Positions 1 through 64,000 of a stretch of 64,000 nucleotides of DNA are shown here, one piece after another; the stretch's first letter is position 1; every line of letters starts with the position of its first letter. This stretch comes from Rhodovastum atsumiense (GTDB taxonomy: Bacteria; Pseudomonadota; Alphaproteobacteria; Acetobacterales; Acetobacteraceae). The stretch spans positions 165 to 64,164 of the forward strand of contig JBBCJT010000030.1 in the NCBI GenBank assembly GCA_037190665.1. The letters run 5' to 3'. The position numbers and the translations under genes were made by a program. The notes under the pieces were generated by a model. The model made no database searches and had not been told where the DNA came from. It saw nothing but the letters and a program-made list of their open reading frames with translations.

Positions 1-704
1 GCGCGCAGGCGCCTTTCAACAACCGCAAGGTCCGCCAGGCGGTGATGACGGCGGTGAACCAGAAGGAGTACCTGGACGCGCAGGTCGGCGACGACACGCT
101 GGCCCAGACCTGCCCGTCGGTGCTGAGCTGCGAATCCCCCTATGCGGTCGACCTGCCGGGGCCGGGCGCCGATCTCGAACGCGGCCGCGCGCTGCTGCGG
201 GAGAGCGGTTACAACAACGAGAAGGTCATCATCCTGCACCCCGCCGACCTGCCGTCCGGCAGCGCGATGGCGCCGGTCACGGAACAGCTCCTCAAGGCGC
301 TGGGCATGAACACGCAGGTGGACTCGATGGACTGGAACAGCCTGCTCGCCCGGCGCAACCGCAACGTGCCGGTGTCCGAGGGCGGCTGGAGCATCGCGTG
401 GGGGCTTTGGTCGAACCTCGACCTGATGAATCCGGTCATCAACCTCAACCTCGATGGCCGCGGGGCGCGCGGCTATGTCGGCTGGGCCGACGCCCCGGAG
501 ATGGAGCGCCTGCGCGAGGCCTTCGCCTTCGAGACCGATCCGGCGAAGCAGATGGACATCGCCGCCCAGCTCCAGCGCCTGTCGAACGAGGAGGCGTTCT
601 CGATCCCGCTCGGCGGCTATCGCGCCGTGACGGCGCATCGCAGCAACGTGCGGGGCGTGGTGGCGGACCAGCTTCTGGTGTTCTGGAACATGGAAATCGC
701 CTGA
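1..704 (+). CDS. ABC transporter substrate-binding protein, family 5 (peptide/nickel type), C-terminal fragment; 5' end outside window
   Basis: Frame is open from nt 3 with no upstream stop (...APFNNRKVRQAVMTAVNQKEYLD...). Sequence is typical of family-5 SBP C-terminal lobes. Stop at 702-704. Confidence 0.8.
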   Translation, partial: AQAPFNNRKVRQAVMTAVNQKEYLDAQVGDDTLAQTCPSVLSCESPYAVDLPGPGADLERGRALLRESGYNNEKVIILHPADLPSGSAMAPVTEQLLKALGMNTQVDSMDWNSLLARRNRNVPVSEGGWSIAWGLWSNLDLMNPVINLNLDGRGARGYVGWADAPEMERLREAFAFETDPAKQMDIAAQLQRLSNEEAFSIPLGGYRAVTAHRSNVRGVVADQLLVFWNMEIA

Positions 705-715
705 GGAACGCGGGC

Positions 716-760
716 CTCCCCTCTCCCGCAAGCGGGGGAGGGGACGTTGCGTGACGCTTC
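716..760. repeat. GC-rich palindromic repeat unit (copy A of dispersed family): CCCCTCTCCCGC-loop-GCGGGGGAGGGGACGTTGCGTGAC
   Basis: Hairpin-forming unit 12 nt after the SBP stop. The same core CTCTCCCGC-N2-3-GCGGGAGAGG and the tail GGGGACGTTGCGTGAC recur at 35838-35971. Related units occur at 50507-50645 and 56357-56510. Confidence 0.7.
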
Positions 761-882
761 CCGCCTTCTTCCTTCCGGACGCATCGTCCCGGAGAAGGAT
801 GCTGCCTTCGGCTGATCAGCCGCCGCGTACACGTGTCATGCCCCCGGCGCCGGGCCGCATGAGCGCGTCCGCCCCGGCCAGT

Positions 883-896
883 TTGCAAAAACGCAA
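883..896. promoter_or_regulatory. NnrR/FNR-type box TTGCA-AAAA-CGCAA upstream of norC
   Basis: 14-bp dyad with one mismatch to TTGCG-N4-CGCAA. Its centre lies about 116 nt upstream of the norC ATG at 1006. Confidence 0.6.
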
Positions 897-1005
897 AGAG
901 TCCCCCTCGGCGACAGGATAGCCATGGCCGTATCCGGTTCCGCGGCGCCCGCGTCGCGAGGCCGTTGCAGGACCATCAACACCCGTGCTGCGGAAGGATC
1001 AGCGC

Positions 1006-1458
1006 ATGGCCGAACGTCTGACGAAAACGGGAGCGCGCAATGTCTTCTACGGTGGATCGATCTTCTTCTTCGTCATCTTCATCGGCCTGACCGCGCACAG
1101 CCATTACTACATGCGCACGCATTCGACCGACGAGTCGACGCTGACGTCGGCGGTCGCGCGCGGCAAGCATGTCTGGGAGCGCCATTCCTGCATCAACTGC
1201 CACACGCTGCTCGGCGAAGGCGCGTATTTCGCCCCCGAGCTCGGCAATGTCTGGAAGCGCTACGGCGGCGAAGATGATGCGGCGACCGCCCGCGAGACGC
1301 TCATCGCGTGGATGCAGGCGCAGCCCACCGGCATCGAGGGGCGCCGCCAGATGCCCCAGTTCAATCTCACCGAGCAGGAGCTGAACGACCTCGCCGCCTT
1401 CCTCGAATGGACGAGCCGGATCAAGACCCAGAACTGGCCGCCCAACGAGGCCGGCTGA
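1006..1458 (+). CDS. norC: Nitric oxide reductase subunit C (membrane-anchored cytochrome c)
   Basis: 150 aa from ATG 1006, with GGAAGGA 7 nt upstream; in-frame GTG 985 is an alternative start. N-terminal TM anchor and single haem-c motif CINCH. Lies immediately upstream of norB. Confidence 0.93.
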   Translation: MAERLTKTGARNVFYGGSIFFFVIFIGLTAHSHYYMRTHSTDESTLTSAVARGKHVWERHSCINCHTLLGEGAYFAPELGNVWKRYGGEDDAATARETLIAWMQAQPTGIEGRRQMPQFNLTEQELNDLAAFLEWTSRIKTQNWPPNEAG

Positions 1459-1494
1459 GATGGCGCTTCCGCAAGATCCGACCAGGAACAGGTC

Positions 1495-2844
1495 ATGACA
1501 CGATATCGCTCCCAGAACGTCGCGATGCTCTATTTCTACGGAGCGCTTGTGCTGTTCGTCGCACAGGTCGCCTTCGGTGTGCTCGCGGGCCTGATCTACG
1601 TTTTGCCCAACACGCTGTCCGAACTGCTGCCGTTCAACATCGTGCGGATGATCCATACCAACGCGCTGGTGGTGTGGCTGCTGCTCGGCTTCATGGGCGC
1701 GACCTACTACCTGCTGCCCGAGGAGACGGAGACCGAGCTCTACAGCACCAGGATAGCGGTGGTGCAGTTCTGGCTGTTCTTCGTGGCCGCCGCGATCGCC
1801 GTGGTCGGCTACCTGTTCCGCATCCACGAGGGACGCGAGTTCCTGGAACAGCCCTTCATCATCAAGGTCGGCATCGTCGTCGTGGTGCTGATGTTCCTGT
1901 TCAACATCACGCTGACGGCGCTGAAGGGCCGCAAGACCACGGTGACGAACATCCTGCTGTTCGGCCTGTGGGGTCTCGCGATCTTCTTCCTGTTCGCCTT
2001 CTACAACCCGACCAACCTCGCGCTCGACAAGCTCTACTGGTGGTACGTGATCCATCTGTGGGTGGAAGGCGTGTGGGAGCTGATCATGGCCTCCGTCCTG
2101 GCCTTCCTGATGATCAAGCTCACCGGCGTGGACCGCGAGGTGGTGGAGAAGTGGCTGTACGTGATCGTCGGCCTGGCGCTGTTCTCCGGCATCCTGGGCA
2201 CCGGCCACCACTACTACTGGATCGGCGCGCCGGGGTACTGGCAGTGGATCGGCTCGCTGTTCTCCACGCTCGAGGTCGCGCCGTTCTTCTCCATGGTGCT
2301 GTTCACCTTCCACATGACCTGGAAGGCCGGCCGCAACCATCCGAACAAGGCGGCGCTGCTGTGGGCGATCGGCTGCTCGGTGATGGCGTTCTTCGGCGCC
2401 GGCGTGTGGGGCTTCCTGCACACGCTGTCCTCGGTGAACTACTACACCCACGGCACCCAGATTACCGCCGCGCACGGCCACCTCGCCTTCTTCGGCGCCT
2501 ACGTGATGCTCAACCTCGCGGTGATGGCCTACGCCATCCCGGAACTGCGCGGGCGCGCGCCCTATAACCAGTGGCTCTCCATCACGAGCTTCTGGATGAT
2601 GGTCACGGCCATGTCGGTGATGACCTTCGCGCTCACCTTCGCGGGCGTTGTGCAGGTCCATCTCCAGCGCGTGCTCGGCCAGTCCTTCATGGAGGTGCAG
2701 GACCAGATCGCGCTGTTCTACTGGGTCCGGCTCGGCTCGGGCGTGATCGTGGTGATCTCGGCGCTGATGTTCATCTGGGCGGTGCTGGTGCCCGGACGGC
2801 AGGGCAAGGCGGAGCCGTACGGCCTCGCGCAGCCGGCCGAGTAA
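1495..2844 (+). CDS. norB: Nitric oxide reductase subunit B (cNOR catalytic subunit, haem-copper oxidase superfamily)
   Basis: 449 aa polytopic protein with conserved His motifs (HLWVEG, GHHYYWIG, HGHLAFFGAY). In canonical norC-norB order. Confidence 0.95.
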   Translation: MTRYRSQNVAMLYFYGALVLFVAQVAFGVLAGLIYVLPNTLSELLPFNIVRMIHTNALVVWLLLGFMGATYYLLPEETETELYSTRIAVVQFWLFFVAAAIAVVGYLFRIHEGREFLEQPFIIKVGIVVVVLMFLFNITLTALKGRKTTVTNILLFGLWGLAIFFLFAFYNPTNLALDKLYWWYVIHLWVEGVWELIMASVLAFLMIKLTGVDREVVEKWLYVIVGLALFSGILGTGHHYYWIGAPGYWQWIGSLFSTLEVAPFFSMVLFTFHMTWKAGRNHPNKAALLWAIGCSVMAFFGAGVWGFLHTLSSVNYYTHGTQITAAHGHLAFFGAYVMLNLAVMAYAIPELRGRAPYNQWLSITSFWMMVTAMSVMTFALTFAGVVQVHLQRVLGQSFMEVQDQIALFYWVRLGSGVIVVISALMFIWAVLVPGRQGKAEPYGLAQPAE

Positions 2845-2868
2845 CGGCAAGGGAGAGGACCCGCAGCG

Positions 2869-3690
2869 ATGAACATGCTCCGCCGCCCGTCGCCGCCCGC
2901 TCCGGGCGGCGAGCCCGGGGTTCCCGCCTACACCGCCTCCGGCCAGGAGTGCGCGCTGTTCGAGAAGGCGTGGGAGCGTGGCCTGCCCCTGTTGCTGAAG
3001 GGGCCGACCGGGGCGGGCAAGACGCGCTTCGTGCTGCACATGGCCGCCCGCCTCGGCCTGCCGGTGTCCACCGTGGTCTGCCATGACGACCTGACCGCGG
3101 CGGACCTCACCGGCCGGCATCTGCTGAAGGGCGGCGAGACGGTGTGGATGGACGGGCCGCTGACCCGCGCCGTCCGCGCCGGCGGGCTCTGCTACCTCGA
3201 CGAGATCGTCGAGGCGCGGAAGGACGTGGCGGTGGTGCTCCACTCGCTGACCGACGACCGGCGCATCCTGCCGCTGGAGCGCACCGGCGAGGAACTGCGG
3301 GCGCCGCCCTCCTTCATGCTCGTGATCTCCTACAACCCCGGCTATCAGAACCTGCTGAAGAACCTGAAGCCGTCCACCCGCCAGCGCTTCGTCTCCATCA
3401 CCTTCGACTTCCTGCCCCGCGAGCAGGAGATCGCCGTGGTGTCCCGCGAGAGCGGGCTCGGCGAGGCGGATGTCGCGCCGCTGGTGGACCTCGCGCGGCG
3501 GCTGCGCAGCCTCAAGGGCCAGGATATCGAGGAAGGCGTCTCGACCCGGCTCATCATCTACTGCGCGAGCCTGATCGGCGCCGGCATGCCGCTGCCCGCG
3601 GCGGTGACGGCGGCGCTGATCGAACCGCTGACCGACGAGCCCGAGGTCAAGGCCGCACTCGCCGAAATCGCCCGCGCCTGCCTGGGCTGA
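2869..3690 (+). CDS. norQ: NorQ, MoxR/CbbQ-type AAA+ ATPase for NOR maturation
   Basis: 273 aa with Walker A GPTGAGKT. RBS GGGAGAGG upstream. Sits between norB and norD. Confidence 0.9.
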   Translation: MNMLRRPSPPAPGGEPGVPAYTASGQECALFEKAWERGLPLLLKGPTGAGKTRFVLHMAARLGLPVSTVVCHDDLTAADLTGRHLLKGGETVWMDGPLTRAVRAGGLCYLDEIVEARKDVAVVLHSLTDDRRILPLERTGEELRAPPSFMLVISYNPGYQNLLKNLKPSTRQRFVSITFDFLPREQEIAVVSRESGLGEADVAPLVDLARRLRSLKGQDIEEGVSTRLIIYCASLIGAGMPLPAAVTAALIEPLTDEPEVKAALAEIARACLG

Positions 3691-3699
3691 GCGCGGCCG

Positions 3700-5601
3700 A
3701 TGCTCGATTTCCTCGAGCTTGAAGAGACGGTCGGCCGGTTCTGGCACCGGCTGGTCGGCGGCACCGCAAGCTGGCCCCGCCATCCCGACAGCGCGGTGAC
3801 GCTGGCCGAAATCGGCCCGATGCTCAGCGTCTGCTTCCGCGGCTTTGGCGGCGCACGCGGCATCCGCCTTGCTCCCGCGCACGGACGCAGCGCGGGCCAC
3901 CGGCTGAACTGGCGCCAGCGCGTGGGGCTGGGGGAGGAACGCCTCGCGCACCCGTTTCGCACCGCGGACAGCCTGCACCTGCCGCCCGAGATCGCGCTGT
4001 TCGCCGACGCCGCGCTGAACCGCGACCTCTATGTATGGCTGGCCGCCTGCATGGCCGCCTCCGCACCCGAACCCGTGGCCGAAGCCGATCCGCTGCAGCA
4101 GGACCTCGCGCTGCTGGCGGCGGCGGAGCGCATGGTCGATACCGTGCTGACGGCGTTTCCCGGCCTCGGCCCGCGCTACCATCGCCTCGCCGCCGCGACG
4201 CGCGCGGTCCGCGCCCGTGGCCCGCTGCCCGCGACCGAGGCACGGGTCGAGGCGCTGATCGGGCAACTGCTGGACAAGGAAGGCCCGGGCGCACCGCAGG
4301 TCGCCGTGGCCCCGCACGCCTGGGGCAGGGCGCCGCGCGGCTATCTGCCCGCGCTCGCCGTGCCGCTCTGGCCCTGGGTGGCGGTCCCCATCGCCGCGCC
4401 GTCCCGCCGCCGCGACGACGACGCGGCCCCGCGCCCGGCCCGCACGGATGCCGGCGCGATCCGCCACCACACGGCGCAGCGCGAGGAGGCGACGGACGGC
4501 AAGGACCGCAGCCCCTTCATCCTCAACCGCTTCGAGAAGATCCTCGCCATGTCGGAGATGGTGCGGGTCGACCGCCCGTCCGACGACAGCGACGACCACG
4601 ACCCGCAGGCCGCCGACGAGCTGGACGACATGGTGCTCGGCGAGCGCAAGGGCCGGCCGGCCGCGCGCTTCCGCTTCGATCTCGACCTGCCGCCCGAGGC
4701 GGTGGACCGCGCGCGGCTGACCGGCGCCGCGCTTTATCCGGAGTGGGACTTCCGCGCCGGCGCCTATCTCGACGATCATTGCCGCGTGCTCACCGGGCTC
4801 GTCGAAGCGGATGCCTCCGCCGGCGCCGACGATCCGGCCACGCGCGCGCTGGTACGGCGCGTGCGCAAGCAGTTCGAGGCGCTGCGCCCGCGTCGCGAGC
4901 CGCTGCGCGGGCAGATCGACGGCGCGGATCTCGACCTCGACGCGGTGGTGCGCCGGCAGACCGACCTCGCCGCCGGCGGCGCCGGCAGCGACCGCATCCA
5001 CATCGCCGGCCGGCCGCAGGCGTTCGACCTCGCGGTGACGACGCTGATGGACGTGTCGCTGTCCACCGATTCCTGGTTCGACGAGCTGCGGGTGCTGGAT
5101 GTCGAGAAGCAGGCGCTCTCGGTGCTGGCGCACGGACTGGCGGCGTGCGGCGACCGGCACGAGATCCTGACCTTCACCTCGCGCCGCCGCGACTGGGTGC
5201 GCATCGAGACGGTGAAGCGGTTCGACGAAGCCATGGGCGATGCGGTCGATGCGCGCATCGCCGCGCTGCGGCCCGGCTACTACACCCGCATCGGCGCCGC
5301 GATCCGCCACGCCGCCGCCGGTCTGAAGCGGCAGCCCGACCGCAGGAAGCTGCTGCTCGTGCTGACCGACGGCAAGCCCAACGACATCGACCACTACGAG
5401 GGGCGCTTCGCCATGGAGGACACGCGCAAGGCCGTTCTGGAAGCGCGGCGGACGGGCATCGCCGTCTTCGCCGTCACGGTGGACCGCGAATCGCGCGCGT
5501 ACATCCCGTTCCTGTTCGGACAGTCCGGCCACGCCATCGTCTCGCGGCTGTCGCGCCTGCCCGCGGCGCTGCCGGCGATCTACCGCGCGCTCGCGGCCTG
5601 A
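3700..5601 (+). CDS. norD: NorD, von Willebrand factor A domain protein partner of NorQ
   Basis: 633 aa with a C-terminal VWA domain: MIDAS-like D-x-S-x-S (DVSLSTDS) and LLLVLTDGKPND. Follows norQ. Confidence 0.88.
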   Translation: MLDFLELEETVGRFWHRLVGGTASWPRHPDSAVTLAEIGPMLSVCFRGFGGARGIRLAPAHGRSAGHRLNWRQRVGLGEERLAHPFRTADSLHLPPEIALFADAALNRDLYVWLAACMAASAPEPVAEADPLQQDLALLAAAERMVDTVLTAFPGLGPRYHRLAAATRAVRARGPLPATEARVEALIGQLLDKEGPGAPQVAVAPHAWGRAPRGYLPALAVPLWPWVAVPIAAPSRRRDDDAAPRPARTDAGAIRHHTAQREEATDGKDRSPFILNRFEKILAMSEMVRVDRPSDDSDDHDPQAADELDDMVLGERKGRPAARFRFDLDLPPEAVDRARLTGAALYPEWDFRAGAYLDDHCRVLTGLVEADASAGADDPATRALVRRVRKQFEALRPRREPLRGQIDGADLDLDAVVRRQTDLAAGGAGSDRIHIAGRPQAFDLAVTTLMDVSLSTDSWFDELRVLDVEKQALSVLAHGLAACGDRHEILTFTSRRRDWVRIETVKRFDEAMGDAVDARIAALRPGYYTRIGAAIRHAAAGLKRQPDRRKLLLVLTDGKPNDIDHYEGRFAMEDTRKAVLEARRTGIAVFAVTVDRESRAYIPFLFGQSGHAIVSRLSRLPAALPAIYRALAA

Positions 5602-5612
5602 AGGAGAGGGCG

Positions 5613-5768
5613 GTGAGCGACGCACAGATCGGCCTGATGGTCGCCGCGCCATGCATCGCGGTGATGGCGGTGCTGCTCTATCGCATGGGCGTGCTGCAGA
5701 AGACCGGCCTGATCACGGCGATCCTCGCCACGCTGGCCGTCGCGACGGTGCTGTTCCTCGAACAATAG
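5613..5768 (+). CDS. Small two-helix membrane protein (51 aa), last gene of the nor operon
   Basis: GTG start 5 nt after GGAGAGGG and 12 nt after the norD stop. Product VSDAQIGLMVAAPCIAVMAVLLYRMGVLQKTGLITAILATLAVATVLFLEQ has two hydrophobic segments. Too short to appear as its own ORF in the track. Confidence 0.45.
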   Translation: MSDAQIGLMVAAPCIAVMAVLLYRMGVLQKTGLITAILATLAVATVLFLEQ

Positions 5769-5797
5769 CGCGCGGCAGCGTCGCAAGCCGCACCTGT

Positions 5798-5811
5798 TTG
5801 CGGTGTCGCAA
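5798..5811. promoter_or_regulatory. Perfect NnrR-type box TTGCG-GTGT-CGCAA upstream of the DUF2249 operon
   Basis: Exact dyad. Its centre is about 77 nt upstream of ATG 5882, the same geometry as the nirK box. Confidence 0.7.
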
Positions 5812-5881
5812 AGTCACGAAGCCGGCGCCCGCCTTATCCTGTCGTGATCCGCCGTTCACGCGATCCGTAACGCGAGGCATC

Positions 5882-6175
5882 ATGCATACATCACCGTCTC
5901 AACCGCTGGACGTGCGGCAGATCCCCCCGCCGGTCCGCCACGCCACCATCTTCTCGATCCTGCAAGACCTCGCGCCGGGCACGTCGCTGTTCATCGTCAA
6001 CGACCACGATCCGGTGCCGCTCCATCGCCAGATAGATGCGCGTTATCCCGATGCCTATTCCTGGACCTACCTGTTGCAGGGCCCCGACCTCTGGCAGGTC
6101 GAGATCGGCCGGCTCGACGCGGCCGCGGAACACGCCGCCGGCTGCGATTCGGACGGCGGCTGCACCTGCGGCTGA
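5882..6175 (+). CDS. DUF2249 domain protein with Cys-rich C-terminal tail
   Basis: 97 aa. LDVRQIPPPVRHATIFSILQDLAPGTSLFIVNDHDPVPLHRQI...GPDLWQVEIGR matches the DUF2249 pattern as I recall it. Tail is GCDSDGGCTCG. Confidence 0.75.
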   Translation: MHTSPSQPLDVRQIPPPVRHATIFSILQDLAPGTSLFIVNDHDPVPLHRQIDARYPDAYSWTYLLQGPDLWQVEIGRLDAAAEHAAGCDSDGGCTCG

Positions 6176-6208
6176 GGTGGCCGCTCGCCGGCATCGGAGA
6201 AGCGGGTG

Positions 6209-7597
6209 ATGCCGATGGCATCGATCTCGCGCTGGACGATGAGCTACTTCGCCGTGGCGCTCGCCTTCCTGCTGACCGCCGAGGCGATGATGGCGGCCGG
6301 GATCGGCTACCCGTTCACGGACCTCGCCGATCCCGTCACGCTGATCCTCGTCCATCTGGTCACGATCGGCTGGCTGAGCCTGGCGATGGCCGGGGCGCTG
6401 ATCCAGTTCCTGCCGGTGCTGCTGGTGCAGCCGCTCGCCGCCCCGCGTCTCGCGCTGCCGGTGCTGGCGCTGATCGTCACCGGGCTCGGCGGGCTGTGCG
6501 CCGGCTTCCTCGCGGCATCCGGCCTGATTGCGCTGCCGGCCGAATTGCTGCCGGCGGGGGGCGTGCTGCTCCTCGCGGGGTTCGCCCTGCTCGTGTTCAT
6601 GCTGGGCCGGACGCTCGCCGGCGCGCGGCCGCTGGCGCAGGCACCCCGCTTCGTGGCGGTGGGCCTCGCCTGCCTGCTCGCCACCGCGTCGAGCGGGACG
6701 CTGTTCGCGGCCCTGCGGTCGGGAACGCTCGATCTTCCGGCCGCGGCCGGGCTGATGACGGCGGGGGTGCCCTATCACGCGCTGCTCGGCTTCGGCGGCT
6801 GGCTGAGCTTCACCGCGTTCGGCGTCAGCTACCGGCTGCTGTCGATGTTCATGATGGCGCCGGAGATCGAACGGCGCACCACGCGCGCCGCGCTGATCGG
6901 CGGCGCCGCCGCGCTGGCGCTCGCGGCGGCCGCGCTCGCCGCGCTGGGCCTGGACCGCGGCGATGGCGGGCTGCTGCTGGCGGCGGTGTCGGCGCTGGCG
7001 TTCGCCACGGCCCTCTACGGGGCCGATGTGGTCACGCTGTACCGCGTGCGGCGCCGCCGGCAGCTCGAGATCAACATGCAGGCCAGCATCGTCGCCTTCG
7101 CGATGCTGGCGCTGTCCGCCGTCGCATTGCCGGTCGCACTCGCGGCCGGGGTGCCGGCGTCCCTGCTGATCGCCCCGGTGTTTCTGTTCGCCTTCGGCTG
7201 GCTGTCCGGGTTGACGCTCGCGCAACTGGTCAAGATCGTCTCGTTCATGACCTGGCTCGAGACCTACAGCCGGTCGCTCGGCCACATCCGGCCGCCGCGT
7301 GTCGGGGAACTGCTCGCCGAACACCGCGCGCGGATCTGGTTCGCGCTGTATTTCGGCGGCGTCGCGCTGGGCACGGTCGCGCTCGTCGCCGGACCCGATC
7401 CGGCGTTCCGGATCGCCGCCCTGCTCTGCCTCGCCGGGACCGCCGGGATTGCCTGCGAGCTGATCCGCGTCCGCCGGCTGGCCGAGATCGACCCCGCCCG
7501 CCGCCCGCCGGACGGGCGCCGGCCGCGCCTGTTCCTGCCGCGTTCAGATGAGAGGAGACCCATCCATGGCGCCGTCCCCGCCCATCCGCGAGCTTGA
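6209..7597 (+). CDS. Uncharacterised polytopic inner-membrane protein (about 12 predicted TM segments)
   Basis: 462 aa from ATG 6209, with GGAGA 8 nt upstream; GTG 6206 is an alternative. Very hydrophobic. Repeated motif HLVTIGWLS / YHALLGFGGWLS. I recognise no family by eye. Confidence 0.7.
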   Translation: MPMASISRWTMSYFAVALAFLLTAEAMMAAGIGYPFTDLADPVTLILVHLVTIGWLSLAMAGALIQFLPVLLVQPLAAPRLALPVLALIVTGLGGLCAGFLAASGLIALPAELLPAGGVLLLAGFALLVFMLGRTLAGARPLAQAPRFVAVGLACLLATASSGTLFAALRSGTLDLPAAAGLMTAGVPYHALLGFGGWLSFTAFGVSYRLLSMFMMAPEIERRTTRAALIGGAAALALAAAALAALGLDRGDGGLLLAAVSALAFATALYGADVVTLYRVRRRRQLEINMQASIVAFAMLALSAVALPVALAAGVPASLLIAPVFLFAFGWLSGLTLAQLVKIVSFMTWLETYSRSLGHIRPPRVGELLAEHRARIWFALYFGGVALGTVALVAGPDPAFRIAALLCLAGTAGIACELIRVRRLAEIDPARRPPDGRRPRLFLPRSDERRPIHGAVPAHPRA

Positions 7598-8099
7598 CGT
7601 CCGGCCCATGCTGCAGGCCGGCGAGGAGCCGTTCCAGGCGATCATGGACGCGGTCGGCGCGCTGGCGCCTGGGGAGGCGCTGCGGCTCTACGCCCCGTTC
7701 CGGCCGGTGCCGCTGTTCTCCGTGATGGGCAACCGCGGCTTTTCCGCCCAGGACCGGCGGCTGCCGGACGGCGACTGGGAGGTGACCTTCACCCCGGTGG
7801 CGGGACTGGCGCAGGAAGAAGGCCTCTCCATCGGCAGCAGCCCCGCGGCCAATCTGTGGCCCAGCCCGATCGTGGAACTGGACCTGTGCGACCTCGACCC
7901 GCCGGAACCGATGGTCCGCATCCTGGAGGCGCTGCAGGAACTCGCACCCGGCGACACGCTGTTCGCGCTGCTGGCGCGCGAGCCGATCTTCCTGTTCCCC
8001 GAACTCGCCCGGCGCGGGCACGAATGGGCCGGCAATTTCGATGCGTCCAGGACGACCTATCGCCTGATGGTCCGCGTGGGCGACGTGCTCCAGCTATGA
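7566..8099 (+). CDS. Tandem (2x) DUF2249 domain protein
   Basis: 177 aa from ATG 7566, with AGGAG 8 nt upstream. Two DUF2249-like halves (LDVRPML...APGEALRL... and ELDLCDLDPPEPMVRILEALQELAPGDTLFAL...). Overlaps the preceding gene by 32 nt. Confidence 0.75.
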   Translation: MAPSPPIRELDVRPMLQAGEEPFQAIMDAVGALAPGEALRLYAPFRPVPLFSVMGNRGFSAQDRRLPDGDWEVTFTPVAGLAQEEGLSIGSSPAANLWPSPIVELDLCDLDPPEPMVRILEALQELAPGDTLFALLAREPIFLFPELARRGHEWAGNFDASRTTYRLMVRVGDVLQL

Positions 8100-8377
8100 C
8101 CGCCCCGCTGCAGGAGGCCGTGCGCGCGGCGCTGCGCAGCGTGATCGACCCCGAACTGGGCCGCGACCTTGTCGAGCTCGGATTGATCTACGCCACCGAG
8201 ATCGACGCCGCGGGGGCGGTGCGGGTCGACATGACCACCACCACGAGAGGCTGCCCGCTGGCCGGCCTGCTGAAGGAGATGGCGGCCACCAGCGTCGCGG
8301 CGGTGGATGGCGTCACCTCGGTCGAGATCCGCCTCGTCTACGAGCCGGCATGGTCGCCGGCGATGATCCAGGGCTGA
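8096..8377 (+). CDS. DUF59 (MIP18/SufT-like) metal-sulfur cluster assembly factor
   Basis: 93 aa. IDPELGRDLVELGLIY...TTTTRGCPLAG is the typical DUF59 core with its conserved Cys. ATGA start/stop overlap with the upstream gene. Confidence 0.8.
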   Translation: MTAPLQEAVRAALRSVIDPELGRDLVELGLIYATEIDAAGAVRVDMTTTTRGCPLAGLLKEMAATSVAAVDGVTSVEIRLVYEPAWSPAMIQG

Positions 8378-8431
8378 CCATCGTGGCGTTTCGGCCACGG
8401 GCGCCGATAACCGGCACAAAATCGCAATTGC

Positions 8432-8445
8432 TTGCGGCGCCGCAA
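8432..8445. promoter_or_regulatory. Perfect NnrR-type box TTGCG-GCGC-CGCAA upstream of nirK
   Basis: Exact dyad. Its centre is about 80 nt upstream of the nirK ATG at 8519. Confidence 0.75.
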
Positions 8446-8518
8446 ACTGCCCCCCCGTGGACGTCCTAAGTGAGGGGCGATCGGACACAACCCGATCGTT
8501 CCGAAAGGACAACACGCT

Positions 8519-9649
8519 ATGGTTGAACACCTTGGATTTAGCCGCCGGATGATCCTCGCGGGAGCGACGGCCTCCGGCGCAGCCGCGCCGGTTCTGGTTG
8601 CCGCGCCGGCCCGGGCTGCGAACGCACCCGCGGCGGCAGCCGCTGCCGCCGCCGAAATTGACAGGCTGCCCCGCGTGAAGGTCGATCTGGTCGACCCGCC
8701 CTTCGTGCATGCGCACGAGCAGGTTGCGACCGGTGGCCCGAAGGTCGTCGAATTCAAGATGACGATCGAGGAGAAGAAGATCGTCCTCGACGATCAGGGC
8801 ACGGAGGTCTTCGCCTTCACCTTCAACGGCACCGTCCCCGGCCCGCTGATGGTGGTGCACGAGGGCGACTACGTCGAGCTGACGCTGGTCAATCCCGAGA
8901 CCAACGAGCTGATGCACAACATCGACTTCCACTCGGCGACCGGTGCGCTCGGCGGCGGTGCGCTGACCGAGGTCAACCCCGGCGAGCAGACCGTGCTGCG
9001 CTGGAAGGCGACCCGGCCGGGTGTGTTCGTCTATCACTGCGCGCCTCCGGGCATGGTTCCGTGGCACGTCGTCTCGGGCATGAACGGCGCGATCATGGTG
9101 CTGCCGCGCGAGGGGCTGCGCGACGAGACCGGCAAGGCGCTGAAGTACGACCGGGTCTATTACGTCGGCGAGCAGGACTTCTACGTGCCGCGCGACGCGA
9201 GCGGGAAGTACAAGCGCTACGCCAGCATCGGCGAGTCGCATGAGGACACGATCGCGGCGATGCGGACGCTGACCCCCACCCACGTCGTCTTCAACGGCAA
9301 GGTCGGCGCGCTGACCGGGGCCAATGCGCTGACCTCGAAGGTGGGAGAGACGGTGCTGATCGTCCATTCCCAGGCCAACCGCGACACCCGCCCGCATCTG
9401 ATCGGCGGACACGGCGACTATGTCTGGGCGACCGGCAAGTTCCGCAACCGTCCCGAGCGCGACCTCGAGACGTGGTTCATCCCGGGCGGCTGTGCGGGGG
9501 CGGCGCTCTACACGTTCCTGCAGCCCGGCATCTACGCCTACGTGAACCACAACCTGATCGAGGCCTTCGAACTCGGCGCCGCCGGGCACTTCAAGGTCGA
9601 TGGCGACTGGAATGACGATCTGATGAAGAGGCTCACCCCGCGCGCCTGA
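8519..9649 (+). CDS. nirK: Copper-containing nitrite reductase
   Basis: 376 aa with a Tat-like signal (SRRMILAG...ARA). Cu ligand motifs HNIDFH and [28 protein letters not shown] upstream. Confidence 0.95.
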
Positions 9650-9665
9650 CCTGACCTTCGCTACG

Positions 9666-9696
9666 GACGCCCCGCGCGCAGGCCGCACGGGGCGTC
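9666..9696 (+). terminator. Stem-loop between nirK and nirV (9-bp GC stem GACGCCCCG/CGGGGCGTC, 13-nt loop); possible attenuator or partial terminator
   Basis: Perfect inverted repeat 17 nt after the nirK stop. No clear U-tract follows. Confidence 0.35.
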
Positions 9697-9724
9697 TGCC
9701 CTCTGAACGATGGAGGCCGCCATC

Positions 9725-10603
9725 ATGCGCAGATCGGCCCGGCTGCTGACCTGGGTGATCGTGCTTTCGGCCGGAATGCTCGCCGGCGCCACCGTGCTGC
9801 TCGTCCCGCGCACGCCGACGGATGCGGCGTCCTACCGGCCCCGGACCGTCACCGTGCCGCCCGGCACCTTCAGCCATCGCGTCGACGGCGAATTCATCCG
9901 CGACGGACAGCAGGCCGACGCGCCGATGGTCCCGATCCGGATCGATGCGCCGGTGGAGGTCATGGCCTTCCAGGTGACGCGGGCGGAATACGCGCGCTGT
10001 GTCGCCGACGGCGCCTGCCAGCGCCCGGACCGCCCCGAGGATCGCGGCGAGCTGCCGGTCACCGGCGTGAACTACATCGACGCCAGTGCCTATGCGCAGT
10101 GGCTGTCGCAAAGAACGGGGCAGACCTGGCGGCTGCCCGACGAGCACGAATGGGCCTATGTCGCGGGATCGCGCTTCGTGGACGATGCCCACGGCATCGA
10201 TCCGGACGACCGCAACCCGGCCAGGCGCTGGATCGCCGAGTACGAGCGCGCCGCGGCGCGCAAGAGCAGCAACGCCGACCCGCGGACGCGCCCGGTGGGC
10301 AGCTTCGGCGCGAACGAGCACGGCATCCACGACCTCGCCAGCAATGTCTGGGAATGGACCCGGACCTGCCACCGCCGGGTCATCCTCGATGCCGAGGGGC
10401 GCTCTATCCGGGAGACCCGGACCTGCGGCGTCTACGTGGCGGCGGGCCGCCACCGCGCCCCGATGACGCTGTTCGTGCGCGATCCGAAATCCGGCGGCTG
10501 CTCGGTCGCCACACCGCCTGACCATCTCGGCTTCCGCCTCGTCCGGCAGCCGGAATGGCGGGAACAGGTCGTTGCGAGCTTGCGCAACCGGCTGCGCATC
10601 TGA
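9725..10603 (+). CDS. nirV: NirV, formylglycine-generating-enzyme (SUMF1)-like protein co-transcribed with nirK
   Basis: ATG 9725 has GGAGG 8 nt upstream; ATG 9710 is an in-frame alternative. N-terminal TM/signal segment. SUMF1-type motifs WRLPDEHEWAYVAG and NVWEWT. Sits downstream of nirK. Confidence 0.8.
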   Translation: MRRSARLLTWVIVLSAGMLAGATVLLVPRTPTDAASYRPRTVTVPPGTFSHRVDGEFIRDGQQADAPMVPIRIDAPVEVMAFQVTRAEYARCVADGACQRPDRPEDRGELPVTGVNYIDASAYAQWLSQRTGQTWRLPDEHEWAYVAGSRFVDDAHGIDPDDRNPARRWIAEYERAAARKSSNADPRTRPVGSFGANEHGIHDLASNVWEWTRTCHRRVILDAEGRSIRETRTCGVYVAAGRHRAPMTLFVRDPKSGGCSVATPPDHLGFRLVRQPEWREQVVASLRNRLRI

Positions 10604-11148
10604 TGGATGGCGGCGCCCCGGTCATCGCCCGCCTGGAGACGGCGGACGAACCCCGCATCGAGCTGCTGCTGTGGATCCTGATCTGGAGCGAGCTCGCGGT
10701 CTTCACCGCGCTGCTCGCCGCCTTCACGATCGCCAATGTGCTCGATCCGGCGGGGTTCGCCGCCACGCGGAGCCATCTCGACCTCGGGCAGGCCGGCATC
10801 GCCACCGCCGTGCTGCTGACCAGCGGCCTGTTCGCCGCCCGCGCCCCGCGGATGCGGCATCCGTCGCGGGACCTGTTGCTGGCGGCGGCGGGCGGGGCCC
10901 TGTTCTGCGCCCTCAAGATCTCCGCCTATCTGCGGGAACTGCCGCTGGCCGGCGCGCAGGACGGACGGATGTTCGAGATGTACGTGCTAATCACCGGCTT
11001 CCATCTCGTGCACGTCTTCTTCGGCACGCTGCTGCTGGCCGGCGTGGCGTGGCGGCCGTCGCGGACGGCGGTGACCACGGTGGTGACGATCTGGCACGTC
11101 ATCGACCTTGTCTGGATCACCATTCTGCCAGTCGTCTATATCGGTTGA
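10603..11148 (+). CDS. norE: NorE, cytochrome c oxidase subunit III-like membrane protein
   Basis: 181 aa from the ATG that overlaps the nirV stop (TGATG). COX3-type motifs GFHLVHVFFG and WHVIDLVW. Confidence 0.8.
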   Translation: MDGGAPVIARLETADEPRIELLLWILIWSELAVFTALLAAFTIANVLDPAGFAATRSHLDLGQAGIATAVLLTSGLFAARAPRMRHPSRDLLLAAAGGALFCALKISAYLRELPLAGAQDGRMFEMYVLITGFHLVHVFFGTLLLAGVAWRPSRTAVTTVVTIWHVIDLVWITILPVVYIG

Positions 11149-11151
11149 GCC

Positions 11152-11412
11152 GTGCGACCGATCCGTAACCTCTCGCCCCTGCAGGTCTGGTGCGGCCTGC
11201 TGGCCGTCACCGGGCTGAGCCTGCTGGTCGCCATGTCGATGCGCGCCGGACTCGTGGTGATCGGGCTGCTCACCGTGTTGAAGGCCGTGCTGATCGTGCA
11301 CGGCTTCATGCACCTTCCGCGCAACTCGCCCTATCTCGGCCGCATCCTGATCGGCTATGCTTGGGTGATTGCGATTCTCGCCACGGTGCGGATGGGCGTG
11401 CGTATCGGGTGA
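11152..11412 (+). CDS. NorF-like small membrane protein (prokaryotic cytochrome oxidase subunit IV family)
   Basis: 86 aa with a GTG start 4 nt after the norE stop. Three hydrophobic segments. Position matches norF in norCBQDEF clusters. Confidence 0.6.
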   Translation: MRPIRNLSPLQVWCGLLAVTGLSLLVAMSMRAGLVVIGLLTVLKAVLIVHGFMHLPRNSPYLGRILIGYAWVIAILATVRMGVRIG

Positions 11413-11480
11413 TGCCGCCGGCTGCGGGCGACGCCACCTTGAACGGCCGGGCGGGGTGCGGGCATAGTTCGCGGCGACCG

Positions 11481-11494
11481 GTGACACCGGTCAC
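11481..11494. promoter_or_regulatory. Perfect 14-bp palindrome GTGAC-ACCG-GTCAC (TGA-N6-TCA core, FNR/FixK-like spacing) upstream of nnrR
   Basis: Exact dyad 36 nt upstream of the nnrR ATG at 11530. Confidence 0.3.
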
Positions 11495-11529
11495 GCCACA
11501 TTTCTGCGACCGGGACAGCGATCTCGCTC

Positions 11530-12225
11530 ATGCCGATGGATCATAATGCCCTGCGCGCGATGCCGATCTTCGCATCGATGACCGACGAGCAGATCGAGCG
11601 GGTGGGCGCGCAGGCCACGATCCTCCGGATCCCGCAGGGCAAGTCCGTCTTTCAGCAGGGCGCGCCCGGGACCCATTTCTACCTGCTGCTGCAGGGCAGG
11701 CTGAAGGTGACGCAGGTCACCTCGGCCGGCCAGCAGATCATCATGCGCGTGGTCCATCCGGGAGATCTGTTCGGCTTCACCCGCGCGCTGAACCGGCCGG
11801 ATTATCCGGGCACCGCGAACGCTGCGGTGGACAGCCTGGTCGCGGCCTGGCGCGCGGAGATGTGGGACACGTTGGTGCAGAACTTCCCGGATGTCGCCAT
11901 GAACGCCATCCGCAGCATTGGTGAGCGGCTGAATGAGGCGCACACACGGATCCGGGAATTCTCGACCGAGGAGGTGGAGAAGCGGATCGCGCACGCGATC
12001 CTGCGGCTGATCGATCAGGCGGGGCGGCCGGATCGCGGCGGGACCCGCGTGGATTTCCCGATCTCGCGGCGCGACATCGCCGAGATGACCGGCACCACGC
12101 TCCATACGGTGTCGCGCACGCTGAGCGCCTGGCAGGGCCGCGGCCTCGTCGAGGGCGGGCGGCAGACGCTGCTGGTCAGCAATATTCCGGGCCTGAGGCG
12201 GCTGGCGGAGAGCGAGGAAGGCTGA
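11530..12225 (+). CDS. nnrR: Crp/Fnr-family transcriptional regulator, NnrR/Dnr type
   Basis: 231 aa. cNMP-binding-like N-domain and C-terminal HTH (RRDIAEMTGTTLHTVSRTLS). No N-terminal Cys cluster. Embedded among nir/nor genes that carry TTGCG-N4-CGCAA boxes. Confidence 0.8.
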   Translation: MPMDHNALRAMPIFASMTDEQIERVGAQATILRIPQGKSVFQQGAPGTHFYLLLQGRLKVTQVTSAGQQIIMRVVHPGDLFGFTRALNRPDYPGTANAAVDSLVAAWRAEMWDTLVQNFPDVAMNAIRSIGERLNEAHTRIREFSTEEVEKRIAHAILRLIDQAGRPDRGGTRVDFPISRRDIAEMTGTTLHTVSRTLSAWQGRGLVEGGRQTLLVSNIPGLRRLAESEEG

Positions 12226-12235
12226 GGGCGGTCCC

Positions 12236-12262
12236 GGGCCGGACGATCGGTGCGTCCGGCCC
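12236..12262. terminator. Bidirectional terminator hairpin between convergent nnrR and pseudoazurin genes
   Basis: 10-bp GC stem GGGCCGGACG/CGTCCGGCCC with a 7-nt loop, located between the stops at 12225 and 12276. Confidence 0.55.
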
Positions 12263-12275
12263 CGGCGGCTTTCGC

Positions 12276-12710
12276 CTACTTGTCGGCCTGCGCGACCAGC
12301 GCGGTGAAGACCTGCCGCGCCTTGCCCGGATGCCGGGCGGCCTTGGCCTCCTCCAGGTTGGTCGGCTCGCCGACCACGATCAGCGCGACCATGCCCATGC
12401 CGTAATGCGGCTTGCACTTGATCCCGTAGACGCCCGGCACGGTGAACGTGACGCTCACTTCCTCGTCGATCTTGCCGACGAAGGGGGTGGCGCCGGCGGG
12501 CATCATCTGCGGCACGCTTTCGGCGTTGTGTCCCCGGTCGGTGGCGATGAACTTCACCGTGTCACCGGGCGCGATCCGCACGAAGGCGGGCTCGTACACC
12601 ATGGCTCCGCCTGCCCCCTTGTTGAGCATCCGGATCTCGATCTCGGCCGCGCTCGCCGCCGTTGACATCATCAGGGACATCAGCGCGCCGGCCAGCATCA
12701 TCCTGAACAT
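12276..12710 (-). CDS. paz: Pseudoazurin (type-1 blue copper protein, electron donor to NirK)
   Basis: 144 aa from ATG 12710, with AAGGAG 6 nt upstream; the track ORF extends to 12737. Signal peptide ...STAASA/AEIE. Cu ligands GHN...C-x2-H-x4-M (CKPHYGMGM). Confidence 0.9.
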   Translation of the reverse strand: MFRMMLAGALMSLMMSTAASAAEIEIRMLNKGAGGAMVYEPAFVRIAPGDTVKFIATDRGHNAESVPQMMPAGATPFVGKIDEEVSVTFTVPGVYGIKCKPHYGMGMVALIVVGEPTNLEEAKAARHPGKARQVFTALVAQADK

Positions 12711-12785
12711 TCGGATCTCCTTGAATCGTCCGCGCAAGGTCCTGCTGCGGATGCCTGCTCGTAGCGCGATGCCGCGAAGAGAAAA

Positions 12786-12799
12786 TTGTGGTTGCGCAA
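12786..12799. promoter_or_regulatory. NnrR-type box TTGTG-GTTG-CGCAA upstream of pseudoazurin
   Basis: One mismatch to the dyad. Its centre is about 82 nt upstream of the paz ATG (minus strand), the same geometry as nirK. Confidence 0.6.
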
Positions 12800-13679
12800 A
12801 CAGGGGCGAAGGAAGCGGTGGTGCTGTTTTGGCGGGTGTTCATTGCCGTGCTTCAGATGCAAGCGGGGCGTGCGGCGGGGCCAGTTTCAGCCACCTGCCG
12901 CGGCGGAGTGTGTTCGGCCTTTGGCGCGTCGTCACAGCGTCCGGCACGGACAGAACGATACGTATAGTTTCTATTGAAACGGATTTAAGAGAGCAGGAAA
13001 CGATAGGATCGGGAGGCTGCGAGCCTCGGCCTGCCAAGCCGCACATGAGTGTCCTGGTGGCAACATCAGGCAGCATCCCCACACAGCGGCGGCGCGTTGC
13101 CCAACGTAGGGAAGGCAGTACCGCTGCCAACTTCATCTGGATTGTCGCAGGCCGCCTTGTCCGCCCATCCCGGGCGGGGATCGAGCACTTCGGCCAGCAC
13201 GCCCTTCAGGAGCGGCAGGCTGAAGAATGGGTCGGTGACGAATTCGACCTTGGCGAGCGACCGCGCTCCATCCCGACCTGCGCGCTATGGAGCATGCCCT
13301 CAATGCCGGCAGACGGGCAGGCGTCCTCATCCGATCCAGTCGCGCGGATACCGCCGGATCGACAACCGTCCGCCTAACGGCCGCGGTCGTTAAGTGACCG
13401 CGCCGTACAGGCAAGCGCCCAGGCGCCGCACATGACGTCACATCGCGAAGGCAGTTCCGGGCAAATCCCGTGCAAGAGCCCGGCCGCCCGGCACCCCCGT
13501 GCAGGCCACGCGATCTGCACTGGATCGACACAGCCCCGACGGGTGGCGGGCGCTGCGAACACCCGTCCTGCCCAGCATCACATTCAGTAATGGCTCGGGC
13601 GCGATTATGAATTTGAGGACCGCCAGCAAGAAACCGCAACGTCAGCCCTGCCGTGGAGCAACTCCCGATCAGGGCCGCA

Positions 13680-15302
13680 ATGGATCTCTCTTCCGCCGAG
13701 ATAATCGCCCGCCACCAGCAGCACCGCGCCGCGCTCGAGGCACAGCCGCTGCCAGCCAGCCTCGGCGCCCTGCTCGACGCCGCAGCGGAGGATTCCCCCG
13801 ACACGGTCTACTGGGCGCCCCTCGGCGGCGGCCCCTCCCTGACCTACCGCGACTTCCACCTCGCGACCTGCCGGTGCGCGGCCGCGCTGGCGGCCCTCGG
13901 CGTCCGGCCCGGCAGTCTGGTCGCCGTCATGCTGCCGAACATCCCCGAATACGCGATCACCTGGTTCGCGCTCGCGAAGCTGGGTGCGGCGATGGTCGCG
14001 ATCAACACGCGGTACACTGCGCCGGAGCTGACCTCGGCCCTCGATATCGCCCAGCCCGGCCACATCGTCATCGAGCAGGGCTTTCTGAGCGTCCTCGACG
14101 CAGTGCCCGCGGCTTCGAAGCCCGCGCGCGGTAACACGATCGTCTGCGGCGCGGATCGCCCACAAGGCATGCACGGCTGGAACGCGATCGTCGACGCCGC
14201 CGGCCCTGCCTTTCCCGCCCCCGAACGCATCGACCCGGACGCGCTGTTCTCGATCCAGTTCACCTCCGGCTCCACGGCCCGGCCCAAGGGCTGCATGCTG
14301 TCGCAACGCTACTGGCTGATCCTCGGTCTGGTGCGCTCGCAGCAGGGCCCGCCCGTCAGCCGCGTGCTGGTCGATGCGCCGCTTCACTACATGGGCGCGC
14401 AATGGCGCCTGCTGATGACCATGTACCTGCGCGGCACCGCCTACGTCGCCGAACGGCGCAGCCTGACGCACTATGTCGATCAGCTCGCCGAGAACCGCAT
14501 CGAGTTCGCCTCGGTCACGGACGCGCAGGCGAAGCTCCCCGACGACCCGCGCCTCGGGCACCTCTCGCTGAAATGGATGTCATCGTCCGGGATGAGAGGG
14601 AGCATCCGCGCCGCCGCGCAGAAGCGCATGGGCGCGCCGATACGCGAACTCTACGGCTCCACCGAAGCCGGCTCGTGCCTCTATGTGCCCATCGATGCCG
14701 AGGCACTGGTAGGGACCGAGTCCTGCGGACTGCCCGCGCCGTACCGCTCCTGCGCCATCGTTGATGCGACCGGCAAGCCGGTGGCCAGGGGCGAGCCGGG
14801 CGAACTGCTCGTCTCGGGCCCCGGCATCCTGCTGGGCTACTACCGGAACCCCGAGGCGACGGCGGCATCCTTTCAGGGGGAGTGGTTCCGCACCGGCGAC
14901 CTGTTCCGGCAGGACGAGGACGGATTCTACTACATCCTCGGCCGCATCAAGGACATCGTCCGCCGCAGCGGCGAGAACATCTCGGCCCTCGAGGTCGAGG
15001 CCGTCGTCAGGAGCATCCCCGGCATCGTCGATGCCGCGGTGATCCCGGTACCGGACGAACGCCACGGCGAGGAGGTCAAGGTCTTCCTCATGACGCCCGA
15101 CGGCCGGGCCTCGCCGTCGCCGACCGAGATCGCGGCGCACTGCCAGGCCCATCTCGCCGCATTCAAGCGCCCCCGCTTCCTCGAATACCGCTCCGCCCTG
15201 CCGCTGACGTCTTCGGGGAAGGTCTCCAAGGGCGAGCTTCGCAACGCCGACCACGACCCGCGTTCCGGCTGCTTCGACCTTGTTGAGGACAAATGGACAT
15301 GA
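13680..15302 (+). CDS. AMP-dependent acyl-CoA synthetase/ligase
   Basis: AMP-binding motif FTSGSTARPKG and C-terminal ...SSGKVSK. Start is ATG 13680, or in-frame GTG 13653. Confidence 0.85.
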   Translation: MDLSSAEIIARHQQHRAALEAQPLPASLGALLDAAAEDSPDTVYWAPLGGGPSLTYRDFHLATCRCAAALAALGVRPGSLVAVMLPNIPEYAITWFALAKLGAAMVAINTRYTAPELTSALDIAQPGHIVIEQGFLSVLDAVPAASKPARGNTIVCGADRPQGMHGWNAIVDAAGPAFPAPERIDPDALFSIQFTSGSTARPKGCMLSQRYWLILGLVRSQQGPPVSRVLVDAPLHYMGAQWRLLMTMYLRGTAYVAERRSLTHYVDQLAENRIEFASVTDAQAKLPDDPRLGHLSLKWMSSSGMRGSIRAAAQKRMGAPIRELYGSTEAGSCLYVPIDAEALVGTESCGLPAPYRSCAIVDATGKPVARGEPGELLVSGPGILLGYYRNPEATAASFQGEWFRTGDLFRQDEDGFYYILGRIKDIVRRSGENISALEVEAVVRSIPGIVDAAVIPVPDERHGEEVKVFLMTPDGRASPSPTEIAAHCQAHLAAFKRPRFLEYRSALPLTSSGKVSKGELRNADHDPRSGCFDLVEDKWT

Positions 15303-16921
15303 TGCCGTTGCACACCAGCCCGCTCGCACAGAAGCCAGTCGGGCGCCGCGCCGGCGCATATCTTGCCGCCGGTCTCGCGGTCTCCATCGCGGCCTCCGCC
15401 ATCCCGGCACGCGCCCAGACGGCGCGCGACCTTCGGATGGGCGTGAGCACGCCGGTCTCCTCGCTCGATCCGCACTTCGCGAACAGCTCCGGCAACAAGG
15501 CCATCTGGTTCCACTTCTTCGACACGCTGCTGGGGCTGGATGACACCCTGTCCCCGGCGCCGCGCCTCGCCGAGGAGTGGCGGCTCGTCAACGATACGAC
15601 GTGGGAGTTCAAGCTGCGGGACGGCGTGACGTTCTCGAACGGGCAGCCGCTGACCGCCGAGGATGTCGTGGCCTCGTTCGCCCGCGTGCCCAATGTCGTC
15701 GCCTCGCCCGCGACGATGACGGTCTATACCCGCGGGATCAAATCCGTCAGCGCGATCGCGGGCAACAGGGTGCGCATCGAGACGGAGCAGCCGGATCCCG
15801 CGCTGCCGCGGAACCTCACCGAGATCGCGATCATCCCCGCCGCGTACAAGGAGGCGCCCACGGCCGCCTTCAACAGCGGCGAGGCCGTTGTCGGCACCGG
15901 GCCGTTCATCCTGACGCATTACAGCGCCGGCGAGACGGTGACGATGCGGGCGAACCCTGGACACTGGGGCGGGGCGCGGGCCTGGTCGAATGTCGAGATC
16001 CGCATCATCGCCAACGACGCCGCGCGGGTGGCCGCCCTGCTGTCGGGAAGCCTCCATCTGGCCGACAGCGTTCCTCCCGAACTCGTCGAGCGGATCGAGG
16101 CGCAGAGGGGCTTCCGCCTCGTCAGCGGGCAGCGTGTGCGGCCCGTCTATCTCGGCCTCGATGTCGGCCGCGAGGACAGCCCGTTCGTCAGCGCGGTGAA
16201 TGCCGCCGGCAAGCGGACGAACCCGCTGCTGGACCGGAACGTCAGGCAGGCGCTGTCGATCGCGATCAACCGGCAGGCGATCTCCGACCGGATCATGCAG
16301 GGTTCCGCCGAACCGGCCGGGCAGATCCTCGCGCCGGGCCAGTTCGGCGCGTCGCCGAACGTCGCACCGCCGCCTTACGACCCGGCGCAGGCGAAGACGC
16401 TGCTTGCCGAGGCCGGCTATCCGAGGGGCTTCTCCATCACCCTGCACAGCTCCAACAACCGCCTTCCCAACGACACCAAGGTCGCGCAGGCGATCGGCCA
16501 GATGTGGACCCAGATCGGGCTGGACGTGAAGGTAGAGGTGCTGCCCTTCGCGGCCTACCTGCCGCGGGCCACGCGGCGCGAGTTCAGCGTATGGCTGCTG
16601 AACTCCGCCGCGACCACCGGGGAGATGGGCAGGGCACTGAACTCCCTTATCCTGACCTACGATCCGAAGATCGGGCAAGGCGGCATCAATCGCGGCCGAT
16701 ACTCCAACCCGGAGGTGGACCGGCTCGCGCTCGAGGGCATGCGCACGATGGACGAGGAACGCCGCCGGCGGCTTCTCGAACGGGCCAGCGAGGTCGCCAT
16801 GCACGACGTGGCGGTGATCCCGCTCTACCATGACTCCGTGACCGTCGCGGTGGTGGACACTGTCGACTACGCGCCGCGGCCGGACCAGTTCACGCTCGCG
16901 ATCAGCGCCCGGCCACGATGA
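15293..16921 (+). CDS. ABC transporter substrate-binding protein, family 5 (no cognate permease or ATPase nearby)
   Basis: 542 aa with a signal peptide (...AIPARAQT). DppA/OppA-like sequence. Overlaps the ligase stop by 10 nt. Confidence 0.85.
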   Translation: MDMMPLHTSPLAQKPVGRRAGAYLAAGLAVSIAASAIPARAQTARDLRMGVSTPVSSLDPHFANSSGNKAIWFHFFDTLLGLDDTLSPAPRLAEEWRLVNDTTWEFKLRDGVTFSNGQPLTAEDVVASFARVPNVVASPATMTVYTRGIKSVSAIAGNRVRIETEQPDPALPRNLTEIAIIPAAYKEAPTAAFNSGEAVVGTGPFILTHYSAGETVTMRANPGHWGGARAWSNVEIRIIANDAARVAALLSGSLHLADSVPPELVERIEAQRGFRLVSGQRVRPVYLGLDVGREDSPFVSAVNAAGKRTNPLLDRNVRQALSIAINRQAISDRIMQGSAEPAGQILAPGQFGASPNVAPPPYDPAQAKTLLAEAGYPRGFSITLHSSNNRLPNDTKVAQAIGQMWTQIGLDVKVEVLPFAAYLPRATRREFSVWLLNSAATTGEMGRALNSLILTYDPKIGQGGINRGRYSNPEVDRLALEGMRTMDEERRRRLLERASEVAMHDVAVIPLYHDSVTVAVVDTVDYAPRPDQFTLAISARPR

Positions 16922-17397
16922 GCACGGATCGCCCCGACAACCCGTCAACGATGACAGGCCTGCGCATGCTCGCGGATAATTGGAATGAAGTGGCTGTCGG
17001 CACGCTCAGCGGCAGCTTCGACGGGATCATCACCGACGAAATGGTCGACAACTACCTTCTGGCCATGGGCAACGGCCTGCCCATCTACCGGCGGCAGCCG
17101 GACGGCACGCGCCTCGTTCCGCCCGATCTCGTCCCGCGCCTCGCGATGCGGCCGCTGTTCTCGCACTTCGTGCGGAGGACATTCGGGCGATCCATCCGCG
17201 CCAAGCACGAGATCCGCTACTTCCGCCCGTACCATGTCGGCATGCGCATCCGTGCGGACGGGCACCTTGTCGAGAAGTACGAGAAACGAGGCAACCGCTT
17301 CCTGATCTTCGAGGCGGCGTTCAGGAGCGATGGCGACGAGCCCATGCTGCACGACCGGCGCACGGTCATGATCTTCGAAGACCAGAAGCTGAAGTGA
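16918..17397 (+). CDS. Hot-dog fold protein, MaoC N-terminal (FAS1-like dehydratase) type, pair 1
   Basis: 159 aa. ATGA overlap with the SBP stop. Sequence pattern matches the non-catalytic N-terminal hot-dog of MaoC-like hydratases. Confidence 0.6.
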   Translation: MSTDRPDNPSTMTGLRMLADNWNEVAVGTLSGSFDGIITDEMVDNYLLAMGNGLPIYRRQPDGTRLVPPDLVPRLAMRPLFSHFVRRTFGRSIRAKHEIRYFRPYHVGMRIRADGHLVEKYEKRGNRFLIFEAAFRSDGDEPMLHDRRTVMIFEDQKLK

Positions 17398-17404
17398 TCG
17401 CACG

Positions 17405-17785
17405 ATGAAACTCGCATCCGTCGTCAGGCGCATCGAACTCGAGGACATGGCCCTCTACGCGGGGGGCGACAATCTTCACGGCAATGCCGAGGCCGCGCGC
17501 GCCGCCGGCCTGAGCGCGCCGATCGTGCAGGGCGGCCAGCTCGGCGGCTATCTGCACGAGATGCTTGTCGCCACCTTCGGCATGCCGTTCTTCAGCACGG
17601 GGGAGGTCTCGCTCACCTTCCTGAAGACGGTCAAACCGGGCGATACGCTGACATCCGGGGGCACGCTCACAAAGGAAGTTCCGACGGATGACGGCGCCGT
17701 CGTGGACCTCGATATCTGGCTGACCAATCAGAATGGCGAGAAGGTGGTCGTCGGCCGCGCGCGTGCGCAGCGGAAGGGGCCATGA
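17405..17785 (+). CDS. MaoC-like hot-dog protein, pair 1 (atypical hydratase motif)
   Basis: 126 aa. LYAGGDNLHGNAEAARAAGL resembles the hydratase-2 motif, but the Asp-to-His spacing is shortened. Confidence 0.65.
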   Translation: MKLASVVRRIELEDMALYAGGDNLHGNAEAARAAGLSAPIVQGGQLGGYLHEMLVATFGMPFFSTGEVSLTFLKTVKPGDTLTSGGTLTKEVPTDDGAVVDLDIWLTNQNGEKVVVGRARAQRKGP

Positions 17786-18294
17786 CGACAACGGACGACG
17801 GTGAGCTACTGGATTACCTGCAACGCATGATCGGCGTGCGGACGCCGAGGATGACCGCGCTGCACCCTGTGGAGAGCAGCGAGGTGCGCCGGTTCCGGCA
17901 GGCGACGCTGTTCGAGATGCTCGATCCGGAGTCCGAGCCGGATCCCGTGGTCGTGCCGCTGGCCTTTCCCGTTCACATGTTCCGCCGCCCGCTGAACGCG
18001 CCTGATCCCCTTGCCCTCATGACCGATCCGGACTGCGACGGGATGGACCGCGACTTCAACGGCCTGCCGGCCCTGAAGGTGCCGATGAAGCGCCTGTTGA
18101 ACGGGGGCTATCGGTACCGTTTCTCGAAGCGAGCCCGCATCGGCGACACCGTCTCCCGCGAGGCGCGATACGTGGACATCCGCCTGAAGCAGGGGCGGTC
18201 CGGCCCGATGGTGTTTGTCGAGTACGAGGGCGTCTACTTCAACGGCGAGGGAGAGACGCTGCTTTCGTCCACGAACACGATGATCCTGCGCTGA
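17782..18294 (+). CDS. Hot-dog fold protein, MaoC N-terminal (FAS1-like dehydratase) type, pair 2
   Basis: 170 aa. ATGA overlap with the upstream gene. Ends ...GPMVFVEYEGVYFNGEGETLLSSTNTMILR, typical of this family. Confidence 0.6.
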   Translation: MTTTDDGELLDYLQRMIGVRTPRMTALHPVESSEVRRFRQATLFEMLDPESEPDPVVVPLAFPVHMFRRPLNAPDPLALMTDPDCDGMDRDFNGLPALKVPMKRLLNGGYRYRFSKRARIGDTVSREARYVDIRLKQGRSGPMVFVEYEGVYFNGEGETLLSSTNTMILR

Positions 18295-18298
18295 AGCG

Positions 18299-18724
18299 AT
18301 GGCGGTTCTCGATCTGAACGACCTGAGCGTTGGCCGGGCGCTGCCCGACTTTGCGATCGGCCGCATATCGACGTCCCATATCATGCGCTGGTCGGCGGCC
18401 AGCGAGAACTGGCACCGCATCCACTACGACCAGCGCTTCGCGACGGAGCATGATGGCCTGCCAGATGTCGTCATCAACGGGTCCTTCAAGCAGCATCTGC
18501 TGATCAACATGCTGGATGTCTGGTTCGGGGATGGCGCGCTCGTCGATCTGTCGGTGGAGTTCCGGGACGTCGATGTCGCTGGCGACGAGCTGACCGCCTT
18601 CGCCACGGTCTCCGGTGTGGAGAGTGGACCCCACGGCCGGCGGATCACGCTGGATATCGGGATCCGGAACGCCCGGGGCAAAGCGGGCACAAGAGGCTCT
18701 GCCACGATCCTGCTGTCGGACTGA
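18299..18724 (+). CDS. MaoC-like hot-dog protein, pair 2 (motif Asp replaced by Asn)
   Basis: 141 aa. SENWHRIHYDQRFA aligns to the SGDxNPIHxD hydratase motif, with D to N and N to H substitutions. Confidence 0.65.
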   Translation: MAVLDLNDLSVGRALPDFAIGRISTSHIMRWSAASENWHRIHYDQRFATEHDGLPDVVINGSFKQHLLINMLDVWFGDGALVDLSVEFRDVDVAGDELTAFATVSGVESGPHGRRITLDIGIRNARGKAGTRGSATILLSD

Positions 18725-18754
18725 ACCGAAAGCCGCGTGGCGGCGCAGGCTCCC

Positions 18755-19699
18755 TCAGGACTCCGCCTCGCCGTCCACTGCGTCAGTATCCGGCGGCGAG
18801 GCCAGCGATATGATCGAGTTGAAGGCGTCGATGATCAGCGCCTCGAACTTCAGTGTCAGCAGGGATTTCGGCTTGTGGCCGGGCGTGACGAGCGATGCAT
18901 CGAGTGTCAGCGTGGGCACGAACGGTCGCCAAACGACATTCGCCTTGTTCGCGTACAGACCCGTGAACGGATCGACGACGGCCGCGCCAACGCCCTCGTC
19001 GATCATGATCATGGCGGTGGCGGCAAGCGACGTCTCCAGCAGGTGCCTGGGCCGGACGTTGCGGTTGGCGAGAAGCCCGTCGATCTTCAGCCGGGTCGAG
19101 GTGTTGCGGCCGATGGAGATGAACGGCACTTCGCGGAGGTCTTCGGGCCCCACGACCTCCTTGCGCGCCAGTGGCGAGCTCCTGTGCGCCGCGCACACGG
19201 CCGGCACCTGCGGCAGCGGGCTGAAGTTCAGGCCCGGATACGATGACACATACGGCACGAGGCCGATGTCGTAGTGACCGATGGCCGTGAGATTCAGGAT
19301 GTCCTTCGAATCCAGCCCGTCCATCGAAAGATCGAGGCCCTCCGCCTCCGTCATCATCTGCATGACGGCCCGGATGACGCAGGTATTGGCGAGCGCATAG
19401 GATGACGCGACCCGCAGCGACCCGCTTTCGGACCTGCTGAGCCGTTCGGCCACGCCGCCGAGATACTCCAGGCCGAGATAGAAGCGGTCGACTTCCTGAA
19501 AGAACAGCGCCGCCTCGGTGGTCGGGACGATCCGGTTTCCCGAGCGCGTGAAGAGGGTGAGCCGGGTCTCCGCCTCGAGGTCCCTGATCAGCCGGCTGAC
19601 GGCGGGCTGCGTGATCCCGATCAGGTTCGCCGCGGCCGTGACGCTCCCTGTGATGATCGCGGCCCGGAACGCTTCGATCTGCCGAGGGTGGATCCGCAC
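18755..19699 (-). CDS. LysR-family transcriptional regulator
   Basis: 314 aa. N-terminal HTH (FRAAIITGSVTAAANLIGITQPAVSRLIRDLE) and a LysR substrate-binding domain. Confidence 0.9.
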   Translation of the reverse strand: MRIHPRQIEAFRAAIITGSVTAAANLIGITQPAVSRLIRDLEAETRLTLFTRSGNRIVPTTEAALFFQEVDRFYLGLEYLGGVAERLSRSESGSLRVASSYALANTCVIRAVMQMMTEAEGLDLSMDGLDSKDILNLTAIGHYDIGLVPYVSSYPGLNFSPLPQVPAVCAAHRSSPLARKEVVGPEDLREVPFISIGRNTSTRLKIDGLLANRNVRPRHLLETSLAATAMIMIDEGVGAAVVDPFTGLYANKANVVWRPFVPTLTLDASLVTPGHKPKSLLTLKFEALIIDAFNSIISLASPPDTDAVDGEAES

Positions 19700-19740
19700 C
19701 GTATGGCCCCGCCGAAAGTCTTCAACAACCGGCTATCATA

Positions 19741-19769
19741 ACATCTCACCGCGCACCGGCCCATGAGAT
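19741..19769. promoter_or_regulatory. Inverted repeat CATCTCA-N15-TGAGATG in the LysR/MFS divergent region (candidate LysR operator)
   Basis: Perfect 7-bp arms, located 42-70 nt upstream of the LysR start codon. Confidence 0.3.
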
Positions 19770-20191
19770 GCCGCGCGCAGCGCGAGGAGCTGCAGGTTGC
19801 ACGCACACCTTCGGACCCATTGTGCGCGGAATGGCGGCGAGCCTCGCTCGACCAAGTGCATTGGATGGGCGGCCGGGTCGGGAGAATGAGTCGCACCACT
19901 CAGAAAACCCCCGTATCGGGCGGCGTACTCACCCTTCACCTGCCGGACGCGATGCGCGCACGTCGCGTGCGCCACCGGCCGGCTCCTCACGCCCACCCAT
20001 GCCGAGCCAACAGCGGCCCGCATGCCCGACGCGCGGACCGCTCCATTGGCGAACCGAACACCCCGCGGTAGCGATGCCGTCGCGGGCAGGGCGACGCCGG
20101 ATGCTATCCGCGCTACCCCTGCGATGCAGGGGAAGACCGATGCCCCCGGATCCAGCCGCATCGGGCAGAAAGGGCGGAAACAATCCTGAAA

Positions 20192-21397
20192 GTGCCACTC
20201 TGGGCCAGCGCCCTCGCTGGAACGCTGCTCGTCCAGACTGTCTGCTCCTTCGCCAGCATCTCCGTTCCGATCCTGGGCCCGCCGCTGATGGCGCGCGCCG
20301 GCCTGTCGCCGGAGAGCATCGGCCTCGTCTCCGCCACCTCGTCGGTCGGCATCTGCTGGTTCCTGGCCTGCGGCGAGCCGATGCTCAGCCATCACGGCCC
20401 GATCCGCACCCTGCAGATCGGGATGGTGTGCATGGCCCTGGGGCTGGTCGTGCTGTCGCAGCCGATCGGCGTGCTCGGGATCCTGGGCGCGCTCGCGATC
20501 GGCTTCGGGAACGGCCCCAACACTCCGGCCGGGAGCTGGATCCTCATCCGCTCCGCGCCGCCCGCGCACCGGACGCTGATCTTCTCCATCAAGCAGGCCG
20601 GCGTTCCGCTGGGTGGTGCGGTGGCGGGGCTGGTGGTGGCGCCGCTGGCCATCACCTACGGCCTGTCCGTCACGGTGGGCATCATCGTCCTGCTGATCCT
20701 GGCGTGCTGCCTCGCCGTGCAGCCCTTCCGCCGCACGCTGGACGGCGAGAGGGAGCCGAGCCAGCCGCGATGGGCGCGCGCCCTGTTCCAGCCCGCCGCC
20801 ATGATGCACTGCGTCAGCTCGCTGCGGGCGCATCCCTCGCTGCCGATGCTGACCGGCGTCGGCGTTTCCTTCTCGCTGACGCAGGCGTGCCTGACGGCGT
20901 TCACGGCGACTTTCGCCTATACGCGCCACGGCTTCTCCCTGGCGGAGGCGGGGCAGGTGGTCGCCGTGATGCAGGGCGCAAGCATGTTCGGCCGGGTCGT
21001 GCTCGGCTGGCTGGCGGACCGCATGGGGGATGCGCTGCGCCATCTGGGCGTGCAGGCGATCGCCTCGGCGGTCGCCGTGCTCCTGCTGGTGACGGCGGGA
21101 AGCCAGGGGCGATGGTCGCTGTACGCCTGCGCGGCGCTGGCCGGGTTCACGGCCATAGGATGGAACGGCGTGCACATCGCGGAACTGGCGCGCGTCGCGC
21201 CGCTTCATCTCGTCAGCAGCGTGACCTCGGCCTCGAGCCTCTTCGGGTTCGTGGGATCGGTCTGCGGGCCTCTGCTCTTCACCGCGCTGGTGAGTTGGGG
21301 CGGGGGCTACGACGTGGCGTTTCAGGTCATGGCGGCGCAGTTGGCTCTCTGCGGCGTGATCTGCCTTGTGGTGAAGCGCCGCCCGGCTCCGGGCTGA
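20192..21397 (+). CDS. MFS transporter (paralog 1)
   Basis: 401 aa, about 12 TM segments, GTG start. Shares RTLIFSIKQAGVPLGGAVAGL and other blocks with the convergent gene at 21453-22655. Confidence 0.85.
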   Translation: MPLWASALAGTLLVQTVCSFASISVPILGPPLMARAGLSPESIGLVSATSSVGICWFLACGEPMLSHHGPIRTLQIGMVCMALGLVVLSQPIGVLGILGALAIGFGNGPNTPAGSWILIRSAPPAHRTLIFSIKQAGVPLGGAVAGLVVAPLAITYGLSVTVGIIVLLILACCLAVQPFRRTLDGEREPSQPRWARALFQPAAMMHCVSSLRAHPSLPMLTGVGVSFSLTQACLTAFTATFAYTRHGFSLAEAGQVVAVMQGASMFGRVVLGWLADRMGDALRHLGVQAIASAVAVLLLVTAGSQGRWSLYACAALAGFTAIGWNGVHIAELARVAPLHLVSSVTSASSLFGFVGSVCGPLLFTALVSWGGGYDVAFQVMAAQLALCGVICLVVKRRPAPG

Positions 21398-21452
21398 GAG
21401 CGGCGATCGCACCGCAGATGGCTGCGATAGGTCGGCGCCCAGCGCGCGCCGG

Positions 21453-22655
21453 CTATCGGCGCAGCGCCAGCGCGACGACCAGCGCGATCACCGCGAGCTG
21501 CCCCGCGGCCGCAAGGGTGGCAACCGCCCAGGATCCGCTATGGGTCACGATCAGCGTGAAGATGGCGGGGCCGGCGAGGTATCCGGCAAAGGTGAAGAGC
21601 GTCGACCCCGACGTCGCCACGGAAACATCCGCGGGCCGCACGATGCGCGCGACCTCGGCGAGGTAGATGCCGTTCCAGCTCGCGGCGAAGAAGCCGACCA
21701 GGGCGGATAGCAGGTAGGTCAGCACCGGCCACGCGCCGAGCGGCGCGACCGCGTAGCCGAGCGCGATGAACGACGCGACGAAGGCCTGCGCCAGCAGATT
21801 GGCCGAGGGCCGGCCGGTGTAGTCGGCGAACCAGCCCAGGATGATCCGCGCGACCACGCCGCCACCCTGCATGCAGGCGAAGGCCATGCCCGCCTGCACC
21901 AGCGTCAGCCCGTGCTCCGCGGTCAGCCAGGTGACCGTGAAGGTGAACAGGCATCCCTGCAGCACGGCGAAGGACATCGCCAGCAGCGTCAGCGGCCCGA
22001 GCGCCGGATCCAGCCGCAATGCCGCGATCGGCGCCATCCACGTCGCCCGGCTGAAGATGGCGGACGGGCGCAGGCTCTGCGTGGAATCGCGTTCGGTATC
22101 CAATGTCGCCTGCAGCGGCTGGATGACGAGGGCCGCGGCCAGCGCGATCACCACCGTCGCCAGAACCGCGACGGACCATCCGAACGCCGCGGCAATCGGC
22201 GCGATCATCAGCCCCGCCATCGCCCCGCCCAGGGGCGCGCCGGCCTGCTTGATGGAGAAGATGAGCGTGCGGCGTCCGGGCGGCGCGGTCGTCGCGAGAA
22301 TGCGGCTTCCGGCCGGCGGGGACGGGCCGTAGCCGATCCCAAGCAGCAGCGAGGCGACCATCAGCGCCGGCGCGAATCCGGTGGTGGCGACCACCATGGC
22401 GAACGCCGACAGGGCTGCGCCGGCCTGCAACGTCCTGACCGGGCCCCATCGCGAGAGAAACGGGTTCCCCAGCAGCAGGAACAGCATCGTGCCTGCCGCA
22501 ACCAGTGCGGAGAGGTTGCCGATGCTCTGCGGCGACAGGCCGGCGCTCGCGGTGATCAGCGGCGCGATCACCGCCAGGCTCTGGGTAAGCAGGGAAGCGA
22601 CGGTCTGCATCAGCAGCGTGGCCGAGAGCGCGACTACCCAGGCCGGCGGCGCCAT
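21453..22655 (-). CDS. MFS transporter (paralog 2)
   Basis: ATG 22655 has AAGGAAG 7 nt upstream and aligns with the N-terminus of paralog 1; the track ORF extends to 22736. Polytopic. Confidence 0.85.
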   Translation of the reverse strand: MAPPAWVVALSATLLMQTVASLLTQSLAVIAPLITASAGLSPQSIGNLSALVAAGTMLFLLLGNPFLSRWGPVRTLQAGAALSAFAMVVATTGFAPALMVASLLLGIGYGPSPPAGSRILATTAPPGRRTLIFSIKQAGAPLGGAMAGLMIAPIAAAFGWSVAVLATVVIALAAALVIQPLQATLDTERDSTQSLRPSAIFSRATWMAPIAALRLDPALGPLTLLAMSFAVLQGCLFTFTVTWLTAEHGLTLVQAGMAFACMQGGGVVARIILGWFADYTGRPSANLLAQAFVASFIALGYAVAPLGAWPVLTYLLSALVGFFAASWNGIYLAEVARIVRPADVSVATSGSTLFTFAGYLAGPAIFTLIVTHSGSWAVATLAAAGQLAVIALVVALALRR

Positions 22656-22781
22656 GCCGTGGCTTCCTTGCGACATGCTCGTAAGACCTTGTGGAATACA
22701 GCCGGGGCTGTCCATGGTTACGGCTGCATATCGCAATCGTCGTCAGTGCGCGGCCGCTGGCAGGCAGTGGGTGGGACCCCG

Positions 22782-23576
22782 GTGAGTGCTGATACGCGAC
22801 TTGTAGGCAAAGTGGTGTTCATCGCGGGCGGTGGCGGCGGCATCGGCAGCGCCGCATGCCGCGCCTTCGCGGATGCGGGAGCGATCGTCGTCGCCGCCGA
22901 TCATCTGGAGGATCGGGCGGAGGCGGCGGCGCAAACGGTGCGCGACGCGGGCGGAACGGCGATGGCGGTCGCAACGGACGTGACCTCCGACGACAGCGTC
23001 GCAGCGGCCGTTGCGCTGACGCGGGAACGCTTCGGGCGGCTCGACGTGCTGTACAACTGCGCGGGCGGGACCGATCCGGCCGACGGGCCGGTGACCGAGG
23101 TCCCGCTCGATGTCTTCGAGCGCACCATCAACCTCGATCTTCGCGGCACCTTCCTCTGCTGCCGGCATGCGATTCCGGAGATCATCCGCGCCGGCGGCGG
23201 GGCAGTCATCAACATGTCGTCCGGTGCCGCGCTGCGCGGCGCGAACCCGGCGCACTGCTACAGCGCGGCCAAGGGCGCGATCCTGTCGCTGACGCGCGCG
23301 CTCGCGGGCCACTACGCCAGGCAGGGCGTGCGGGTGAACTGCATCGCCTCGGGCCGCGTGATGACGGAGCGCGTGATCCGGACATTCGGCACGCTGGAGG
23401 AAGCCGCAACTCCGGGGCGCGACCCGCAGGATCCGCTGGGCCGGCTTCGCGAGTATCCGTTCTGGATCGGGGACCCCGAGCACATCGCCGCCACCGCGGT
23501 GTTCCTGGCGTCCGACGCTGCAAGGATGATCACCGGCGCGACCATAGCCGCCGATGGCGGGCGGTCGGCCTATTGA
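22782..23576 (+). CDS. SDR-family oxidoreductase
   Basis: GTG start. Cofactor motif AGGGGGIGSA, NCAG, and catalytic YSAAK. Confidence 0.85.
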   Translation: MSADTRLVGKVVFIAGGGGGIGSAACRAFADAGAIVVAADHLEDRAEAAAQTVRDAGGTAMAVATDVTSDDSVAAAVALTRERFGRLDVLYNCAGGTDPADGPVTEVPLDVFERTINLDLRGTFLCCRHAIPEIIRAGGGAVINMSSGAALRGANPAHCYSAAKGAILSLTRALAGHYARQGVRVNCIASGRVMTERVIRTFGTLEEAATPGRDPQDPLGRLREYPFWIGDPEHIAATAVFLASDAARMITGATIAADGGRSAY

Positions 23577-23589
23577 GGGGGAAGCCGCC

Positions 23590-24570
23590 ATGAGAGACGC
23601 CGTCACACGACGCCTTTTCATCGCCGGAACCGGCGCGACGCTTGCCGCGCCCGCCCGGGCGCAGGCCGCATGGCCGACGCGCAGCGTCCGCCTTCTGGTC
23701 GGCTATCCGGCGGGCGGGGCGAACGACCTCGTCATGCGCGGCATCGCCGCCCCGCTCGGCGATACGCTGGGCCAGCCGGTCGTGGTCGAGAACCGGGCCG
23801 GTGCGGCCGGCGGGATCGCCGCGGATGCCGCCGCGAAGGCCGCGCCGGATGGCTACACGCTGTTCTCGATCTCCAGCGCGCACGTGTTGGCGCCCAGCGT
23901 GCGGCGCAACCTGACCTGGGATCCGGTGCGGGATTTCACGCCGATCGCGCTGGGTGCGCGCTCGCCCTACTTCCTCATGGTCCACAAGGACTTCCCGGCG
24001 CGGAACGTGGCCGAGTTCGTCGCCTACGTGAAGTCGCGCCCGCCGGGGTCGATCAGCTACGCATCCTCCGGCGTGGGGGCGGGGCCGCACCTGACGACGA
24101 GCCTGTTCATGCATGTCGCCGGCATACGGCTGGACCACGTTCCGTATCGTGGAGACGCCGACGCGCTGATCGACATCACCACCGGCCGGGTGCCATGCGC
24201 CTTCCTGTCGGTCGCGCCGGCGCTGCCGCATGTCGCGGCGGGCAGCATCCGCGTGCTCGCGGTATCGGGCGCGGAGCGCCTGTCGGTCGTTCCCGATGTG
24301 CCGACCGTGGCGGAATCCGGCTATCCCGGCTTCGCGATGGATGCGTGGTGGGGCGTTTGCGGCCCGGCGGGCCTGCCCGCACCCGTCGTCCAGCGCGTTG
24401 CCGCCGCGATGCGGCCGATCCTGGATGCGCCGGCCTTCCACGAACGCTACGCCGCCATGGGCGTGGTTCCGGGAAAGCTCGGGACCGAGGCCTTCGCGGA
24501 GCTGATCCGCAACGATCGGGCCCGCTTCGACCAGATCGTGCGCGATGCCGGAATCGAACCGCAGGACTGA
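23590..24570 (+). CDS. Tripartite tricarboxylate transporter substrate-binding protein (Bug/TctC family)
   Basis: Signal peptide (RRLFIAGTGATLAAPARAQA). Bug-family blocks VGYPAGGANDL and RAGAAGGIAA. RBS GAGGGGGA upstream. Confidence 0.85.
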   Translation: MRDAVTRRLFIAGTGATLAAPARAQAAWPTRSVRLLVGYPAGGANDLVMRGIAAPLGDTLGQPVVVENRAGAAGGIAADAAAKAAPDGYTLFSISSAHVLAPSVRRNLTWDPVRDFTPIALGARSPYFLMVHKDFPARNVAEFVAYVKSRPPGSISYASSGVGAGPHLTTSLFMHVAGIRLDHVPYRGDADALIDITTGRVPCAFLSVAPALPHVAAGSIRVLAVSGAERLSVVPDVPTVAESGYPGFAMDAWWGVCGPAGLPAPVVQRVAAAMRPILDAPAFHERYAAMGVVPGKLGTEAFAELIRNDRARFDQIVRDAGIEPQD

Positions 24571-24578
24571 ACGAGGGC

Positions 24579-25400
24579 ATGACCGAACCCGCATACTTCA
24601 CGACCAGCGACGACGAGCGGATCGCCTACTACATCGACGACTTCACCGATCCGTGGCGCGAGGCGCCGGCGATGCTGCTGCTGCATTCGGCGATGGGCAA
24701 CTCCCGGCGCTTCCATGCCTGGGTGCCGGGGCTCGCGCGGCACTTCCGGCTCATACGGACCGACCTGCGCGGCCACGGCAGGTCGAGCGTGCCGCCGCCG
24801 GAAAAGCCGCTGACCATGGATCGCCTCGTCGATGACGTCGAGGAGCTGATGGCGACGCTCGGCATCGGTGCCGCCCATGTCACGGCGAATTCGGCCGGCG
24901 GGTATGTCGCGCAGAACCTCGCGCTCCGTTCGCCGGACAAGGTGCAGAGCCTCGCGCTGGTCGGTTCCACGCCCGGGCTCAGCCCGAGCGCGCTGGAATG
25001 GCTGCCGCGGATCGAGAGGGAGGGGCTGACGCCCTTCCTTGCCGATACCATCGCCATGCGCTTCGACCTGGCGACCACGGATCCCGGCATGGTCGAATGG
25101 TTCCTGAAGCAGACCGCCGAGAACGACCAGGATTTCGTCGTCCGCTTCATCGGCTACACCGCCACGCAGGAATGGAGCGGCGAGCTTCACCGCATCCGTT
25201 GCCCGACGCTGGTGATCCTGCCCGGCGGGGAGACGGTCGGAAGCGCCAACAGCTACGACGCGATGCGCGAGCGCATCCCCGATGTGCGCATGATCGAGTA
25301 TCCGCACATGCCGCACAACATCGCCGACATGCTCGCCGACCGTTGCGTGGCGGACATCCTCCGCTTCCACCGCGACAAGTTCGGTTATCCGAAGGGCTGA
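24579..25400 (+). CDS. Alpha/beta hydrolase (paralog of 28719-29537)
   Basis: 273 aa. LLLHSAMG oxyanion region, nucleophile elbow ANSAGG, C-terminal MPHN His. Confidence 0.8.
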   Translation: MTEPAYFTTSDDERIAYYIDDFTDPWREAPAMLLLHSAMGNSRRFHAWVPGLARHFRLIRTDLRGHGRSSVPPPEKPLTMDRLVDDVEELMATLGIGAAHVTANSAGGYVAQNLALRSPDKVQSLALVGSTPGLSPSALEWLPRIEREGLTPFLADTIAMRFDLATTDPGMVEWFLKQTAENDQDFVVRFIGYTATQEWSGELHRIRCPTLVILPGGETVGSANSYDAMRERIPDVRMIEYPHMPHNIADMLADRCVADILRFHRDKFGYPKG

Positions 25401-25407
25401 CATCCGC

Positions 25408-26010
25408 ATGCCACACCTTCCCGACGCGCTCGAGCACGGGCCTCCCGAGAGCAAGGACGTGTTCCGCAAGGTCGCCGCCAGCCGTGGCTTCGTCTCCAAC
25501 CTCCTGCGCTCGCTCGGCCACGCGCCGGAGGGGCTGAACCGCTACATGATGCTCGGCCATTACGCGCGCTATGCGACCGATCTCACGGAAGTGCAGCGCG
25601 AGCTGGTGATCTGCATCGTCGGGCGGGGTATCCTCTATGCTTGGGCGCATCATGCTCCGATGGCGGTGCAGGCGGGGCTGAGCGAGGCCCAGATGACCGA
25701 GATCCGGGCCGGGCATACGCCGGCCGATCTTCCGGCCGCGGAACGCGCGCTCTGCGACTTCACCTTCGCCTACGGCACCTTCAAGGGCATCCCGGCGGAG
25801 ACATGGGCGGCTCTGCTGCGGCATTTCACCCCGCGGCAGGCCACGGACATCGCGCTGACCGCGGCGTACTACCTCGCGGCCGGCTCGCTCATCATCGGCA
25901 TGGATCTGGAGATCGAGCCGCCGGAGATCCTCGCGCAGGAGGTCGCCTGGCAGGCGAAGCCGCGCGACGCCACGGGGCAGGTGCAGGCCGACCCGTCCGG
26001 GAGCGCGTGA
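25408..26010 (+). CDS. Carboxymuconolactone decarboxylase / AhpD-like family protein (paralog 1)
   Basis: 200 aa. Shares SNLLRSLGHAPEGL...ELVICIVGRGILYAWAHHAP with the next gene. Confidence 0.7.
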   Translation: MPHLPDALEHGPPESKDVFRKVAASRGFVSNLLRSLGHAPEGLNRYMMLGHYARYATDLTEVQRELVICIVGRGILYAWAHHAPMAVQAGLSEAQMTEIRAGHTPADLPAAERALCDFTFAYGTFKGIPAETWAALLRHFTPRQATDIALTAAYYLAAGSLIIGMDLEIEPPEILAQEVAWQAKPRDATGQVQADPSGSA

Positions 26011-26012
26011 TC

Positions 26013-26579
26013 ATGCGACTGCCAGAAGCCGACCCGGCGCAATCCCCGGAGCTGGAGGCGGCCTACGCCGCCTTCCGGGGCACGCGCGGCATCGTCTCGA
26101 ACGTCATGCGGTCCTTCGGCCACGCGCCGGCCGGCCTCGCCGCGATCGCTGAGCTTGGGCGCTACTGCCGCTATGAGACGGGCCTGACGGAGCTGCAGAA
26201 GGAACTCGTCATCCTGATCACCGGGCGCGGGGTCGCCTATGCCTGGCATCATCATGCGCCTCTCGGCCGGCAGGCCGGGCTCACGGAGGAGCAGCTCGCC
26301 GCAATGCGCGACGGGCGCACGCCGGAGGGGCTGAGCGAGACCGATACCGCGCTCTGCGACTACGTCGCCGCCTATGCGTCCCTCAAGGGCGTGCCGCAGC
26401 CGGTGTTCGCCCGGCTTTCCGCGCTGATGACGCCGCGCCAGATCACCGACGTGAACATCATCTCGGGCTACTATCTCTGCATCGCGGCGAGCGTCGTCGC
26501 GATGGAAGTGCAGCCCGATCCGCCGCGCGTGCTCGAAGCCGCGGTCGGCTTCCATCAGGGTCGGACAGGGGAAGGCTGA
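26013..26579 (+). CDS. Carboxymuconolactone decarboxylase / AhpD-like family protein (paralog 2)
   Basis: 188 aa. SNVMRSFGHAPAGL...ELVILITGRGVAYAWHHHAP. ATG lies 3 nt after the upstream stop. Confidence 0.7.
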   Translation: MRLPEADPAQSPELEAAYAAFRGTRGIVSNVMRSFGHAPAGLAAIAELGRYCRYETGLTELQKELVILITGRGVAYAWHHHAPLGRQAGLTEEQLAAMRDGRTPEGLSETDTALCDYVAAYASLKGVPQPVFARLSALMTPRQITDVNIISGYYLCIAASVVAMEVQPDPPRVLEAAVGFHQGRTGEG

Positions 26580-26604
26580 GGCCGCTCCCGTGCGAAGGAG
26601 CGGG

Positions 26605-27627
26605 TCAGCCTGTGGAGCCGGTCAGCGAGTCCAGATGCGAGATCACCGCGGCGTTCGCAGGGACCGCCATCCCGAGCCGCCGGGCCTGCGCGACGACGGC
26701 GCCGTTGATCAGGGACACCTCCGTCCGCCGGCCGCGTGCGAGGTCCTGCGCCATGCCGCTGATCGCGGCGGGGTCCACCTTCTGCCCGTAACGCTGCAAC
26801 CCGTCTTCCACCTGCGCAAGCGCGGCACTGTCACCGTGCGCGGCGGCGGTCCAGGTCGCGCCCGCGATGCCGCAGATGCCGTCGAGGGTCACGCCCGCCG
26901 CAGCCGCCACGCGCACAACCTCGAAGCCCAGCGCGGACAGTTCGGCGCGCAAGGCAGGATCGAGGAACAGCGAGCGCAGGCTGGTGCGCCTGACGGCGCA
27001 GAGCGGCGAGGTCATGCAGTTGAAGACCAGCTTCGTCCAGCGGGCGGCGCGAAGATCGTCCACGGCCTCCGCACCATCCACCTGCCCGAGCAGGGCGGTC
27101 AGCGCATGGATGCGGGGCGTGGCGAGGCCGGCAGTCTCCCCGATCCGGAAGGTCGCGGGGCCGCCGTCGCCGCGGCGGCGATGGCGCCGCATGTGGCCCG
27201 GCTCGACAAGGTTCGCGAACAGCCCCGTCACGATGCAGCCCATGACCCGCGCCGGGCCGATCTGCTGGGCGAGATCGAAATCCGCGAGCGCGTTGAGCGT
27301 CACGAGATAGGGGCCATCGTAGTGCGGTTCGATGGCCGCAAGCGCGGCGGGCGCGTCCGCGAGCTTGGGGCAGAGGATCACGAGGCGCGGCGCAAGCGCG
27401 CGGATGTCGCTCGCAGCGTCGATCGTTCCGACCGGCACGCGGAAGTCGCCCGCCGGCTCCTCGACGAAGATGCCGCGGTCCCGGATCGCCTCGCGGTTCG
27501 GCGCCCAGTTTTCGAGCACGCGGACCGTTTCGCCGCTGCGCGCCAGATGCGCCGCGATGTAGGCGCCCACGGCTCCCGCGCCCACCACCAGCACCGCGCG
27601 GTCATCGTGGCCATCGGATCTGTTCAT
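26605..27627 (-). CDS. 2-dehydropantoate 2-reductase (ApbA/PanE) family oxidoreductase
   Basis: 340 aa from ATG 27627. Rossmann motif VVGAGAVGAYIAAHLARSG. The longer track ORF adds an Arg/Pro-rich N-extension that I judge non-coding. Confidence 0.75.
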   Translation of the reverse strand: MNRSDGHDDRAVLVVGAGAVGAYIAAHLARSGETVRVLENWAPNREAIRDRGIFVEEPAGDFRVPVGTIDAASDIRALAPRLVILCPKLADAPAALAAIEPHYDGPYLVTLNALADFDLAQQIGPARVMGCIVTGLFANLVEPGHMRRHRRRGDGGPATFRIGETAGLATPRIHALTALLGQVDGAEAVDDLRAARWTKLVFNCMTSPLCAVRRTSLRSLFLDPALRAELSALGFEVVRVAAAAGVTLDGICGIAGATWTAAAHGDSAALAQVEDGLQRYGQKVDPAAISGMAQDLARGRRTEVSLINGAVVAQARRLGMAVPANAAVISHLDSLTGSTG

Positions 27628-27683
27628 GGGGCACGGCTTTCGGACATGTGCGGATCCAGTCGGCGGCGGGCGGCGTCGCCAGC

Positions 27684-28655
27684 ATGAGGTACGCGGCGGG
27701 CGAAGCGCGCGAGTGGGTGAGGGAGACGCTGCGCGGCTATCTGGCCGTGCTCTATACGCCCTTCGACGCGGACGGGGCGATCGACGAGGCGGGATTGCGG
27801 CACAACGTGCGCGCAACGCTCGCATTGCCGGGAGTGGGCGGGCTGTCGGTGAACTCCCTGCATCAGGAGTTCTGGACGCTGACCGATGCCGAACGTTTCC
27901 GGCTGGTGGAGATCGTGCTGGATGAGGCGGGCGGACGCGCGCCGGTGGTCATCGGGTGCAGCGATCCCTCGGCGGCCAAGGCGGTCGTTTATGCGCGGCA
28001 CGCGGCGGCGCATGGGGCCGACCTCGTCATGGTCTGGCCGCCCTTCTACGGGCCGCGCTCCGCGTCCGGCGTGCGCGACTACTACGAATACATCGCGCAG
28101 AGGATCGGGATCGGGCTGATCGCCTACAGCACGACGCTGCCGGAACTCGGCTTCTACCTCGCGCCGGAGCAGGTGGAGGCGCTTCTGCCGCTCCGCGAGA
28201 TATGCGCGGTGCAGAACACGACGCTCAACCTCGCGCAGTACGCCGCCATGATGGAGCGCGTGGGCGCCAGCATCGCGGTGGCGACATCGCTTGAGGAGTA
28301 TCACCTCCACGGGCAACTCGCCTTTCCGGAGCGCGCGCCCCGGTTCCTGATCGGATCGTCGCGGCCGATCTTCTGCCAGAGTGCCGCGAAGCCGCATTGC
28401 GGCGCGTTCATCGCGGCGCTGGAACGTGGCGAGTTCCGGGAAGCGGCGCGCCATGCGCGGACTATCATGTCCATCGCCGAGAACCTGCAGAGCCGCTACT
28501 TCGCGCGCGGCTTCCACCATGTGGGCGTGTTCAAGGCGATGGCCGGGCTGCTGGGCATGCGGACCGGACCGGTGCGGCCCGGCATCGCCCCATGCGATCC
28601 GCGTGAGCTTGAGGAATGCACGGCCGTGCTGCGGGAAGCGGGATTGATCGGATAG
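27684..28655 (+). CDS. Dihydrodipicolinate synthase / N-acetylneuraminate lyase family protein
   Basis: TIM-barrel lyase family pattern (LAVLYTPFDADGAIDEAGLRHNV..., VVIGCS...). Start is ATG 27684, or GTG 27648. Confidence 0.7.
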   Translation: MRYAAGEAREWVRETLRGYLAVLYTPFDADGAIDEAGLRHNVRATLALPGVGGLSVNSLHQEFWTLTDAERFRLVEIVLDEAGGRAPVVIGCSDPSAAKAVVYARHAAAHGADLVMVWPPFYGPRSASGVRDYYEYIAQRIGIGLIAYSTTLPELGFYLAPEQVEALLPLREICAVQNTTLNLAQYAAMMERVGASIAVATSLEEYHLHGQLAFPERAPRFLIGSSRPIFCQSAAKPHCGAFIAALERGEFREAARHARTIMSIAENLQSRYFARGFHHVGVFKAMAGLLGMRTGPVRPGIAPCDPRELEECTAVLREAGLIG

Positions 28656-28718
28656 GCCCCCGCGCGATCCGCGGAGGCGCGAGGGCCGCCCGTCACACAC
28701 CTGCCGGGCGTGCCTCAC

Positions 28719-29537
28719 TCATGCACGCTGCGCCGCGATGAAGCGCAGCACCTCCTGCGCGCAGCGTTCCGGTGCGGCATCGCCGATATTGTGCGGCATG
28801 CCCTCGAAGCTCACGAGCTGCGCCTTCGGGATCGCCCTTGCCATCTGCTCATAGGTGCTGTTCTCGCCGATCGGCTCGTGGCCGGGTGCGACGATCAGCG
28901 TGGGGCAGGCGATGCGCGGCAGGTCCTCGCTCCAGTCGCGGCTGGACATGTGCGTGACGAACCGGCCGATATAGGCGGGGTCGTTGGTCGCGACCTGCCG
29001 GCAGAACCAGTCCACCAGCGCCGGATCGACATCGGACCCGAAGCGGTCGGAAGCCGTCGCGCGGACGAATCTCTCGATCCCCACCTCCGCGATGCGCCCG
29101 GGCCATGTCGCGGCCTGTGTGCCTTTCAGTCCCGGCGTGGAGGCAAAGAGGCAGAGGGTCTCCACACGCTCCGGCGACTCGATCGCCAGCCGCTGTCCCA
29201 CGTACCCGCCGGCGGACAGGCCGACGGCATGGACCCGCGCGACGCCGAGCGTATCCAGCAGCTCCCGCGCGTCCTGCACCAGCCGCTCGAGGCTGAACGG
29301 GACATCCTCGGACGGAATCTGGGAGGCGCCATGGCCGCGCAGTTCGAGGCTGATCGTCGGATGCTCCCGTGCAATCACGGGTATCCAGCCGTACCAGCGG
29401 CGATAGCGCCCCATGGCCGCGTGCAGCATCAGGACCGGCGTGCCGGGCTCGCGCCATGGCCGGGTAAAATCGTCCACGCGATAGGCAAGCTTCACGCCGT
29501 CGCCCGTCGTGAAGAAGGACATGGTGGGGGCGATCAT
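28719..29537 (-). CDS. Alpha/beta hydrolase (3-oxoadipate enol-lactonase-like; paralog of 24579-25400)
   Basis: 272 aa. VLMLHAAMG, nucleophile elbow GLSAGG, C-terminal MPHN. RBS GGAGGG 8 nt upstream. Confidence 0.8.
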   Translation of the reverse strand: MIAPTMSFFTTGDGVKLAYRVDDFTRPWREPGTPVLMLHAAMGRYRRWYGWIPVIAREHPTISLELRGHGASQIPSEDVPFSLERLVQDARELLDTLGVARVHAVGLSAGGYVGQRLAIESPERVETLCLFASTPGLKGTQAATWPGRIAEVGIERFVRATASDRFGSDVDPALVDWFCRQVATNDPAYIGRFVTHMSSRDWSEDLPRIACPTLIVAPGHEPIGENSTYEQMARAIPKAQLVSFEGMPHNIGDAAPERCAQEVLRFIAAQRA

Positions 29538-29565
29538 CGCGAACGCCCTCCGCCGCGTTGCCCTG

Positions 29566-31296
29566 TCACTGCGCCGCGCCCGCTGCCGCCGCGGTCGCTT
29601 CCTCGACCGCGAAATGCACGCGGTTGGCAGCGCGCACCGCGGCGACGGTGGCGAACTTCGCCTCGTCCGATCCGCCCGGCAGTGATGCGAGGGCGCGCAA
29701 CGGCTCGAGGGACGGATAGGGCGGGATCGGCAGCGCCGGGTCGTGGGAGAAGCGGTCGCCCTGCGTGTAGTCGATGGGAACCAGCGCGCGGCCGATCGTC
29801 ATCAGCGCGGCGTTGATCCGGCTGGCGGCGGACGGGTCGGCCGCAGCTTTGGACAGGGAGGCCGTCGCCTCGCCGAGCCGTGTCACGGCGGCCTGCAGCG
29901 ATGTCAGGTCGAGCCTGCTGCCGACATCCTTCGCGATCCTGTTCACATGCTTCGCCAGATCCGCCGCCGTCGCGTGATAGTCGAGAGGCAGGACGGCATC
30001 GGACAGCAACCGCGCAACCGCATGGACATAGACGCGCGTATCCCGGGCAAGCAGTTCCGGATCGATCTTGTCGATCGTGTCGTCCGGCGTGTGCCACCAC
30101 CATCCGAAGCCCGCGCCACGACGGGTCTCGCCGGGGCTGTTGAGGACGCCGCCGGCCACGTTCGCCGCCTCGCCGGCGGGCTGCTCGCCCATGCCCATGA
30201 ACAGCGAGGGGATGCCGACGCCCCAGAAGGAAGCGTCACCGGCCCGGCTCATCCGCAAGCCGGTCGTCTGCTGCCCGCCCTGGGTCAGGACGGCATCGGC
30301 GCCGAGGCTCTTCAGCTCCGTGCTGGCCGGTGTGTCGGTCAGCACCGTGGCGCCGCGTCCGCCCGTCGAATCGCAGTTCACATGGGCGACGCAGCGTTTC
30401 GCCAGCTCCTGCCAGTGGTGATCGACATACCAGGTCGACCCGGAATAGCGGCCATGGGAATGGCCGGACCAGAAGCACAGGCGAAGCCCGCGCCGCCAGC
30501 GCGGACGCTGCGTCGCGACCAGCCGCGCGACTTCCAGCATCGTCGCGTTGGCGGACCCGTTATCCATCACGCCGAAATGCCAGGTGTCGTGATGGCCCGA
30601 GAACAGCACGAACGGGGCATCCTTCCCCGCGGCATCGGCATCCAGTTCGGCGACGAGCAGCGGCGTCTTCCGCCAGCCCGTATCGACCTCGGCATGCAGC
30701 GTGACGGTGACCTTCTCCCCGCCATCCAGCCGCTGCTTCAGCACATCGCCGTCGGCGCGGGAGATCGTGCACACGACGGTACGCGGCAGCTCCGCGCGTG
30801 TCCGTGGGGTCGGGCTGCCCCAGACGGGGGAGATGCACATCTCATGCAGATGTTCGTGCGCACTGATGTGGACCTGGCCGATGGCCCCGGCGGCGGAGGC
30901 GCGCGCGCTCGGTCCCGGCGAGGCGATCCCTTCGATGAGCGCGATGCGCCCCGCGACATCGACCTTCGCGAAATCCTCGGCACGCCCGGACCCCACGTAG
31001 ACCAGCTCGCCGCGCAGCCCGCCGGCCGGCGACGGGCGGGAGAAGGAGTGGGTGATGCACCGGGGCAAACCGTCCGGCGTCTCGATGCGGGCAGGGCCGG
31101 GCAGGCTGATATAGGCATCGTGGCTGATCAGGTCGGTGCGGTAGCCATAGCCGCGCAGCGTCGCCTCGAGATAGCGGAAGCTCTCCAGTTCTTCCGGCGT
31201 GCCGGACAGCTTCACGTAGCGCGCGAATTCGCGCAGGTGCGCCATCATGGCGTCGGTATCGACCTGCGCGCACAGAGCCAGCATCTGATTGTCCAT
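29566..31296 (-). CDS. M28-family metallopeptidase with PA domain, no signal peptide
   Basis: 576 aa from ATG 31296. Zn-ligand region SGHHDTWHFGVMDNGSANA. N-terminus MDNQMLALCAQVDTDAMM lacks a hydrophobic signal. Confidence 0.75.
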   Translation of the reverse strand: MDNQMLALCAQVDTDAMMAHLREFARYVKLSGTPEELESFRYLEATLRGYGYRTDLISHDAYISLPGPARIETPDGLPRCITHSFSRPSPAGGLRGELVYVGSGRAEDFAKVDVAGRIALIEGIASPGPSARASAAGAIGQVHISAHEHLHEMCISPVWGSPTPRTRAELPRTVVCTISRADGDVLKQRLDGGEKVTVTLHAEVDTGWRKTPLLVAELDADAAGKDAPFVLFSGHHDTWHFGVMDNGSANATMLEVARLVATQRPRWRRGLRLCFWSGHSHGRYSGSTWYVDHHWQELAKRCVAHVNCDSTGGRGATVLTDTPASTELKSLGADAVLTQGGQQTTGLRMSRAGDASFWGVGIPSLFMGMGEQPAGEAANVAGGVLNSPGETRRGAGFGWWWHTPDDTIDKIDPELLARDTRVYVHAVARLLSDAVLPLDYHATAADLAKHVNRIAKDVGSRLDLTSLQAAVTRLGEATASLSKAAADPSAASRINAALMTIGRALVPIDYTQGDRFSHDPALPIPPYPSLEPLRALASLPGGSDEAKFATVAAVRAANRVHFAVEEATAAAAGAAQ

Positions 31297-31334
31297 TGAT
31301 CTCGTTCGTCCTCGGACGGTCGTGAGGGGAGGCG

Positions 31335-32303
31335 TCAGTCGGGGCGGATGTTCGCCGCCCGGATCACCGCCGTGATACGCGCCGTCTCGCGCCGGATCGT
31401 CTCGGCGTACTGCTCGGGCCCGGTGCCGGCCGGGACATATCCCAGTTGCAGCAGGCGGTCGCGCAGGTCCGGGCGCTGCACCGCTTCGTTGAACGCCTGC
31501 GCCAGCTTGCCGATGTTCGCGGCCGGCGTGCCGGCCCGGGTGAGGACGCCCCAGTGCGTGTAGAGATCGACGCCGGGCAGGCCCAGTTCGCGGAAGGTCG
31601 GCACGTCGGGGAAGGCGGCGGCGCGCGCATCGCCCGTGACCGCCAGCGCACGCACCCGGCCCGCCTCGATATGCGCGGCCGAGGCGCTGAGGCCGTTCAC
31701 GCCCAGCGGAACGTGTCCGGCGATGATGTCGTTCATGGCCGGGCCGGTGCCGCGATACGGAAGATGCGTGAGGTCGATGCCCGCTTCGGCCTTCAGCATC
31801 TCGCCCACCAGATGGGTCGGCGCGCCGTTTCCGCCGGAGGCATAGGCGAGGGTGCCGGGGCGCGCCTTCGCGAGCGCGATCAGCTCCGGCAGCGTCGTGA
31901 CCGGCACGGAGGGATGGGCGAGCAGCACGACGGGCGCCTGCGCAAGCAGCGTCACCGGCGCGAAGTCGCGCGCGGAATCGTAGGGCAGCGTCGGGAACAG
32001 CCCGGGATTGATGACGAAGGTGGAGTCGAGCGCGACGAGGGTATACCCGTCGGGTTCGGCCCTCGCGACGATCTCCGTGCCGACGATGCCGCCCGCGCCG
32101 GCCCGGTTCTCGATCACCAGCGGCTGGCCGAGCGTGCGCGACACGTAGGGTTCCAGGATGCGGATCAGGTTGTCGGTGCCGCCGCCGGGACCGAATGGAA
32201 TGACCAGCCGGATCGGGCGCGATGGAAAACCCGCCTGTGCGTGCGCGTGGCCTGTCAGGGCGGCAGCGCCGGCGATAGCGAAAAGGTTGCGTCGCGAGAC
32301 CAT
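31335..32303 (-). CDS. Tripartite tricarboxylate transporter substrate-binding protein (Bug/TctC family)
   Basis: 322 aa from ATG 32303, with AGGAAG upstream. Signal MVSRRNLFAIAGAAALTGHAHA. Blocks VIPFGPGGGTDNL and RAGAGGIVG. Confidence 0.85.
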   Translation of the reverse strand: MVSRRNLFAIAGAAALTGHAHAQAGFPSRPIRLVIPFGPGGGTDNLIRILEPYVSRTLGQPLVIENRAGAGGIVGTEIVARAEPDGYTLVALDSTFVINPGLFPTLPYDSARDFAPVTLLAQAPVVLLAHPSVPVTTLPELIALAKARPGTLAYASGGNGAPTHLVGEMLKAEAGIDLTHLPYRGTGPAMNDIIAGHVPLGVNGLSASAAHIEAGRVRALAVTGDARAAAFPDVPTFRELGLPGVDLYTHWGVLTRAGTPAANIGKLAQAFNEAVQRPDLRDRLLQLGYVPAGTGPEQYAETIRRETARITAVIRAANIRPD

Positions 32304-32386
32304 CTTCCTGGCCCTTCTGCTCCCCTCGCCGGAGGTTAGGGTTGGATCGGCGGGTCGCCAAGACGCATTCGCCGACGCAAGCCTTG

Positions 32387-32411
32387 GGATACATTCGTAC
32401 GATACGTATCC
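32387..32411. promoter_or_regulatory. AT-rich operator-like element: GGATAC-N13-GTATCC enclosing the 10-bp palindrome GATACGTATC
   Basis: Perfect inverted repeats about 85-108 nt upstream of the TctC start at 32303. The 11-mer ACGATACGTAT also occurs at 12955-12965. Confidence 0.4.
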
Positions 32412-32656
32412 GCACGCGCGTTCGCTGCCATCGGAGATAGCCCGCGACGCCGCAGCGCGATGGCGATGTGCCCCTACCGGCGCGGCCACGGCCGATCGTC
32501 GGGATCGCTGCATCCGCCGGGCGGTTCGGGAGTTATCGGAGAAGGGCAGGCGCATACGACGCCCTTCGGGGTATACTCACCGCCGGTTCATCGCCAGAAC
32601 GGCAGCGGACCACGCGTTCGACTGCATCACACCGGCGGGTCACGAGGAGATCGAGT

Positions 32657-32854
32657 TTGCGGAAACCGAACTACGCATTTGAACGCTCCCAGCGCATCAA
32701 GGCCAAGGAGGAGAAGGCCGCCGCGAAGGCGCAGAAGAAGCGGGAGCAGAAACGGGAAGCCGAGGATACCGCGCTCCGTCCGGTAGGACCGGAGGACGAG
32801 GCGCGCGGCGGCCCGGAAGCACCGGAGAAGCCGCAGCGGGAACTCGACGACTGA
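32657..32854 (+). CDS. Small Lys/Glu-rich basic protein (65 aa), TTG start
   Basis: AGGAGA lies 6 nt upstream of TTG 32657. Product begins (M)RKPNYAFERSQRIKAKEEKAAAKAQKKREQKRE. It resembles small conserved proteobacterial proteins starting KPNY-FE-RQRE, from memory only. Confidence 0.5.
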   Translation: MRKPNYAFERSQRIKAKEEKAAAKAQKKREQKREAEDTALRPVGPEDEARGGPEAPEKPQRELDD

Positions 32855-32923
32855 TCGGAACTTTCTTGCCCCGGGACGGCTGGCTAGCCTGCCGGGACGA
32901 ACCAGAGGGAGAGGAGACCTGCC

Positions 32924-33175
32924 ATGGAAGATAACAGAGTGGGCTGGATCGCGGCGATCATCATCGGCGGTCTCGCGGGCTGGATCGCCTCCAGGTTCAT
33001 GAAAAGCGATACCGGCATCTTCGTGAACATCATCCTCGGCATCGTCGGTGCGGCGGTGGCGAGCTTCCTGTTCGGCCTTGTCGGCGTGTCGTTCGGCGGA
33101 TGGCTCGGCTATCTCATCGCCGGCCTCCTCGGTGCCTGCATCCTGATCGCAGGCGCCAGAGCGATCCGAAGCTAG
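32924..33175 (+). CDS. GlsB/YeaQ/YmgE-family stress-response membrane protein
   Basis: 83 aa. WIAAIIIGGLAGWIASRFM...GIVGAAVASFLF is typical of the transglycosylase-associated/GlsB family. RBS GGGAGAGGAG upstream. Confidence 0.85.
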   Translation: MEDNRVGWIAAIIIGGLAGWIASRFMKSDTGIFVNIILGIVGAAVASFLFGLVGVSFGGWLGYLIAGLLGACILIAGARAIRS

Positions 33176-33228
33176 CGCCCGTCAGTCATCGGCGGGCGCC
33201 GCTGCCGGCGCCCGCCGATCCGTGCGCG

Positions 33229-34026
33229 CTACACCGCCACCTCGCGGTTCATGTCCTTATAGAGCAGGTACTGCGCCTCATCCGGCCCGGTCGGATAGAA
33301 TTGCTGCGGGCAGTACGCGCCCATCCAGATGAAGTCGTCCGCCCAGATCTCGTGCCACTCGTCGCCGAGAAAATAGAGTCCCTGGCCGGTCATCATGTAG
33401 AGCCCGTGCTCCATGATGTGCGTCTCTACCGCCGGGAAGAACGTGCCCGGCGCGAAGCTCATCAGGTTCATCTCGAAATCGAAGCGCATGTCGCCGAAGG
33501 GCAGCAGGTGCTGGAAACCGCGGCCTTCCAGCCCGGTGTGATTGGTGCGCGGCACGTCCGCCTCATGCGACAGGATCACGCCCGGCGCGGGCAGGTCGAT
33601 CGCCTGATAGCGCTTGCGCAGCCCCAGCACGCGCGCCGGCGCGCCGCTCTCGTTGCGGATCGCAAACCCGGTCCCCGGCGGGATATAGGCGAAGCCGCCG
33701 CGTGGCAGGGCATGGGCGGGCCGGCCCTCGACACGGATCACCGCCTCGCCGGCGAGCCCGTAGTAGAAATGGCTCACCCCGGCCTCGGCGATCGGCTTCG
33801 GCGCGCCGCCGCCGGGGGCGATGTCGAGCGTGAACTGCGCGAAGCGCGCGCCGAGCACGGGGGCGGCGAGGAAGCGCACGTCGGTGCTCTCGTAGAAGGG
33901 CAGCCGGCTCTTCAGCACGCCTTCGGGCGGGAAGAACGCATAGTTCGGCCGTACCACGCCGCGATTGAAGCCGATGGCGCCGGCAAGCAGCTTGCCCGCG
34001 GGCGGCGGGGTGACGACAGGTCTCAT
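33229..34026 (-). CDS. allE: (S)-ureidoglycine aminohydrolase (bicupin)
   Basis: 265 aa from ATG 34026. The C-terminal half (NLMSFAPGTFFPAVETHIMEHGLYMMTGQGLYFLGDEWHEIWADDFIWMGAY...YKDMNREV) is collinear with E. coli AllE as I recall it. Confidence 0.8.
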   Translation of the reverse strand: MRPVVTPPPAGKLLAGAIGFNRGVVRPNYAFFPPEGVLKSRLPFYESTDVRFLAAPVLGARFAQFTLDIAPGGGAPKPIAEAGVSHFYYGLAGEAVIRVEGRPAHALPRGGFAYIPPGTGFAIRNESGAPARVLGLRKRYQAIDLPAPGVILSHEADVPRTNHTGLEGRGFQHLLPFGDMRFDFEMNLMSFAPGTFFPAVETHIMEHGLYMMTGQGLYFLGDEWHEIWADDFIWMGAYCPQQFYPTGPDEAQYLLYKDMNREVAV

Positions 34027-34104
34027 GCCTTGGGTTTCCTCCGGAGAACGATACGCAGCCAAGCACGGATTGCTCCGGCGGAACATCTTGGCTAGGGCGG
34101 GATC

Positions 34105-35139
34105 ATGGACCGTTTCGCCGATGCCATCGCCCATGCCCGCACGCATGAAACCCCGTGGCCGCGCACGCTGCGCGCCCATCTCGAAAGCGGCTTCTTCGAG
34201 CCGGCGCCGGACAACGCGGTGATCGGCCCGCTGCCGGATCGCGGCGGTCCGGCGGGCGTGATCCTGATCGACGGGGCGGAGGTGGCGCACTGGGGCGAAC
34301 CGGACCGCGCGGACGTGACGTTCAGCGTGGCGAAATCCTATCTCTCGCTGCTCGCCGGCATCGCGGTGGCGGACGGGCTGATCGCCGATCTCGACGAGCG
34401 CGTGGGCGTCACCGTGCGCGACGGCGGGTTCGAGGGTGCGCATAACGGCGCGGTCACGTGGCGGCACCTGCTGACCAACACCTCCGAATGGGAGGGCACG
34501 CTGTTCGGCAAGTCCGACGTGATCGACCGCAACCGCGACCTCGCGCGCGAGGGCAAGGCGGTGAAGGGCGCGGCGCGGCCGCTGCACGCGCCGGGCACGT
34601 ACTGGGAATATAACGACGTGCGGGTGAACCGCCTGTCGCTCGCGCTGCTGCACCGCTTCCGCCGCCCGCTGGAGGAGGTGTTCCGCGAGCGCATCATGGA
34701 CCCGATCGGGGCATCGTCCGACTGGCGCTGGGTGCCCTACGACAACGCCTGGGTGGAGATCGACGGCAAGCGCCTGCCGTCCGTCCCCGGCGGCACGCAT
34801 TGGGGCGGCGGCGTGCAGATCGGCGCGCGGGATCAGGGGAAGGTGGGCGAGCTGGTGCGCCTCGGCGGTGCGTGGAACGGGCGGCAGCTCATCCCGGCCG
34901 ACTGGCTCGCGGCGTCCTTCACGCCATGCCCGCTGAAGCGCGAGTACGGATTCCTGTGGTGGCTCAACACCGATGGACTGCGCGCGCCGTCCGCGCCGCA
35001 TGGCAGCGTGTTCGCGGCGGGCGCGGGCGGGAACATGACATGGATCGACCGCGGGCGCGGGCTGGTGGCGGTGTCGCGCTGGCTGGATCCGGCCGCCTAT
35101 GACGGGTTCTGCGCGCGGGTGATGAAGGCGCTGGGGTAG
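34105..35139 (+). CDS. Serine hydrolase, beta-lactamase/transpeptidase-like family
   Basis: 344 aa with the S-x-x-K motif SVAKS. Divergent from allE. Confidence 0.65.
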   Translation: MDRFADAIAHARTHETPWPRTLRAHLESGFFEPAPDNAVIGPLPDRGGPAGVILIDGAEVAHWGEPDRADVTFSVAKSYLSLLAGIAVADGLIADLDERVGVTVRDGGFEGAHNGAVTWRHLLTNTSEWEGTLFGKSDVIDRNRDLAREGKAVKGAARPLHAPGTYWEYNDVRVNRLSLALLHRFRRPLEEVFRERIMDPIGASSDWRWVPYDNAWVEIDGKRLPSVPGGTHWGGGVQIGARDQGKVGELVRLGGAWNGRQLIPADWLAASFTPCPLKREYGFLWWLNTDGLRAPSAPHGSVFAAGAGGNMTWIDRGRGLVAVSRWLDPAAYDGFCARVMKALG

Positions 35140-35236
35140 GCGCCTTCGGCTTGCCGGCTTCCGTTCCGGTGCGGGTGGAAGTTGATGCGCGGACGCAGTG
35201 CTTCCGGCCTCCGGCGTGGACAGGCCGCGCGAAGAG

Positions 35237-35782
35237 TCAGGACGCGAGACGCGCCTGCACGAAGGCCACGCGCTCGGCGACCGGGGCGAGCGGCAGCGGG
35301 ATCAGCGCGTAGCCCAGCGCGGTATAGGCCGCGACCATCGCCGCGTGCGTCGCCTCGGCCTCCGCGAAATCCTGCCGGCGTTCGGTATCGCGGGCGAAGA
35401 TCGCGGGCCAGGGCGGGGCGATGAACACGTCGCGCCGGTAGCGGAAGCGTTCGGCGGCGCGGCGCGCATGCGGCGGGACCGGCAGGCCGCAGAGCGCGAG
35501 ATACCCCGGCACGTCCGGCAGGCCGCGATCGAACAGCACCGGGCCGGAGAGGCGTGCGGCCTCGTGCCAGGAGCGCAGCTCCCACTGCAGCATCGCCTCG
35601 GCGAAGGCGGCGCGGTCCGCCCAGGGCAGGGCGGGGCCGTCGATCGCCATCTGGTCGCGGATGATCGCCCGGCCGGCTTCCGGCATGCAGGTCAGGCCGG
35701 TCGCGGCCAGCGCCTCGATCAGCGTGGTCTTGCCGGCGCCGGGCCCGCCGGTGACGACGATGAAGCGGTCGCTGTCGGACAT
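35237..35782 (-). CDS. AAA-family ATPase (small P-loop NTPase)
   Basis: 181 aa from ATG 35782, with GAGGAG upstream. Walker A GGPGAGKTT. Confidence 0.7.
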   Translation of the reverse strand: MSDSDRFIVVTGGPGAGKTTLIEALAATGLTCMPEAGRAIIRDQMAIDGPALPWADRAAFAEAMLQWELRSWHEAARLSGPVLFDRGLPDVPGYLALCGLPVPPHARRAAERFRYRRDVFIAPPWPAIFARDTERRQDFAEAEATHAAMVAAYTALGYALIPLPLAPVAERVAFVQARLAS

Positions 35783-35837
35783 GTGGTTCTCCTCGGCTTG
35801 CGCCAGCGCGGCAAAGCCCTCTTCGTCGAAACGGGGG

Positions 35838-35971
35838 TTCTCCCTCTCCCGCGTGCGGGAGAGGACCGGGGTGAGGGTGCTTCCACCAACACCACGGTGA
35901 GGTTTCGTCCCCGCGCAGACGCCCTCACCCTGTCCCTCTCCCGCCAGCGGGAGAGGGGACGTTGCGTGACC
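35838..35971. repeat. Composite GC-rich palindromic repeat (copy B): two CTCTCCCGC-N2-GCGGGAGAGG hairpins flanking the inverted arms CCGGGGTGAGGGTG / CGCCCTCACCCTG
   Basis: Seen directly. The right arm ends in GGGGACGTTGCGTGAC, as in copy A. Lies between the SRAP gene 3' end and the AAA ATPase 5' end. Confidence 0.75.
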
Positions 35972-36114
35972 GGCCCGCCCTCTTCCTTTCGTCCGTCTCC
36001 CGTCCCGGCCTGTCCGCATAGCTGACGCAGGCGGAAGAACGCCGGGCGACGGCCGACGCCGCCCGAGAGGGGACTCGACCTCCCGCAACAGGCCACCCCA
36101 CAGCGCCGCCCCTG

Positions 36115-36837
36115 TCAGGCCGCCGGCGGCAGGTTCTCGCGCGGGTGCAGCAGGTCCGGCCCGTCGTTGCGGATATCATTGACACCCGTGCCGACCGGCC
36201 AGGCATGCAGCGCGTCCTCCGGCGCCGGGCGCAGCAGCGCGGCCGCCGCGTCCCCGTCGCCGCCGAACCACGTCTCCACATCCGTCTCCGCGAGCACGCA
36301 CGGCATGCGCGGATGGATCGGCCGCAGCGTCGCGTTCGCCGCCGTGGTGATCACCGCCACGCTGCGCAGGATCGATCCGTCCGGCGCGCGCCAGCCGTCC
36401 CAGACGCCGGCGATCAGCAGCGGCCGCCCGTCCCGCCGCGCCACCGCCCAGGGGCGGCGGGGCGGCTTCTCGCCCTGCCATTCGTAGAACGCGTCCATCG
36501 GCACCATGCAGCGGCGGCGGGCGAAGCAGTCGGCGAACATGCCGGACTCGCGGATCGTCTCCGACCGCGCGTTGATCGGCCGCCGCGCGGCGGCGAGGTC
36601 CTTCGTCCAGCGCGGCACCAGCCCCCAGGCGAGCAGGTCGGTCTGGAGCAGCCCGGTCTGCGGGTGGCGGCGCACCACCTCGATCGCCTGCGAAGGCGCG
36701 ACGTTCCAGCGCGGCGGCGGCTGGGCCGGCGCGCCGTCCGCCGCTTCCTCCCCGCCCACGGGCGGGACGAACCGGTCGATGTCCCCCAGCGCGGCGAGAT
36801 CCTCGCGCGTGACGTAACGGGCGAAGCGGCCGCACAT
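36115..36837 (-). CDS. SOS response-associated peptidase (SRAP/YedK family)
   Basis: 240 aa. N-terminal MCGRFA (catalytic Cys2), WNVAPSQ, and PINARSETI. Confidence 0.9.
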   Translation of the reverse strand: MCGRFARYVTREDLAALGDIDRFVPPVGGEEAADGAPAQPPPRWNVAPSQAIEVVRRHPQTGLLQTDLLAWGLVPRWTKDLAAARRPINARSETIRESGMFADCFARRRCMVPMDAFYEWQGEKPPRRPWAVARRDGRPLLIAGVWDGWRAPDGSILRSVAVITTAANATLRPIHPRMPCVLAETDVETWFGGDGDAAAALLRPAPEDALHAWPVGTGVNDIRNDGPDLLHPRENLPPAA

Positions 36838-36948
36838 GGGGGCAGCCTATCGCGAACCCGCCCGGCCGCCACCCCTGCCCGGCGCTCGGGTCTGCCCGTC
36901 GCGACGGCGCTTTGACAGCGCCGTCCCGCCCGCGTTCAAGTCCGCCCC

Positions 36949-38802
36949 ATGCCCAGCTCCGCGCCCACGCCCACCTACCGTTCCCGCACCACCACCCACG
37001 GCCGCAACATGGCCGGCGCCCGGGGCCTGTGGCGCGCCACCGGCATGAAGGACGGCGATTTCGGCAAGCCGATCATCGCCATCGCCAATTCCTTCACCCA
37101 GTTCGTGCCCGGCCACGTGCACCTGCACAACCTCGGTCAGCTCGTCGCGCGCGAGGTCGAGGCGGCCGGCGGTGTCGCGAAGGAGTTCAACACCATCGCG
37201 GTCGATGACGGCATCGCGATGGGCCATGATGGCATGCTGTATTCGTTACCTTCCCGCGAGGTGATCGCGGACGCAGTCGAATACATGGTCAACGCGCATT
37301 GCGCCGACGCGCTGGTCTGCATCTCCAACTGCGACAAGATCACGCCCGGCATGCTGGTGGCCGCGATGCGGCTGAACATCCCCGCCGTCTTCGTCTCGGG
37401 CGGGCCGATGGAGGCCGGCAAGGTCGTGCTGTCCACCGGCAAGACGCACGCGGTCGACCTGATCGACGCGATGGTCGCCGCCGCCGACGACAAGGTGAGC
37501 GATGCCGACGTGCAGGTGATGGAGCGGTCCGCCTGCCCGACCTGCGGCTCCTGCTCCGGCATGTTCACCGCGAACTCGATGAACTGCCTGACCGAGGCGC
37601 TGGGCCTCGCGCTGCCCGGCAACGGCACGGTGCTCGCCACCCATGCCGACCGGCGCGGGCTGTTCGTGGAGGCCGGGCACCTGATCGTGGACCTCGCGCG
37701 GCGGCACTACGAGCAGGGCGACGACAGCGTGCTGCCGCGCAGCATCGCCAACTTCGCCGCCTTCGAGAACGCGATGACGCTCGACATCGCCATGGGCGGT
37801 TCGACCAACACGGTGCTGCACCTGCTCGCCGCCGCGCATGAGGCGGAGCTGAACTTCACCATGGAGGATATCGACCGGCTGTCGCGCCGCGTGCCGGTGC
37901 TGTGCAAGGTCGCCCCCGCCATCGCCGACGTCCATGTGGAGGACGTCCACCGTGCCGGCGGCATCATGGGCATCCTGGGCGAGCTGGACCGCGCCGGGCT
38001 GATCCGCACCGATGTCGGCGCCGTGCATGCCGCGACGCTGGCCGAGGCGCTGGCGCGGTGGGACGTGATGCGCAGCGACAGCCCGAAGGTGCGCCAGTTC
38101 TTCTGTGCCGCCCCCGGCGGGGTGCCGACCCAGACCGCCTTCAGCCAGGACCGCCGCTGGGACGATCTGGACACCGACCGCGCCGGCGGCGTGATCCGCG
38201 ATGCGGAACACCCGTTCTCGAAGGACGGCGGGCTCGCGGTGCTGAAGGGCAACCTCGCGCCCGACGGCTGCATCGTGAAGACCGCCGGCGTGGATGAAAG
38301 CATCCTGCGCTTCTCCGGCCCGGCGCGGGTGTTCGAGAGCCAGGATTCGTCCGTGAGCGCGATCCTGTCCGGCCAGATCAAGCCGGGCGACGTCGTGGTG
38401 GTGCGCTACGAGGGCCCGCGCGGCGGGCCGGGCATGCAGGAGATGCTGTACCCGACCAGCTACCTGAAATCGAAGGGGCTGGGCAAAGCCTGCGCGCTGG
38501 TCACGGACGGGCGCTTCTCCGGCGGGTCCTCCGGCCTGTCGATCGGCCACGTCTCGCCCGAGGCGGCGAACAAGGGGCTGATCGGACTGGTCCGCGACGG
38601 CGACACGATCGAGATCGACATCCCCGCCCGCGTGATCCGCCTCGTCGTCGATGACGCGGAGCTGGAGACCCGCCGCGCCGCACAGGAAGCGGCGGGCTGG
38701 AAGCCGACGGAGGTCCGCAAGCGCAAGGTGACGACCGCGCTGCGCGCCTACGCCGCCTTCGCGACCAGCGCAGCCACCGGCGCCGTCCGCGTCGTTCCGT
38801 AG
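36949..38802 (+). CDS. ilvD: Dihydroxy-acid dehydratase
   Basis: 617 aa. [30 protein letters not shown] and [19 protein letters not shown] are characteristic IlvD blocks. Confidence 0.95.
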
Positions 38803-38807
38803 GGCGG

Positions 38808-38847
38808 GACGGAAGCGGCCGGGATGGGCCCGGCCGCCCCTTCCGTC
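38808..38847. terminator. Long GC hairpin between convergent ilvD and the small hydrophilic gene (bidirectional terminator)
   Basis: GACGGAAG-CGGCCGGG-loop-CCCGGCCG-CCC-CTTCCGTC nested inverted repeats, located between the stops at 38802 and 38849. Confidence 0.55.
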
Positions 38848-38848
38848 T

Positions 38849-39052
38849 CTATCGCTGGCCGCCGCCGTGCCCGCCGGTCTTGCCGTGGGCCGGCTGGTCC
38901 TTCTCGTGCGACTTGTGCTCCGGCTGCGCATGGCCGCCGGCGCCGGTGCGGTTCTCGTGTGCCTTATCTTCGGGCTTGTGGCCGGGGGCGTGCTTCTTGT
39001 CCTCGGTCATCGGAGTGCCGGGGCGATGGGCGGGATTGGACGTATTGGGCAT
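38849..39052 (-). CDS. Small His/Gly/Lys-rich hydrophilic protein (67 aa)
   Basis: ATG 39052 has GGAGAA upstream. Product MPNTSNPAHRPGTPMTEDKKHAPGHKPEDKAHENRTGAGGHAQPEHKSHEKDQPAHGKTGGHGGGQR has no hydrophobic core. Confidence 0.55.
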   Translation of the reverse strand: MPNTSNPAHRPGTPMTEDKKHAPGHKPEDKAHENRTGAGGHAQPEHKSHEKDQPAHGKTGGHGGGQR

Positions 39053-39108
39053 GATCTGGCGTTCTCCGCTGCTGTGTCCGGAACACGATGTGCCGGACGC
39101 CCGCGGAG

Positions 39109-39134
39109 AACGGCGCCCGGCGCGCGGTATTTCC
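39109..39134 (-). promoter_or_regulatory. EcfG-type (general stress response sigma factor) promoter candidate GGAAA-N17-CGTT
   Basis: Minus strand reads GCGGAAATACCGCGCGCCGGGCGCCGTTCTC. The -10 element ends about 56 nt upstream of ATG 39052. Confidence 0.5.
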
Positions 39135-39185
39135 GCCATGGACAAAAAGTAAATCGCCGCGCCGCACGCCGTGTTGACTTGCGCG

Positions 39186-39214
39186 GGCCGGCACGGCCGG
39201 GCCCGTGCCCGGCC
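39186..39214 (-). terminator. Imperfect GC hairpin downstream of the second small hydrophilic gene
   Basis: GGCCGGCACGG / CCGTGCC(C)GGCC arms with one bulge, 14 nt after the stop at 39228. Confidence 0.3.
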
Positions 39215-39227
39215 GCGAGGGGCGCGA

Positions 39228-39413
39228 CTACGTCCGCCCTTCTTCCTCCACCTCCGGCGGCGTGGGCGCGGTGATGGTCTGTTCGTGGCCCTTCTTGTCG
39301 TGGGCGAGGTTGTCCTCCTCGTCCTTCTCCGCGTTCGGCTTGCCGCGGGGCTGGGGATCGTCGGTGGTGATCGGCCCGTGGCCGCGCTTCGGCTTGTCCC
39401 GTGGATCCGGCAT
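39228..39413 (-). CDS. Small acidic/basic hydrophilic protein (61 aa)
   Basis: ATG 39413 has GGGAGAG upstream. Product is MPDPRDKPKRGHGPITTDDPQPRGKPNAEKDEEDNLAHDKKGHEQTITAPTPPEVEEEGRT. Confidence 0.55.
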   Translation of the reverse strand: MPDPRDKPKRGHGPITTDDPQPRGKPNAEKDEEDNLAHDKKGHEQTITAPTPPEVEEEGRT

Positions 39414-39458
39414 GTTGCGCTCTCCCGCTGCGGTGGCGTGCCACCAGGATGTGGTGAC

Positions 39459-39484
39459 AACGGCGCGGCGCCGCCCGTGTTTCC
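39459..39484 (-). promoter_or_regulatory. EcfG-type promoter candidate GGAAA-N17-CGTT
   Basis: Minus strand reads GCGGGAAACACGGGCGGCGCCGCGCCGTTGTC. The -10 element ends about 46 nt upstream of ATG 39413. Confidence 0.5.
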
Positions 39485-39564
39485 CGCGGCCCCGAAAATA
39501 GATCGCCGGCCGGCCGGGCACCGGATTGCCCGCCGCCTCCCGCCGCGTCAGGCTCGCCGCAACG

Positions 39565-40788
39565 ATGAACGAATCGGGGGAACGCGCCGGGCCGGCGGCC
39601 TTGCTGGCGCTGCCGGACTATCGCCGCCTGTGGGTCGCGGGCGGGCTCTCCAACGCGATGCGGTTTCTGGAGATGCTGGCGGCCGCGCTGTTCACGCTGG
39701 ATGCCACCGGCTCCGCCTTCGCCGTCGCGCTCGTCACCGCCGCCCGCTCCGCGCCGATGCTGCTGCTCGGTGCGCTGACCGGCGTGGTCGCCGATGCGTG
39801 GGACCGCCGGCTGCTGCTGGCCGGCGCGATGGCGCTGGCCGCCGCCACCGCCGCGCTGCTCGGCCTCACCGCCTGGTCCGGGGCACTCACGCCGCTGCTG
39901 GTCGGCCTCGGCGCCTTCCTCGGCGGCATCGTCTCCGCCGCCGAGATGTCCACGCGGCGGCGGATGCTCGCCGAGACCGCCGGCCCGCAGCGCATCGGCC
40001 CGGCCATCGCGCTCGACGGCGTGACCAACGCGGTCACGCGCATGATCGGCCCGCTCGCGGGCGGGGCGGCCTATGCGACGATCGGGATCGCCGGCGCCTA
40101 TGCCGTCTCCGCCGCGCTGTTCGCGCTCGCTTCCCTGCTGGTCGCCAGCGTGACGCTGCGCCATCCGGTGCGCCGGCTGCTGATCTCCCGCGTGCCGGCG
40201 GAACTGCGGGAGGGAATGACCGTCGCGCGGGCCAACGGCGCGCTGATGATGGTGATCGCCGTCACGATCGTGATGAACGCCTTCGGCTTCTCCTACAACG
40301 CGCTGATCGCGCCGCTCGGGCGCGCGCTGTGGGACCTGTCGCCCGAACGCATCGGCCTGCTGGCGGCGGCCGAGCCGCTGGGCGCCTTCCTCGGCGCGCT
40401 GGCGCTGACGCGCGGGCGGGAGAACCTGCCGAGGAAGCTGGTCTTCGTCGGCGGGTCGGCGATCGTGTTCGTGGCCCTGGTCGGCTTCGCGCTCGCGCCC
40501 GGCTTCTGGCCGGCCTTCGCGCTGCTGGTGCTCGGCGGCCTCGGCTCGGCGGGGTTCGCCAACATGCAGACGACGCTGGTGCTGACCGAGACGCCGGCGG
40601 AAGCGCGTTCGCGCGTGCTGGGGCTGGTGACGGTGTGCATCGGCACCGGGCCGCTCGGCGCGCTGCTCGCCGGCACGCTCGCCGAGCCGCTCGGCCCTGG
40701 CGTGGCGGTGATCGTCATGGCCGTGACCGGCGCCGTCCTGCTCTCGCTCGCCGCATGGCGGTTGCGGCCGGAGCCGCCGCGCCTGTAG
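39565..40788 (+). CDS. MFS transporter
   Basis: About 407 aa from ATG 39565; the track ORF starts at 39526. Contains YRRLWVAGGLSN and 12 hydrophobic segments. Confidence 0.8.
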   Translation: MNESGERAGPAALLALPDYRRLWVAGGLSNAMRFLEMLAAALFTLDATGSAFAVALVTAARSAPMLLLGALTGVVADAWDRRLLLAGAMALAAATAALLGLTAWSGALTPLLVGLGAFLGGIVSAAEMSTRRRMLAETAGPQRIGPAIALDGVTNAVTRMIGPLAGGAAYATIGIAGAYAVSAALFALASLLVASVTLRHPVRRLLISRVPAELREGMTVARANGALMMVIAVTIVMNAFGFSYNALIAPLGRALWDLSPERIGLLAAAEPLGAFLGALALTRGRENLPRKLVFVGGSAIVFVALVGFALAPGFWPAFALLVLGGLGSAGFANMQTTLVLTETPAEARSRVLGLVTVCIGTGPLGALLAGTLAEPLGPGVAVIVMAVTGAVLLSLAAWRLRPEPPRL

Positions 40789-40822
40789 CGTTCCTCCCAA
40801 CGAAGACGAGGGGGGATGGTCC

Positions 40823-41611
40823 GTGGAGGATCCGCTTCTGGCGGCCGATGCCGTCAGCCTGCGGTTCGGAGGCGTGCGCGCGCTGAGCGATGTCAGCTTC
40901 GCGGTGCGGCGCGGTGAGCTGTTCTCGATCATCGGCCCGAACGGCGCGGGCAAGACCTCGATGCTCAACTGCATCTCGGGCCGCTATCGCCCGACCGAGG
41001 GGCGCATCCGCTTCGGCGGCAAGGACATCACCGGCATTCCGGTGAACCGCCGCGCCGCGCTCGGCATCGGCCGGACGTTCCAGAACCTCGCCCTGTTCGG
41101 CCACATGAGCGTGCTCGACAACATCATGGTCGGCCGCCACCACCTGCTGAAGCGCGGCTTCCTGTCCGGCATGATCTACTGGGGCACCGGCGCGCAGGCG
41201 GAGGAGCTGCGCCACCGCCGCGAGATCGAGGACATCATCGACTTCCTGGAGATCGAGCACGTCCGCAAGGCGCCGGCGGGCACGCTCTCCTACGGCTTGC
41301 GCAAGCGGGTGGAACTCGCGCGCGCCATCGCGCTGAAGCCGCAGCTCATCCTGCTGGACGAGCCGATGGCGGGCATGAACCTCGAGGAGAAGGAGGACAT
41401 GGCCCGCTACATCGTCGACCTCAACGTCGAATGGGGGATGACGGTGGTGATGATCGAGCACGACATGGGCGTGGTGATGGACATCAGCCACCGCGTCATG
41501 GTGCTCGATTTCGGCCGCAAGATCGCCGAAGGCCCGCCCGAGGCGGTGCTTGAGGACCCGCATGTCCGCAGCGCCTATCTGGGCGAGGTGGAGCCGGAGG
41601 CCGCCGCATGA
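40823..41611 (+). CDS. Branched-chain amino acid-type ABC transporter ATP-binding protein (LivG-like)
   Basis: 262 aa, GTG start. Walker A GPNGAGKTS and signature LSYGLRKRVELARA. Confidence 0.88.
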   Translation: MEDPLLAADAVSLRFGGVRALSDVSFAVRRGELFSIIGPNGAGKTSMLNCISGRYRPTEGRIRFGGKDITGIPVNRRAALGIGRTFQNLALFGHMSVLDNIMVGRHHLLKRGFLSGMIYWGTGAQAEELRHRREIEDIIDFLEIEHVRKAPAGTLSYGLRKRVELARAIALKPQLILLDEPMAGMNLEEKEDMARYIVDLNVEWGMTVVMIEHDMGVVMDISHRVMVLDFGRKIAEGPPEAVLEDPHVRSAYLGEVEPEAAA

Positions 41612-43512
41612 CCCTGCCCGATCTCGACCTTCACGACACGCTGCCCAAGCTACTCGCGCTGCACGCGCGCGAGCACGGCAGCGAGGTGGCGCTGCGGGAG
41701 AAGCGGTTCGGCATCTGGCATTCGGTCACCTGGCGCGACTATGCCGCGCGCACCGCCGCCATCGCGCGCGGGCTGCGCACGATCGGGATCGGGCCGGGCG
41801 ACGTGGTCGGGCTGATCGGCGACAATCGGCCCGACTGGGTGATGGGCGAGATCGCGGCGCATGCGGCGGGCGCGATGTCGCTCGGCGTCTATCGCGACGC
41901 GCTGGACGAGGAGGTGGCCTACCTGCTCGCCCATGCCGGCGCGAAGCTCGTCTTCGCCGAGGACGAGGAGCAGGTGGACAAGCTGCTCAACATCTCCGAC
42001 CGCGTGCCCGGCCTGCGCCACATCGTCTTCAGCGACCCGCGCGGGATGCGCAAGCATGAGGACCCGCGCCTGCTGCCGCTGGAGACGCTGGTCGCGCAGG
42101 GCGGTGAAGGCCCGCTCGACGATCTGGCGGCGGCCACGCGCGGCGGGGATGTCGCGATCCTCTGCACCACCTCCGGCACCACGGCGAACCCGAAGCTCGC
42201 GATGCTGACCGGGGGCGCGCTGCTGCGCCATTGCCGGTCCTACCTCGCCGCCGATCCCAAGGGACCGGAGGACGAGTACGTCTCCGTCCTGCCGCTGCCG
42301 TGGATCATGGAGCAGATCTACGCGCTGGGCTGGGGGCTGATCACCCGGATGAAGGTGAACTTCGTCGAGGAGCCGGAGACGACGATGGCCGATTTCCGCG
42401 AGATCGGCCCGACCTTCGTGCTGCTCGCGCCCCGGGTGTGGGAGAGCATCGCCGCCGATGTGCGCGCGCGCATCATGGACGCCTCGCCCTTCAAGCGGCG
42501 GATGTTCGATCTCGGCATGAAGCTGGGGCTGGACGCCCTGAAGCAGGGCAAGCGGTCGGCGGCGGCGAATGCGCTGCTGTTCCGCGCGCTGCGCGATCGA
42601 CTGGGCTTCTCCCGCCTGCGCTCGGCCGCGACGGGCGGGGCGGCGCTGGGGCCGGACACGTTCCGCTTCTTCCTCGCCCTCGGCGTGCCGCTGCGCCAGC
42701 TCTACGGCCAGACGGAACTGCTGGGCGCCTATACCGTCCACCGGCCGGACGACGTGGATTTCGACACGGTCGGCCATGTCTTCACGCCGGAGATCGAGCT
42801 GCGCATCGACGATCCGGACGCGAAGGGGCTGGGCGAGATCGTGGCGCACCACCCCAACATGTTCTCCGGCTACTGGCGCAACGAGGCGGCGAGCGCGGAG
42901 GCGCTGGAGGATGGCTGGCTGCGCACCGGCGATGCCGGCTTCCTCGACAGGCGTGGCCATCTGGTGGTGATCGACCGCATCCGCGACATGGCCCGCACCG
43001 CGGGCGGCGCGCGGTTCAGCCCGCAATACGTCGAGAACAAGCTGAAGTTCAGCCCCTATGTCGCCGAAGCGGTGGTGCTGGGCGACGGGCGCGACTTCCT
43101 CTCCGCGATGATCTGCATCCGCTACTCGATCCTGTCGAAATGGGCGGAGAAGCGGCGCATCGCCTTCACCACCTATTCCGACCTCGCCTCCAGGCCCGAG
43201 GTGTACGAGCTGATCCGCCGCGAGGTGGAGGCGGTGAACGCCACCCTGCCCGAGGCGCAGCGCATCGCCCGCTTCCTGCTGCTGTACAAGGAGCTGGACG
43301 CCGATGACGGGGAGCTGACCCGCACCCGCAAGGTCCGCCGCGGCGTGATCGGCGAACGCTACGGCGAGATCATCGAGGGCATCTATGCCGGGCGGGAGGC
43401 GATCCCGGTCGACACCACTATCACCTTCCAGGACGGCAGCAAGCAGCGCATCCGCACCACGCTGAAGGTGATCGACCTGCACCCCGCCGCCCGGCTGGAG
43501 CGCGCCGCATGA
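41608..43512 (+). CDS. AMP-binding long-chain-fatty-acid--CoA ligase-like protein embedded in the ABC operon
   Basis: 634 aa. AMP motif CTTSGTTANPKLAM. ATGA overlap with the livG-like stop. Confidence 0.85.
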   Translation: MTLPDLDLHDTLPKLLALHAREHGSEVALREKRFGIWHSVTWRDYAARTAAIARGLRTIGIGPGDVVGLIGDNRPDWVMGEIAAHAAGAMSLGVYRDALDEEVAYLLAHAGAKLVFAEDEEQVDKLLNISDRVPGLRHIVFSDPRGMRKHEDPRLLPLETLVAQGGEGPLDDLAAATRGGDVAILCTTSGTTANPKLAMLTGGALLRHCRSYLAADPKGPEDEYVSVLPLPWIMEQIYALGWGLITRMKVNFVEEPETTMADFREIGPTFVLLAPRVWESIAADVRARIMDASPFKRRMFDLGMKLGLDALKQGKRSAAANALLFRALRDRLGFSRLRSAATGGAALGPDTFRFFLALGVPLRQLYGQTELLGAYTVHRPDDVDFDTVGHVFTPEIELRIDDPDAKGLGEIVAHHPNMFSGYWRNEAASAEALEDGWLRTGDAGFLDRRGHLVVIDRIRDMARTAGGARFSPQYVENKLKFSPYVAEAVVLGDGRDFLSAMICIRYSILSKWAEKRRIAFTTYSDLASRPEVYELIRREVEAVNATLPEAQRIARFLLLYKELDADDGELTRTRKVRRGVIGERYGEIIEGIYAGREAIPVDTTITFQDGSKQRIRTTLKVIDLHPAARLERAA

Positions 43513-44402
43513 ACTGGACCCTGCTGCTGCAGCTCGTGCTCAACGGGCTGATCGTCGGCGCGCTGTACGGCGTGGTCGCGATGTCCTTCGTGCTGATCTA
43601 CAAGGCATCGCAGGTGGTGAACTTCGCGCAGGGCGAGTTCCTGCTGATCGGCGCCTGGGCGTGCTGGTGGCTGCTGACGACGTGGCAGTTGCCCTTCATC
43701 TGGGGCTTCCTGCTCACGCTCGTGTTTATGACGCTGTTCGGCATCGCGCTGGAACGCATCGTGCTGCGGCCATTGATCGGGGAACCCATCGTCAGCGTCA
43801 TCATGGTGACGATCGGCCTGTCGATCGTCTTCCAGGCGCTGATGAAGTGGATGTTCGGCGTGTTCGCCCAGCCCTTCCCGCCGATCTTCACCACCCAGCG
43901 GATCAATATCCTCGGCCTCGAGGTGCAGACCGTCTATCTGCTGTCGATCGCGATCTCGGCGGTGATCCTCGGCGTGTTCGCCTGGTTCTTCCGCGCCACC
44001 AGGTACGGTCTCGCGATGCGGGCCACGGCCTTCGACCAGCAGGCCGCGCAGTCCCTAGGCGTGCCGGTGCGGCAGGTCTTCGCCATGTCCTGGGCGATCA
44101 GCGCGGTGGTCTCCGCCGTGGCGGGCGTGGTGGTGGGCGTGGTGAACGGCGTGTCCTCGGCGCTGTCCTTCTACGGCATCAAGGTGTTCCCGGCCGTGAT
44201 CCTCGGCGGGCTCGATTCCATCCTCGGCGCGGTGCTCGGCGGGCTGATCGTGGGCGTGCTGGAGAACACGGCCGAATTCGTGGACAGCCAGTTCCTGCAC
44301 TGGGGCAATATGTATCAGGTCGCGCCCTTCTACGTGCTGATCCTGATCCTGATGATCCGCCCCTACGGGCTGTTCGGCACCAAGGACATCGAGCGGGTAT
44401 GA
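43509..44402 (+). CDS. Branched-chain amino acid-type ABC transporter permease (LivH-like)
   Basis: 297 aa, polytopic. ATGA overlap with the upstream gene. Confidence 0.88.
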   Translation: MNWTLLLQLVLNGLIVGALYGVVAMSFVLIYKASQVVNFAQGEFLLIGAWACWWLLTTWQLPFIWGFLLTLVFMTLFGIALERIVLRPLIGEPIVSVIMVTIGLSIVFQALMKWMFGVFAQPFPPIFTTQRINILGLEVQTVYLLSIAISAVILGVFAWFFRATRYGLAMRATAFDQQAAQSLGVPVRQVFAMSWAISAVVSAVAGVVVGVVNGVSSALSFYGIKVFPAVILGGLDSILGAVLGGLIVGVLENTAEFVDSQFLHWGNMYQVAPFYVLILILMIRPYGLFGTKDIERV

Positions 44403-45463
44403 CCGCGCAGACGCCGAGCGGGGATTTCCGCACCTCCTACCGCGCGGACACGACGATCTTCCCGACGGCGATGAGCCGCAATGCCGCCATCGCCGGCATC
44501 GTCCTGCTCGCGCTCACGCCTTTCGTGGCCGACCGCTACATCCTGTCGCTGATGATCCAGATCGGCATCCTGGGCATCGCGGCACTCGGGCTGAACATCC
44601 TGGTCGGCTTCACCGGCCAGATCTCCATCGGCCATTCGGCCTTCTTCGGCTTCGGCGCCTTCGCATCCGCCTATGCGGTGGAGCACGGCGTGCCGGTGCC
44701 GCTCGCGATCGTGTTCGCGGGGGTGGTGACCACGGCCGTGGGCATGGTCTTCGGCCTGCCGGCGGCGCGGCTGAAACGGCTGTATCTCGCCATCGCCACG
44801 CTCGCGGCGCAGTTCATCCTGGAGGATTTCTTCGCCCGCGCGCAGTGGTTCACCGGCGGTGTGGCCGGCCGCGTGACCGAGCCGTTCTCCCTGTTCGGCT
44901 GGGTCGCCGACCGGGACGAGAGCTATTTCTACGTCGTGCTCGCCTTCGTCATCATCATGTACCTGATGGCGGCGAACCTGATGCGCACGCGGGACGGGCG
45001 CGCGCTGGTGGCGGTGCGGGACCACTACCTCTCCGCCGAGGTGATGGGCATCAACCTCACCCGCTACCGGACGCTGTCCTTCGGCATCTCCTCCTTCTAC
45101 GCCGGCATCGCGGGGGCGCTGTACGCGCACTACCTGCTGTTCGTCTCGGTGGAGGCGTTCACCATCGTCTTCTCCATCCAGTTCCTGGCGATGGCGATCA
45201 TCGGCGGGCTGGGATCGGTGATGGGCTCGCTGATGGGCACCGCCTTCATGGTGCTGCTGCCGGAGTTCGTGCAGTGGAGCGTGGAACTGCTGCGCGGCGG
45301 CGTGATCGACCGTGCGCTGAAGCTCGCCGACAGCCTGTCCTACCTGCGCGAGATGGTGATCGGCGCGGTGATCGTGCTGTTCCTGATCTTCGAGCCGGAC
45401 GGGCTCGCGCATCGCTGGAAACAGATCAAGGCCTACTGGAAGCTGTACCCGTTCTCGCATTGA
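44399..45463 (+). CDS. Branched-chain amino acid-type ABC transporter permease (LivM-like)
   Basis: 354 aa. GQISIGHSAFFGFGAF motif. ATGA overlap with the upstream gene. Confidence 0.88.
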   Translation: MTAQTPSGDFRTSYRADTTIFPTAMSRNAAIAGIVLLALTPFVADRYILSLMIQIGILGIAALGLNILVGFTGQISIGHSAFFGFGAFASAYAVEHGVPVPLAIVFAGVVTTAVGMVFGLPAARLKRLYLAIATLAAQFILEDFFARAQWFTGGVAGRVTEPFSLFGWVADRDESYFYVVLAFVIIMYLMAANLMRTRDGRALVAVRDHYLSAEVMGINLTRYRTLSFGISSFYAGIAGALYAHYLLFVSVEAFTIVFSIQFLAMAIIGGLGSVMGSLMGTAFMVLLPEFVQWSVELLRGGVIDRALKLADSLSYLREMVIGAVIVLFLIFEPDGLAHRWKQIKAYWKLYPFSH

Positions 45464-45542
45464 CGCGGGCGTGCCGCGCCGCCCATCCTGCCGCGCGGAA
45501 ATGCCGGGAAAATCCGGCAACGAAAGCAAGGGGAGACGTTCG

Positions 45543-46823
45543 ATGAGGCTCGTTCCGGCGGTGCTCGGCGCCGCCATCGCGGCCCTTCCGGCCGCGGCAC
45601 AGCAGCGCATTCCCGTCGGCCACATCGCCGACTTCTCCGGCGCGACCTCCGATGTCGGCGTGCCCTACGGGCGCGGCGTGGCGGATGCGATGAACTGGAT
45701 CAACGAGGCGCGCAAGGGCGTGCTCGGCCGCCAGCTCGCCTTCACCACCTACGACTACGGCTATCAGGCGCCGCGCGCCATCGCCCACTACCAGGCGCTG
45801 CAGCGCGAGCGGGTGGTGGCGATCCAGGGCTGGGGCACGGCGGATACCGAGGCGCTGGTCACCTTCGTCACCCGCGACCGCATCCCCTATATCAGCGCGT
45901 CCTATTCCGCCGCGCTGACGGACCCCACCGGCAAGGGCGGCCCGCGGTCGGAGAAGGCGGCACCGTTCAACTTCTTCTACGGCCCGTCCTACTCCGATGC
46001 GCTGCGCGCGATGCTGCAATGGGCGGCGGATGACTGGAAGGCGCGCGGCCAGTCCGGCCAGCCCAAATACGTGCACATGGGCGCGAACCACCCCTATCCG
46101 AACTCGCCCAAGGCGGCGGGGGAGGAGCGGGCGCGGGAGCTGGGCTTCGAGGTGCTGCCCGCCATCACCTTCGCGCTGACCCCCGGCGACTACACCGCCC
46201 AGTGCCTGACGCTGAAGGAGAGCGGAGCCAACTACGCCTATCTGGGCAACACCGCCGGGTCCAACATCTCCGTGCTGCGGGCCTGCCAGACCGTCGGCGT
46301 CAACGTGCAGTTCCTCGGCAATGTGTGGGGGATGGACGAGAACGCCATGAAGGCCGCCGGCACGGCCGCGAACGGCGTGGTCTTCCCGGTGCGCACCGAG
46401 ACCATCTGGGGCGAGAGCGCGCCGGGCATGGAGACGATGCGCCAGATCAGCCGCGTGTCCGACCAGACCGGCAACGCGTATCGGCCCGTGCACTACCTCG
46501 CCGGCGTCTGCGCGGTGATGCTGATGGCCGAGGCGATGGAGACCGCCGGCGCGAACAACGGCGCGATCGACGGCGTGCGCATCCGCGACGGGTTCTACGC
46601 GCGACAGAACTGGGTGCCGAAGGGCACGGAGGGCGTCTGCGCGCCGTCCAACTTCACCGAGACGGACCATCGCGGCCAGCTTCGCGTCGGCATCTACCGC
46701 GCCGAGGTGAAGGGGGCCACGGAAGCAGGCTCCGTGGACGAGCTGATGCGCAACGGCACCATGGCGATCCGCCGGCTGACGGTGGTGGACCTGCCCCGCA
46801 GGCCGGAGTGGATCGGCTGGTAG
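45543..46823 (+). CDS. ABC transporter substrate-binding protein (type I periplasmic binding fold, LivK-like)
   Basis: ATG 45543 has AAGGGGAG upstream. Signal MRLVPAVLGAAIAALPAAAQQ. Confidence 0.85.
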   Translation: MRLVPAVLGAAIAALPAAAQQRIPVGHIADFSGATSDVGVPYGRGVADAMNWINEARKGVLGRQLAFTTYDYGYQAPRAIAHYQALQRERVVAIQGWGTADTEALVTFVTRDRIPYISASYSAALTDPTGKGGPRSEKAAPFNFFYGPSYSDALRAMLQWAADDWKARGQSGQPKYVHMGANHPYPNSPKAAGEERARELGFEVLPAITFALTPGDYTAQCLTLKESGANYAYLGNTAGSNISVLRACQTVGVNVQFLGNVWGMDENAMKAAGTAANGVVFPVRTETIWGESAPGMETMRQISRVSDQTGNAYRPVHYLAGVCAVMLMAEAMETAGANNGAIDGVRIRDGFYARQNWVPKGTEGVCAPSNFTETDHRGQLRVGIYRAEVKGATEAGSVDELMRNGTMAIRRLTVVDLPRRPEWIGW

Positions 46824-46830
46824 TGCGGCC

Positions 46831-47664
46831 ATGAGCGAGGCGCTGGCGGCGGCGCGGCAGATGGATGCCGCCGTCGCGCCCCTGCTCGAGGTCGCCAATG
46901 TCGAGGTCGTCTACAACGACGTGATCCTCGTGCTGCGGGGGCTCAACCTGCATGTGCGGCAGGGCGAGATCGTCGCTTTGCTGGGCGCCAACGGCGCCGG
47001 CAAGTCCACCACGCTCAAGGCGATCTCCGGCCTGCTCAAGACCGAGGACGGCGAGGTGACGCGGGGCGAGATCCGCTTCGCCGGATCGCGCATCGACGGG
47101 CTCGACCCCGACATCGTCGTCCGGCGCGGTATCTTCCAGGTGATGGAGGGGCGGCGGATCATCCAGGACATGACGCCGCTGGAGAACCTCCGCCTCGGCG
47201 CCTACACGCGCAGCGACGGCGGGGTGAAGCAGGACCTGGAGATGGTGCTGTCCTACTTCCCGCGCCTGAGGGAACGCACCGGGCTCGCCGGCTACCTGTC
47301 GGGCGGCGAGCAGCAGATGCTCGCGATCGGCCGGGCGCTGATGGCGCGGCCGAAGCTGATCCTGATGGACGAGCCCTCGATGGGCCTGTCGCCGCTGCTG
47401 GTGGGCGAGGTGTTCGGCATCGTCCGGCGGCTGAACAAGGAACTCGGCATCACCATCCTGCTGGTGGAGCAGAACGCGCGCATGGCGCTCGGCGTCGCCG
47501 ACCGGGGCTATGTGATGGAGCAGGGCAAGATCGTGCTGGACGGCACGGCGGCGGACCTCGCGGACAACGAGGACGTCAAGGAATTCTACCTCGGCGGGCA
47601 CGGCGCCGACCGCCGGCGTTTCACCAACCTCAAGAGCTACCGGCGGCGGAAGAGGTGGCTGTAG
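46831..47664 (+). CDS. Branched-chain amino acid-type ABC transporter ATP-binding protein (LivF-like)
   Basis: 277 aa. Walker A GANGAGKST and signature LSGGEQQMLAIGRAL. Confidence 0.88.
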   Translation: MSEALAAARQMDAAVAPLLEVANVEVVYNDVILVLRGLNLHVRQGEIVALLGANGAGKSTTLKAISGLLKTEDGEVTRGEIRFAGSRIDGLDPDIVVRRGIFQVMEGRRIIQDMTPLENLRLGAYTRSDGGVKQDLEMVLSYFPRLRERTGLAGYLSGGEQQMLAIGRALMARPKLILMDEPSMGLSPLLVGEVFGIVRRLNKELGITILLVEQNARMALGVADRGYVMEQGKIVLDGTAADLADNEDVKEFYLGGHGADRRRFTNLKSYRRRKRWL

Positions 47665-47691
47665 GCACCCGGCGCGCAGGAAGGTGAGGGG

Positions 47692-48897
47692 ATGATCCGC
47701 TACTACGACAAGCTCGAGACACGCTCGCCGGACGCGCGCCGTTCCGCCCAGGCCGTCGCCCTGCCGGGGCTGGTCGCGCATGCGCGGGAGACGGTGCCGC
47801 ATTACGCGATGCTGTTCGCGCATCTGTCGCCCGACGCGGGCTTCACCTCGCTGCCGCTGACGCGCAAATCCGACCTCGTCGCGCGCCAGCAGCTCTCGCC
47901 GCCCTTCGGGGGCATGGGCGCGGGCGCGGGGCGGCGGGTGTTCATGTCGCCCGGCCCGATCTTCGAGCCCGAGGGCAACGGCCCGGATGCCTGGCGCTGC
48001 GCCCGCGCGCTGCATGCGACCGGCCTGCGCGCCGGCGACCTGCTGCACAACAGCTTCGCCTATCACTTCACCCCCGCCGGCGTGATGCTGGAGGAAGGCG
48101 CGCTCGCGCTCGGCTGCCGCGTATTTCCCGCCGGCACCGGCAACACGGAGATGCAGGCCCGCGCGGCGGCGCATCTGCGCCCCGGCGCCTGGACCGGCAC
48201 GCCGGATTTCCTCAAGGCGATCCTGGAAGCGGGCGATGCGGCGGGGCTCGACCTCACCTCCATCCGCCGCGCCCATGTCAGCGGCGGCGCCTTCCTGCCG
48301 GCGCTGCGCCAGTACTACGCCGCGCGCGGGCTGACCGTGATGCAGTCCTATGCCAGCGCCGATTGCGGCGTCATCGCCTACGAGACCGAGGCGCATGAGG
48401 GGCTGGTGGTCGATGAGGGCGTGATGCTGGAGATCGTGCGCCCCGGCACCGGCGACCCGATCCCGGACGGCGAGGTGGGGGAGGTGGTCGTCACCGTCTT
48501 CGACACCTCCGCGCCGCTGATCCGCTACGCCACCGGCGACCTGTCCGCCGTGATGCCGGGCCGTTCGCCGTGCGGACGCACCAACACGCGCATCCGCGGC
48601 TGGATGGGCCGCGCCGATCAGGCGGCGAAGGTGAAGGGGATGTTCGTCCGCCCCGAGCAGATCGCCACCCTCGCGCGCGCCTTCCCGCAGGCCGGCCGCA
48701 TGCGGCTGGTGGTGGCGCAGGATGCGGGCGCGGATGCGATGACGCTGCGCGTGGAAGCGGCGGACGGGTCGATGGCCGAGGCGCTGGCCACGCGCTTGCA
48801 GGCGCTGACCAACCTGCGCGGCGCGGTGCAGATCGTGCCGCCCGGCAGCCTGCCGAACGACGGCAAGGTGATCGACGACACCCGGCCCGTGGGCTGA
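47692..48897 (+). CDS. Phenylacetate--CoA ligase (PaaK)-family adenylate-forming protein
   Basis: 401 aa. N-terminus YYDKLETRSPDARRS...VPHYAMLF and overall length are typical of PaaK-like ligases. Confidence 0.7.
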   Translation: MIRYYDKLETRSPDARRSAQAVALPGLVAHARETVPHYAMLFAHLSPDAGFTSLPLTRKSDLVARQQLSPPFGGMGAGAGRRVFMSPGPIFEPEGNGPDAWRCARALHATGLRAGDLLHNSFAYHFTPAGVMLEEGALALGCRVFPAGTGNTEMQARAAAHLRPGAWTGTPDFLKAILEAGDAAGLDLTSIRRAHVSGGAFLPALRQYYAARGLTVMQSYASADCGVIAYETEAHEGLVVDEGVMLEIVRPGTGDPIPDGEVGEVVVTVFDTSAPLIRYATGDLSAVMPGRSPCGRTNTRIRGWMGRADQAAKVKGMFVRPEQIATLARAFPQAGRMRLVVAQDAGADAMTLRVEAADGSMAEALATRLQALTNLRGAVQIVPPGSLPNDGKVIDDTRPVG

Positions 48898-50495
48898 TGC
48901 TGCCGCGCGCCGACAGCTACGAGGCGATGCTGGCCGCGTTCCGCTGGGATATCCCGGCGCGGCTGAACATGGGCGTGGAGGTCTGCGACCGCTGGGCGGA
49001 CGGCACCGGCCGGCTCGCGCTGCTGCATGTCCAGCCGGACGGCCGTACCGAGGAATGGAGCTTCGACACGCTGCGCGATGCCTCCAACCGGCTCGCCAAC
49101 GTGCTGCGTGCGCATGGCGTGAAGCGGGGGGATCGTGTCGGCATCCTGCTGCCGCAATGCCCCGAGACGGCGGTCGCGCATATCGCCGCCTACAAGCTCG
49201 GCGCCATCGCCCTGCCGCTGTTCGTGCTGTTCGGGGAGGACGCGCTCGCCTACCGGCTGTCGGATGCCGGCGCGCTGGCGCTGATCACCGACAGCGCCGG
49301 CCTCGCCAAGCTCGCCGCGATCCATACGCGCCTGCCGGAGCTGCGGGTGGTGCTGTCCATCGACGGCGGCGATGCGCGGGACCTGCACGCGGAAAGCGCG
49401 CGTGCGTCGGCGCATTTCACACCGGAGGATACGGAGGCCGACGACCCGGCGGTGCTGATCTACACCTCCGGCACCACCGGCCCGCCCAAGGGCGCGCTGC
49501 ATGCGCATCGCGTGCTGCGCGGGCATCTGCCGGGCGTGGAGATGCCGCATGACCTGTTCCCGCAACCGGGCGACCGGATGTGGACGCCGGCGGACTGGGC
49601 CTGGATCGGCGGGCTGCTGGATGTGCTGCTGCCGTCGCTGTTCCATGGCGTGCCGGTCGTCGCGCACCGGATGGCGAAGTTCGACCCCGATGCCGCCTTC
49701 GCGCTGATCGCGCGCCATGGCGTGCGCAACGCCTTCCTGCCGCCCACTGCCCTGAAGATGCTCCGCACCGGCCGCCCCGCGCCCGGGCTCGCGCTGCGCT
49801 CCGTCGGCAGCGGCGGGGAGACGCTGGGGCCGGAGCTGCTCGACTGGGGCCGCGCGACGCTGGGTGTCGCGATCAACGAGTTCTACGGCCAGACCGAATG
49901 CAACCTCACCGTCTCCTCCTGCGGCGTGCTGTTTCCCGCACGGCCCGGCTGGATCGGCCGCGCCGTGCCGGGGCACCAAGTCGCGGTCGTGGATGCGGAC
50001 GGGCAGGAGGTGCCGCCGGGCACGCTCGGCACCATCGCGGTGCGCCGGCCCGATCCGGTGATGTTCCTCGGCTACTGGAAGCAGCCGGAGGCGACGGCGG
50101 CGAAGTTCGCGGGCGACTGGCTGCTGACCGGCGATACCGGGGAGATGGACGCGGATGGCTGGGTCCGCTTCGTCGGCCGCGACGATGACGTGATCACCTC
50201 CGCCGGCTACCGGATCGGCCCGGGCGAGATCGAGGACTGCCTGCTGAAGCACCCCGCCGTGGCCATGGCCGCCGTGGTGGGCGTGGCGGATGCGCTGCGC
50301 ACGGAGCGGGTGAAGGCGTTCGTGGTGCTCGCCCCCGGGCACGAAGCGAGCGAGGCGCTGGGACGCGAGCTGCAGGACTTCGTCCGTGCCCGCGCGGCCG
50401 CGCACGCCTATCCGCGCGAGGTCGCCTTCGTGGAGGCCCTGCCCATGACGGCGACCGGCAAGATCATGCGCGGCGAGCTGCGGCGGCAGGGCTGA
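48897..50495 (+). CDS. AMP-dependent acyl-CoA synthetase
   Basis: 532 aa from the ATG overlapping the upstream stop (TGATG). AMP motif YTSGTTGPPKGALH and C-terminal TATGKIMR. Confidence 0.85.
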   Translation: MLPRADSYEAMLAAFRWDIPARLNMGVEVCDRWADGTGRLALLHVQPDGRTEEWSFDTLRDASNRLANVLRAHGVKRGDRVGILLPQCPETAVAHIAAYKLGAIALPLFVLFGEDALAYRLSDAGALALITDSAGLAKLAAIHTRLPELRVVLSIDGGDARDLHAESARASAHFTPEDTEADDPAVLIYTSGTTGPPKGALHAHRVLRGHLPGVEMPHDLFPQPGDRMWTPADWAWIGGLLDVLLPSLFHGVPVVAHRMAKFDPDAAFALIARHGVRNAFLPPTALKMLRTGRPAPGLALRSVGSGGETLGPELLDWGRATLGVAINEFYGQTECNLTVSSCGVLFPARPGWIGRAVPGHQVAVVDADGQEVPPGTLGTIAVRRPDPVMFLGYWKQPEATAAKFAGDWLLTGDTGEMDADGWVRFVGRDDDVITSAGYRIGPGEIEDCLLKHPAVAMAAVVGVADALRTERVKAFVVLAPGHEASEALGRELQDFVRARAAAHAYPREVAFVEALPMTATGKIMRGELRRQG

Positions 50496-50506
50496 AACTG
50501 CGCCTT

Positions 50507-50645
50507 GTCCCCTCTCCCGCCTGGCGGGAGAGGGAGGGGCCCGCGCTTGTGCGGGAGGGTGAGGGGGCCGGAGCGGCGAAACCTCATCGTGATCCGGATG
50601 GACGCACCCTCACCCCGGCCCTCTCCCGCATGCGGGAGAGGGAGA
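50507..50645. repeat. Composite GC-rich palindromic repeat (copy C)
   Basis: CCCCTCTCCCGC-CTG-GCGGGAGAGGGAGGGGCCCGCGCTTGTGCGGGAGGGTGAGGGGGCCGG, then a spacer, then CACCCTCACCCCGGCCCTCTCCCGC-AT-GCGGGAGAGGG. Almost identical in architecture to copy D. Starts 12 nt after a stop codon. Confidence 0.8.
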
Positions 50646-50694
50646 AGCGGCGCGGACCCCCCGAACCTGCGCGCCGCGATCGCGTTCTGCGCCT

Positions 50695-51525
50695 ATGGCG
50701 ATCCGCATCGGCATCTCCGGCTGGCTCTATGCGCCGTGGCGCGGGGATTTCTATCCCGAGGGCCTGCGCCAGGCCGATGAACTGCACCATGCCAGCCGCC
50801 AGTTCCCGACGATCGAGATCAACGGCACGTTCTACTCGCTGAAGAAGCCGGCCGACTTCGCGAAGTGGCGGGAGGCGGTGCCGCGCCGCTTCGTCTTCGC
50901 GGTGAAGGGCTCGCGCTACATCACCCACATCCTGCGCCTGCGCGATGCGGAGGCGGCGCTGGGGCGGTTCTTCGCGCAGGGCGTGCTGGACCTCGGCCCG
51001 GCGCTCGGCCCCATCCTCTGGCAGTTGCCGCCGAATTTCCGCTTCGATGCGGAGCGGCTCGACGGCTTCCTCGGTCTGCTGCCGCGCACCGCCCATGCCG
51101 CCGCGAAACTCGCGGGCCTGCGCGCATCCGGCCCCGACCGCCGCCTGCGCCACGCCTTCGAGGTCCGGCACGACAGCTTCCGGGACGAGGCGTGGATCGC
51201 GCTGCTGCGCCGGCATCGCGTCGGCTCCGTCGTGGCGGACTCGGTCGACTGGCCGTGCCTGTGGGATGTCACGTCCGACTTCGTCTATATGCGCCTGCAC
51301 GGATCGGAGGAGCTGTACGCCAGCGGCTACGACCGCCGCGCGCTCGATCGCTGGGCGCGGCGGGTGCGCGCCTGGGCGGAGGGCGGCGAGCCGCGCGTGC
51401 GCCATGCCGGCCCGCCCGCGCCCCATCGCCGCCGCCGCGACGTGTTCGTCTACTTCGACAACGACAAGAAGGTGCGTGCGCCGAAGGATGCGCATGCCCT
51501 CGCGGAGCGCCTCGGCCTCGCCTAG
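50695..51525 (+). CDS. DUF72 domain-containing protein
   Basis: 276 aa. [19 protein letters not shown]...[12 protein letters not shown] is the typical DUF72 N-terminus. Confidence 0.85.
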
Positions 51526-51553
51526 ACTGCATGCCGAAGGGATGGGAACCGCC

Positions 51554-52725
51554 ATGGCGCTGTCCAACCGCCTGCCCGGACTCGATTTCGATCTCGGCGA
51601 GACGGCCGACATGCTGCGTGCGCAGGTGGAGGCGTTCGCGGCGGACGAGATCGCGCCGCGCGCCGCGGAGATCGACCGCGACAACGATTTCCCCGCCGAC
51701 CTGTGGCGCAAGATGGGGGAGCTCGGCGTCCTCGGCATCACCGTCGACGAGGAGTATGGCGGCGCGGGGATGGGCTATCTGGAGCATTGCGTGGCGATGG
51801 AAGAGATCAGCCGCGCATCGGCCTCCGTCGGCCTGTCCTACGGCGCGCACTCCAACCTCTGCGTCAACCAGATCAAGCTCAACGGCAACGATGCGCAGCG
51901 GCGCCGCTACCTGCCGAAGCTGATCAGCGGCGAGCATGTGGGCGCGCTGGCGATGAGCGAGCCGGGCGCGGGGTCGGACGTGGTGGGCATGCGCACGCGG
52001 GCGGACAAGCGCGGCGACCGCTACGTGCTCAACGGCGGCAAGATGTGGATCACCAACGGGCCGAACGCGGACACGCTGGTGGTCTACGCCAAGACCGATC
52101 CGTCCGCCGGCCCGCGCGGCATCACCGCCTTCCTCGTGGAGAAGGGGTTCAAGGGCTTCTCCACCGCGCAGAAGCTCGACAAGCTCGGCATGCGCGGATC
52201 GAACACCTGCGAGCTGGTGTTCGAGGATTGCGAGGTGCCGGAGGAGAACGTGCTCGGCACCGTCGGCGGCGGCGTGCGCGTGCTGATGTCCGGCCTCGAC
52301 TACGAACGCGCCGTGCTGGCCGCGGGGCCGCTCGGCATCATGCAGGCGTGCATGGACGTGGTGATCCCGTACGTGCACGAGCGCGAGCAGTTCGGCCAGA
52401 AGATCGGCGAGTTCCAGCTCATGCAGGGCAAGATCGCCGACATGTACACGGTGATGAACGCGGCGAAGGCATACGTCTATACGGTCGCGAAGGCCTGCGA
52501 CCGCGGGCGCGGGTCGCGCAAGGATGCGGCGGGCGCGATCCTCTACGCGGCGGAGAAGGCGACGTGGATGGCGCTGGAGGCGATCCAGTGCCTCGGCGGC
52601 AACGGCTACATCAACGACTATCCCACCGGCCGGCTGCTGCGCGACGCGAAGCTGTACGAGATCGGCGCCGGCACCTCCGAGATCCGCCGCATGCTGATCG
52701 GCCGCGAGCTGTTCCGGGAAACCGC

Positions 52726-52729
<4 letters not shown>
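51554..52729 (+). CDS. ivd: Isovaleryl-CoA dehydrogenase
   Basis: Acyl-CoA dehydrogenase with IVD-like blocks ([38 protein letters not shown]). Followed by the MCC subunits. ATG 51542 is an in-frame alternative. Confidence 0.88.
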
Positions 52730-54333
<1,604 letters not shown>

Positions 54334-54341
54334 GCGCGCGC

Positions 54342-56318
54342 ATGATCCGCACCCTGCTGATCGCGAACCGCGGCGAGATCGCCTGCCGCATCGCGCGCAC
54401 CGCGCGGCGCATGGGCATCGTCAGCGTCGCCGTCCATTCGGATGCGGACGCGGACGCCCTGCATGTGCGCGCCTGCGACCTCGCCGTGCGCATCGGCCCT
54501 CCGCCGGCGCGCGACTCCTATCTGAACATCGCCGCCATCCTCGATGCCGCGCGGCGCACGGGCGCGGATGCGGTGCATCCCGGTTACGGCTTCCTGTCGG
54601 AGAACGCGGAATTCGCCGAGGCCTGCGCGCAGGCCGGGCTGGTCTTCGTCGGCCCGTCGCCATCCGCGATCCGCGCGATGGGATCGAAGGCGGCGGCGAA
54701 GGCGCTGATGGAACAGGCCGGCGTGCCGCTGCTGCCCGGCTATCATGGCGCGGACCAGGACCCCGCATTGCTGGCGGCGGAAGCCGCGCGCATCGGCTTT
54801 CCCGTCGTCATCAAGGCGGTGGCCGGCGGCGGCGGGCGCGGCATGCGCGTGGTGAATCGCGCGGAGGATTTCGCCGATGCGCTGGCCGGCGCGCGGCAGG
54901 AAGCGGCATCGGCTTTCGGCGACGACCGCGTGCTGGTCGAACGCTACCTGACCCGCCCGCGCCATATCGAGGTGCAGGTCTTCGGCGACAGCCACGGCAA
55001 CGCGGTGCACCTGTTCGAGCGTGACTGTTCCGTGCAGCGCCGCCACCAGAAGGTGCTGGAGGAAGCCCCCGCGCCCGGCCTGTCCGCCGACCGCCGCGCC
55101 GCGATGGGGGCGGCCGCCGTCGCCGCCGCGCGGGCGGTGGATTATGTCGGCGCGGGCACAGTGGAGTTCGTCGCCGACGACAGCGGGTTCTTCTTCCTGG
55201 AGATGAACACGCGGCTGCAGGTGGAGCATCCGGTGACGGAGGTTGTCACCGGGCTCGACCTCGTCGAGTGGCAGTTGCGCGTCGCCGCCGGCGAACCGTT
55301 GCCGCTGGCGCAGGATGCGATCCGCCTCGACGGTCATGCGATCGAGGCGCGGCTCTATGCCGAGGACCCGTCGCGCGACTACGCGCCCGCGACCGGCAGG
55401 CTGCTCGCCTTCCGCATGCCGGCAGCGGTGGTGCGCGTGGATACCGGCTTCGCCGCGGGCGACACGGTCGGCGTGCATTACGACGCGATGCTGGCGAAGC
55501 TGATCGCGCACGGGCGCACGCGCGGCGAGGCGCTGGCGCAGCTCGCGACCGCGCTGGCGGAGGCGGAGGTCGCGGGGCTGACCACCAATCTCGACCTGCT
55601 CGCGCGTGTCGTCGCGCACCCGGAATTCGCGGCTGGTGGCGTGGATACCGGCTTCATCGCGCGCCATGCGGCGACGCTGCTCGCGCCGGCGGAACCGCCG
55701 ACCGACGAGGCGAGCGCGGTGGCCGCGCTCGCGCTGCTGGTCGAACAGCAGCCGCCGGCGAACGCCTCGCCCTGGGATGCGGGGGACGGGTGGTGGCTGA
55801 ACGCGGCGCCCGAACGCGCCATCGTTCTGCTCAGCGAGGCGGGCGAGCACCGCATCACCGCGCGGCACGAGGCGGGCGTGTGGGTGCTCGGCGTCGGCGA
55901 TGCGCGCTTCGCCGCGCGCGTGGCGCGGGCGGAGGATGGTGTGCTCGATCTCGTGCTCGACGGGCTGCGCGAGCGTGCGGGCGTGGTGCATGAGGGCGAG
56001 GCGCTGTCGCTGCGCCTGCGCGGCCGCCGCCACCGCTTCCGCCTGCCGCGCGCGGGTGGCGATGCGGAGGATCAGGCGGCGGCGGGCGGGCGGCTGGTCG
56101 CGCCGATCCCCGGCCGCATCACTGGGACCATGGCGGCCCCCGGCGATGCGGTCGCGCGGGGGGCGGTGCTGGTGACGATGGAGGCGATGAAGACCGTCTA
56201 CCGCCTGACCGCGCCGGCCGATGCGGTGGTGGCGGAGGTGCGCTGCACGGAAGGGGAGCTGGTGGAGGAAGGCGCGGTGCTGGTGACCTTCGCCGATCCG
56301 GAGGCGGATGGCGCTTAG
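54342..56318 (+). CDS. mccA: Methylcrotonyl-CoA carboxylase biotin-carrying (alpha) subunit
   Basis: Starts MIRTLLIANRGEIACR. ATP-grasp biotin carboxylase with a C-terminal biotinyl motif EAMKT. GTG 54330 is an in-frame alternative. Confidence 0.88.
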   Translation: MIRTLLIANRGEIACRIARTARRMGIVSVAVHSDADADALHVRACDLAVRIGPPPARDSYLNIAAILDAARRTGADAVHPGYGFLSENAEFAEACAQAGLVFVGPSPSAIRAMGSKAAAKALMEQAGVPLLPGYHGADQDPALLAAEAARIGFPVVIKAVAGGGGRGMRVVNRAEDFADALAGARQEAASAFGDDRVLVERYLTRPRHIEVQVFGDSHGNAVHLFERDCSVQRRHQKVLEEAPAPGLSADRRAAMGAAAVAAARAVDYVGAGTVEFVADDSGFFFLEMNTRLQVEHPVTEVVTGLDLVEWQLRVAAGEPLPLAQDAIRLDGHAIEARLYAEDPSRDYAPATGRLLAFRMPAAVVRVDTGFAAGDTVGVHYDAMLAKLIAHGRTRGEALAQLATALAEAEVAGLTTNLDLLARVVAHPEFAAGGVDTGFIARHAATLLAPAEPPTDEASAVAALALLVEQQPPANASPWDAGDGWWLNAAPERAIVLLSEAGEHRITARHEAGVWVLGVGDARFAARVARAEDGVLDLVLDGLRERAGVVHEGEALSLRLRGRRHRFRLPRAGGDAEDQAAAGGRLVAPIPGRITGTMAAPGDAVARGAVLVTMEAMKTVYRLTAPADAVVAEVRCTEGELVEEGAVLVTFADPEADGA

Positions 56319-56356
56319 CCTCTTCCGCGGGCGGGAGCTTGCGGAAAGGCAGGGAC

Positions 56357-56510
56357 CGTTACGCAACATCCCCTCTCCCGCTGAGCGGGAGAGGGAGGGG
56401 CCCGCGCTTGCGCGGGAGGGTGAGGGAGGCCGGGCGGAAGCTGAACCCCTCGGGTCGCGCTGGCTGACCCGCCCTCACCCCGGCCCTCTCCCGCGAGCGG
56501 GAGAGGGGGG
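56357..56510. repeat. Composite GC-rich palindromic repeat (copy D)
   Basis: CGTTACGCAACATCCCCTCTCCCGC-TGA-GCGGGAGAGGGAGGGGCCCGCGCTTGCGCGGGAGGGTGAGGGAGGCCGG, then a spacer, then CGCCCTCACCCCGGCCCTCTCCCGC-GA-GCGGGAGAGGGG. Starts about 39 nt after the mccA stop. Confidence 0.8.
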
Positions 56511-56692
56511 TGTTGGAGTGCTTCCCGGCGACTGAACTTGATCCGCCGGCTTGGGTGCGGGTATAGGAATATCATCAACAGCGAGCCGCGTGCGTCACCG
56601 GAATGAAGCCGCTTCGCCCGCGGTGCATCCGGTCCTGCCGAGGGGCCCTTAAAAGGCTAAAACCCTAAAGCCCTAAAGCTCCCCGCCCGCCC

Positions 56693-57823
56693 CTACAGCA
56701 TCCGCTGCAGGATGACCTTCTGGATGTCGGACGTGCCCTCGTAGATCTGGCACACGCGCACGTCGCGATAGATCCGCTCCACCGGATAATCGGCGAGGAA
56801 CCCGTACCCGCCCAGCGTCTGGATCGCCGCCGTGCACACCGCCTCCGCCGTCTCGGATGCGAACAGCTTCGCCATGCACGCCGCCTCCAGCGCCGGCTGG
56901 CCATCCGTCTTCAGCCGCGCCGCGTGCAGCACGAGCTGGCGTGCCGCCTCCAGCCGCGTCTTCGCCTCCGCCAGCCGGAAGCCCACCGCCTGATGGCGGA
57001 TGATCGGCGTGCCGAAGGCGCTGCGGTCCTTCGCGTAGCCGATCGCATAGTCGAGCGCCGCGCGCGCCATGCCGACACTCTGCGCGGCGATGCCGATGCG
57101 TCCGCTCTCCAGTGTGGACAGCGCGATGCGGTAGCCTTCGCCCTTCGCGCCGATGCGGCAATCGTCGCCGATGCGCATGTCCTCGAAGGCGAGCTGCGCG
57201 GTGTCGGACGCCTTCTGGCCGAGCTTCTCCTCCAGCCGCGCGATGCGGAAGCCGGACGTATCGGTCGGCACGGCGAAGCAGGTGATGCCCTTCTTGCCGG
57301 CCTCGGGATCGGTCACGGCGAAGATCACGGCGGTCTTCGCGATGGCGGCGTTGCTGATGAACTGCTTCGCGCCGTTGATCACCCAATGATCGCCATCGCG
57401 CACCGCGCGCGTGCGCAGCGCGGAGGCGTCGGAGCCCGCGCCCGGTTCGGTCAGCGCGAAGCAGCCGACCGCCTCGCCCGATGCGAGCGGGCGCAGGAAG
57501 CGCTGCTTCTGCGCATCGGTGCCGAAGATCTCCAGCACCGCGCAGGTCGGCGAGTTGTGGACCGAGACCATGGTGGAGACCGAACCGTCGCCGGCGGCGA
57601 TCTCCTCCACCACCAGCGCGTAGGTCACGTAGTCGAGCCCCGCGCCGCCCCAGTCGGGCGAGACGGTCGCGCCGAGGAAGCCGAGCGCGCCGATCTCCGC
57701 GATGATCTCCGCTTCGATGCAGCCCGCCTTCTCGCGCGCGGCGGCGCCGGGCCACAGCTTCTCCTGCGCGAAGGCGCGCGCGGTTTCGATGACCAGCGCG
57801 TCGGGTTCGGTGCGGTCCAGCAT
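56693..57823 (-). CDS. Acyl-CoA dehydrogenase (short/branched-chain type)
   Basis: 376 aa. FALTEPGAGSDA and IYEGTSDIQ motifs. RBS GGGGAGA upstream. Confidence 0.88.
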   Translation of the reverse strand: MLDRTEPDALVIETARAFAQEKLWPGAAAREKAGCIEAEIIAEIGALGFLGATVSPDWGGAGLDYVTYALVVEEIAAGDGSVSTMVSVHNSPTCAVLEIFGTDAQKQRFLRPLASGEAVGCFALTEPGAGSDASALRTRAVRDGDHWVINGAKQFISNAAIAKTAVIFAVTDPEAGKKGITCFAVPTDTSGFRIARLEEKLGQKASDTAQLAFEDMRIGDDCRIGAKGEGYRIALSTLESGRIGIAAQSVGMARAALDYAIGYAKDRSAFGTPIIRHQAVGFRLAEAKTRLEAARQLVLHAARLKTDGQPALEAACMAKLFASETAEAVCTAAIQTLGGYGFLADYPVERIYRDVRVCQIYEGTSDIQKVILQRML

Positions 57824-57844
57824 CTGCCTGTCTCCCCTCGGCGC

Positions 57845-58996
57845 TTATAGCATCTCCACCGCGACGGCGGTCGCCTCGCCGCCGCCGATGCACACCGCCG
57901 CCACGCCGCGCTTCAGCCCGCGCTCCTTCAGCGCATAGAGCAGCGTGACGACGATGCGCGCGCCGGATGCGCCGATGGGGTGGCCGATGGCGCAGGCGCC
58001 GCCGCGCACGTTCACCTTCTCCATCGGCAGGCCGAGCTCGCGCGCGACCGCGAGGACGACCACGGCGAAGGCCTCGTTGATCTCGAACAGGTCGACGCTG
58101 TCCTGGGTCCAGCCGGCTTTCGCCAGCACCAGCCGGATCGCCTCGGCCGGCGCGGTGGTGAACCAGCGCGGCTCGCGCGCATGGACCGCGTGGGCGACGA
58201 TGCGGGCGAGCGGCGGGGCGACGGCTTCCTTCTCGTGCCCGATCAGCAGTGCCGCCGCGCCATCGGAGATCGAGGAGGAGTTGGCCGCCGTCACCGTGCC
58301 GTCCTTGCGGAAGGCCGGCCGCAGCGTCGGGATCTTGGAGGGATCGGCGCGGCGCGGCTGCTCGTCGCTCGCCACGTCCACCGGCCCCGTGCGGCCCGGC
58401 ACGGCGAGCGTGGCGATCTCGTCGGCCGGCGCGGCGCGGGCGCGTTCCAGCGAGCGCACGGCGTAGGCATCCTGATCGGCGCGGCTGATCTGGAGCTGTT
58501 CGGCCGTGTCCTCGGCATAGGTGCCCATGGCGCGGCCGGGCTCGTAGGCATCCTCCAGCCCGTCGAGCGCCATGTGGTCGTAGACCGTGCCGTTGCCGTA
58601 CTTCAGCCCGGCGCGCATCTTCGGCAGCAGGAAGGGCGCGTTGGACATGCTCTCCATCCCGCCGGCCACCAGCACGCCCGTGCCGCCGGCGGCGAGGCGG
58701 TCATGCGCCTGGATGACCGCCTCCATCCCGGACCCGCACATCTTGTTCAGCGTGGTGCAGGGCACGGAGACGGGCAGGCCGGCATGGAGCGCCGCCTGTC
58801 GCGCGGGCGCCTGGCCGACGCCTGCGGAGAGCACGTTGCCCATCGTCACGCCCGTGACCGCATCGGCCGCGACATTGCCGCGCGACAGCGCCGCGGCGAT
58901 CGCGGCCGCACCCAGCTTCGGCGCGGGCAGGGGCGAGAGTTCGCCCAGCAGCGAACCGATCGGCGTGCGGGCGGCGGCGAGGACGACGATGGACAT
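57845..58996 (-). CDS. Acetyl-CoA C-acyltransferase (thiolase)
   Basis: 383 aa from ATG 58996, with AGGAAG upstream. Active-site regions NKMCGSG, GHPIGASG and CIGGGEA. Confidence 0.9.
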   Translation of the reverse strand: MSIVVLAAARTPIGSLLGELSPLPAPKLGAAAIAAALSRGNVAADAVTGVTMGNVLSAGVGQAPARQAALHAGLPVSVPCTTLNKMCGSGMEAVIQAHDRLAAGGTGVLVAGGMESMSNAPFLLPKMRAGLKYGNGTVYDHMALDGLEDAYEPGRAMGTYAEDTAEQLQISRADQDAYAVRSLERARAAPADEIATLAVPGRTGPVDVASDEQPRRADPSKIPTLRPAFRKDGTVTAANSSSISDGAAALLIGHEKEAVAPPLARIVAHAVHAREPRWFTTAPAEAIRLVLAKAGWTQDSVDLFEINEAFAVVVLAVARELGLPMEKVNVRGGACAIGHPIGASGARIVVTLLYALKERGLKRGVAAVCIGGGEATAVAVEML

Positions 58997-59103
58997 TTCT
59001 TGTCTTCCTGCGAGGGGCTCGTCGTGAAGCCGGCCCCCTAAAGGGATTGGGGTCAAGGGGCCTCCCGGCCCCTTGCGGGGAGTGCGGGGCAGCGCCCCGC
59101 TGC

Positions 59104-62100
59104 TTACGCCGCCTGCGCCACCGGTACGTCGAGCGCCGCGCGCTTCTCCTGTGCCGCCGCGTAGCTCGCATGCTTCACCGGGCCGAAGCCGCGGATACCG
59201 GCGACGATCTCCATCAGCGCCACCGCGCGCGGCAGCGTGGCCGGCGTCAGCGTGTCCAGCATGCGGTCGATATCGGCGAAGGTCTCCTCCACCAGCCGTC
59301 GCTCCAGCACCCGGTCCGACTGCCGGCCGAAGGGATCGAACGCGGTGCCGCGCAGGCGCTTGCCGTGGCGCAGCAGGCGGAACAGCGGCAAGGCGAGCCA
59401 GCCCGGCACGCCGATCTTGCGACGACGGCCGGTGGCGGGATCGGTGCGCGTGATCAGCGGCGGAGCCATGTGGAAGACCGGCTTCGCCGCCGGATCGTGG
59501 CCGGCTGCGGCGTGCAGGCGCGCGACCTCGTACTCGTCCTTGTAGGCCATCACGCGGAACAGCGCCTCGGCGGCGGCACGGGTCAGCGTGCCGGCGGTGC
59601 CCGCGACCTCCGCCTCGCGCGCGGCGACGCGGTCGATGGCGGCGCGGTAGCGGTCGGCATAGGCGCGGTCCTGATAGGCGGCGAGTTCACCCGTGCGCGC
59701 CGCGATCAGGGTCTTCAGGTCGCGGGCGGGCGGCGTGGCGCCGTGCAGCACCTCCGCCTCGGCCTCCGGATGCTCCGCGAGGATGCGGCCCCAGAGGAAG
59801 GCGCGCCGGTTCGTCTCCACCGCGGCACCGTTCAGCTCCATCGCCTGATCCAGCGACTGCAGGCTGACGGGCACGAGGCCGCGCTGCCAGGCGAGGCCGA
59901 GCATCAGCGTGTTGAGATACTGCGCGCTGCCGAACAGCCGCTCCGACAGCGTCGCGGCGCGCAGATACGCCCCGTTGCCGACGCGGCGGGAGAGGGCGCG
60001 GCGATGCAGCCCGGCATCCACGCGCAGGTCGGGATTGGTGACGAAGCCCGCGCCCGCGACGAGGTCGAGATTGCCCACCGCCACGCCATCGGCCCGGCAG
60101 CGGCGCAGCACGTCCGGCCCGGCGGCCACGGCGAGGTCGGCGGCCAGCAGCAGGTCGGCCTCGTGCTCGCCGATGCGCGCGACATCCAGCGCGGCGCGGT
60201 CCGGCGCGATCTGCACGTGGGAGACGACGGCGCCGTTCTTCTGCGCGAGGCCGGTGAAGTCGAGCGTGCGCACCGCGCGCTCGTCCAGATGCGCGGCGAG
60301 CGCGACCATCGCGCCGGTGGTGACGATGCCGCCGCCGCCGATGCCGGCGAACAGCCCGCGCCAGGGGGCGCGCGGCGCGGCGATCTCCGGCATCGGCAGG
60401 CCGGCGCCAAGTTCGGCCTCGCGGGCGTGCCACGTATCGGACGGCGCCTGCGCGCGGGACGCGACGGTCACGAAGCTCGGGCAGAAACCCTTCAGGCAGG
60501 AGAGGTCGGTGTTGCAGGCGGTGGGCGAGATGCGGCGCTTGCGGCCGTGATCGGTCTCCACCGGCTCGATGGCGATGCAGTGCGACTGCGCGGAACAGTC
60601 GCCGCAGTTCTCGCACACGCTTTCGGTGATGGTCACCGCGCGCTCCGGCACGACCATCCTGCCGCGCTTGCGGCGGCGGCGCTTCTCCGTGGCGCAGACC
60701 TGGTCGTAGATCAGCACCGAAACGCCGGGATGCGCGGCGAGGTCGCGCTGCACGTCCTCCAGCGCCTCGCGCGTGTGCAGTGTGGTGCCGGGCGGCAGCG
60801 CGGCGGGGGCGGGCAGGCGCGCGGCCTCGTCGGCCACCACGGCGATGCGGGAGACGCCCTCGGCGGCGACCTGTGCGGCGATCATCGGCACGGTAAGGTG
60901 ACCCTCGGCCGGCTGGCCGCCGGTCATCGCCACCGCGTCGTTGAACAGGATCTTGTAGGTGATCGGCGCTTCGGCCGCGACGGCCTGCCGGATCGCGAGC
61001 AGGCCCGAGTGCTGGTAGGTGCCGTCGCCCATGTTGGCGGACAGGTGCGGCAGGTCGATGAAGCTGTGCAGCCCGACCCAGGACACGCCCTCGCCGCCCA
61101 TCTGGCTGAAGGTGCGCGTGCCTTCGTTGTCCAGCGCCATGATGTGGCAGCCGATGCCGGCCGAGGCATGCGCCCCGCCGGGCAACCGGGTGGAGGTGCC
61201 GTGCGGGCAGCCGGCGCAGAAGTACGGCGCGCGGGCGAGCGTGCCTTCCTGCCGCATCGGCATGTCCGGCGGCGGCGCATCCACCGCGACGCCGAGCGGT
61301 TCGAGGAAGCGCGCCAGCGCGCGCGCGACGATGCCGGGCGACAGTTCCAGCACGGCCGGCAGCAGCGGCGCGTCGTCCGGCCCGGTCTTGCCGGCGAGCA
61401 TGGGCCGGCGGTCGGCCGGCATGTTGTAGAGCGCGGCGCGGGCCTGCTGCTCCACGAAGGATCGCTTCTCCTCGATCACCAGCAACGCGCGCTTGCCGTC
61501 CGCGAAGCGGCGAAGCCCGTCCGCCTCCAGCGGCCAGGACAGCGCGACCTTGCGGATGGCGATGCGCGGGTCGCGGTCGAGCCCCAGCCGCTTCAGCGCG
61601 TGCAGCGTGTCGCCATGCGCCTTGCCCACGGTGACGAGGCCGATCGAGGCGTCGGCGGGGCCGATGTCGCGGTCGAGGTTGTTGGCGCGCACGAATTCGG
61701 CGACCGCGGGCAGCCGCTCCATCACCAGCCGCCGTTCCAGCTCCACCCGTTCCGCCGGCCAGCTCAGGTGCGGGTCGAGATTGAGGCCGTGCGGCGGCAT
61801 GGCGTGGCCGACGGGGGTGCGCACGCGCGGGTAGGACGGCACGATCACCGTGCCGCCGCTCTCGACCACCTCGGTCGCGCCCTTCAGCGCCACCCACAGG
61901 CCGCAGAAGCGCGACATCGAGATGCCGGCGAGGCCGTAATCGAGGATCTCCTGCACCGACCCGGGCACCAGGATCGGGATCATCGCCGCTTCGAAGACGT
62001 GCTCGGTCTGGTGGGGAAACACCGATGACTGCGCGGCATGATCGTCGCCCGCCACCGCGAGCACGCCGCCGAGGGCCGAGGTGCCGAGCGTGTTGGCGCA

Positions 62101-62493
62101 GCGCAGCGCATCGCCCGAGCGGTCCACGCCCGGGCCCTTGCCGTACCACATGCCGAACACGCCCTCGACGCGCTTGCCGGGGAAGCAGTCGACCTGCTGG
62201 GTGCCCCAGACCATCGTCGCGGCGAGGTCCTCGTTGAGGCCCGGCTCGAAGCGGATGGCGTGCGCGGCGAGCAGCTTCTTCTGCCGCCACAGCTCCTGAT
62301 CCACCCCGCCGAGCGGGGAGCCGCGATAGCCCGACACGAAGCCGGAGGTGCGATGGCCGTTGGCGCGGTCGAGCCGCGACTGCTCCAGCAGCACGCGCAC
62401 CAGCGCCTGCGTCCCGTTCAGCAACACCGGCGCGTCCAGCTCCAGATAGCGGTCGGCGAGCGAGACGGGCGAACGCCCGACACCGATGTCCAT
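59104..62493 (-). CDS. Indolepyruvate ferredoxin oxidoreductase family protein (fused alpha/beta)
   Basis: 1129 aa with a strong RBS GGAGGAGA. TPP-enzyme N-terminal region and the Cys cluster CENCGDCSAQSHC. Confidence 0.88.
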   Translation of the reverse strand: MDIGVGRSPVSLADRYLELDAPVLLNGTQALVRVLLEQSRLDRANGHRTSGFVSGYRGSPLGGVDQELWRQKKLLAAHAIRFEPGLNEDLAATMVWGTQQVDCFPGKRVEGVFGMWYGKGPGVDRSGDALRCANTLGTSALGGVLAVAGDDHAAQSSVFPHQTEHVFEAAMIPILVPGSVQEILDYGLAGISMSRFCGLWVALKGATEVVESGGTVIVPSYPRVRTPVGHAMPPHGLNLDPHLSWPAERVELERRLVMERLPAVAEFVRANNLDRDIGPADASIGLVTVGKAHGDTLHALKRLGLDRDPRIAIRKVALSWPLEADGLRRFADGKRALLVIEEKRSFVEQQARAALYNMPADRRPMLAGKTGPDDAPLLPAVLELSPGIVARALARFLEPLGVAVDAPPPDMPMRQEGTLARAPYFCAGCPHGTSTRLPGGAHASAGIGCHIMALDNEGTRTFSQMGGEGVSWVGLHSFIDLPHLSANMGDGTYQHSGLLAIRQAVAAEAPITYKILFNDAVAMTGGQPAEGHLTVPMIAAQVAAEGVSRIAVVADEAARLPAPAALPPGTTLHTREALEDVQRDLAAHPGVSVLIYDQVCATEKRRRRKRGRMVVPERAVTITESVCENCGDCSAQSHCIAIEPVETDHGRKRRISPTACNTDLSCLKGFCPSFVTVASRAQAPSDTWHAREAELGAGLPMPEIAAPRAPWRGLFAGIGGGGIVTTGAMVALAAHLDERAVRTLDFTGLAQKNGAVVSHVQIAPDRAALDVARIGEHEADLLLAADLAVAAGPDVLRRCRADGVAVGNLDLVAGAGFVTNPDLRVDAGLHRRALSRRVGNGAYLRAATLSERLFGSAQYLNTLMLGLAWQRGLVPVSLQSLDQAMELNGAAVETNRRAFLWGRILAEHPEAEAEVLHGATPPARDLKTLIAARTGELAAYQDRAYADRYRAAIDRVAAREAEVAGTAGTLTRAAAEALFRVMAYKDEYEVARLHAAAGHDPAAKPVFHMAPPLITRTDPATGRRRKIGVPGWLALPLFRLLRHGKRLRGTAFDPFGRQSDRVLERRLVEETFADIDRMLDTLTPATLPRAVALMEIVAGIRGFGPVKHASYAAAQEKRAALDVPVAQAA

Positions 62494-62561
62494 CGGCCTC
62501 TCCTCCCCTGGCGTATTCCAAACCCTGACTGATTCTACGCACGAACGGGCTGGCGGTTGTT

Positions 62562-62573
62562 GCCAAACTTGGC
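62562..62573. promoter_or_regulatory. Palindrome GCCAA-AC-TTGGC, with a third TTGGCAA half-site at 62591-62597, in the ior/lrp divergent region (candidate Lrp operator)
   Basis: Perfect 5-bp arms. TTGCCAA (62560-62566) is also the reverse complement of TTGGCAA (62591-62597). The region is relatively AT-rich. Confidence 0.3.
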
Positions 62574-62636
62574 GACATTCACAGTCCAGATTGGCAAGAT
62601 CTGCTAATTGTGCAGTGCAAAATGGGAGGATCGGCG

Positions 62637-63110
62637 ATGGAATTCGACCGGATCGACCTCGCGATCCTGGATCACCTGCAGCAGGACGGCCGCGCGACCA
62701 CGCTGGAGCTGTCGGAGAAGGTGGGGCTGTCGCCCTCCCCCTGCCACCGCCGTCAGCGCATCCTGGAACAGCAGGGCGTGATCCGCGGCTACGTGGCGCT
62801 GCTGGACCAGGAGCGCGTCGGCCTGCCGGTCAGCGTGTTCGTCTTCGTCGAGCTGGCGAGCCAGACCGAGGAGATGTTCAACGCCTTCGAGCGCGCGGTC
62901 GCCGACGTGCCGGAGATCATGGAGTGCTACGTGATGAGCGGCACCAACGACTACCTGCTGCGCGTCGTCGCGAGCGACCTCGCCTCCTACGAGGCGTTCC
63001 TGCGCGCGACGCTGATGCGCTTCCCCGGCGTGCGCAACATCCGTTCGACCTTCGCGCTGCGGCGCGTGGTCTACCGCACCCATCTGCCGCTGCGCGCCGG
63101 GGCGGCTTGA
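62637..63110 (+). CDS. Lrp/AsnC-family transcriptional regulator
   Basis: 157 aa from ATG 62637, with GGGAGGA 7 nt upstream. HTH DRIDLAILDHLQQDGRATTLELSEKVGLSPSPCHRRQRILE and an AsnC-type effector domain. Confidence 0.9.
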   Translation: MEFDRIDLAILDHLQQDGRATTLELSEKVGLSPSPCHRRQRILEQQGVIRGYVALLDQERVGLPVSVFVFVELASQTEEMFNAFERAVADVPEIMECYVMSGTNDYLLRVVASDLASYEAFLRATLMRFPGVRNIRSTFALRRVVYRTHLPLRAGAA

Positions 63111-63165
63111 CTTCGCCGCGCCTCGCCGCCGTTCTGTCGGCATACGCGAAGGGGGAGGGACCCGC

Positions 63166-64000
63166 ATGATCCGTTTCGGCCGCCGTGCCGCACTGGCCGG
63201 GCTCGCGCTCGTGCCGGCTTCGGGCGCGATCGCGCAGCCGGCGCTGCCGCCTACCATCACGCTCGTCGTCGGCGCCGCCCCGGGCGGGACGACCGACACG
63301 CTCGCGCGCGAGGTGGCGGAGGTGATGCAGGCGAAGCTCGGCCGCAACGTGGTGGTGGAGAACCGGACCGGCGCGGGCGGCAACATCGCCGCCACGCAGG
63401 TCGCGCGCGCCGCGCCCGATGGCGGCACGCTGCTGGTCGCCTTCACCAGCCACACGCTGAACGCCGCGCTGATGAACCAGATCCCGTACCGGCCGGTGGA
63501 GGATTTCACGCCGATCTCGCGGCTCGCGCGGCTATCGGCGAGCGTGCTGGTGGTCGGCCCCTCGGTGAAGGAAGCGGACCTCGCCGCCTTCGTCGCGGCC
63601 GCGCGCGCGAAGCCGGACCGCTACAGCTTCGCCATCGGCGGGGTCGGCAGCTCGCTGCACATGCAGACGGTGATGTTCCGCTCCGCGCTGGGGCTGACAG
63701 GGCCGGACGTACCGTTCCGCGGCACCTCGCCCGCGCTGGTGGACGTGGTGGCCGGGCACGTGGATGCGATGTTCGTGCCGCTGGATGTGGGCGGCGAGCT
63801 GATCCGAGACGGCAAGGCGCGCGCGCTCGCCGTGACGTCGGAGAAGCCGCTCGAGGCGCTGCCCAACGTCCCCACGGTGCGCAGCGTCGCGCCGGAGGTG
63901 CGGTCCGCCGTGGCGTGGTTCGGCATCCTCGGCCCCGCGGGCATGGCCGCGCCGCTGGTGGCGACACTGCACGAGGCGATCTCCGCCGCGCAGACCTCGC
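63166..64000 (+). CDS. Tripartite tricarboxylate transporter substrate-binding protein (Bug/TctC family), 3' end outside window
   Basis: ATG 63166 has AAGGGGGAGGGA upstream. Signal MIRFGRRAALAGLALVPASGAIAQ. Blocks VGAAPGGTTDTL and RTGAGGNIAA. The frame stays open to the window end, so it is absent from the ORF track. Confidence 0.8.
   Translation, partial: MIRFGRRAALAGLALVPASGAIAQPALPPTITLVVGAAPGGTTDTLAREVAEVMQAKLGRNVVVENRTGAGGNIAATQVARAAPDGGTLLVAFTSHTLNAALMNQIPYRPVEDFTPISRLARLSASVLVVGPSVKEADLAAFVAAARAKPDRYSFAIGGVGSSLHMQTVMFRSALGLTGPDVPFRGTSPALVDVVAGHVDAMFVPLDVGGELIRDGKARALAVTSEKPLEALPNVPTVRSVAPEVRSAVAWFGILGPAGMAAPLVATLHEAISAAQTS

Follow-up and report, generated by a model that had tools for sequence, protein, structure and literature searches.

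A conserved DUF2249-DUF59 operon encoding an oxidase-like membrane protein in the nor-nirK region of Rhodovastum atsumiense

Background

Several described systems resemble parts of the four-gene module reported here. The catalytic subunits of the haem-copper oxidases and nitric-oxide reductases (HCO/NOR; CcoN and NorB, COX1 PF00115) have 12 transmembrane (TM) helices in three four-helix pseudo-repeats. NnrS (PF05940) is a haem- and copper-containing 12-TM protein of NnrR/NorR regulons, is normally encoded by a lone gene, and has no defined mechanism. RIC/YtfE/ScdA proteins ("repair of iron centres"), which combine ScdA_N and hemerythrin domains, repair iron centres within NO regulons. The DUF59 family, which is linked to Fe-S maturation, includes SufT, TM0487, the DUF59 domain of Mrp/HCF101, and CIA2/MIP18, and is marked by a conserved GCP cysteine.

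The domain DUF2249 occurs in the "denitrification regulatory proteins" DrpA and DrpB of Thermus thermophilus. As described, drp is an operon of two overlapping genes under a Crp-family denitrification regulator; its linkage is to nar and not to nirK or nor, and no HCO-like gene or DUF59 gene was reported in it. DrpA is a single DUF2249 domain with conserved histidines, and DrpB, which binds the membrane, consists of DUF1858 followed by two DUF2249 domains. Loss of either protein raises expression of DnrS/DnrT and of nitrate reductase, and the double mutant loses nitrate dependence and makes nitrate reductase protein at normal levels but with little activity. In Haloferax, the nar operon carries an Mrp-DUF2249 fusion that is induced under denitrification.

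Here we describe a module of four genes, A to D, in a 64,000-nucleotide stretch of the R. atsumiense genome (the window), and we compare it with these systems.

Results and discussion

The four genes lie tightly coupled on one strand, flanked by the nitric-oxide reductase genes upstream and by nirK downstream (Table 1). A first-pass annotation of the window had called a four-gene operon here, and we confirmed it with every coordinate correct: all four ORFs translate cleanly, the start of C lies over the end of B in a 32-nt overlap, and C and D share an ATGA at 8096-8099. A GAGG- or GGAG-type ribosome site precedes each chosen start, and the N-termini of homologues agree with those starts. The domain assignments made at that time (DUF2249, 12-TM protein, tandem DUF2249, DUF59) were likewise correct. 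No signal peptides were found in A, C or D, which are therefore expected to be cytoplasmic. Among the flanking genes, the hydrophobic ORF downstream of norD recurs at 41 of the 84 module loci that we compared and accompanies nor clusters, and nnrR, 3 kb downstream of the module, encodes a protein with cNMP_binding and HTH_Crp_2 domains (Pfam) that is 60% identical to R. etli NnrR.

Table 1. Features of the module and its surroundings (positions in the window)
Feature	Position	Strand	Basis
norC, norB, norQ, norD (context)	985..5601	+	Pfam
51-aa hydrophobic ORF, conserved, between norD and module (context)	5613..5768	+	tblastn
Perfect NnrR/Dnr-type (Fnr-family) dyad TTGCGGTGTCGCAA, predicted promoter element of module	5798..5811	.	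sequence read
-10-like hexamer CTTATC	5833..5838	+	sequence read; promoter role inferred
Gene A, 97-aa cytoplasmic single-domain DUF2249 (TusA-like, DrpA-like) protein	5882..6175	+	Pfam E 2.4e-26
Gene B, 462-aa 12-TM protein, heme-copper-oxidase superfamily ("HCO homology")	6209..7597	+	AlphaFold, Foldseek, profile alignment
Gene C, 177-aa tandem DUF2249 protein	7566..8099	+	Pfam E 5.4e-34, two stretches
Gene D, 93-aa DUF59 / FeS_assembly_P protein	8096..8377	+	Pfam E 2.4e-21
Perfect NnrR-type dyad TTGCGGCGCCGCAA ahead of nirK	8432..8445	.	sequence read
nirK (8519-9649), then nirV-like FGE-sulfatase gene (9710-10603) (context)	8519..10603	+	Pfam
nnrR, Crp/Fnr-family regulator, likely cognate activator (context)	11530..12225	+	identity to R. 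etli NnrR; Pfam
Pseudoazurin gene	about 12312-12716	-	

The dyad ahead of the module had been likened to those of nirK and pseudoazurin, and its position was confirmed. The centre of TTGCGGTGTCGCAA lies 77.5 nt from the ATG at 5882; for TTGCGGCGCCGCAA the distance to the nirK start codon (8519) is 80.5 nt. The 64 kb contain no third perfect TTGCG-N4-CGCAA site; shuffles of the window predict 0.09, and two were reached in just 1 of 100. Dyads with one mismatch precede norC (883-896) and pseudoazurin (12786-12799). If CTTATC serves as the -10 element, the dyad centre would fall near -41, which is the geometry of class II activation. A generic sigma-70 scan returned no promoter, as would be expected of an activator-dependent promoter. 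Across loci, 59 of 82 carry a TTG-N8-CAA box in the 250 nt preceding the module, against an expectation of 0.094 per 250 nt, and these Fnr-type boxes sit at conserved distances. Because the dyad is non-random, nnrR is present in the window, and such boxes recur across loci, we predict that expression of the module depends on NnrR or NO. Our literature search found no expression data for the operon, nor any paper on its S. meliloti, R. etli, Agrobacterium or Brucella copies. In Bradyrhizobium diazoefficiens, expression of the DUF1858 gene bsl7085 is 29-fold NnrR-dependent.

The first-pass annotation gave the polytopic protein B no known mechanism and placed it in no family; its modelled structure now places it in one. 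B itself matched no Pfam or NCBIfam family. Its AlphaFold model (pLDDT 89.3, pTM 0.90) has the fold of oxidase subunit I and NorB, with the same 12 helices and three pseudo-repeats; the best Foldseek match was CcoN (3mk7, E 1.7e-7, TM 0.67), and NorB structures 4xyd and 3o0r were also retrieved (TM about 0.6-0.67 overall, at 12-15% identity). By hhalign B aligns with NorB (E 3.8e-7), H49 falling on the NorB TM10 histidine, and distant relatives of B pass the Pfam COX1 threshold. Among 58 representatives the only invariant histidines are H49 (TM2) and H190 (TM6), both near the periplasmic face; no other histidine is conserved, and the TM10 repeat (FGWLSGL) has none. M213 is also invariant, and Q66, Y208, D273, R281/R283 and K342 are conserved towards the cytoplasmic face. 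B retains counterparts of only two of the canonical six histidine ligands and does not conserve the remaining canonical metal ligands of HCO/NOR proteins, so that we expect no binuclear centre. From the modelled CcoN/NorB fold, the COX1-passing relatives and the two invariant histidines, we conclude that B is by homology a haem-copper-oxidase protein, an assignment in keeping with the "HCO homology" class that has two conserved histidines. This class was reportedly defined by Pei et al. in 2014, and both B and NnrS are said to belong to it. A later paper cites Pei et al. 2014 for the association with DUF2249.

We also compared B with NnrS, a check that had been proposed because a confident match would have lessened the novelty of the system. 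There was no Pfam match and the hhalign probability was 0.35%, and we rejected B as an NnrS. NnrS is nevertheless its nearest functional analogue, as both are 12-TM proteins under NO-responsive control (predicted in the case of B) without a defined mechanism. The two differ in that B is always encoded with DUF2249 and DUF59 partners, and because nnrS often lies beside the module they are not substitutes for one another.

The full 12-helix catalytic-subunit fold, with cbb3 oxidase and cNOR as its closest structures, raises the question of whether B has an enzymatic activity of its own, either as a divergent reductase of NO, O2 or nitrite or as an NO scavenger, with A, C and D as assembly factors or as electron or ligand partners. 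The links to COX1, and the adjacency to and predicted co-regulation with NO-producing and NO-consuming enzymes, would suit such a role. Yet the histidine count just described, the want of a dedicated partner that is a cytochrome c or binds quinol (no NorC- or CcoO-type protein accompanies B, whose partners are small cytoplasmic proteins), and literature showing that NnrS-type relatives do not directly remove NO make this very improbable, and B is ruled out as a canonical NO or O2 reductase.

Protein C is the best conserved of the four, at roughly 72-79% identity to most Bosea proteins compared with 55-59% for B. It also matches TusA weakly (Pfam E 8.9e-7), and its AlphaFold model (pLDDT 88.9) retrieved TusA (3lvj, TMt 0.80), SirA-like 3hz7 and YeeD from the YeeE-YeeD complex (8k1r), so that both DUF2249 domains are predicted to adopt the TusA fold (TMt 0.80-0.83 to TusA/YeeD, rmsd about 2 Å). 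A and C appear to keep that fold minus the CPxP persulfide cysteine of TusA, whose place is taken by P112 in C and R19-H20 in A, so we expect neither protein to take part in sulfur relay. The docking of YeeD on the membrane transporter YeeE offers a precedent for such a fold working on a polytopic partner. The conserved residues of C include no cysteine and a single histidine (H152), so the adaptor role that we propose for it below is a guess. Of 61 sequences of A, all have R19, H20 and H42, 59 have D41 and 56 have D43, and the protein ends in a CxC tail (CDSDGGCTCG) of a kind, CxC/His, that recurs in the surveyed homologues; the conserved His/Asp residues and this tail together suggest a metal site.

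Compared by description, A resembles DrpA and C resembles DrpB, though C is without the N-terminal DUF1858. Proteins of DrpB architecture adjoin B homologues in distant loci; at one of these, L090, A is 54% identical to the single-domain DUF2249 protein and C is 41% identical to the DUF1858 plus tandem DUF2249 protein. DrpA and DrpB carry genetic data, so DUF2249 is not wholly unstudied, as the earlier description of it (no assigned biochemical function, no known mechanism) might suggest. The Thermus authors read these proteins as sensors and not as maturation factors, which counts against a maturation reading of our module. By analogy with the proposed action of DrpA/DrpB on DnrS/DnrT, B could sense NO, nitrite or redox state, and A and C could relay the signal to NnrR and tune its activity. 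The Thermus expression phenotypes and the membrane binding of DrpB speak for this, as does the frequent proximity of a Crp/Fnr gene (within 10 kb at 65 of the 84 loci), which is directly divergent from the module in Afipia, Bradyrhizobium and Mesorhizobium and lies within it at one distant locus; NnrR is also not known to perceive NO by a settled mechanism. Such adjacency is, however, sufficiently explained by the placement of a regulator beside its target operon, the Thermus phenotypes could be indirect, and Pfam finds no DNA-binding, kinase, receiver or other signalling domain in A-D. C lacks the DUF1858 of DrpB, and neither the near-universal DUF59 protein nor the Fe-S carriers and RIC proteins of related loci would be expected of a sensor. 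We consider signal transduction unlikely.

Protein D keeps the TxTxxGCP cysteine of its family (C53), and in the PDB it matches TM0487 (1uwd, E 4.5e-19). It falls below the cut-offs of the NCBIfam SUF_assoc and SufT equivalogs and is encoded with an oxidase-like membrane protein instead of suf genes; no suf or isc genes adjoin the module in the window. Both observations count against a role at iron centres.

Among about 185,600 species genomes, 535 contain relatives; copies of the module lie on S. meliloti pSymA and R. etli p42f and in Brucella. B, C and D occur together at 82-84 of the 84 loci and A at 64, while nirK lies within 10 kb at 49, norB at 45 and nnrS at 37, counts that ignore kinship among loci drawn mostly from Hyphomicrobiales. 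The overlapping or near-abutting genes and the constancy of B-C-D argue for one functional unit. The strong co-occurrence with denitrification genes bears out the link that had been suggested, and it extends to other phyla, where relatives of B (20-30% identity) retain DUF2249 and DUF59 partners and adjoin nirK/nirV, NnrS and Crp/Fnr genes. The module is thus conserved from rhizobia to other phyla. Its neighbours at other loci include a DUF59-Mrp/ParA Fe-S carrier (L090), a RIC-type ScdA_N-hemerythrin protein (L091), a hemerythrin (L086), and Nfu/NifU together with an Rrf2 regulator (L037). DUF2249 proteins and B homologues are repeatedly joined, by fusion or as neighbours, with ScdA_N/DUF1858 and hemerythrin domains, and the DUF1858 plus tandem DUF2249 layout parallels that of ScdA_N plus hemerythrin. 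Unlike RIC, the window module has no hemerythrin or ScdA_N domain, and the analogy is one of gene context.

This setting also invites the idea of a cofactor-insertion line for the denitrification enzymes, working alongside NorQD, NirV and HemN, in which A, through its Cys/His tail, would act as the Cu(I) or Fe(II) carrier with C and D as helpers, and B would transfer or offer the metal at the membrane to the NirK copper sites or the NorB FeB/haem. A proteins with a CxC(+His) tail occur with nirK or norB loci in 40 of 44 cases, compared with 5 of 16 for tail-less ones (Fisher p 1e-5, a statistic that ignores kinship). In the window norQD and nirK-nirV flank the module, which adjoins nirK across phyla and elsewhere lies next to hemN, SCO1/SenC or fixI-fixS; the inactive nitrate reductase of the Thermus drpAB mutants and the invariance of M213 and both histidines in B would also fit. 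On the other hand, A, C and D are cytoplasmic, whereas NirK-type copper centres, where studied, are loaded in the periplasm. Many loci (e.g. Afipia, Pseudolabrys, Sphingomicrobium) have no nirK or nor within 10 kb and only a Crp/Fnr or Rrf2 regulator near, and neighbours of the DUF59, Mrp, Nfu and RIC kinds favour Fe-S centres over copper. Cofactor insertion therefore strikes us as improbable.

Conclusions

Our preferred reading, held tentatively, is that the module is an NnrR-activated, membrane-anchored accessory operon of NirK/Nor denitrification that guards iron centres (Fe, Fe-S, perhaps haem) or restores their metal during NO production. The near-universal DUF59 protein, the iron-related neighbours in other loci, the Haloferax fusion, the Thermus drpAB phenotype and bsl7085 link it to iron and Fe-S. 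The broad proposal of the first-pass annotation, a metallocentre module tied to NO, remains the best available, but "previously undescribed" was too strong, given the HCO fold and COX1 links of B and the work on DUF2249 in Thermus; "functionally uncharacterised" is accurate.

When NO appears, NnrR would bind the dyad and switch on a predicted class-II promoter, and the four genes would then be translated as a coupled unit. B would hold one candidate cofactor site, formed by H49 and H190, most likely for a single bis-His haem or possibly for a metal ion. On the cytoplasmic side, C may dock on the conserved Arg-rich loop (R279, R281, R283) and basic C-terminal tail of B, and as a tandem TusA-fold adaptor may recruit A and D. 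A, with its putative His/Asp metal site and Cys/His tail, and D, with its reactive DUF59 cysteine, would in turn supply iron or Fe-S units to metalloproteins that are newly made or damaged by NO.

Organization of the operon and its regulatory sites

The first-pass annotation had described, between norCBQD and nirK, a run of four tightly packed same-strand genes headed by an NnrR box, and our own reading of the sequence bore out that description of the module in full. The four ORFs, which we call A to D, translate cleanly throughout, with 33 nt between A and B, a 32-nt overlap of B with C, and an ATGA common to C and D. A ribosome site of GAGG or GGAG type lies ahead of every start, and each start also matches the N-termini of the homologous proteins. 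The gene order in the window is norC-norB-norQ-norD, a 51-codon ORF, A-B-C-D, nirK, a nirV-like gene, a norE-like gene and nnrR. In contrast to most related loci, the window contains no nnrS gene.

Genes, ORFs and putative regulatory sites in and around the module
Feature	Position	Strand	Remarks
One-mismatch box TTGCAAAAACGCAA	883-896		5' of norC
Antisense ORF	976-5652	-	1,558 codons, over norCBQD
One-mismatch site	1461-1474		Between norC and norB
51-codon hydrophobic ORF	5613-5768	+	Between norD and the module
Perfect dyad TTGCGGTGTCGCAA	5798-5811		Centre 77.5 nt before the A ATG (5882)
-10-like hexamer CTTATC	5833-5838		Dyad centre would fall near -41
A	5882-6175	+	DUF2249
B	6209-7597	+	12-TM membrane protein
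C	7566-8099	+	Two DUF2249 domains
Antisense ORF	8057-10525	-	822 codons, over nirK-nirV
D	8096-8377	+	DUF59
Perfect dyad TTGCGGCGCCGCAA	8432-8445		nirK promoter, 80.5 nt before the nirK ATG
norE-like gene	10555-11148	+	After nirV; weak COX3 match, 45% identical to R. etli NorE
nnrR	11530-12225	+	After the norE-like gene, 3 kb downstream of the module
Pseudoazurin gene	12312-12716	-	54% identical to S. alkalisoli pseudoazurin
One-mismatch NnrR-type box TTGTGGTTGCGCAA	12786-12799		5' of the pseudoazurin gene

Apart from the two dyads ahead of A and nirK, the 64 kb window holds no perfect TTGCG-N4-CGCAA site; shuffled sequence would be expected to yield 0.09. In all, nor, the module, nirK and pseudoazurin have one NnrR-type site apiece. 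The spacing of about 82 nt previously assigned to the pseudoazurin box holds when that gene is read on the minus strand, and not otherwise. The fifth, one-mismatch site between norC and norB is probably a chance occurrence. Taken with the -10-like hexamer, the dyad ahead of A would have class II Fnr-family promoter geometry. A generic sigma-70 promoter scan ahead of A predicted no promoter, and a terminator scan from norD and the small ORF to A predicted no terminator, so that the module could also be transcribed by read-through from norCBQD. With nnrR 3 kb downstream, a likely cognate regulator is encoded in the window itself, and the module has both sequence elements of an NnrR/Dnr regulon, a box at class II distance and a candidate regulator.

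Two further features of this region deserve mention. Counterparts of the 51-codon hydrophobic ORF are kept beside nor clusters in 41 of 84 compared loci, with 52-64% identity to those of R. etli p42f (RHE_RS33340, annotated only as "hypothetical") and S. meliloti pSymA; the product differs from NorF (COX4_pro) and may be a cNOR assembly factor or small subunit that has escaped recognition. The two long antisense ORFs we take to be artefacts of high G+C content and not genes.

Gene B encodes an oxidase-fold membrane protein

The 462-aa product of B matches no Pfam or NCBIfam model (no Pfam hit at E < 0.1), falls short of the Pfam COX1 gathering threshold, and, as a profile of close homologues, retrieves nothing from the PDB sequences at E <= 10. 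Its kinship with the oxidases is seen only through structure comparison and through a broader, 58-member family profile. An AlphaFold model, built with an alignment of 21 homologues as input, has 12 long helices (pLDDT 89.3, pTM 0.90). The best Foldseek match is CcoN of the cbb3 oxidase (3mk7, E 1.7e-7, TM 0.67), and further matches include cNOR (4xyd, 3o0r) and subunit I of bo3- and aa3-type oxidases, at 12-15% identity. B has the 12-TM fold with three-fold pseudo-symmetry of the heme-copper oxidases (HCO), and its alignment shows three GW-motif repeats.

Profile comparisons led to the same superfamily. An exhaustive search returned 2,153 clusters of relatives, several of which, full-length and 20-30% identical, pass or come near the Pfam COX1 threshold; as one example, the distant relative P0245 reaches 63.9 bits, where 34.8 would suffice. 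The COX1 match in these distant relatives covers profile positions 343-409. In hhalign comparisons a narrow profile of B was uninformative against both NorB and NnrS, and the 58-member family alignment matched the NorB family at E 3.8e-7. The best alignment places TM1-4 of B on TM9-12 of NorB, with H49 of B against the second His of the HxH motif in NorB TM10, and alternative alignments place TM5-8, weakly, on the same NorB region.

The residues conserved in the family set B apart from the working oxidases. All 58 representatives have H49, Q66, H190, R281, M213 and F214, and 54 have K342; no His other than H49 and H190 is conserved among them, and the third repeat, in TM10, reads FGWLSGL, without His. 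The six conserved His that bind the low-spin haem, the high-spin haem and CuB/FeB in HCOs are thus not all present, and B as a canonical NOR or oxidase is ruled out by the missing metal ligands. For the same reason we regard an enzymatic role for B as very unlikely, for all that its fold is that of an oxidase. The loops carry their basic residues in a pattern that indicates an N-in, C-in topology, which puts H49 and H190 near the periplasmic ends of TM2 and TM6; Q66, Y208, D273, K342 and the loop arginines R279, R281 and R283 lie towards the cytoplasm. Together, the oxidase fold, the COX1 and NorB profile links and the two conserved His mark B as a heme-copper-oxidase-homology protein with one candidate cofactor site.

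A heme-copper-oxidase-homology (HCOH) class was reportedly defined by Pei, Li, Kinch and Grishin in Protein Sci in 2014. Its members are said to have 12 TM in three units, each closest to TM9-12 of HCO/NOR, and reportedly share two conserved His, for a single putative haem, and a denitrification or NO gene context. With its three units, two His and NO-related neighbours, B presumably belongs to this class. A later paper cites Pei et al. 2014 for a link between HCOH proteins and DUF2249.

The first-pass annotation had held that the case for novelty would weaken if the membrane protein proved to be of a characterised family such as NnrS. B does not match NnrS, a judgement based on the lack of any NnrS (PF05940) match by Pfam, on an hhalign probability of 0.35% between the narrow B profile and R. 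etli NnrS, and on the bona fide nnrS genes that adjoin the module in other genomes. NnrS itself is without a settled mechanism in the literature.

The soluble partners

None of A, C and D has a signal peptide. A (97 aa) matches DUF2249 (PF10006) at 91.8 bits and C (177 aa) carries two such domains at 116.3 bits, both against a cut-off of 29.5; C also has a weak TusA match. In the model of C (pLDDT 88.9) each half has the TusA fold (Foldseek 3lvj_C, 3hz7 and 1dcj, TMt 0.73-0.83), and the matches include YeeD bound to the membrane transporter YeeE. The position of the TusA CPxP cysteine is occupied by the invariant P112 in domain 2 of C (DPPEP) and by R19-H20 in A, and C has no conserved Cys. 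We considered A and C as sulfur carriers of the TusA sulfurtransferase type and ruled this out, as they lack the catalytic Cys. Of the four proteins, C is the best conserved, at approximately 72-79% identity to most Bosea proteins versus 55-59% for B.

In A, R19, H20 and H42 are found in 61 of 61 sequences, D41 in 59 and D43 in 56. These residues occupy the positions of the TusA active-site Cys and "DDP" motif and probably form a mononuclear metal site. A Cys/His C-terminal tail (e.g., CTCGH, CDCCCGGH or ECTCGNH) is present in 44 of 60 A proteins, and that of the window ends in CDSDGGCTCG. A nirK or norB gene shares the locus with 40 of the 44 tailed proteins versus 5 of the 16 tail-less ones (Fisher p 1e-5, uncorrected for phylogeny). 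A search by sequence for a solved DUF2249 structure found none.

D (93 aa) is a DUF59/FeS_assembly_P protein (76.2 bits against a cut-off of 23.5) that resembles TM0487 (1uwd, E 4.5e-19) and keeps the TxTxxGCP motif, with T47, T49, G52, C53 and P54 at least 90% conserved. As a candidate SufT of the SUF system it was rejected, because its scores lie below the equivalog cut-offs (TIGR02945, 87.3 against 143.4; TIGR03406, 65.2 against 202.6) and there is no suf context.

We note one protein among the representatives of the profile search, P0206 (349 aa), in which a DUF2249 domain precedes a B-like region. The protein may represent a natural fusion of A and B, which would support physical contact between the two, or else two genes of a fragment that were called as one. 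It is the sole candidate we found for a gene fusion showing contact between B and DUF2249.

Conservation and genomic neighbours

When one genome per species was scanned, 535 species proved to have relatives of B. We compared 84 loci, within 10 kb on either side: the best 80 of the scan, S. meliloti 1021 pSymA (located by tblastn, at about 687.4-689.9 kb), R. etli CFN42 p42f (RHE_RS29145-29160), S. alkalisoli and the window contig. C lies directly downstream of B in all 84; D is present in 82 and A in 64, a Crp/Fnr gene in 65, nirK in 49, norB in 45 and nnrS in 37. The Bosea arrangement is that of the window, and Ensifer, Rhizobium and Shinella have norECBQD, a divergent hemN, A-B-C-D, a divergent nnrS and nirK-nirV-nnrR. 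A TTG-N8-CAA box stands no more than 250 nt upstream of the module in 59 of 82 loci versus 0.094 expected, at distances that are lineage-specific yet conserved. That A to D form one NnrR-type-regulated operon, accessory to nirK/nor denitrification, is thus a well-supported prediction from gene order and promoter sequence.

In loci that have neither nirK nor nor, the neighbours continue to suggest a connection with NO or Fe-S: Afipia has a divergent Crp/Fnr gene, Sphingomicrobium has Nfu/NifU together with an Rrf2 regulator, and Pandoraea has qNor. Cofactor insertion into NirK or NorB, a reading in keeping with the frequency of those genes beside the module, has these loci to set against it, and we consider it unlikely. 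Among the 20-30% identical relatives of B in other phyla, genes for DUF2249, DUF59 and Crp/Fnr proteins are kept, often by nirK/nirV, and further neighbours encode NnrS, cupin, hemerythrin, ScdA_N-hemerythrin (RIC type), SCO1 and a DUF59-Mrp/ParA Fe-S carrier.

Individual loci add several observations. Afipia massiliensis DSM 17498 has two separate B-C-D copies (L025 and L063), each without A, with a Crp/Fnr-family gene beside it and without nirK/nor within 10 kb. In Mesorhizobium sp. Root157 (L010, 6696-9217), a B-C-D module without A is immediately preceded by a fixI-type P-type ATPase gene (HMA domain) and an ORF for a 50-aa FixS/CcoS-like product, an arrangement that may be chance adjacency to a fixGHIS cluster or may indicate a copper link. 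We asked whether loci starting with B conceal an undetected A gene, and the ORFs upstream of B in L010 and in a second such locus, L024, show none.

Comparison with DrpA/DrpB and possible functions

Our literature search found no experimental function for any of the four module proteins. A search for work on the operon in S. meliloti, R. etli, Agrobacterium and Brucella, using guessed locus tags, yielded nothing useful and no transcriptome. The only studied DUF2249 proteins that we found are DrpA and DrpB of Thermus, whose overlapping genes depend on the Crp-family regulator DnrT. DrpB is membrane-binding. Mutants in drpA and drpB show deregulated dnr and nar expression, and the drpAB double mutant makes nitrate reductase protein with little activity, which the authors relate to cofactor maturation. 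Elsewhere, all four DUF2249 genes of Haloferax are induced under denitrification, one being fused to an Mrp-type Fe-S carrier, and a DUF1858 gene of B. diazoefficiens ranks with those that depend most strongly on NnrR.

The module resembles the Drp pair in its single-domain DUF2249 protein with invariant H20 and H42 (A), its tandem DUF2249 protein (C) and the nnrR gene in the window; C differs from DrpB in having two DUF2249 domains only, without the N-terminal DUF1858. The DrpB architecture (DUF1858 and two DUF2249 domains, 269-273 aa) is found beside B homologues in two distant metagenomic loci, L090 and L092. The likeness to Thermus is one of described architectures, for which the L090 proteins are the sole sequence proxy: C is 41% identical to the DrpB-architecture protein there and A 54% to the adjacent single-domain DUF2249. 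It is well supported that the module has a membrane protein of oxidase fold at its core and that the partners of this protein are cytoplasmic: one DrpA-like, one DrpB-like and one DUF59 protein.

In both of these loci (L090, 5871-10847; L092, 5834-8317) the B homologue is flanked by the DUF1858 protein, DUF59 and extra single-domain DUF2249 genes. L090 additionally encodes a DUF59-Mrp/ParA Fe-S carrier and a Rieske protein, and its ORFs at 5577-5867 and 9856-10608 have no Pfam match.

The deregulated dnr and nar expression of the Thermus mutants would agree with a DrpAB-like signalling device acting on NnrR; set beside the iron-related evidence below, this too seems to us improbable. We also considered, as quite an improbable reading, that the oxidase scaffold has been repurposed as a new transmembrane coupling device composed of a sensing cofactor, a polar track and cytoplasmic responders. 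H49 and H190 would hold a single cofactor at the otherwise empty third pseudo-symmetric HCO position, where, near the periplasm, it would read NO or redox state. The track of Q66, Y208, D273 and K342 would carry that state, or a metal ion, to the cytoplasmic face, and the DrpB-like and DrpA-like TusA-fold proteins and the DUF59 protein would respond there, by delivering an iron or Fe-S unit or by gating NnrR. If NnrR gating were true, the module would supply the step, so far missing, by which NnrR-type regulators perceive NO.

We tentatively favour another role, in which the module may provide membrane-anchored protection or repair of iron centres (Fe, Fe-S and possibly haem). Four lines of evidence lead us to it: almost every copy of the module includes DUF59, related loci repeatedly contain Fe-S carriers and RIC/hemerythrin proteins, A bears the signature of a metal site, and the module persists without nirK/nor yet keeps NO-type regulators.

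Significance

Because each part comes from a known superfamily and computational work has already noted that they go together, this is not a categorically new system. The specific four-gene assembly is without experimental description, brings together three families that are poorly understood and is found in model organisms. Well-studied bacteria carry the module in their core nirK/nor islands, among them S. meliloti (pSymA), R. etli (p42f) and Brucella/Ochrobactrum; related modules occur in other phyla, and the system is genetically tractable in existing model strains. Its characterisation would help to define the role of the "two-histidine" relatives of the respiratory oxidases and would assign a first biochemical function to DUF2249, which is widespread and has been linked time and again with denitrification, hemerythrins and Fe-S carriers. 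The module bears on how denitrifiers keep iron centres working amid NO, or on how NnrR-type regulators learn of NO, and so is relevant to N2O and NO emissions by soil bacteria and to the NO resistance of Brucella-type pathogens.
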